A stretch of 11,832 nucleotides of DNA from Candidatus Thorarchaeota archaeon SMTZ1-45. GTDB taxonomy: Archaea; Asgardarchaeota; Thorarchaeia; Thorarchaeales; Thorarchaeaceae. Position 1 is the first letter of the stretch. Each line of letters starts with the position of its first letter. Below are positions 1-11,832 of this stretch, piece by piece. The stretch spans positions 1 to 11,832 of the forward strand of contig LRSL01000027.1 in assembly GCA_001563335.1 (NCBI GenBank), in the 5' to 3' direction. The notes under the pieces are model-generated. The model saw only the letters and a program-made list of their open reading frames with translations. It was not told the DNA's origin and ran no database searches. The position numbers were made by a program, and so were the translations under genes.

Positions 1-768
1 CGTCGTATCAAAGATAAAACAATTCTAATCTCAATAGGGATGGCAAGTAATGAAATTGGTACGATTCAGCCAATCAATGAGATTGGGAAACTAGCTGCTG
101 AGAGAGGAATAGCATTTCATACAGATGCTGTAGCAGCTGAAGGTCTCGTTCCGATTGATGTGAAAAAAGATAACATCAATCTCATGGCCCTTTCATCGAA
201 TGATATCTATGGACCCCGCGGTGTGGGAGTCATGTATATGCAAAAAAGATTCAGAGTCAACCCAATTATTATCGGAGGAGGACAAGAGAAGGGTTTACGG
301 TCTGGAAGTGAAGACATACCTGGAATTGTGGGAATGAGTATTGCAGTAGAAATATTGCAGAAGGAAATGAATACTGAAGTCAAGCGATTCCTAGGTTATC
401 GAGATGGAATGATAAAACAAATCTTAGATGAGGTGCCAGATAGTCACCTCAATGGACATCCAATTGACAGACTCGCGTCCAATGCCCATTTTAGATTTGA
501 TGGTATCGAGGGTGAGTCTATTCTGCTCTCATTCAAAGATTTAGGAATCTCGGTGTCGACAGGATCAGCATGCACATCGAAAACGCTTGAGCCATCGCAT
601 ACACTGATAGCGACTGGACTTTTGCATGAAGAAGCGCATGGTTCGCTTCAACTAACAACAGGCAGATTCAACACAGATGAAGACATTGATATAGTACTTG
701 AAGCCGTGCCAAATGTGGTTTCACGACTAAGAGAACTATCTCCAATTTACAAAACCGAAGCAGGGTGA
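1..768 (+). CDS. iscS: IscS/NifS-family cysteine desulfurase homolog, 5'-truncated by the window edge; Lys-to-Asp (A. fulgidus-like) variant
   Basis: Frame is open from base 1 (RRIKDKTILISIGMASNEIGTIQP), so ATG 40 is internal. Family motifs: NEIGTIQP, HTDAV, YGPRGVG, GGGQEKGLRSGS, STGSACTS (Cys codon 571-573), LEPSH. The PLP-lysine site reads SSND instead of SxHK. iscU follows directly. Confidence 0.95.
   Translation, partial: RRIKDKTILISIGMASNEIGTIQPINEIGKLAAERGIAFHTDAVAAEGLVPIDVKKDNINLMALSSNDIYGPRGVGVMYMQKRFRVNPIIIGGGQEKGLRSGSEDIPGIVGMSIAVEILQKEMNTEVKRFLGYRDGMIKQILDEVPDSHLNGHPIDRLASNAHFRFDGIEGESILLSFKDLGISVSTGSACTSKTLEPSHTLIATGLLHEEAHGSLQLTTGRFNTDEDIDIVLEAVPNVVSRLRELSPIYKTEAG
763..768 (+). 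promoter_or_regulatory. Shine-Dalgarno GGGTGA for iscU, overlapping the iscS stop codon
   Basis: GGGTGA, a 6-nt spacer, then ATG 775. Same geometry as GGGTGA 2078-2083 before ATG 2090. Confidence 0.7.
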
Positions 769-774
769 TTGAAA

Positions 775-1554
775 ATGAAATCAACCAAATATAGCGAAAA
801 AGTTCTGGATCACTTCCGTAATCCAAGAAATGTAGGAACTCTTGAGGGAGAGGATGTTGCAGTAGGCAAGGTTGGAAATCCAACCTGTGGAGATATTATG
901 GAGGTCTATATTCGTATTGATGGCAATGTCATCACTGATGCTAAATTCAGGACCTTTGGGTGCGGTTCAGCAATCGCCACTACTAGTATGACAACTGAGA
1001 TGGTCAAGGGAATGACGCTTGATGAGGCAATGAAGTTAACACGTCAAGATGTTGCTGATGAATTGGACGGGTTACCACCAATCAAAATGCACTGCTCAAA
1101 CCTTGCAGCTGATGCTTTACACGAAGCAATCAAAAGCTATCGTAGAGGCAAAGGTGAAGAAGTTCCTGATGAAGATGAGAAGGTAAAAGATGAGATTAAG
1201 TGTCTTGTAGGAAAAGACGAATTTCTCGATAAAGGCGTATATCTCAATGTAGAAGATAGAAATGAGTTCAAAGATCTCAGAACGCTAGTACTCTATTCAG
1301 GTGATGAATCAGTAGAAATTGCAATAGAACTTACAGAGGTCACTGATAGAGTCATTCTTCTCACCCCGGATGAAACTGTTGTAATCAATCCAGAACTTGC
1401 AGAGAGACTAGCAAGTTCAAGTGTAAAGGTCCTGTATCAATCGAAACTTCTTGAGGTACGTGGAGAGTTTGAGGTAGAGAAGGTACTGATATTAAATATT
1501 GATGAAGACGAGGAGTATGAGCTCTTCGTTGATGCAGTTGTAATCATTGAGTAG
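775..1554 (+). CDS. iscU: IscU/NifU-N Fe-S scaffold fused to a C-terminal degenerate thioredoxin-reductase NADPH-binding-like domain
   Basis: YSEKVLDHFRNPRNVG, GNPTCGD, FRTFGCGSAIA and LPPIKMHCS supply the three Cys plus Asp and His of IscU. An acidic linker follows, then about 117 aa (1201-1551) that align by eye to the TrxB NADPH domain. ATG 775 is preferred over TTG 769 from SD spacing. Tandem TAG TAG stop. Confidence 0.93.
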   Translation: MKSTKYSEKVLDHFRNPRNVGTLEGEDVAVGKVGNPTCGDIMEVYIRIDGNVITDAKFRTFGCGSAIATTSMTTEMVKGMTLDEAMKLTRQDVADELDGLPPIKMHCSNLAADALHEAIKSYRRGKGEEVPDEDEKVKDEIKCLVGKDEFLDKGVYLNVEDRNEFKDLRTLVLYSGDESVEIAIELTEVTDRVILLTPDETVVINPELAERLASSSVKVLYQSKLLEVRGEFEVEKVLILNIDEDEEYELFVDAVVIIE

Positions 1555-1606
1555 TAGGTTTAGAACGACAGGTACAAATGAATTCAACAACCTATCGAAA
1601 GATGTC

Positions 1607-2068
1607 ATGATAACCATCAGGACGACTACTTCATCTGATATTTCAGTACTGGAGGAATTATACAGGCAGCAAGTGGAAGATCACTCTGAACGTGCCAAGA
1701 AATTTGCTGAAGACTTGGTTCTGAGATACAAAACGCTTCTAGCTTTCAATGATGATTTAGTGTGTGGAACCATTTCATGGGAGTCTCGTGGCGGGCTCGA
1801 TGATGGGATTGTTGAGATAATAGGATTGGGAGTAAATGAAGAGTTCAAACGTCAGGGTATAGCAACAAAGTTAGTTAGCGCCATGATTGAGAGTGCAGTC
1901 CAATTCTATTCAAGTAATGGTTATTCATTGAGAGTGATTCTATTGTTCATGGAAAGTACAAATGAAGTTGCACGAGAGTTCTACTTAGCAAACAGATTCA
2001 ATGAGGTTAGTGTAATACCTTCACTATATCCACATGATGATGCATCTATCTTGATACGACATCTCTGA
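1607..2068 (+). CDS. GNAT family N-acetyltransferase (RimI-like)
   Basis: Acetyl-CoA motif A (LGVNEEFKRQGIATKL) and motif B (NEVAREFY). ATG 1607 gives a typical GNAT N-terminus (MITIRTTTSSD). TTG 1547 is the alternative start. Confidence 0.88.
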   Translation: MITIRTTTSSDISVLEELYRQQVEDHSERAKKFAEDLVLRYKTLLAFNDDLVCGTISWESRGGLDDGIVEIIGLGVNEEFKRQGIATKLVSAMIESAVQFYSSNGYSLRVILLFMESTNEVAREFYLANRFNEVSVIPSLYPHDDASILIRHL

Positions 2069-2089
2069 TTCATACTTGGGTGAATTCGT

Positions 2090-2776
2090 ATGTCTAAAGA
2101 ACCCATCATAGGAACCTTGCAAGAGGGATCCCTCCATTCTAGTCTAAAAGAGCTGTATTTGGATAGAAACGCCAAAGCGGAAGTATTGGTTGATGGATAC
2201 GTAGTTGATATTGTCAAAGATGGATTGTTAATAGAAATTCAAACAAGTAATTTTGCACAAATCAAGAACAAGTTACTCTCACTCTTTGCAAATCATCCAG
2301 TGAGGTTAGTACATCCATTATCCCAGAAAAAATGGATTGTGAAACAGTCACTAGATGGAACAGAACAATTGAGTCGTAGATTATCACCAAAGAAATGCGG
2401 TTTTGAAGATATATTCGATGAGCTAGTACGAATTCCTAGTTTAATTTCACATCCAAATTTCTCCCTGGAGTCAATATTAATAGAAGAAGAAGAGATTCGT
2501 CGTCAAGATGGGTTGGGAAGTTGGCGTAGGAGAGGTTGGAGTATAGTGGATAGAAGACTGGTCAATGTGATTGATAGGCGCGTGTATGAAAAACCCTCTG
2601 ACTTTCTCCATTTCATTCCAGACTCACTCGCAAGACCCTTTACTACCTCAGATTTAGTCGAAGCTTTAGGATTTTCAAAACAACTTGCTCAACGTCTTAC
2701 TTACTGCTTGAGAAAGATGAATGTTCTGAAAAAAGTAGGCAAATCGGGTAATGCAATTCTTCACGAAGTCGTCTGA
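2090..2776 (+). CDS. Hypothetical protein: PD-(D/E)xK-like nuclease fold (D...EIQ) with C-terminal winged HTH
   Basis: SLHSSLK, EVLVDGYVVD and LLIEIQT resemble a restriction-endonuclease-like core. The C-terminal FTTSDLVEALGFSKQLAQRLTYCLRKMNVLKKVGK is wHTH-like. SD GGGTGA at 2078-2083. Confidence 0.65.
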   Translation: MSKEPIIGTLQEGSLHSSLKELYLDRNAKAEVLVDGYVVDIVKDGLLIEIQTSNFAQIKNKLLSLFANHPVRLVHPLSQKKWIVKQSLDGTEQLSRRLSPKKCGFEDIFDELVRIPSLISHPNFSLESILIEEEEIRRQDGLGSWRRRGWSIVDRRLVNVIDRRVYEKPSDFLHFIPDSLARPFTTSDLVEALGFSKQLAQRLTYCLRKMNVLKKVGKSGNAILHEVV

Positions 2777-2788
2777 TTTGACCTATTG

Positions 2789-3877
2789 CTATTTACCTCT
2801 CAAGACATTTTGGATATCCTGAATGTATTCACTCCCAGGTGTTTCCCATCGGTTTGTCTTTTCACTGTAAAGATTATACGGATGAGAGTCCATACTCATC
2901 TTCGCATCATGGACTGTTTGTAAAAAGCATGATGTTAGATGAGAGCGAAGAACATCCAATCCTTTCAGAAAGCCAGACATGTCTTTGGCATTGAGAGAGA
3001 GTTGAATACCAAATCTTGTTCTTGATTCCATTGTTATGGTTGCAGGATATGGTAGTTTATAAAAAGCAGCGAGCGCTGGATTTTCTGGTCGGTCCAGCTC
3101 TATGAAACAAATGAGATTAAGTTCATTTTCTGTGGTGCAAACAGTCGATTTGTAGCCCTTGATGATCCCTTCATCTTCCAATCGATGAATCCGTTTATTC
3201 ACCAATGTTTCTGAAAGACCTAATATTTTTGCTAGTTTCTTCTGTGTTATCTCACCATCATCAAACATATGCTTCAAAATGAGGATATCATATTTGTCAA
3301 ATTCCGCAATCGACTGCACCTCTTCCAAGCGAATGTCGAATTTCTTCTTTGACCTAAGAATATCTTGAATCTGATCTTTCCACTTACTCCAATCCCAAAC
3401 CCATCCTAGTGCTGAGTTGAAATAGCTATAATCTGCAGACTTGTAATTAAAATCAGTGATGTCAAAGATGAAGAAGTCTGAAACCAGATCAGTCTTCTGC
3501 ATTTCTTCAAGAATCCGATGCGTTATCCTTGGAGAAGAGAGTGAATACAGTGAAAATGCGAGATAGCCATTGTAAGTCCCATAAGTTGGGCTGTTGAAAT
3601 ATATAGTATCAATCGCATGAAAAACATCAGGAAGGAACTTAATGCCTTTGGGGGTGGCATCCACAAGAAAAATATTCTCACCGAGACCCAATTTGCGTTC
3701 CAAGGTTAAAACACTGGTAGGACCCACAACACCAGTTTCTCTGAGCCTTTTCAAACGATATCTGACAGTCCTTGCGGGTATATTCAATAGATCACTTACT
3801 TCTTCGGTTGAAACCTTAGGACCAAGCTTATCTATGGCGCCGATAATTTCTACATCCTTCGGGTCTATTCGCGACGT
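2789..3877 (-). CDS. Tandem (two-HTH) Lrp/AsnC-like transcriptional regulator; start extended to an ACG codon
   Basis: HTH1 is IDPKDVEIIGAIDKLGPKVSTEEVSDLLNIPARTVRYRLKRLRE, largely upstream of the tracked TTG 3787 and in frame. HTH2 is DKYDILILKHMFDDGEITQKKLAKILGLSETLVNKRIHRLEDEGIIKGY. GGTGA SD at 3888-3884. Confidence 0.82.
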   Translation of the reverse strand, partial: TSRIDPKDVEIIGAIDKLGPKVSTEEVSDLLNIPARTVRYRLKRLRETGVVGPTSVLTLERKLGLGENIFLVDATPKGIKFLPDVFHAIDTIYFNSPTYGTYNGYLAFSLYSLSSPRITHRILEEMQKTDLVSDFFIFDITDFNYKSADYSYFNSALGWVWDWSKWKDQIQDILRSKKKFDIRLEEVQSIAEFDKYDILILKHMFDDGEITQKKLAKILGLSETLVNKRIHRLEDEGIIKGYKSTVCTTENELNLICFIELDRPENPALAAFYKLPYPATITMESRTRFGIQLSLNAKDMSGFLKGLDVLRSHLTSCFLQTVHDAKMSMDSHPYNLYSEKTNRWETPGSEYIQDIQNVLRGK

Positions 3878-3952
3878 TGAAATTCACCTTGCTATACTAA
3901 TTGCGCTATTATACAATTAAGGTTCGTTTCTGAGCAATTGCATTATTACGTC

Positions 3953-4037
3953 ATTGGCAATCTTTATATAAAAACACTTGCCATAAAATCATCAGTACAT
4001 GATATATTGGCAACATTTAGAGAGTAAATGGCCATTT
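3953..4037. promoter_or_regulatory. Divergent promoter region with a TATA-like box flanked by TGGCAA/TTGCCA half-sites
   Basis: TTTATATAAAA at 3963-3973 lies between TGGCAA 3955-3960 and TTGCCA 3978-3983. ATTGGCAA recurs at 4006-4013. Palindrome AAATGGCCATTT at 4026-4037. Confidence 0.5.
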
Positions 4038-4064
4038 CATGTATTTGGATTATACGTGGTTAGA

Positions 4065-4233
4065 ATGAGCGCACCAATCAACCTGACGAAGAGCACATTG
4101 ATAGTACTCGATAAGTTAGATAAAGAAGGACCAATGTCTCCACAGGACTTAGCATAATCAAGAGCGGGTCATGGAACTCCGACGAAACGCTGAGATCTGG
4201 CGCTCCATGGCTCATATTCACGTCATCAGATAA
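4065..4233 (+). pseudogene. Remnant of a small winged-HTH (MarR/ArsR-like) regulator
   Basis: ATG 4065 encodes MSAPINLTKSTLIVLDKLDKEGPMSPQDLA then TAA 4155-4157, which matches helices 1-2 of a wHTH. A +1 frame piece NQERVMELRRNAEIWRSMAHIHVIR* (4156-4233) may be the C-terminus. Confidence 0.55.
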
Positions 4234-4282
4234 TCAACTGCAAATTTGGCCATTGTGATTCAATTAACAAGATAGTAGCTTT

Positions 4283-4645
4283 TCAAACCTCAGAAAAGTC
4301 AGTATTGATAGAAAAGCAATTCTTCAGTACAGCATGCATGACCACACCTCGAGCATCATCCGTATCAGGGAGACCACTTATGAGCTCCTCACAGATTCGA
4401 ATTGTTGGGAGTCCAAGGGGGGCTGGAATTTCACATCCATCATCAATATCACTCATTACATCCACTTGACGGATCACTGATGGTGAAAGGCCAAAGTCAG
4501 AAATGACGTTATACATGAGTTCCAGAGCGGCATTGCAAAGAACGCATTGTTCACTAGAGTAGATAATGATGCAGCTGCATCTTCCACACTCCGTCTTCTT
4601 AGTTTCACGTCGTTGTTGTGTTGTTGTGTTGTATGCTACTGTCAT
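4283..4645 (-). CDS. Thioredoxin/glutaredoxin-fold protein
   Basis: Beta-strand IIIYSS followed by CVLC and a helix, then RQVDV and a cis-Pro-like GLPTIRI. Extra N-terminal CGRCSC. Start is ATG 4645 or TTG 4651. Confidence 0.65.
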   Translation of the reverse strand: MTVAYNTTTQQRRETKKTECGRCSCIIIYSSEQCVLCNAALELMYNVISDFGLSPSVIRQVDVMSDIDDGCEIPAPLGLPTIRICEELISGLPDTDDARGVVMHAVLKNCFSINTDFSEV

Positions 4646-4765
4646 CTCCAATCAGACGAAAATTAGCAAAATCTGAATATAACCAGTCTGAGTAAAATCA
4701 CCATGTGTAGAATGCGTCAAAACGCCTGATAGCTTGATTCTAGAGGGTTGTGCTTTTCTATTCAG

Positions 4766-4773
4766 AAAAAAAA
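4766..4773 (-). terminator. Possible oligo-T archaeal terminator of the trans-sulfuration gene
   Basis: A8 on the + strand is T8 on the - strand, about 90 nt past the stop at 4865. Confidence 0.35.
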
Positions 4774-4864
4774 TGCTTTTCATAATCACGTAGACGGTCG
4801 GCACTGAAATGTCTAAAACGAACGTCTTAACAATTGGCCATGATGTGGAGATAATACCAAGATA

Positions 4865-6040
4865 TTACATTGCATCAAGGCTATACATCAAGTCATCCAA
4901 GAGATCTTCAGGGTCTTCGATTCCTATTGACAATCGTACTGTAGAGCTGGATATGTCCATCTCATTGAGGGCTCGCTCGTCAATACCATAGTGTGTCGAT
5001 AATGCGGGAATACTTGCCAAGCTCTCAACCCCACCAAGTGAGACAGCATTTAGGAAGACTTCGAGTGAGTCCACAAACTTGCTTGTGCCAGCCAAATCAG
5101 ACTCAAGTTCAATAGAGAGCATGCCTCCAAATCCGGACATCTGTTTTCGTGCAATATCATGATGCGGATGACTTGAGAGACCTGGATAGTGAACTTTTCT
5201 GATTCGCGGGTTTCGGGACAACTTTTCAGCAAGATAACTTGCATTCGAATTGTGTTTCTCCATCCTAACACCAAGAGTTTTGATACCTCGATCTAAAAGG
5301 AAGGAGGCAAATGGGTCCATAGTTCCCCCAAGAAGCTTCGCAGCTCCTCGCACATCAGCCATCAAATCTTTTGGACCCGAGATAGTCCCAGCGATTATGT
5401 CACTGTGACCACCAAGATATTTCGTTGCGCTATGCATAACTAGGTCCACACCCAATTCATGAGGTTTCTGATTGATAGGTGAACCAAAGGTGCTGTCAAT
5501 CATGCTAATGGTCCCTTTAGCACGCGCTGCGTCAGCTACTTTTTTGATATCGACAATCTTCAAGGTTGGATTGGTTGGGGTTTCGAAGAAGCAGAGTTTG
5601 TAGGCTGTTCCAGAATCTAAGAGTCGATTAGCTAGTTCATCAGTATCGACATAATCAACCTCGATGCAACTTTGTGAGAGTATCTTATTGAAGAGATGAA
5701 CAGTTCCACCATAAATCGAGTCACTAGAGAGGATTGTTTCCCCATTTTTTACTAAACCGATTATTGCTGAAGAAATGGCAGCCATCCCTGAGGCTAGAAC
5801 ATGAGTGTCTTCAGTACCTTCAAGAGCATTCATTTTTTCCTCCACATTCTTTGTAGTGGGATTGCTCCAACGTGTGTAGACATCCTTTCCTGTCTTCCCT
5901 TGCACCGAATCAAGCATCTGCTGCTGGTCTTCAAATACAAAGGTGGAAGTCTGCATTATTGGCACCACTGCTGGTCCAGACGTCTGTGTGTGTTCACCTT
6001 GAACACAAAGAGTGGATGGTTTTCTCTTTCTAGTGGTCAT
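4865..6040 (-). CDS. Cys/Met metabolism PLP-dependent enzyme (cystathionine gamma-synthase/lyase family)
   Basis: PIMQTSTF, YTRWSNPT, ASGMAAI, IYGGT, ETPTNP, HSATKYLGGHSD (PLP Lys intact), AVSLGGVESL, RLSIGIED. YGGT rather than YGCT argues against a classical methionine gamma-lyase. GGGGTG SD upstream. Confidence 0.93.
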   Translation of the reverse strand: MTTRKRKPSTLCVQGEHTQTSGPAVVPIMQTSTFVFEDQQQMLDSVQGKTGKDVYTRWSNPTTKNVEEKMNALEGTEDTHVLASGMAAISSAIIGLVKNGETILSSDSIYGGTVHLFNKILSQSCIEVDYVDTDELANRLLDSGTAYKLCFFETPTNPTLKIVDIKKVADAARAKGTISMIDSTFGSPINQKPHELGVDLVMHSATKYLGGHSDIIAGTISGPKDLMADVRGAAKLLGGTMDPFASFLLDRGIKTLGVRMEKHNSNASYLAEKLSRNPRIRKVHYPGLSSHPHHDIARKQMSGFGGMLSIELESDLAGTSKFVDSLEVFLNAVSLGGVESLASIPALSTHYGIDERALNEMDISSSTVRLSIGIEDPEDLLDDLMYSLDAM

Positions 6041-6130
6041 TGTTTACACCCCAAAATGATACAATAGAATATAGATTGGCATATCACTCGAGATTTATAG
6101 ATGAACGTAAACTGGCAAAGAATATTGATT

Positions 6131-6355
6131 TTAATATGGTTCTTCTGGAATAACTAGACCTATGATAATGTACCCCAGAATTCCGATGACTGTGAGTGTG
6201 AATAGAAACATGAGAACTCGGACAAGAGTTGGATCCATATTGTAATGCTTAGCTATCCCACCGCACACACCCAAGATAATTCTGTCATCCCTAGAACGGT
6301 ATAATCCCGAACTCCTTACACCAGGATAATCATCAGGTGTTGGAATCTCAGCCAT
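6131..6355 (-). CDS. pspC: PspC domain membrane protein
   Basis: LYRSRDDRIILGVCGGIAKHYNMDPTLVRV, then a hydrophobic segment ending YIIIGLVIPEE. Confidence 0.92.
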   Translation of the reverse strand: MAEIPTPDDYPGVRSSGLYRSRDDRIILGVCGGIAKHYNMDPTLVRVLMFLFTLTVIGILGYIIIGLVIPEEPY

Positions 6356-6451
6356 TATGACACCGGATTCTTTACAATATCAGCGATTTTAAACATTTAT
6401 AGCTACATTGGATTAAGAGGATAAGTAGAGTAAATTTCTCAAATCCTTAGA

Positions 6452-6649
6452 TCATTTTGCATCGTGGTGACTATGCGAGGGATTCTCTAGTTTGCTATAC
6501 CTATAGACCGTCTTGGTAAACATACTGCAACCGCACGAAACACAATTTCTACTTCTTTCTTCGTGTCCTTGTCGATTATGGCCACAGATACACTCATCCA
6601 AAGCTCGCAAGTCTATTGTTGATTGAATAGTATATTCTGTCATTTGCAT
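6452..6649 (-). CDS. Small Cys/His-rich putative zinc-binding protein
   Basis: C-x-C-G-H-x4-H-x6-C-x2-C-x-C-x2-F pattern (CICGHNRQGHEERSRNCVSCGCSMF). It fills the gap between co-oriented genes. Confidence 0.7.
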   Translation of the reverse strand: MQMTEYTIQSTIDLRALDECICGHNRQGHEERSRNCVSCGCSMFTKTVYRYSKLENPSHSHHDAK

Positions 6650-6731
6650 TCAAATTGATGAGAATAATTAACTATATTAAATTGCAGTTGGTGGCAATCT
6701 AGCCATGCATTTATTGACATCTTTTAGTGAA

Positions 6732-7394
6732 TCATTCATCATCAAGTGACCGCCAGGCAAGATATGTACCTACAGTTTCTAGAGGGTGCCATGGTTCAGC
6801 GAGTTTCTCAACCTCTTTCTGTGTGGGTATCTTTGCAAGTCTATAGAGTTTCATGACACCTTTCCTCACACCTAGGTCTCCGGAAGACAAGACATCCAAA
6901 CGTCCTAAAGAGAATATCAGATACATATGGACTGTCCACTCTCCCACACCTTTGATTTGAGTAAAAAGTTGAGTTATCTCCTTTGAAGGGAGATTTGAGA
7001 GTGATTCAATTGTACGATATTTCCAGAGGAATCCTCCCTTTCCAAATGCTTCAGCCACGTTATGTATGTAAGATGCTTTTTGTCTAGATAGCCCAACACT
7101 ACGAAGTTCTTCAATCGTTTTGGACAGAACTCTACTTGGAGTGAGTTTGCCAACAAGTCCAATAAATCGGTCATGGATGGTTCGTGCTGCTGGATATGCA
7201 AGTTGTTGATACATGATTGATCTTATGAGCATATCAAAGGGCGGATTGAACGTTGGTTCAAGCTTCATCTTTGCCTTCCTTAATGGAGCTTCAAGCTCGG
7301 GCACTTGTTTTGCGAATTTATCGAGTGTTTGCTTTCTGAATATGTTTGGCATAGTGAAACGCAGTTGTGGTATTATTGTATTAACTGTGCTCAT
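6732..7394 (-). CDS. alkA: DNA-3-methyladenine glycosylase II (AlkA-like, HhH-GPD superfamily)
   Basis: LIRSIMYQQLA, LRSVGLSRQKASYI, HhH motif IKGVGEWT, catalytic Asp in GDLGVRK, WHP. The start could be ATG 7352. Confidence 0.9.
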   Translation of the reverse strand: MSTVNTIIPQLRFTMPNIFRKQTLDKFAKQVPELEAPLRKAKMKLEPTFNPPFDMLIRSIMYQQLAYPAARTIHDRFIGLVGKLTPSRVLSKTIEELRSVGLSRQKASYIHNVAEAFGKGGFLWKYRTIESLSNLPSKEITQLFTQIKGVGEWTVHMYLIFSLGRLDVLSSGDLGVRKGVMKLYRLAKIPTQKEVEKLAEPWHPLETVGTYLAWRSLDDE

Positions 7395-7445
7395 TCAAAC
7401 ATTTTTACTTTGAAATTTAGAATCTCATTATAATTTGCTTAGAAC

Positions 7446-7473
7446 ATAACCATAATATTGGTTATCCAATATT
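7446..7473. promoter_or_regulatory. Overlapping inverted repeats in the alkA / hypothetical divergent promoter (candidate operator)
   Basis: ATAACCA-N6-TGGTTAT (7446-7465) and AATATTGG-N4-CCAATATT (7454-7473). Confidence 0.45.
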
Positions 7474-7486
7474 TCGTTGTCTGACA

Positions 7487-7825
7487 ATGACCGAATCAAA
7501 TTATCCATCTATTGACGAGATAATCTCGCTCGTTGCTGAGCTCGTACCGGATGTTCCTATACCTAGTGATCTTTTTGCTGAGATAAAGGCCAAAGACAGG
7601 ATCTTGTGGTTGGAGGGCTGGTGTGATGGGTGCATTGCCAGAGAAGGATTTCCAAAAAAGGGACAGGGAATGCTTCAAGAGAAGCTGGACTATATTGCTA
7701 AAGTGACACCAAGATTCCTTCAAAGCAGGGCTGAGGAAAAAGGCATGGTAGTTCGCTGGTCTGGATTCATTCCCTTGAAGGATAAAGAACACCTGTACGG
7801 TGTTTCCTGGGGTATTTTCTCGTAG
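7487..7825 (+). CDS. Hypothetical protein with a WCDGC (CxxC) motif
   Basis: 112-aa ORF with protein-like composition, an ATG start after an AT-rich promoter-like stretch, divergent from alkA. No family recognised. Confidence 0.7.
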   Translation: MTESNYPSIDEIISLVAELVPDVPIPSDLFAEIKAKDRILWLEGWCDGCIAREGFPKKGQGMLQEKLDYIAKVTPRFLQSRAEEKGMVVRWSGFIPLKDKEHLYGVSWGIFS

Positions 7826-8104
7826 AGATTCTAGTAGATACAATAATTGATCTAGTTGTAATCCCCAGCGTTGATATCTAAGACTATCAAAAAAATACAT
7901 GTTTGTGCATAATTAATTACACCTCCTTCGTGCACTCGCACGCTAATGGTAGCTTTAAGACAAAGCTATGCTCTGCCTCATAATTACGAAAAACGAGTCT
8001 GTGGTTTCATCAACTTTCATAGAATTTGTTCGACCGATTCAGGTCAATCCACACAGTACCACCTTCTTCATATGATAAGCATCATGAATTATGGAGGAGT
8101 AATA

Positions 8105-10384
8105 ATGAAAAAACAAGAGAACAGACTGAGAATGAAGCCAGAATCATCAGTGATAGCTGCTCTGATCTTCTCTAGTATGTTCTTTTTGTTGCCATTACAT
8201 CAGGTAGAGGCTAACACAAATCCCTCCATCCCAAATCCGAATACGATGGTCTACACCACCAATGAGGGTTATTTGCACACACTTGATCCAGCATTGGTGT
8301 GGGATTCTATGGTTCTATCTAACTGTTATGACACTTTGGTGTCCTACGATAGAGAGAGAGTGGATAGGTTTCGACCATTACTCGTGACAGAGGTTCCTAG
8401 TCTGGAGAATAGAAGAATCAGTGCTGATGGTCTGACTTACTGTTTCACAATCAGGAGCGACTCGCCTTTGACGCCTGAGGATGTTGAATACTCCTTTGAG
8501 AGAGTTATGGTACGAGGAGGCCGATGGAGTATGGCGGCATTGCTAAGAGAACGTCTACTAGGGGAAAACTCAGAAAGTTGGAATGGATCTCCACCCTACA
8601 GTTTTGAAGACCTCCCCTATAGTTTTAAGGACATAGACAATGCAGTCGAAGTTGAGGGCAATGATGTTGTGTTTCATCTTGCAGAGATATATCCTCCATT
8701 CATGCATATTCTGGTGTCGAGCTGTTCTTCCATAGTCAGCAAAGCATGGTGTGTCGAGCATGACGACTGGCCAGGGACAGAAGAAACATGGGTAGACTAT
8801 ATCGATCGGGAAGACTCTCCACTTGATAGTGAAACCCAAGGGTATGGACCGTTCATTCTTGAGAGCATGGCAGACTGGAGTATCGAGCTTGTCAGAAACG
8901 AAGATTACTGGAGAGGACCAGCTAGACTGGAGAGAGTCGTATTCAGATTCTCTGACAATTGGGAGATAAGGAAACAGATGTTCTTGGAGGAGGGGCAGTA
9001 CTGGGAGCTGTTGGGTACAGCAGATATCTGTTGGGTAATGGATGGGAACTACTCGGAGCTTGAGGGTGTCGAAGGAATACGGGTCTATACGAAACTGCCA
9101 ACACTGGAGTACCTTACACTGAGCTTCAACTTTGCGATTGAAGAAGACAGCCCCTACATAGGGAGTGGTGATTTAGACGGAAATGGTGTCCCGCCAGACT
9201 TCTTCAGCGACATTGACACTAGAAAGGCCTTTGCATATTCGATCGACTATGATACCATCATCAATAAGATCTATGCGGGTGAAGCAATGCAACCAGTCAG
9301 TCCTGTGATAGAAGGACTTTCCTTCCACAATCCAGATCAAGAATGCTACACTTACGACCTTGACAGAGCCCGACAGCATTTCCAGCAGGCTTGGGGCGGC
9401 GAGGTGTGGAATAAGGGATTCAATCTCACGCTAGTCTTTAAAGGCTTTTCACCAACGGGGGGGGTTGAAACAAACCCACGTAATTTCATGATTGTAGAAA
9501 CACTCAAGAACAGTATTGAATCGATAAACACAAACTTCCATGTGAACATACAACCCCTATATTGGTGGTATAGGAATTTGATTGCGCTCTCTATCGAGGG
9601 CGAAAGACTCGAAACTGATCCGGGACTAATATATTTCCCTCATCAGGGATATGTTGACACTAGTTACGATAGTCTAATTGAGGCGGGGATGAATACTGTT
9701 GACTCTGCAGAGAGGCAGGCTATTTACTATGAGCTTCAGAGGATCTATCATGAGGACGTCTTAGGCATTCCACTTGTCCAGCCGCTCACTCGTCACTATC
9801 AGCGCGACTGGGTCTGGGGATGGTATTACAACCCAGCTGCTGGAATGAACTTCTATGAGATGTTGAAGGGTACATACATGGACGCAGCGAGGAACATTAT
9901 TGCGCATGTTGAGAATCTTGTCAATAATGGTATCATGCTATCTGATGCGGGGGATTCTTTGACCTATAAACTAGGGAGTTCCATTTACCTCATGGACATG
10001 GGCGATCTATTAGGAGCCGCTCAACAGCTGAACGTCTTCATTGAGCAAGTTAGTGCTTTGGATTTACCAGTTAGTAATGGAGATGAGCTCATTGCTCTGG
10101 CACAAGAAATCTTAGAGGTTCTTTCCAAGACCCCAGTGAGCATCTTGATGGCTCGAGCCTTTTCTCTCTCTGTATTTGTATTAGCAACCGGACTGTTTAT
10201 TGCAACTATAGCCTTGCTAATGGACAGAAGAAAGGAGAGAAAATGGAAGAAACTAATTCAGGTGAAACAACCTGAAAATACTGTTGATATCCCGGATGTC
10301 CGTGTATCGATCACATATACGCTTCTCTCTCGACTCAGAGAGTCAAGGTGGAACATTTTCAGAAGGAAGACAGAGTCAGACTGA
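8105..10384 (+). CDS. ABC transporter substrate-binding protein family 5 (OppA/DppA-like) with FIMAH-like helical domain and C-terminal membrane anchor
   Basis: Signal-like segment (SVIAALIFSSMFFLLPLHQVEA), TLDPA, YDTLV, ISADGLTYCFTIR, TPEDVEYSFER, GYGPF, LVRNEDYW, RKAFAYSIDY, ERQAIYYELQ. After these come an approximately 80-aa helical domain, a TM helix and a basic tail. ATG 8105 follows a GGAGGAG SD, so the ORF-track start 7946 is probably too long. Confidence 0.9.
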   Translation: MKKQENRLRMKPESSVIAALIFSSMFFLLPLHQVEANTNPSIPNPNTMVYTTNEGYLHTLDPALVWDSMVLSNCYDTLVSYDRERVDRFRPLLVTEVPSLENRRISADGLTYCFTIRSDSPLTPEDVEYSFERVMVRGGRWSMAALLRERLLGENSESWNGSPPYSFEDLPYSFKDIDNAVEVEGNDVVFHLAEIYPPFMHILVSSCSSIVSKAWCVEHDDWPGTEETWVDYIDREDSPLDSETQGYGPFILESMADWSIELVRNEDYWRGPARLERVVFRFSDNWEIRKQMFLEEGQYWELLGTADICWVMDGNYSELEGVEGIRVYTKLPTLEYLTLSFNFAIEEDSPYIGSGDLDGNGVPPDFFSDIDTRKAFAYSIDYDTIINKIYAGEAMQPVSPVIEGLSFHNPDQECYTYDLDRARQHFQQAWGGEVWNKGFNLTLVFKGFSPTGGVETNPRNFMIVETLKNSIESINTNFHVNIQPLYWWYRNLIALSIEGERLETDPGLIYFPHQGYVDTSYDSLIEAGMNTVDSAERQAIYYELQRIYHEDVLGIPLVQPLTRHYQRDWVWGWYYNPAAGMNFYEMLKGTYMDAARNIIAHVENLVNNGIMLSDAGDSLTYKLGSSIYLMDMGDLLGAAQQLNVFIEQVSALDLPVSNGDELIALAQEILEVLSKTPVSILMARAFSLSVFVLATGLFIATIALLMDRRKERKWKKLIQVKQPENTVDIPDVRVSITYTLLSRLRESRWNIFRRKTESD

Positions 10385-10854
10385 AATTAGTGTTCATTTC
10401 TAATTCTGAGAATTCCAAGTACCTTGCTGGCAAACACCTAACTTATGAGTGAACATTATCCAGAAGCGGAAAGTCCCACGCCCAGTGATTTCCCTCATCA
10501 GATACTAGTATACCTTGCAGGTTGCATTCCATCGAACTCATACATCATGGTCTTTCTACTCATAATTGCATTAGTCGCTTGTCACACTATCGAGATTGTG
10601 AAGACTTTGTGTGATACCTCTCATGTTACCTCTGAGTATCAGTCAAGCAATCAGATATGACCAGTAAATGGGAGAGGTCAGGATGCAAGAGTGGGTAGGT
10701 TATCAAATCAAGGGATTAAACTGTCTTCACTTGATGATTTCGAGTGAATGTAGTGTATAGTGAGCACCTGTCTCTATCAAGGAATTCCTGTTGCTTCACA
10801 GGATTGAAACTCGTGAGCGTTTGTTGATATTTGCTGACGAGGGATTTCTTATAT

Positions 10855-11832
10855 TCAAGGTTTCTTCTTTAGAAAAACAATAACAATAGCTAGTACTATT
10901 GCAGCTCCTATTCCTGTGCCTAGACCAAAAGCTAGGAGTGAATCCATTTCCTCAACAACTGTAGTAGTAGACGTCGATGTAGTTGTTGTAATAATCGGAA
11001 CTTCAAGAACCGTGACAACAAACGTAGCAGAACAGGAATTATCAAAAAGATCATACGCGGTAATGTTCAGACCATATAACGCTGGTTCCAAAACTGAATT
11101 ATTTGTAATCCGAACAGTACTACCCAAATCATAGTAAGTAGCATTCAGTGAGAAGTGTTCAGTATCATTGATAGTCCAGCGGGAGATGCCTGAACGGTCA
11201 AGAGCTTGAATCAGTAGATTTACTCCAACACCATAATCAATCGTGAGATCCATTGGTGTGACGACCCAGCTTGGAGCAGTGGTATCGAGAGTTAGCACTA
11301 CATCCACTTCAAATCTGGCGAGAATGCTAAAACCGTAAAGGTTGGTTACTGCAACTTGTATTTCGTAGTCGCCTGGAGAGAGAGTTCCAATCGATTCTAA
11401 AACTCCTTGGCTATCGATTGTGAACTGAGCTGTCCAAGAGTCCCATATCACAGACCAGAAGATTGGTGCTGGTGCTGTAGCATTGAGGTCATAGATAAAG
11501 TGTGTACCAAACTCGATAGTCTGATCTTTGGGAATTTCAATCCACCTAGGTCGTGTTGGTGCGAACATCAATGGATGATTATCAATGATGATCCCGGAAG
11601 TATACGCGGTATCACCAAAACCATCCTCATCAGCATCAGAGCCTAAGTAATCCGACCAGTAGTTATAATCGAAGTTATTGTTCCCAGATCCATCAAAGGC
11701 AGAACCAATTAGGTTATTGTCAAAAATATTCCATTGGAAAACATTTTCAAAATTATCGACAGGTCTGATATAGAGACCATACTCTCCGTTTCCACTGCAA
11801 ATGTTGCCAGTTAAATTGTTGAGATTTGAACT
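10855..11832 (-). CDS. NosD/right-handed beta-helix surface protein with two Ig/cadherin-like domains, Thr/Ser linker and C-terminal TM anchor; 5'-truncated by the window edge
   Basis: The frame stays open from 11571 to the window end (SSNLNNLTGNICSGNGEYGLYI...NYWSDYLGSDADEDGFGDTAY). It has two repeats (PRWIEIPKDQTIEFG / PSWVVTPMDLTIDYG), then TTTTSTSTTT, a hydrophobic helix and KKKP. Many N-x-S/T sequons. Confidence 0.88.
   Translation of the reverse strand, partial: SSNLNNLTGNICSGNGEYGLYIRPVDNFENVFQWNIFDNNLIGSAFDGSGNNNFDYNYWSDYLGSDADEDGFGDTAYTSGIIIDNHPLMFAPTRPRWIEIPKDQTIEFGTHFIYDLNATAPAPIFWSVIWDSWTAQFTIDSQGVLESIGTLSPGDYEIQVAVTNLYGFSILARFEVDVVLTLDTTAPSWVVTPMDLTIDYGVGVNLLIQALDRSGISRWTINDTEHFSLNATYYDLGSTVRITNNSVLEPALYGLNITAYDLFDNSCSATFVVTVLEVPIITTTTSTSTTTVVEEMDSLLAFGLGTGIGAAIVLAIVIVFLKKKP

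Follow-up and report, generated by a model that had tools for sequence, protein, structure and literature searches.

A lysine-less IscS of the A. fulgidus type in a Thorarchaeota archaeon, and its probable place in a sulfur-relay module with TusA, a DsrE-like protein and IscU

Introduction

In E. coli, IscS uses PLP to form a persulfide, which supplies sulfur to TusA and from there to tRNA. This IscS-TusA-TusBCD system (PDB 3lvj/3lvk for the IscS–TusA complex) draws on three families with conserved carrier cysteines: the IscS fold, TusA and DsrE/TusD-type proteins. The same families recur in the archaeal module described below where, unlike the E. coli relay, they are encoded together with iscU as one operon.

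The nearest solved relative of the protein studied here is IscS of A. fulgidus (named 'cysteine desulfurase 2'; PDB 4eb5, 4eb7 and 4hvk, with a variant, 4r5f, that has lysine at the aspartate position). In the passages of PMC7585200 consulted, this protein is described as lacking desulfurase activity, and its cysteine as ligating the [2Fe-2S] cluster on IscU. It has so far been a structural curiosity, inactive, a donor of a cysteine ligand and with no known sulfur source. The same passages describe the IscS1/IscU1 pair of M. acetivorans (MA0808/MA0807), whose genes lie in a cluster with four others of unknown function. IscS1 lacks PLP-binding residues, formed inclusion bodies and is uncharacterised; IscU1, at 24.2 kDa, is larger than a plain IscU, as is the IscU described here. 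Neither TusA nor thioredoxin reductase occurs in the consulted text of that paper (0 occurrences each).

The MIS system of archaea (MisS/MisU) consists of just two core genes, iscS and iscU, and lacks chaperones, carriers and ferredoxin; in this it resembles our locus. According to the passages on MIS in a 2026 review (PMC13066941), it is the least studied Fe-S system, is able to use sulfide and has no known electron donor. MisS is described there as a cysteine desulfurase, unlike the protein analysed here, and those passages make no mention of a tusA/dsrE linkage of a lysine-less clade or of a reductase-type domain on MisU. A literature search, with supplements that may bear on both points outside its reach, returned no paper on the tusA/dsrE linkage or on the IscU fusion.

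Results and discussion

An iscS gene without the residues of a cysteine desulfurase

The window, that is the whole stretch of 11,832 nucleotides analysed here (C27:1-11832, from Candidatus Thorarchaeota archaeon SMTZ1-45), begins inside an iscS gene. The 3′ part of the gene lies at 1..768 on the + strand (255 codons plus stop), and was recognised as an open reading frame and by Pfam Aminotran_5 (3e-33). The 134 codons at the 5′ end are missing, the truncation being at the contig end, and a genome-wide search gave no match to the missing half elsewhere in this genome. The N-terminal half is supplied by P0002, a protein of 389 residues from another assembly, whose residues 135-389 are 100% identical to the 255 of the window. 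Given the Aminotran_5 match of the window part and the full-length alignment to IscS structures, the protein has the class-V aminotransferase fold.

The initial annotation, made from the letters of this DNA, had reported a lysine-to-aspartate change in the SxHK motif, DAVAA in place of DAxQ, glutamine in place of arginine in HGSLQLT and an intact GSACTS cysteine. The DNA reading, the frame +1 translation and the alignment with E. coli IscS agree with each of these. The codons at 199..204 (+) encode Asn-Asp where E. coli has His205-Lys206, GAT at 202-204 being the aspartate of LSSND. DAVAA starts at 124, with an alanine codon at 133..135 (+) at the Gln183 position. A serine codon at 307..309 (+) falls at Thr243, and CAA at 649..651 (+) places the glutamine of HGSLQLT at Arg354. 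In the E. coli enzyme Lys206 is the PLP Schiff-base residue, Gln183 binds PLP O3′, and Arg354 the substrate carboxylate. The loop cysteine (TGC, 571..573, +) is equivalent to Cys328, and is invariant in 29/29 aligned members of the lysine-less clade (alignment column C325). Thus among the features of a class I cysteine desulfurase the catalytic loop cysteine is present, while the Schiff-base lysine is replaced by Asn-Asp, and Gln183 and Arg354 by Ala and Gln. Equivalents of His104, Asn155, Asp180, Ser203 and the GAT phosphate loop are retained.

Profile scores are in keeping with this. The protein scores 454.2 against a cut-off of 530.75 for the NCBIfam NifS equivalog and 401.4 against 643.2 for IscS, and reaches no other desulfurase equivalog cut-off among the 25 models listed. 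The expectation in the initial annotation that pipelines would mislabel such proteins is borne out for close relatives named 'cysteine desulfurase' or 'cysteine desulfurase NifS'; it does not extend to others, which carry the non-committal name 'cysteine desulfurase family protein', and the scores lie below every NCBIfam desulfurase equivalog cut-off. Proteins of this kind should not be annotated as cysteine desulfurases.

The lysine is kept in 135 of the best 150 cluster representatives, and since these nearly all keep Gln183 (131/135) and Arg354 (134/135) as well, the joint substitutions are not due to chance. The residue state of the window protein, HNDASNDSCQ, is common to 16/80 genome-contig loci. 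From 47 orthologous genes we obtained a median dN/dS of 0.045 (range 0.023-0.156), which indicates strong purifying selection; this rests on 83 usable pairs, 987 of 1081 being saturated and 11 having dS < 0.1, and excludes L015, L018, L098 and L101, in which the tblastn stretch crossed a stop. The recurrence of the residue state together with the low dN/dS rules out a sequencing error, against which the initial annotation had argued from the coordinated changes. By hand count, 73/87 genomes of the window's class, this one included, have a match of at least 68% identity.

Relationship to A. fulgidus IscS

The best solved match of the lysine-less IscS is 4eb5, at 441.9 bits compared with 334.8 for the best canonical desulfurase, with 51% identity between our protein and one whose match to 4eb5_A is full-length (382 residues). 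The two share Asn-Asp at 205-206, Ala at 183, a residue other than Arg at 354, Ser at 243, the loop cysteine, Lys12 and a lysine after the cysteine loop; at 354 the residue is Leu in the A. fulgidus protein and Gln in that of the window. The initial annotation had pointed to the A. fulgidus precedent. The likeness holds, with four changes at identical positions, as do the inactivity and cysteine ligation in the consulted passages of PMC7585200.

Both the alignment to the E. coli and A. fulgidus proteins and the tree of lysine-less IscS that the initial annotation had called for place our protein in a clade of the A. fulgidus type. In FastTree (231 rows) the 32 lysine-less rows group with a support of 98, and in IQ-TREE (82 rows) 22/22 such rows fall together with an SH-aLRT of 97. 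The trees contain no 4eb5 row; L146, a paralogue from the same genome as the 4eb5-type locus, falls inside the clade. P0205 (288 residues) was omitted from the trees, and P0160 from the smaller ones. Within the clade residue 206 varies (D, N, E, A, S or P). A single origin for all lysine-less IscS proteins is ruled out, as five changes are needed on the trees. A second lysine-less clade comprises L075 and five representatives, and in a third type, from Thorarchaeia (L126, L127 and L135), Val, Arg or His takes the place of the lysine and Arg354 is retained. Neither of these has tusA or dsrE nearby.

On this comparison of residues the protein is very probably a non-desulfurase like A. fulgidus IscS. 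Loss of the Schiff-base lysine together with three further PLP- or substrate-binding residues should therefore leave it unable to take sulfur from cysteine. As such, it is the published A. fulgidus case rediscovered in a new lineage. What goes beyond the initial annotation is the linkage of the lysine-less clade to tusA and dsrE, and a reductase-homologous C-terminal domain on the adjacent IscU.

tusA and/or dsrE-like genes precede lysine-less iscS in relatives

In 25/25 clade loci on genome contigs, iscS is immediately preceded, on its own strand, by tusA and/or a dsrE-like gene, the nearest gap being 1-110 nt. The same arrangement was found in 30/30 loci of the window's class, including genomes of the same genus, and in 28/28 lysine-less loci from a second phylum. 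By comparison it was found in 0/54 and 0/6 lysine-containing iscS loci, 0/60 in all. The second-phylum loci (28 lysine-less and 6 lysine-containing) were chosen as best matches to a lysine-less query. These counts include many near-copies or genomes reached twice, and so overstate the independence of the loci. When the four trait columns were masked, a single branch set apart 49 rows, every one lysine-less, and these took in 44/44 of the linked rows; support for that branch is only moderate (SH-aLRT 82).

Pfam confirmed the identities of the DsrE and TusA proteins. In the alignments the cysteine of the TusA CPxP motif and Cys78 of the DsrE-like protein are invariant, and the best solved matches of the TusA profile are E. 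coli TusA, including 3lvj_C, the chain that was crystallised with IscS. The window itself contains neither gene; it starts inside iscS, and anything upstream falls beyond the contig start. Elsewhere in this genome no orthologue of tusA or of the linked dsrE was found, only a stand-alone DsrE-like gene of 40% identity (C4:26-388). For this organism the linkage is therefore extrapolated from relatives of the same genus.

The 4eb5-type locus, whose product matches 4eb5_A over its full length, is among the linked loci. It has iscU directly downstream, as in the window, and a DsrE-like gene 12 nt upstream. It has no tusA within ~3 kb upstream, whereas close relatives of the window have both tusA and dsrE. 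Its IscU is plain, with 156 residues, while that of the window has 259 and an extra domain.

The adjacent IscU carries a reductase-derived domain

The iscS stop codon at 766-768 is followed directly by iscU at 775..1554 (+; NifU_N 7e-49). Counted from its conserved ATG at 775, the gene has 259 codons, an alternative TTG start lying at 769; the orthologues all begin MKST. The scaffold occupies ~775-1150, a linker ~1150-1190 and a C-terminal domain ~1192-1551. Cys38, Asp40, Cys63, His106 and Cys107 do not vary among 19 sequences, and the ligands expected of a NifU_N scaffold are thus present.

The C-terminal domain (1192..1551, +) is homologous to the inserted NAD(P)H-binding domain of thioredoxin-reductase-type flavoenzymes, including thioredoxin-reductase-like ferredoxin-NADP reductases such as 2zbw. 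It aligns with positions 118-232 of the 300 in TIGR01292 (4e-12), its profile matches residues 131-247 of 2zbw (7e-14), and the protein atlas places it very firmly with Pyr_redox clusters. A 443-residue fusion of IscU with a flavoprotein likewise aligns with it, at residues 269-373. Unlike the enzymes of this family it is the central domain alone; the FAD domain is absent, as are the GxGxxG/A motif of the NAD(P)H site (the sequence reads YSGDES, with one glycine left), HRR and the redox CxxC, and the domain has no conserved cysteine. On these grounds it probably does not work as a reductase by itself, and in this organism it seems to have lost catalysis. Elsewhere the IscU has a reductase partner in another form: depending on the lineage, this is either a complete flavoprotein or an FMN reductase encoded nearby.

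A candidate sulfur-relay module

Taken together, the gene neighbourhoods make it reasonably probable that tusA, the dsrE-like gene, iscS and iscU form a sulfur-relay module built around a lysine-less IscS of the A. fulgidus type. In such a module TusA and the DsrE-like protein would carry sulfane sulfur on their conserved cysteines and pass it to the loop cysteine of IscS, a step on which we find the case evenly balanced. IscS, which has kept the class-V fold and the mobile-loop cysteine, would partner the IscU encoded beside it; its cysteine would hand the sulfur to IscU, or stay in place as a fourth ligand to the [2Fe-2S] cluster as it forms, or both. The reductase-derived domain on IscU might mark a need for electrons, with S0 being reduced to sulfide. 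Gene order does not tell which way the sulfur would move, and in E. coli it goes from IscS to TusA, against the sense proposed here. A lysine-less IscS cannot make a persulfide, so any relay must either lead toward IscS and IscU or draw its sulfur from another source.

The initial annotation saw the protein as a co-ligand or chaperone. The ligand part of that proposal is upheld by what is reported of the A. fulgidus protein, but as an account of the locus it leaves out tusA, the dsrE-like gene and the reductase-like domain of IscU. Extended to the whole locus, it would make IscS only a structural partner that lends its cysteine to the [2Fe-2S] cluster of IscU or acts as its chaperone, with free sulfide as the source, and tusA and dsrE serving another pathway. 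The only experimental data for the clade, those for the A. fulgidus complex in the consulted part of PMC7585200, do concern cysteine ligation and not sulfur transfer, MIS is reportedly able to use sulfide (in the passages of PMC13066941 consulted), and the organism is an Asgard archaeon of anaerobic-sediment type. Nevertheless the presence of tusA or dsrE upstream in 83/83 clade loci, many of them near-copies, compared with 0/60 lysine-containing loci is left unexplained, as is the persistence of the module without an adjacent iscU in some lineages. Since tusA, dsrE and a reductase-like IscU domain accompany the clade, we favour a sulfur relay over a purely structural role, and consider the latter rather unlikely. 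That same persistence can be turned against Fe-S assembly. The order tusA-dsrE-iscS without an adjacent iscU is found in Thermoplasmata (L039, L040 and L044) and in one genus of Thorarchaeia (L120-L122), and therefore the module may serve something else, such as tRNA thiolation, molybdopterin or thiamine. [quoted passage not shown] The E. coli system feeds tRNA thiolation, and the TusA of the module is most like that of E. coli. But iscU adjoins iscS in 22/25 clade loci on genome contigs and in 28/28 second-phylum lysine-less loci, the IscU cluster ligands are invariant, and no tRNA-thiolation genes were seen in the few flanks scanned. We regard such a hub outside Fe-S assembly as improbable.

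Could the protein still be a cysteine desulfurase, binding PLP non-covalently or using another lysine? The retained equivalents of His104, Asn155, Asp180, Ser203 and the GAT loop would be consistent with this, and two lysines are enriched in the clade. Residue 12 is lysine (SAKP, not ATTP) in 22/31 clade rows and in 0/186 canonical rows, and a lysine after the cysteine loop (Lys194 of the fragment, following GSACTS) is present in 29/31 compared with 20/186. The initial annotation had named a compensating lysine in the missing N-terminal part as what would overturn its reading; Lys12 is the sole lysine there that is frequent in the clade and absent at its column from the canonical rows. However, the A. 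fulgidus protein has both lysines and is reported inactive (PMC7585200, consulted in part), four catalytic or substrate residues have been lost together, and residue 206 varies within the clade as expected of a relaxed site. By analogy with the A. fulgidus protein a compensating lysine is unlikely, and we judge an active desulfurase very improbable. The truncation of the gene in the window might suggest an artefact or a decaying pseudogene. This is refuted, because the truncation is the contig end, an identical full-length protein exists (P0002), and the gene is under purifying selection and present across the class; we give it practically no weight.

Fe-S assembly in the wider class

No match to SUFBD_core was found in this genome, which is 87.7% complete. 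At that completeness, and with a match in 10/27 genomes of the same genus, it cannot be claimed that SufB is absent from the organism. Across the class 52/87 genomes gave no match; these genomes are incomplete, and the missing matches therefore do not show absence. By hand count, 42 of those 52 have the lysine-less IscS, and its presence in so many class genomes without a SUFBD_core match gives the module its relevance to Asgard archaea.

A broader proposal is tentative, and we hold it as a possibility that falls short of probable. The lysine-less IscS, TusA, the DsrE-like protein and IscU, with its fused or neighbouring flavoprotein, might provide a route to Fe-S clusters independent of cysteine, in which sulfane sulfur is fed by way of carrier cysteines to IscU. 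Such a route would be spread over anaerobic archaea (Thorarchaeia, Bathyarchaeia, Thermoplasmata and the phylum with the 4eb5-type protein), would have crossed into WOR-3 and Stahlbacteria bacteria, and could be the main Fe-S machine in many Thorarchaeia genomes without a match to a SufB-type scaffold. The strict tusA/dsrE linkage and the recurring reductase-type partner of IscU make the question of sulfur source and electron donor concretely assayable.

Genes downstream of iscU

A GNAT acetyltransferase gene, identified by Pfam, lies at 1547..2068 (+) and overlaps the iscU stop. It is followed at 2090..2776 (+) by a gene of 228 codons without a family match. By tblastn the GNAT gene follows iscU in 11 Thorarchaeota loci and not in the bacterial loci, and the gene at 2090..2776 is conserved behind it in the same 11.

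The Lys-less IscS of the window

The G000 assembly amounts to 3.54 Mb in 119 contigs and is 87.7% complete, and the window is all of contig C27. Frame +1 stays open from the first base and encodes the last 255 residues of an IscS with the class-V aminotransferase fold (1-768, + strand, stop 766-768). The closest proteins carry Thorarchaeota, Sifarchaeia or Promethearchaeota names (Asgard archaea). The 5′ end is lost at the contig start, and the remainder was not found elsewhere in the G000 assembly. The missing N-terminal half is supplied by P0002, a 389-residue version from another assembly that is 100% identical to the 255 residues of the window.

The key positions were read from the DNA (+ strand) and aligned with E. 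coli IscS, whose numbering is used here. Lys206 is replaced by Asp (202-204) and His205 by Asn (199-201). The DAVAA motif begins at 124, placing Ala (133-135) at Gln183, and Arg354 is replaced by Gln (649-651). Thr243 is Ser. The loop Cys, Cys328, is present (571-573), as are His104, Asn155, Asp180, Ser203 and the GAT loop. PLP and substrate residues are thus lost and the loop Cys is retained. The initial annotation had proposed a pseudo-desulfurase on the basis of the Asp, DAVAA, the Gln and the loop Cys, and every coordinate it gave was correct on direct reading. The coordinated losses are real. Among 150 cluster representatives collected with P0002 as query, 135 keep the Lys, and nearly all of these also keep Gln183 (131) and Arg354 (134). 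The gene is maintained by selection, and the loop Cys is kept under strong constraint. For 47 orthologous genes the median dN/dS was 0.045 (range 0.023-0.156), calculated from the 83 of 1081 pairs that were usable, 987 being saturated; four genes with a stop inside the matched stretch had been removed.

Extent and phylogeny

In a set of 80 loci drawn from species-representative genomes, 26 have no Lys206; each of these has also lost Gln183 and Arg354 and retains the Cys. By source name the archaeal loci belong to Thorarchaeota/Promethearchaeota, Bathyarchaeota and Thermoplasmata, and the bacterial loci to WOR-3, Stahlbacteria, one 'Actinomycetes' MAG and others; one WOR-3 locus (L023) sits on a complete chromosome. 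FastTree analysis of 231 rows gave one clade of 32 Lys-less rows (support 98), with the window inside a 22-row subclade (support 100). A quick IQ-TREE analysis of 82 rows likewise recovered a Lys-less clade (22/22, SH-aLRT 97).

To judge from the trees, the Lys has been lost more than once among IscS proteins, because both require five changes. A second separate Lys-less clade comprises L075 and five representatives. A third type, in Thorarchaeia, has Val, Arg or His at Lys206 and Val or Thr at His104, and keeps Arg354 and the Cys. This third type (L126, L127 and L135, with wider regions L170, L171 and L173, from genomes G024, G010 and G007) adjoins a plain IscU gene and an HTH gene, and neither tusA nor dsrE was found within 8 kb of sequence around it.

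Comparison with A. fulgidus IscS

The best solved match to the window part is A. fulgidus IscS (4eb5, 4eb7 and 4hvk, E = 1e-82). The full protein scores 441.9 bits against 4eb5 and 334.8 bits against the best canonical desulfurase, and the window's IscS scores below every NCBIfam desulfurase equivalog cut-off. At the matching columns A. fulgidus IscS has SSND, DATAS and HGTLLLT. Genome G260 encodes a protein matching 4eb5_A along the full 382 residues (838.7 bits), to which the window's protein is 51% identical (196/381). PMC7585200 gives the Lys-to-Asp change as the reason that A. fulgidus IscS lacks desulfurase activity, and states that its Cys coordinates the IscU-bound [2Fe-2S] cluster. 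The same paper describes PLP residues as also missing from M. acetivorans IscS1, and iscS1-iscU1 as clustered with four genes of unknown function, with IscU1 at 24.2 kDa. The parallel with A. fulgidus that had been drawn from the sequence (the same Lys-to-Asp change, inactivity and a Cys ligand on the IscU cluster) is borne out by the 4eb5 match and by PMC7585200. The IscS of the window is a rediscovery of an already published kind, now in a new lineage.

A compensating Lys in the N-terminal half had been raised as a point to check. Lys12 (SAKP, canonical ATTP) is the sole N-terminal Lys that is frequent in the clade (22/31 rows) yet absent at that column in canonical rows (0/186). The Lys following the Cys loop is also enriched (29/31 clade rows against 20/186 canonical). 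Since A. fulgidus IscS has both and is reportedly inactive, they would appear to be poor candidates for rescue.

Sulfur-carrier genes upstream

In bacterial and Thorarchaeota relatives an ORF of the DsrE/DsrF family (Pfam) lies directly before the Lys-less iscS, with TusA before that. The window begins inside iscS, so its own upstream genes are not visible; the sole DsrE-like gene of G000 is stand-alone and 40% identical (C4:26-388). By tblastn, TusA and/or a DsrE-like protein is encoded directly upstream on the same strand in 25/25 clade loci from species-representative genomes and in 30/30 loci of the window's class, the latter partly from the same genomes reached twice. The nearest gap between carrier gene and iscS is 1-110 nt. 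Neither carrier was found by tblastn anywhere in the ∼3-kb flanks of 54 Lys-containing loci. A separate sample from another phylum (301 genomes, 56 with a match at E <= 1e-115, yielding 34 loci) gave carrier linkage in 28/28 Lys-less loci and 0/6 Lys-containing loci, the latter control being small because loci were picked as best matches to a Lys-less query. A tree built after masking of the four trait columns has a branch of 49 rows, all Lys-less (SH-aLRT 82), that takes in every one of the 44 linked rows; the remaining five comprise the window and four representatives without gene context.

The carrier Cys of TusA (CPxP) is invariant in 29 sequences, and Cys78 of the DsrE-like protein in 27. 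Among solved structures, the TusA profile matches E. coli TusA best, one of the chains being that from the co-crystal with IscS (3lvj_C, E = 4e-17), and the DsrE-like profile matches 3mc3 best. Where the 4eb5-identical protein is encoded, a DsrE-like gene precedes iscS by 12 nt and the gene for a plain IscU of 156 residues follows it. In three loci of one Thorarchaeia genus (L120, L121 and L122; genomes G060, G071 and G068) tusA-dsrE-iscS is followed by a convergent gene, with no adjacent iscU, and the IscS is 76-77% identical to that of the window.

IscU and its reductase-type partners

The iscU gene begins with ATG at 775 (+ strand), and all orthologues begin MKST. Its scaffold domain is canonical, with Cys38, Asp40, Cys63, His106 and Cys107 invariant, and is followed by a C-terminal domain of 120 residues for which Pfam gives nothing significant (Pyr_redox comes closest, at E 0.0015, under its cut-off). 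By profile comparison, this domain shares homology with the NAD(P)H domain of thioredoxin-reductase-type flavoenzymes. It matches TIGR01292 positions 118-232 (E = 4e-12), its profile matches residues 131-247 of 2zbw in the PDB (E = 7e-14), and in the Atlas it is linked to Pyr_redox clusters at 0.95. The Gly motif is YSGDES; HRR and CxxC are missing, and the domain has no conserved Cys.

The domain is found downstream of the Lys-less iscS in 18/20 loci (L013-L033 without L027), the other two (L016 and L031) ending within iscU. It is absent from Bathyarchaeota loci and from 54/54 Lys-containing loci, and five loci of the second phylum have it again. The 17 domain-bearing rows group in one clade (support 100). 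In L158 (167-1498, - strand, genome G351) an IscU downstream of tusA, dsrE and the Lys-less iscS has as its fusion partner a complete Pyr_redox_2 flavoprotein (291 positions) of the pyridine-nucleotide-disulfide-oxidoreductase type, 443 residues in all, and the C-terminal domain of the window's IscU aligns to its residues 269-373. Many long fusions of this kind are filed under ANME-2, Methanoperedens and Methanosarcinales names, with annotation as NifU scaffold or thioredoxin reductase; the short fusion is annotated simply as NifU or IscU scaffold. In Thermoplasmata an FMN-reductase-type gene takes the place that iscU has in other lineages, directly after iscS (L040:4204-4818, L044:4215-4790); its product is a flavoprotein of the FMN_red family and has a compact Cys motif.

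The complete tusA-dsrE-iscS-iscU module with the short fusion is found in WOR-3, Stahlbacteria and other bacterial MAGs (L023, L019, L028, L030-L032 and L018), 68-72% identical to that of Thorarchaeota. In the IQ-TREE analysis the seven Thorarchaeota rows and the five bacterial rows are sister groups with support 100. The implication is that the whole module has moved between domains, in one or other direction. The bacterial modules are flanked by rubrerythrin, ferritin and thioredoxin-like genes.

A possible sulfur route

The Lys-less IscS is linked to two sulfur-carrier families, an adjacent IscU and reductase-type partners. We suggest that TusA and the DsrE-like protein could deliver sulfane sulfur to the IscS loop Cys, which would hand it to IscU and/or ligate the nascent cluster. 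The reductase-type partner might mirror a need to reduce S0, and the organism of the window would retain only a degenerate remnant of it. Although Lys-less IscS is known as such, we found in the literature searched no published description of its tusA/dsrE linkage or of the reductase-type domain that its IscU carries; either may have been mentioned earlier, for instance in Garcia et al. 2022 or the original A. fulgidus papers.

Other Fe-S and desulfurase genes

G000 (87.7% complete) has one NifU_N gene and no match to SUFBD_core. It has one canonical and one degenerate SufS-like gene. The former (C24:24488-25756, - strand; L002:1465-2730) is stand-alone, with no adjoining suf genes, and has all catalytic residues (HK, DAQ, HC and Arg). 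Its score with the SufS subfamily model is 417 bits, under the 475 cut-off, and from its residues it may be the only working cysteine desulfurase of G000. The latter, of 419 residues (C69:106369-107628, - strand; L003:1465-2721), is a second pseudo-desulfurase. It keeps the catalytic Cys but not the His preceding it, and the PLP Lys, the DAxQ Gln and the carboxylate-binding Arg are gone as well. This loss pattern equals that of the window's IscS, in the other desulfurase class.

Within the window's class, P0002 has a match at E <= 1e-60 in 78/87 genomes (24/24 high-quality ones), and at >= 68% identity in 73/87 by hand count. SUFBD_core is found in 35/87 (15/24 high-quality ones). The Lys-less IscS occurs in 42/52 genomes without a SufB-type match (hand count), which is no proof of SufB absence because the genomes are incomplete. 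Three loci (L131, L132 and L133; genomes G037, G029 and G052) encode proteins of 743-750 residues in which the C-terminal part is a canonical IscS/NifS-type desulfurase.

Other genes in the window

A GNAT acetyltransferase gene (1547-2068) overlaps the iscU stop. Beyond it lie a gene of 228 codons without a family match (2090-2776) and a divergent winged-helix regulator (2789-3787, - strand). In 11 Thorarchaeota loci iscU is followed by the first two of these genes, and seven of the 11 have the regulator too. Some 3.3 kb downstream of iscU lies a Cys/Met-metabolism PLP enzyme of 391 residues (4865-6040, - strand) with its Lys present, of the methionine gamma-lyase/cystathionine gamma-synthase family, whose members can release sulfide. 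The gene was not found within ±3 kb of the loci of Lys-less relatives, and only two Lys-containing loci gave weak matches. A Cys-rich protein of 122 residues with no family match (4283-4651, - strand) has a CxxC-containing part that, on inspection by eye, looks similar to the C-terminus of a sensor-kinase-like ORF of 590 residues in G000 (C4:449-2221).

Follow-up and report, generated by a model that had tools for sequence, protein, structure and literature searches.

Among the closest described counterparts of the locus reported here is the IscS2-IscU pair of Archaeoglobus fulgidus, a minimal, MIS-type ISC system with adjacent iscS and iscU genes, for which structures of the (IscS-IscU)2 complex are available (PDB 4eb5, 4eb7, 4hvk and 4r5f). 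A. fulgidus IscS, with Asp at position 199, lacks desulfurase activity and perhaps contributes no more than a Cys ligand, the fourth ligand of the cluster being supplied by IscS and sulfide being the likely sulfur source (PMC8918507). The sources of sulfur and electrons, and the stability of the complex with an inactive IscS, stand as open questions for such minimal archaeal pairs (PMC8918507 and PMC13066941). IscU-like proteins can also bear further modules, as in three-domain NifU (IscU-like, ferredoxin-like and Nfu domains), whose central [2Fe-2S] domain has been put forward as an electron source (PMC13066941). A third point of comparison is provided by thioredoxin reductase (TrxR)-like ferredoxin-NADP reductases (FNRs), including Bacillus subtilis YumC (3lzw), Bacillus cereus FNR2 (6gas) and the Thermus thermophilus protein 2zbw, and by low-Mr TrxRs (3f8d, 7p9e).

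We analyzed a window of 11,832 nucleotides, i.e., the whole stretch at positions 1 to 11,832 of contig LRSL01000027.1 of Candidatus Thorarchaeota archaeon SMTZ1-45, in which an iscU fusion ORF (775-1554, + strand) directly follows an iscS gene (Table 1). The ATG at 775 is the start used by relatives and gives a product of 259 aa, while an alternative TTG start lies at 769. A. fulgidus IscU is a single-domain protein, whereas here 134 extra residues, comprising a linker and a domain that we refer to as the relic domain, follow the scaffold.

Table 1. Coordinates of the features of the iscS-iscU fusion locus and its surroundings in the window
Feature	Position (nt)	Strand	Remarks
iscS, 3' part	1-768	+	255 codons; contig begins inside the gene; Pfam Aminotran_5 E 3.1e-33
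iscS stop codon TGA	766-768	+	7 nt before the iscU ATG
IscU scaffold domain, residues 1-125	775-1149	+	NifU_N E 6.9e-49
Linker, residues 126-142	1150-1200	+	acidic, variable, disordered; net charge -4
Cys143, linker/domain junction	1201-1203	+	conserved in relatives
Relic NAD(P)H domain, residues 143-259	1201-1551	+	TrxR-like flavoprotein domain by homology and fold
LNVE	1243-1254	+	CxxC position of TrxR (alignment)
YSGDES	1294-1311	+	GGGDSA position of TrxR (alignment)
TPD	1363-1371	+	HRR position of TrxR (alignment)
Acidic hairpin and last strand of the relic domain	1495-1533	+	contains Y248, L250, F251 and D253
GNAT acetyltransferase gene	1607-2068	+	Acetyltransf_1 E 9.7e-10; weak rimI match E 1.4e-7
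Grx/Trx-like small protein with CxxC	4283-4651	opposite to iscU	2.7 kb from iscU

The scaffold domain is a complete IscU. NifU_N (PF01592) spans residues 7-127 (165.7 bits against a cut-off of 22), and the NCBIfam model TIGR03419 also passes its threshold (192.1 bits; cut-off, 187.9). The assembly site comprises the cluster ligands Cys38, Cys63 and Cys107 together with Asp40 and His106, all five invariant in 111 of 111 relatives of full length, and the LPPIK motif is present as well. In Foldseek comparisons, this part showed 58-63% identity to the structures 7c8m, 7cnv and 4eb5_C, and the IscU domain showed 54-58% identity to the A. fulgidus chains 4eb5_C and 4eb7_C. Like NifU, the protein has an IscU-like N-terminus with additional material behind it, but it contains neither a ferredoxin-like nor an Nfu domain (TIGR02000, 152.3 bits against a cut-off of 273.3, with only residues 5-145 aligned). 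In the SMTZ1-45 genome, whose assembly is 87.7% complete, the fusion is the sole NifU_N match and no SufB/D was found.

We then examined the tail. Searching it against PDB sequences with phmmer returned TrxRs and TrxR-like FNRs, with the top match covering residues 131-247 of 2zbw_A (E 2.7e-6), which constitute the NADPH domain and end at its boundaries. Positions 118-232 of the 300-position NCBIfam profile TIGR01292 match residues 145-257 (E 4.4e-12), at a score well below the family threshold (45.4 versus 343), and the Pfam models Pyr_redox (E 1.3e-3; 19.7 bits versus 22) and Pyr_redox_2 (PF07992; 12.4 versus 26.1) likewise remain under their cut-offs. Structural comparison agreed with these assignments, as Foldseek aligned the AlphaFold model with 2zbw_B over 120 columns (E 3.7e-11, rmsd 1.5 A). 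The relic domain modelled alone reached a pLDDT of 87.8 and a pTM of 0.82 with a high-confidence Rossmann beta-alpha-beta core, and VIA-align placed it on residues 134-246 of 3lzw_A (Z 16.8, rmsd 2.1 A, 113 residues aligned) and on 3f8d_A (Z 16.6). All of its top ten VIA-align matches are NADPH domains of TrxR, FNR or AhpF, and over the TrxR-like FNR and TrxR structures the values run from Z 16.8 to 14.7, with rmsd 2.0-2.8 A, 110-114 residues and 22-28% identity, colinear from boundary to boundary. Residues 143-259 are thus the NAD(P)H domain of a low-Mr TrxR-like flavoprotein, as the sequence-only reading had proposed in describing a colinear, boundary-to-boundary match attached to a complete IscU.

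The domain is stripped of its former active-site motifs. In a 45-row alignment, LNVE occupies the CATC columns, YSGDES the GGGNSA/GGGDSA columns and TPD the HRR columns, and across the 111 relatives the latter two read [HY]SGDES and TP[DE], so that in the old Gly-rich loop the first Gly has become His or Tyr and the second Ser, while Gly176 and Asp177 are invariant. The FAD-binding domain, with its N-terminal GxGxxG and C-terminal GD motif, is absent, given that IscU and the linker directly precede the relic domain and the ORF stops at the domain end. Compared with TrxR-like FNRs and TrxRs, the protein accordingly has no FAD domain, no intact Gly-rich loop and no HRR, and is fused to IscU; the absence of CxxC, by contrast, is a trait that it has in common with TrxR-like FNRs. 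Judged by these features, the relic domain cannot be an oxidoreductase by itself. It is also very acidic, with a net charge of -18 and a pI of 4.14 over 117 residues, whereas the corresponding charge in complete fusions is about -1 to -9. These motif states, the missing FAD domain and the acidity had all been recognized from the sequence. The one correction concerns CxxC, which was listed among the losses but is already absent in the FNR-type and IscU-fused relatives of the same alignment, and was not lost at the step to the present form because these nearest relatives lack it too.

The fusion is widespread. We matched 330 proteins at E<=1e-3 and found the fusion in 37 independently assembled species genomes by a single-protein scan that recovers close relatives only, and in a survey of Asgard archaea 240 of 400 genomes matched at E<=1e-12. 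About 208 of these 400, by a count of rows by eye, gave strong matches with open frames of 257-302 aa (hereafter, the short form), distributed over nine families. Estimates of dN/dS were 0.027 for the IscU domain, 0.55 for the linker and 0.087 for the relic domain, all rough since dS is near saturation (1.4-1.8), and indicate purifying selection on the relic domain, in which several residues are invariant across clades that are only 35-50% identical. Among the invariants, S179, R192, T197, Y248 and L250 are specific to short forms, and R169, K218, E235 and E244 are common to the short and full-length forms of the fusion clade. Although the catalytic motifs have all disappeared and no family model reaches its threshold for the tail, this selection and conservation, and the recurrence of the same frame, make it scarcely credible that the tail is an evolutionary remnant devoid of function, or a chimera created by assembly or annotation: independent assemblies carry the frame, which speaks against a chimera, and conservation with purifying selection argues that the domain has been reused and is not decaying. 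A possible confinement of the architecture to one assembly, raised in the sequence-only reading, is likewise not what the survey shows.

Complete IscU-flavoprotein fusions also exist and clarify where the short form comes from. Among the 120 matches listed, approximately 115 contained both PF01592 and PF07992 (433-454 aa). Those near the short forms (438-454 aa) come from Methanoperedens, ANME-2/Methanosarcinales and Jordarchaeia; they are annotated as 'NifU', 'IscU 2' or 'thioredoxin reductase', are uncharacterised, and have the same N-terminal IscU and the same NAD(P)H-domain lineage as the window protein, but still possess the two FAD-domain halves, marked by GGGPAG and by a C-terminal GD motif. 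In the reductase-domain tree, for which CxxC TrxRs served as outgroup, 19 of 19 short forms constitute one clade (100/100) nested in a 34-row IscU-fused clade (98/92), with a weakly resolved sister group (82/63). The IscU-domain tree again unites the short forms (13 of 13; 96/93), and its short, full-length and unfused forms, the last represented by only four sequences, meet in a polytomy. The short form thus has a single origin inside a clade of complete IscU-flavoprotein fusions. Within this clade the motifs form a graded series, from intact GGGNSA and HRK/HRR in Methanoperedens, through GNGEQA and YKEKD in Jordarchaeia and GKGYNA and TGDES in ANME-2, to the states of the short forms. The view of an 'excised' domain therefore holds insofar as the tail is a relic of a larger flavoprotein, which however is better described as the remainder after both FAD-domain halves were lost from a full-length fusion. 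Neither the short nor the full-length fusion was found described in the literature covered, mainly openly readable papers and main texts including PMC13066941, PMC8918507 and PMC7585200, in line with the initial impression that no such IscU had been reported.

This ancestry bears on which partner the relic domain might serve. The sequence-only reading had argued that, since this domain contacts thioredoxin in TrxR, it could recruit a Trx/Grx-fold protein to the scaffold, such as the CxxC protein encoded 2.7 kb away, whose sequence links to Thioredoxin_3/Glutaredoxin clusters at 0.91 (Atlas) and which has a homologue in 17 of 37 related loci. Monothiol glutaredoxins do accept clusters from IscU in other systems. 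The argument from thioredoxin contact does not carry over, however, because the domain descends from a CxxC-less FNR-like branch via complete IscU fusions and not from a thioredoxin-reducing TrxR, and we know of no thioredoxin binding by CxxC-less FNR-type proteins or whole IscU fusions. With the Grx-like gene also missing from 20 of the 37 loci and lying on the opposite strand here, such recruitment is very improbable. A separately encoded TrxR-like protein was likewise rejected as a partner common to all members: genes for stand-alone FNR-like proteins, with 41-47% identity to the flavoprotein part of the Jordarchaeial form, are limited to a subset of the family's genomes, and a search with that part as query found none in the SMTZ1-45 genome. 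The TrxR of this genome is canonical (CATC, GGGNTA and HRRD).

IscS is a frequent neighbor, encoded next to the fusion gene in 28 of 37 related loci; in two loci the distance is about 2.4 kb, and another two have no IscS despite sufficient upstream flank. In Jordarchaeia it adjoins the fusion in 0 of 6 loci, while in Methanoperedens it is found directly upstream of the full-length fusion. Of the 37 loci, 31 encode a GNAT homologue immediately after the fusion. In the window, the GNAT gene, with a likely ATG at 1607 and a longest ORF from a TTG at 1547 that overlaps the iscU stop, is probably in one operon with the iscU fusion.

The window IscS reads SSND at nt 193-204, with Asp in place of the PLP-binding Lys, and has an intact Cys loop (GSACTS, nt 562-579), both as in A. 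fulgidus, and NCBIfam NifS/IscS models match it below their cut-offs. A full-length relative from locus L003 (90% identical) has 4eb5_A as its best match (E 2e-132) with SSND aligned to SSND, a position at which the D199K variant 4r5f reads SSNK, and SSND is present in 28 of 28 recognized upstream IscS ORFs of related loci. By these signatures, the partner is an IscS of the inactive A. fulgidus IscS2 type; by analogy with the A. fulgidus protein (PMC8918507), an absence of desulfurase activity and sulfide as the probable sulfur source would be expected here too. Loss of the FAD domain as a consequence of the loss of the PLP lysine was considered and rejected, as full-length fusions also stand beside SSND-type IscS: SSND occurs in 3 of 3 readable sites among eight Methanoperedens loci with IscS directly upstream, and in the single Jordarchaeial IscS seen.

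We next modelled an IscS dimer with its cognate relic domain, both taken from locus L003, whose proteins show 90% and 88% identity to those of the window. The complex reached an ipSAE of 0.75 (runs of 0.77, 0.75 and 0.72) versus 0.01 for the best control. In calibration, 58 of 80 solved complexes attained this mark, as did 2 of 110 mismatched pairs; the calibration applies only roughly here, since the model was built from our own alignments and comprised three chains. The runs had at least 92% of their contacts in common, and the partner pLDDT was at least 90. The predicted interface of the relic domain comprises residues 167, 169, 191, 192, 231, 232, 235, 236, 248 and 250-253 and uses residues already found invariant before modelling, although conservation and docking model draw on the same alignments, and hence are not independent, and binding is expressed as model confidence. 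On the IscS side, all 30 IscS beside short forms have E97, K132 and R136, where seven IscS beside full-length fusions of Methanoperedens have S, Q/K/R and A and two beside unfused IscU have N, L and A; the comparison is confounded by phylogeny, as the 30 short-form partners are relatives. At the contact positions 97, 132, 135, 136 and 342, A. fulgidus IscS has A, F, Q, K and K, whereas short-form partners have E, K, R, R and L/I/M. The relic domain is thus predicted to dock on IscS and not to perform redox chemistry, and the model favors the suggestion, first made from the sequence, that it was reused as a docking module.

Retention of nucleotide binding was weighed against this prediction. 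A relic domain that still bound NAD(H), ADP or a similar ligand could act as a metabolic or redox sensor tuning cluster assembly, as its well-modelled Rossmann core, the invariant Gly176 and Asp177 and an acidic D/E199 after the second strand would allow. An acidic residue at this point typically marks folds that bind NAD and not NADP. The substituted glycines of the loop, the conversion of the HRR 2'-phosphate site to TP[DE] and the sub-threshold profile scores all count against such a sensor, and the short-form-specific invariants sit in the predicted IscS interface, away from the loop, so we regard it as quite unlikely.

The linker leads to another alternative. In the AlphaFold model of the full-length protein, residues 132-143 fall below a pLDDT of 50, and IscU and relic domain adopt no fixed mutual arrangement (pTM 0.51). 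Cys143 is nevertheless kept in 110 of 111 relatives and in 34 of 34 Thor-type loci, even though the remaining linker evolves fast compared with the domains on either side. The domain could mainly serve to position this residue as an extra cluster or sulfur ligand that caps or hands over a nascent cluster off IscS, because, if the fourth ligand comes from IscS as in the A. fulgidus complex (PMC8918507), a free IscU would be one ligand short. However, the equivalent Cys is missing in five distant short forms and in the full-length IscU-flavoprotein fusions, model confidence at Cys143 is low, and the residue lies outside the predicted IscS interface. We consider this role unlikely, and it would be compatible with docking on IscS.

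Our preferred reading, to which we assign a probability of roughly 0.6, is that the fusion protein acts as the scaffold in a minimal IscS-IscU pair of the Archaeoglobus type and bears a C-terminal pseudo-enzyme domain that docks on IscS. An ancestral fusion would have tied a flavin reductase to IscU, presumably moving electrons to or from the nascent cluster, a role that would parallel the one proposed for the central domain of NifU. The nucleotide site probably decayed first, because Jordarchaeia and ANME-2 keep the FAD domain together with a degenerate NAD(P)H site. Subsequently, the older full-length fusion would have lost the FAD domain in both its halves, and the leftover acidic domain may have been kept as a structural module. 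In the predicted complex, the relic domain docks beside the helix after the Cys loop of IscS through its last strand and hairpin (Y248, L250, F251 and D253), R169 and R192, with the acidic E231 and E235 facing IscS K132, R135 and R136. IscU would hold IscS at two points via a flexible tether of ~17 residues, and this two-point hold may stabilise an (IscS-IscU)2 complex in which the inactive IscS is thought to supply only a Cys ligand and sulfide is the sulfur source.

A wider and more tentative proposal, which we rate at somewhat less than even odds, is that the full-length fusions represent a self-contained ancestral Fe-S machine that reveals the missing electron partner. The reductase would have become a pure clamp locking IscU on a dead IscS, giving a permanent two-protein scaffold that uses free sulfide in Thor-, Loki- and related Asgard lineages, and all Fe-S biogenesis might depend on this scaffold in genomes such as that of SMTZ1-45, in which no SufB/D was found.

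These findings bear on the questions raised by minimal archaeal IscS-IscU systems, for which the complete IscU-flavoprotein fusions suggest an electron partner built into the scaffold, namely a flavin reductase. The relic domain appears to be a clear natural example of the conversion of an enzyme domain into a docking module, with a specific and mutable predicted interface. As the short form is common in Asgard archaea and is the sole recognizable Fe-S scaffold in the 87.7% complete assembly of SMTZ1-45, it is relevant to Fe-S biology in the archaea most closely related to eukaryotes.

The window is an entire contig (11.8 kb) from an Asgard (Thorarchaeota-type) assembly with a size of 3.5 Mb and 87.7% completeness, and the ATG of the fusion gene falls 7 bases past the iscS stop codon. 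The open reading frame proposed by the sequence-only reading was correct, whereas its TTG start at 769 adds two residues too many; relatives begin at the ATG.

Features of the contig around the IscU fusion gene
Feature	Position (nt)	Strand	Remark
iscS, 3' part	1-768	+	contig begins within gene
IscU fusion ORF	775-1554	+	ATG 775 to stop 1554; 259 aa
GNAT acetyltransferase, weak rimI-like match	1547/1607-2068	+	likely ATG 1607; directly after fusion
228-aa protein without family match	2090-2776	+	
332-aa double-HTH (AsnC/Lrp-like) regulator	2789-3787	-	
122-aa protein with CxxC	4283-4651	-	Grx/Trx-like by protein-atlas leads
Cys/Met-metabolism PLP enzyme (methionine gamma-lyase / cystathionine gamma-synthase family)	4865-6040	-	E 2.6e-124

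Residues 1-125 form a complete IscU, as had been claimed, matching NifU_N (E 6.9e-49) and TIGR03419 (above its curated cut-off) and sharing 58-63% identity with archaeal IscU structures (Foldseek); 111/111 relatives keep all three cluster cysteines as well as Asp40 and His106. The linker (residues 126-142) is acidic, little conserved and disordered in the model, and a two-domain AlphaFold model (pTM 0.51) gives the domains no fixed arrangement. Cys143, at the linker-domain junction, is present in 110/111 relatives and 34/34 Thor-type loci and missing from some distant short forms. The proposal that the tail (residues 143-259, hereafter the relic) is a TrxR-type NADPH domain was confirmed by phmmer, TIGR01292 and the modelled fold; Pfam gave only a sub-threshold Pyr_redox match (E 1.3e-3). 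Among PDB sequences, phmmer matched thioredoxin reductases and TrxR-like ferredoxin-NADP reductases, and the match is indeed colinear, running boundary to boundary over the NADPH domain (best 2zbw_A residues 131-247, E 2.7e-6), while positions 118-232 of the NCBIfam profile TIGR01292 align to the relic at E 4.4e-12. Modelled alone (pLDDT 87.8, pTM 0.82), the relic superposes on residues 134-246 of B. subtilis FNR 3lzw_A (Z 16.8, rmsd 2.1 A, 113 residues), and its ten best structural matches are without exception NADPH domains of the TrxR/FNR/AhpF group. The aligned columns bear out the reported motif losses (LNVE for CxxC, YSGDES for GGGDSA and TPD for HRR), and the strong acidity seen earlier corresponds to a net charge of -18. 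Some nucleotide binding may persist in the relic, and Cys143 may serve as a ligand, though we rate both as improbable.

The short form (IscU plus relic) is no artefact of this assembly: it is found in many Asgard genomes. With the relic alone as query, 330 proteins were retrieved at E<=1e-3 from a 5.8-billion-protein collection, and the best 120 of these were mostly 259 aa long and named NifU/IscU of Thorarchaeota or Sifarchaeia. A one-genome-per-species scan yielded 37 loci, titled Thorarchaeota (29), Promethearchaeota (3), Hermodarchaeota (1), 'uncultured archaeon' (3) and Syntrophus (1). The last of these (L038) carries the bacterial label 'uncultured Syntrophus sp.'; its relic is 47% identical, and in the IscU tree it falls among further short forms from outside Thor. 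It may be a mis-binned contig or may reflect a genuine transfer. Profile searches detected the relic domain at E<=1e-12 in 240/400 Asgard genomes, and about 208 of the 400 had strong matches (E<=1e-24) within 257-302-aa open frames, which we read from the individual rows as the short fusion. Strong matches span nine families, namely the window's own (72/85 genomes plus the source genome, G000), the largest (115/135) and seven smaller ones; weaker matches were ordinary TrxR-like genes or full-length fusions.

We further searched 1.84 billion representative proteins exhaustively and obtained 99 matches, including P0159 (443 aa), in which IscU is followed by a complete Pyr_redox_2 flavoprotein. 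Among the 120 matches listed with P0159 as query, about 115 by row count carry both families at 433-454 aa, and these relatives bear the names of Methanoperedens, Methanosarcinales/ANME-2 and Jordarchaeaceae; among the 400 Asgard genomes, the full-length fusion was confined to one family (6/6 genomes). CxxC is absent from every full-length fused relative, which are therefore of the ferredoxin-NADP-reductase type. Alignment revealed a graded series: Methanoperedens fusions retain GGGNSA and HRK/HRR; in the fusions of Jordarchaeia and ANME-2 the FAD motifs persist but the NAD(P)H site has degenerated (to GNGEQA/YKEKD in the former, GKGYNA/TGDES in the latter); and the short forms, at the end of the series, have lost the FAD domain too. 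Net charge follows the same order (Methanoperedens about -1, Jordarchaeial/ANME-2 -8 to -9, short forms -8 to -16, window -18). In a maximum likelihood tree (45 domains, 119 columns) with CxxC reductases as outgroup (100/99), including the genome's own canonical TrxR, 19/19 short-form domains grouped together (100/100) as a long-stemmed clade, which falls within a set of 34 domains containing all IscU-fused forms (98/92). This larger set also takes in two 'stand-alone' reductases of Methanoperedens whose sequences start within the linker (P0308 and P0309), and a sister relationship of the short forms to ANME-2 received weak support (82/63). For the IscU part, 13 short forms likewise formed one clade (96/93); their tree gave no resolved placement of the short forms relative to full-length and unfused IscU. 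From these sequence comparisons we conclude that the short form has a single origin, from a complete IscU-flavoprotein fusion that lost both halves of its FAD domain. Since the ancestors of the relic were not thioredoxin reductases, the earlier suggestion that it recruits a Trx/Grx-fold partner loses its rationale.

At the six Jordarchaeial loci (L040-L045, genomes G117-G122), the full-length fusion gene is followed by a conserved ~213-aa ORF with FHGHICPG and a C-terminal CxxC, which looks FmdE-like. IscS adjoins the fusion in 0/6 of them and lies ~730 nt upstream in L044. At one locus (L043, G119:C208), a TAG in frame stands precisely where the IscU part meets the flavoprotein part, which reflects either a split present in nature or an error.

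Substitution patterns indicate that the relic is kept by selection, with dN/dS across 24 Thor-type genes of 0.087 in the relic, as compared with 0.027 in IscU and 0.55 in the linker, rough values given dS near saturation. R192, Y248 and L250, among others, are invariant in 19/19 short forms and differ in full-length and free relatives, S179 and T197 are short-form-specific (18/19), and R169, K218, E235 and E244 mark the entire fused clade.

The window IscS retains its Cys loop and reads SSND where active desulfurases carry the PLP lysine, a motif found in 28/28 recognisable IscS ORFs beside short forms. A full-length relative (90% identical) best matched A. fulgidus IscS2 (4eb5_A, E 2e-132), SSND over SSND; the engineered D199K variant 4r5f has SSNK at the same site. 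According to a review (PMC8918507), A. fulgidus IscS has no desulfurase activity and may supply only a cysteine ligand to a [2Fe-2S] cluster held with IscU, sulfide being the proposed sulfur source. At the 37 loci, IscS was directly upstream in 28, ~2.4 kb away in 2 and absent despite enough flank in 2, and the contig was cut too close upstream to judge in 5. The idea that FAD-domain loss tracks IscS inactivation was rejected because IscS beside full-length fusions is also SSND-type. Beside unfused Asgard IscU, the site reads SSHK (1 case) or SANS (2 cases); the SANS loci (L151 in G304, L152 in G302) belong to small genomes of 1.3-1.4 Mb, and this type is a second kind of lysine-less IscS.

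A GNAT acetyltransferase gene lies closely 3' of the fusion gene in the window and in 31/37 related loci, suggesting a conserved operon partner. Synteny with the operon also holds for the 228-aa protein and the double-HTH regulator, in ~20/37 loci. The 122-aa protein has Grx/Trx-like atlas leads (0.91; structure TM ~0.6), zero Pfam or NCBIfam matches and a homologue in 17/37 loci. Enzymes of the methionine gamma-lyase / cystathionine gamma-synthase family can release sulfide, and the PLP enzyme near the operon, whose synteny is kept in closer relatives (10/37 loci), is a candidate supplier of sulfur where, as here, IscS is of the inactive type.

We then modelled an IscS dimer with the relic domain, using custom alignments of the cognate pair from L003, a locus closely related to the window. 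The docking score (ipSAE) was 0.75 (runs 0.77, 0.75 and 0.72) versus 0.01 for the best control; the mark for this score is reached by 58/80 solved complexes and 2/110 mismatched pairs, a calibration that is only rough for custom alignments and three chains. Runs had at least 92% of contacts in common, with partner pLDDT of at least 90, and as no such complex is known to us to have been solved, memorisation of a structure by the predictor is an unlikely cause of the high score. The complex model supports the predicted relic-IscS binding. Modelled relic contacts (D167, R169, D191, R192, E231, F232, E235, K236, Y248 and L250-D253) largely coincide with residues already identified as invariant, and those of IscS comprise 97, 118, 121, 123-124, 132, 135-136 and 337-343 (the helix that follows the Cys loop). 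Because the last strand of the relic leads back into the FAD domain in a whole reductase, the surface exposed once that domain was lost may, we infer, be the new interface. IscS E97, K132 and R136 are invariant in 30/30 IscS beside short forms. At these positions A. fulgidus IscS has A, F and K, the 7 IscS encoded next to full-length fusions have S, Q/K/R and A, and the 2 next to unfused IscU have N, L and A. This pattern fits co-adaptation, although the 30 IscS are kin and it is therefore not an independent statistic. On our reading, the relic would let IscU grip IscS at a second, tethered point.

Apart from the fusion, the assembly has no NifU_N match, and the SufB/D core (PF01458) was not found in this 87.7%-complete genome (controls positive in 14/14 reference genomes). 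SufB/D is patchy in the window's family (34/86 genomes, 14/23 high-quality ones), and in much of the family, perhaps also in this incompletely assembled genome, the fusion may therefore be the sole scaffold. No description of short or full-length fusions was found in full-text literature, coverage of which leaves out most subscription journals. We class the system with the A. fulgidus-type minimal IscS-IscU system, here with an added pseudo-enzyme domain that, judging from the complex model, would serve in docking.
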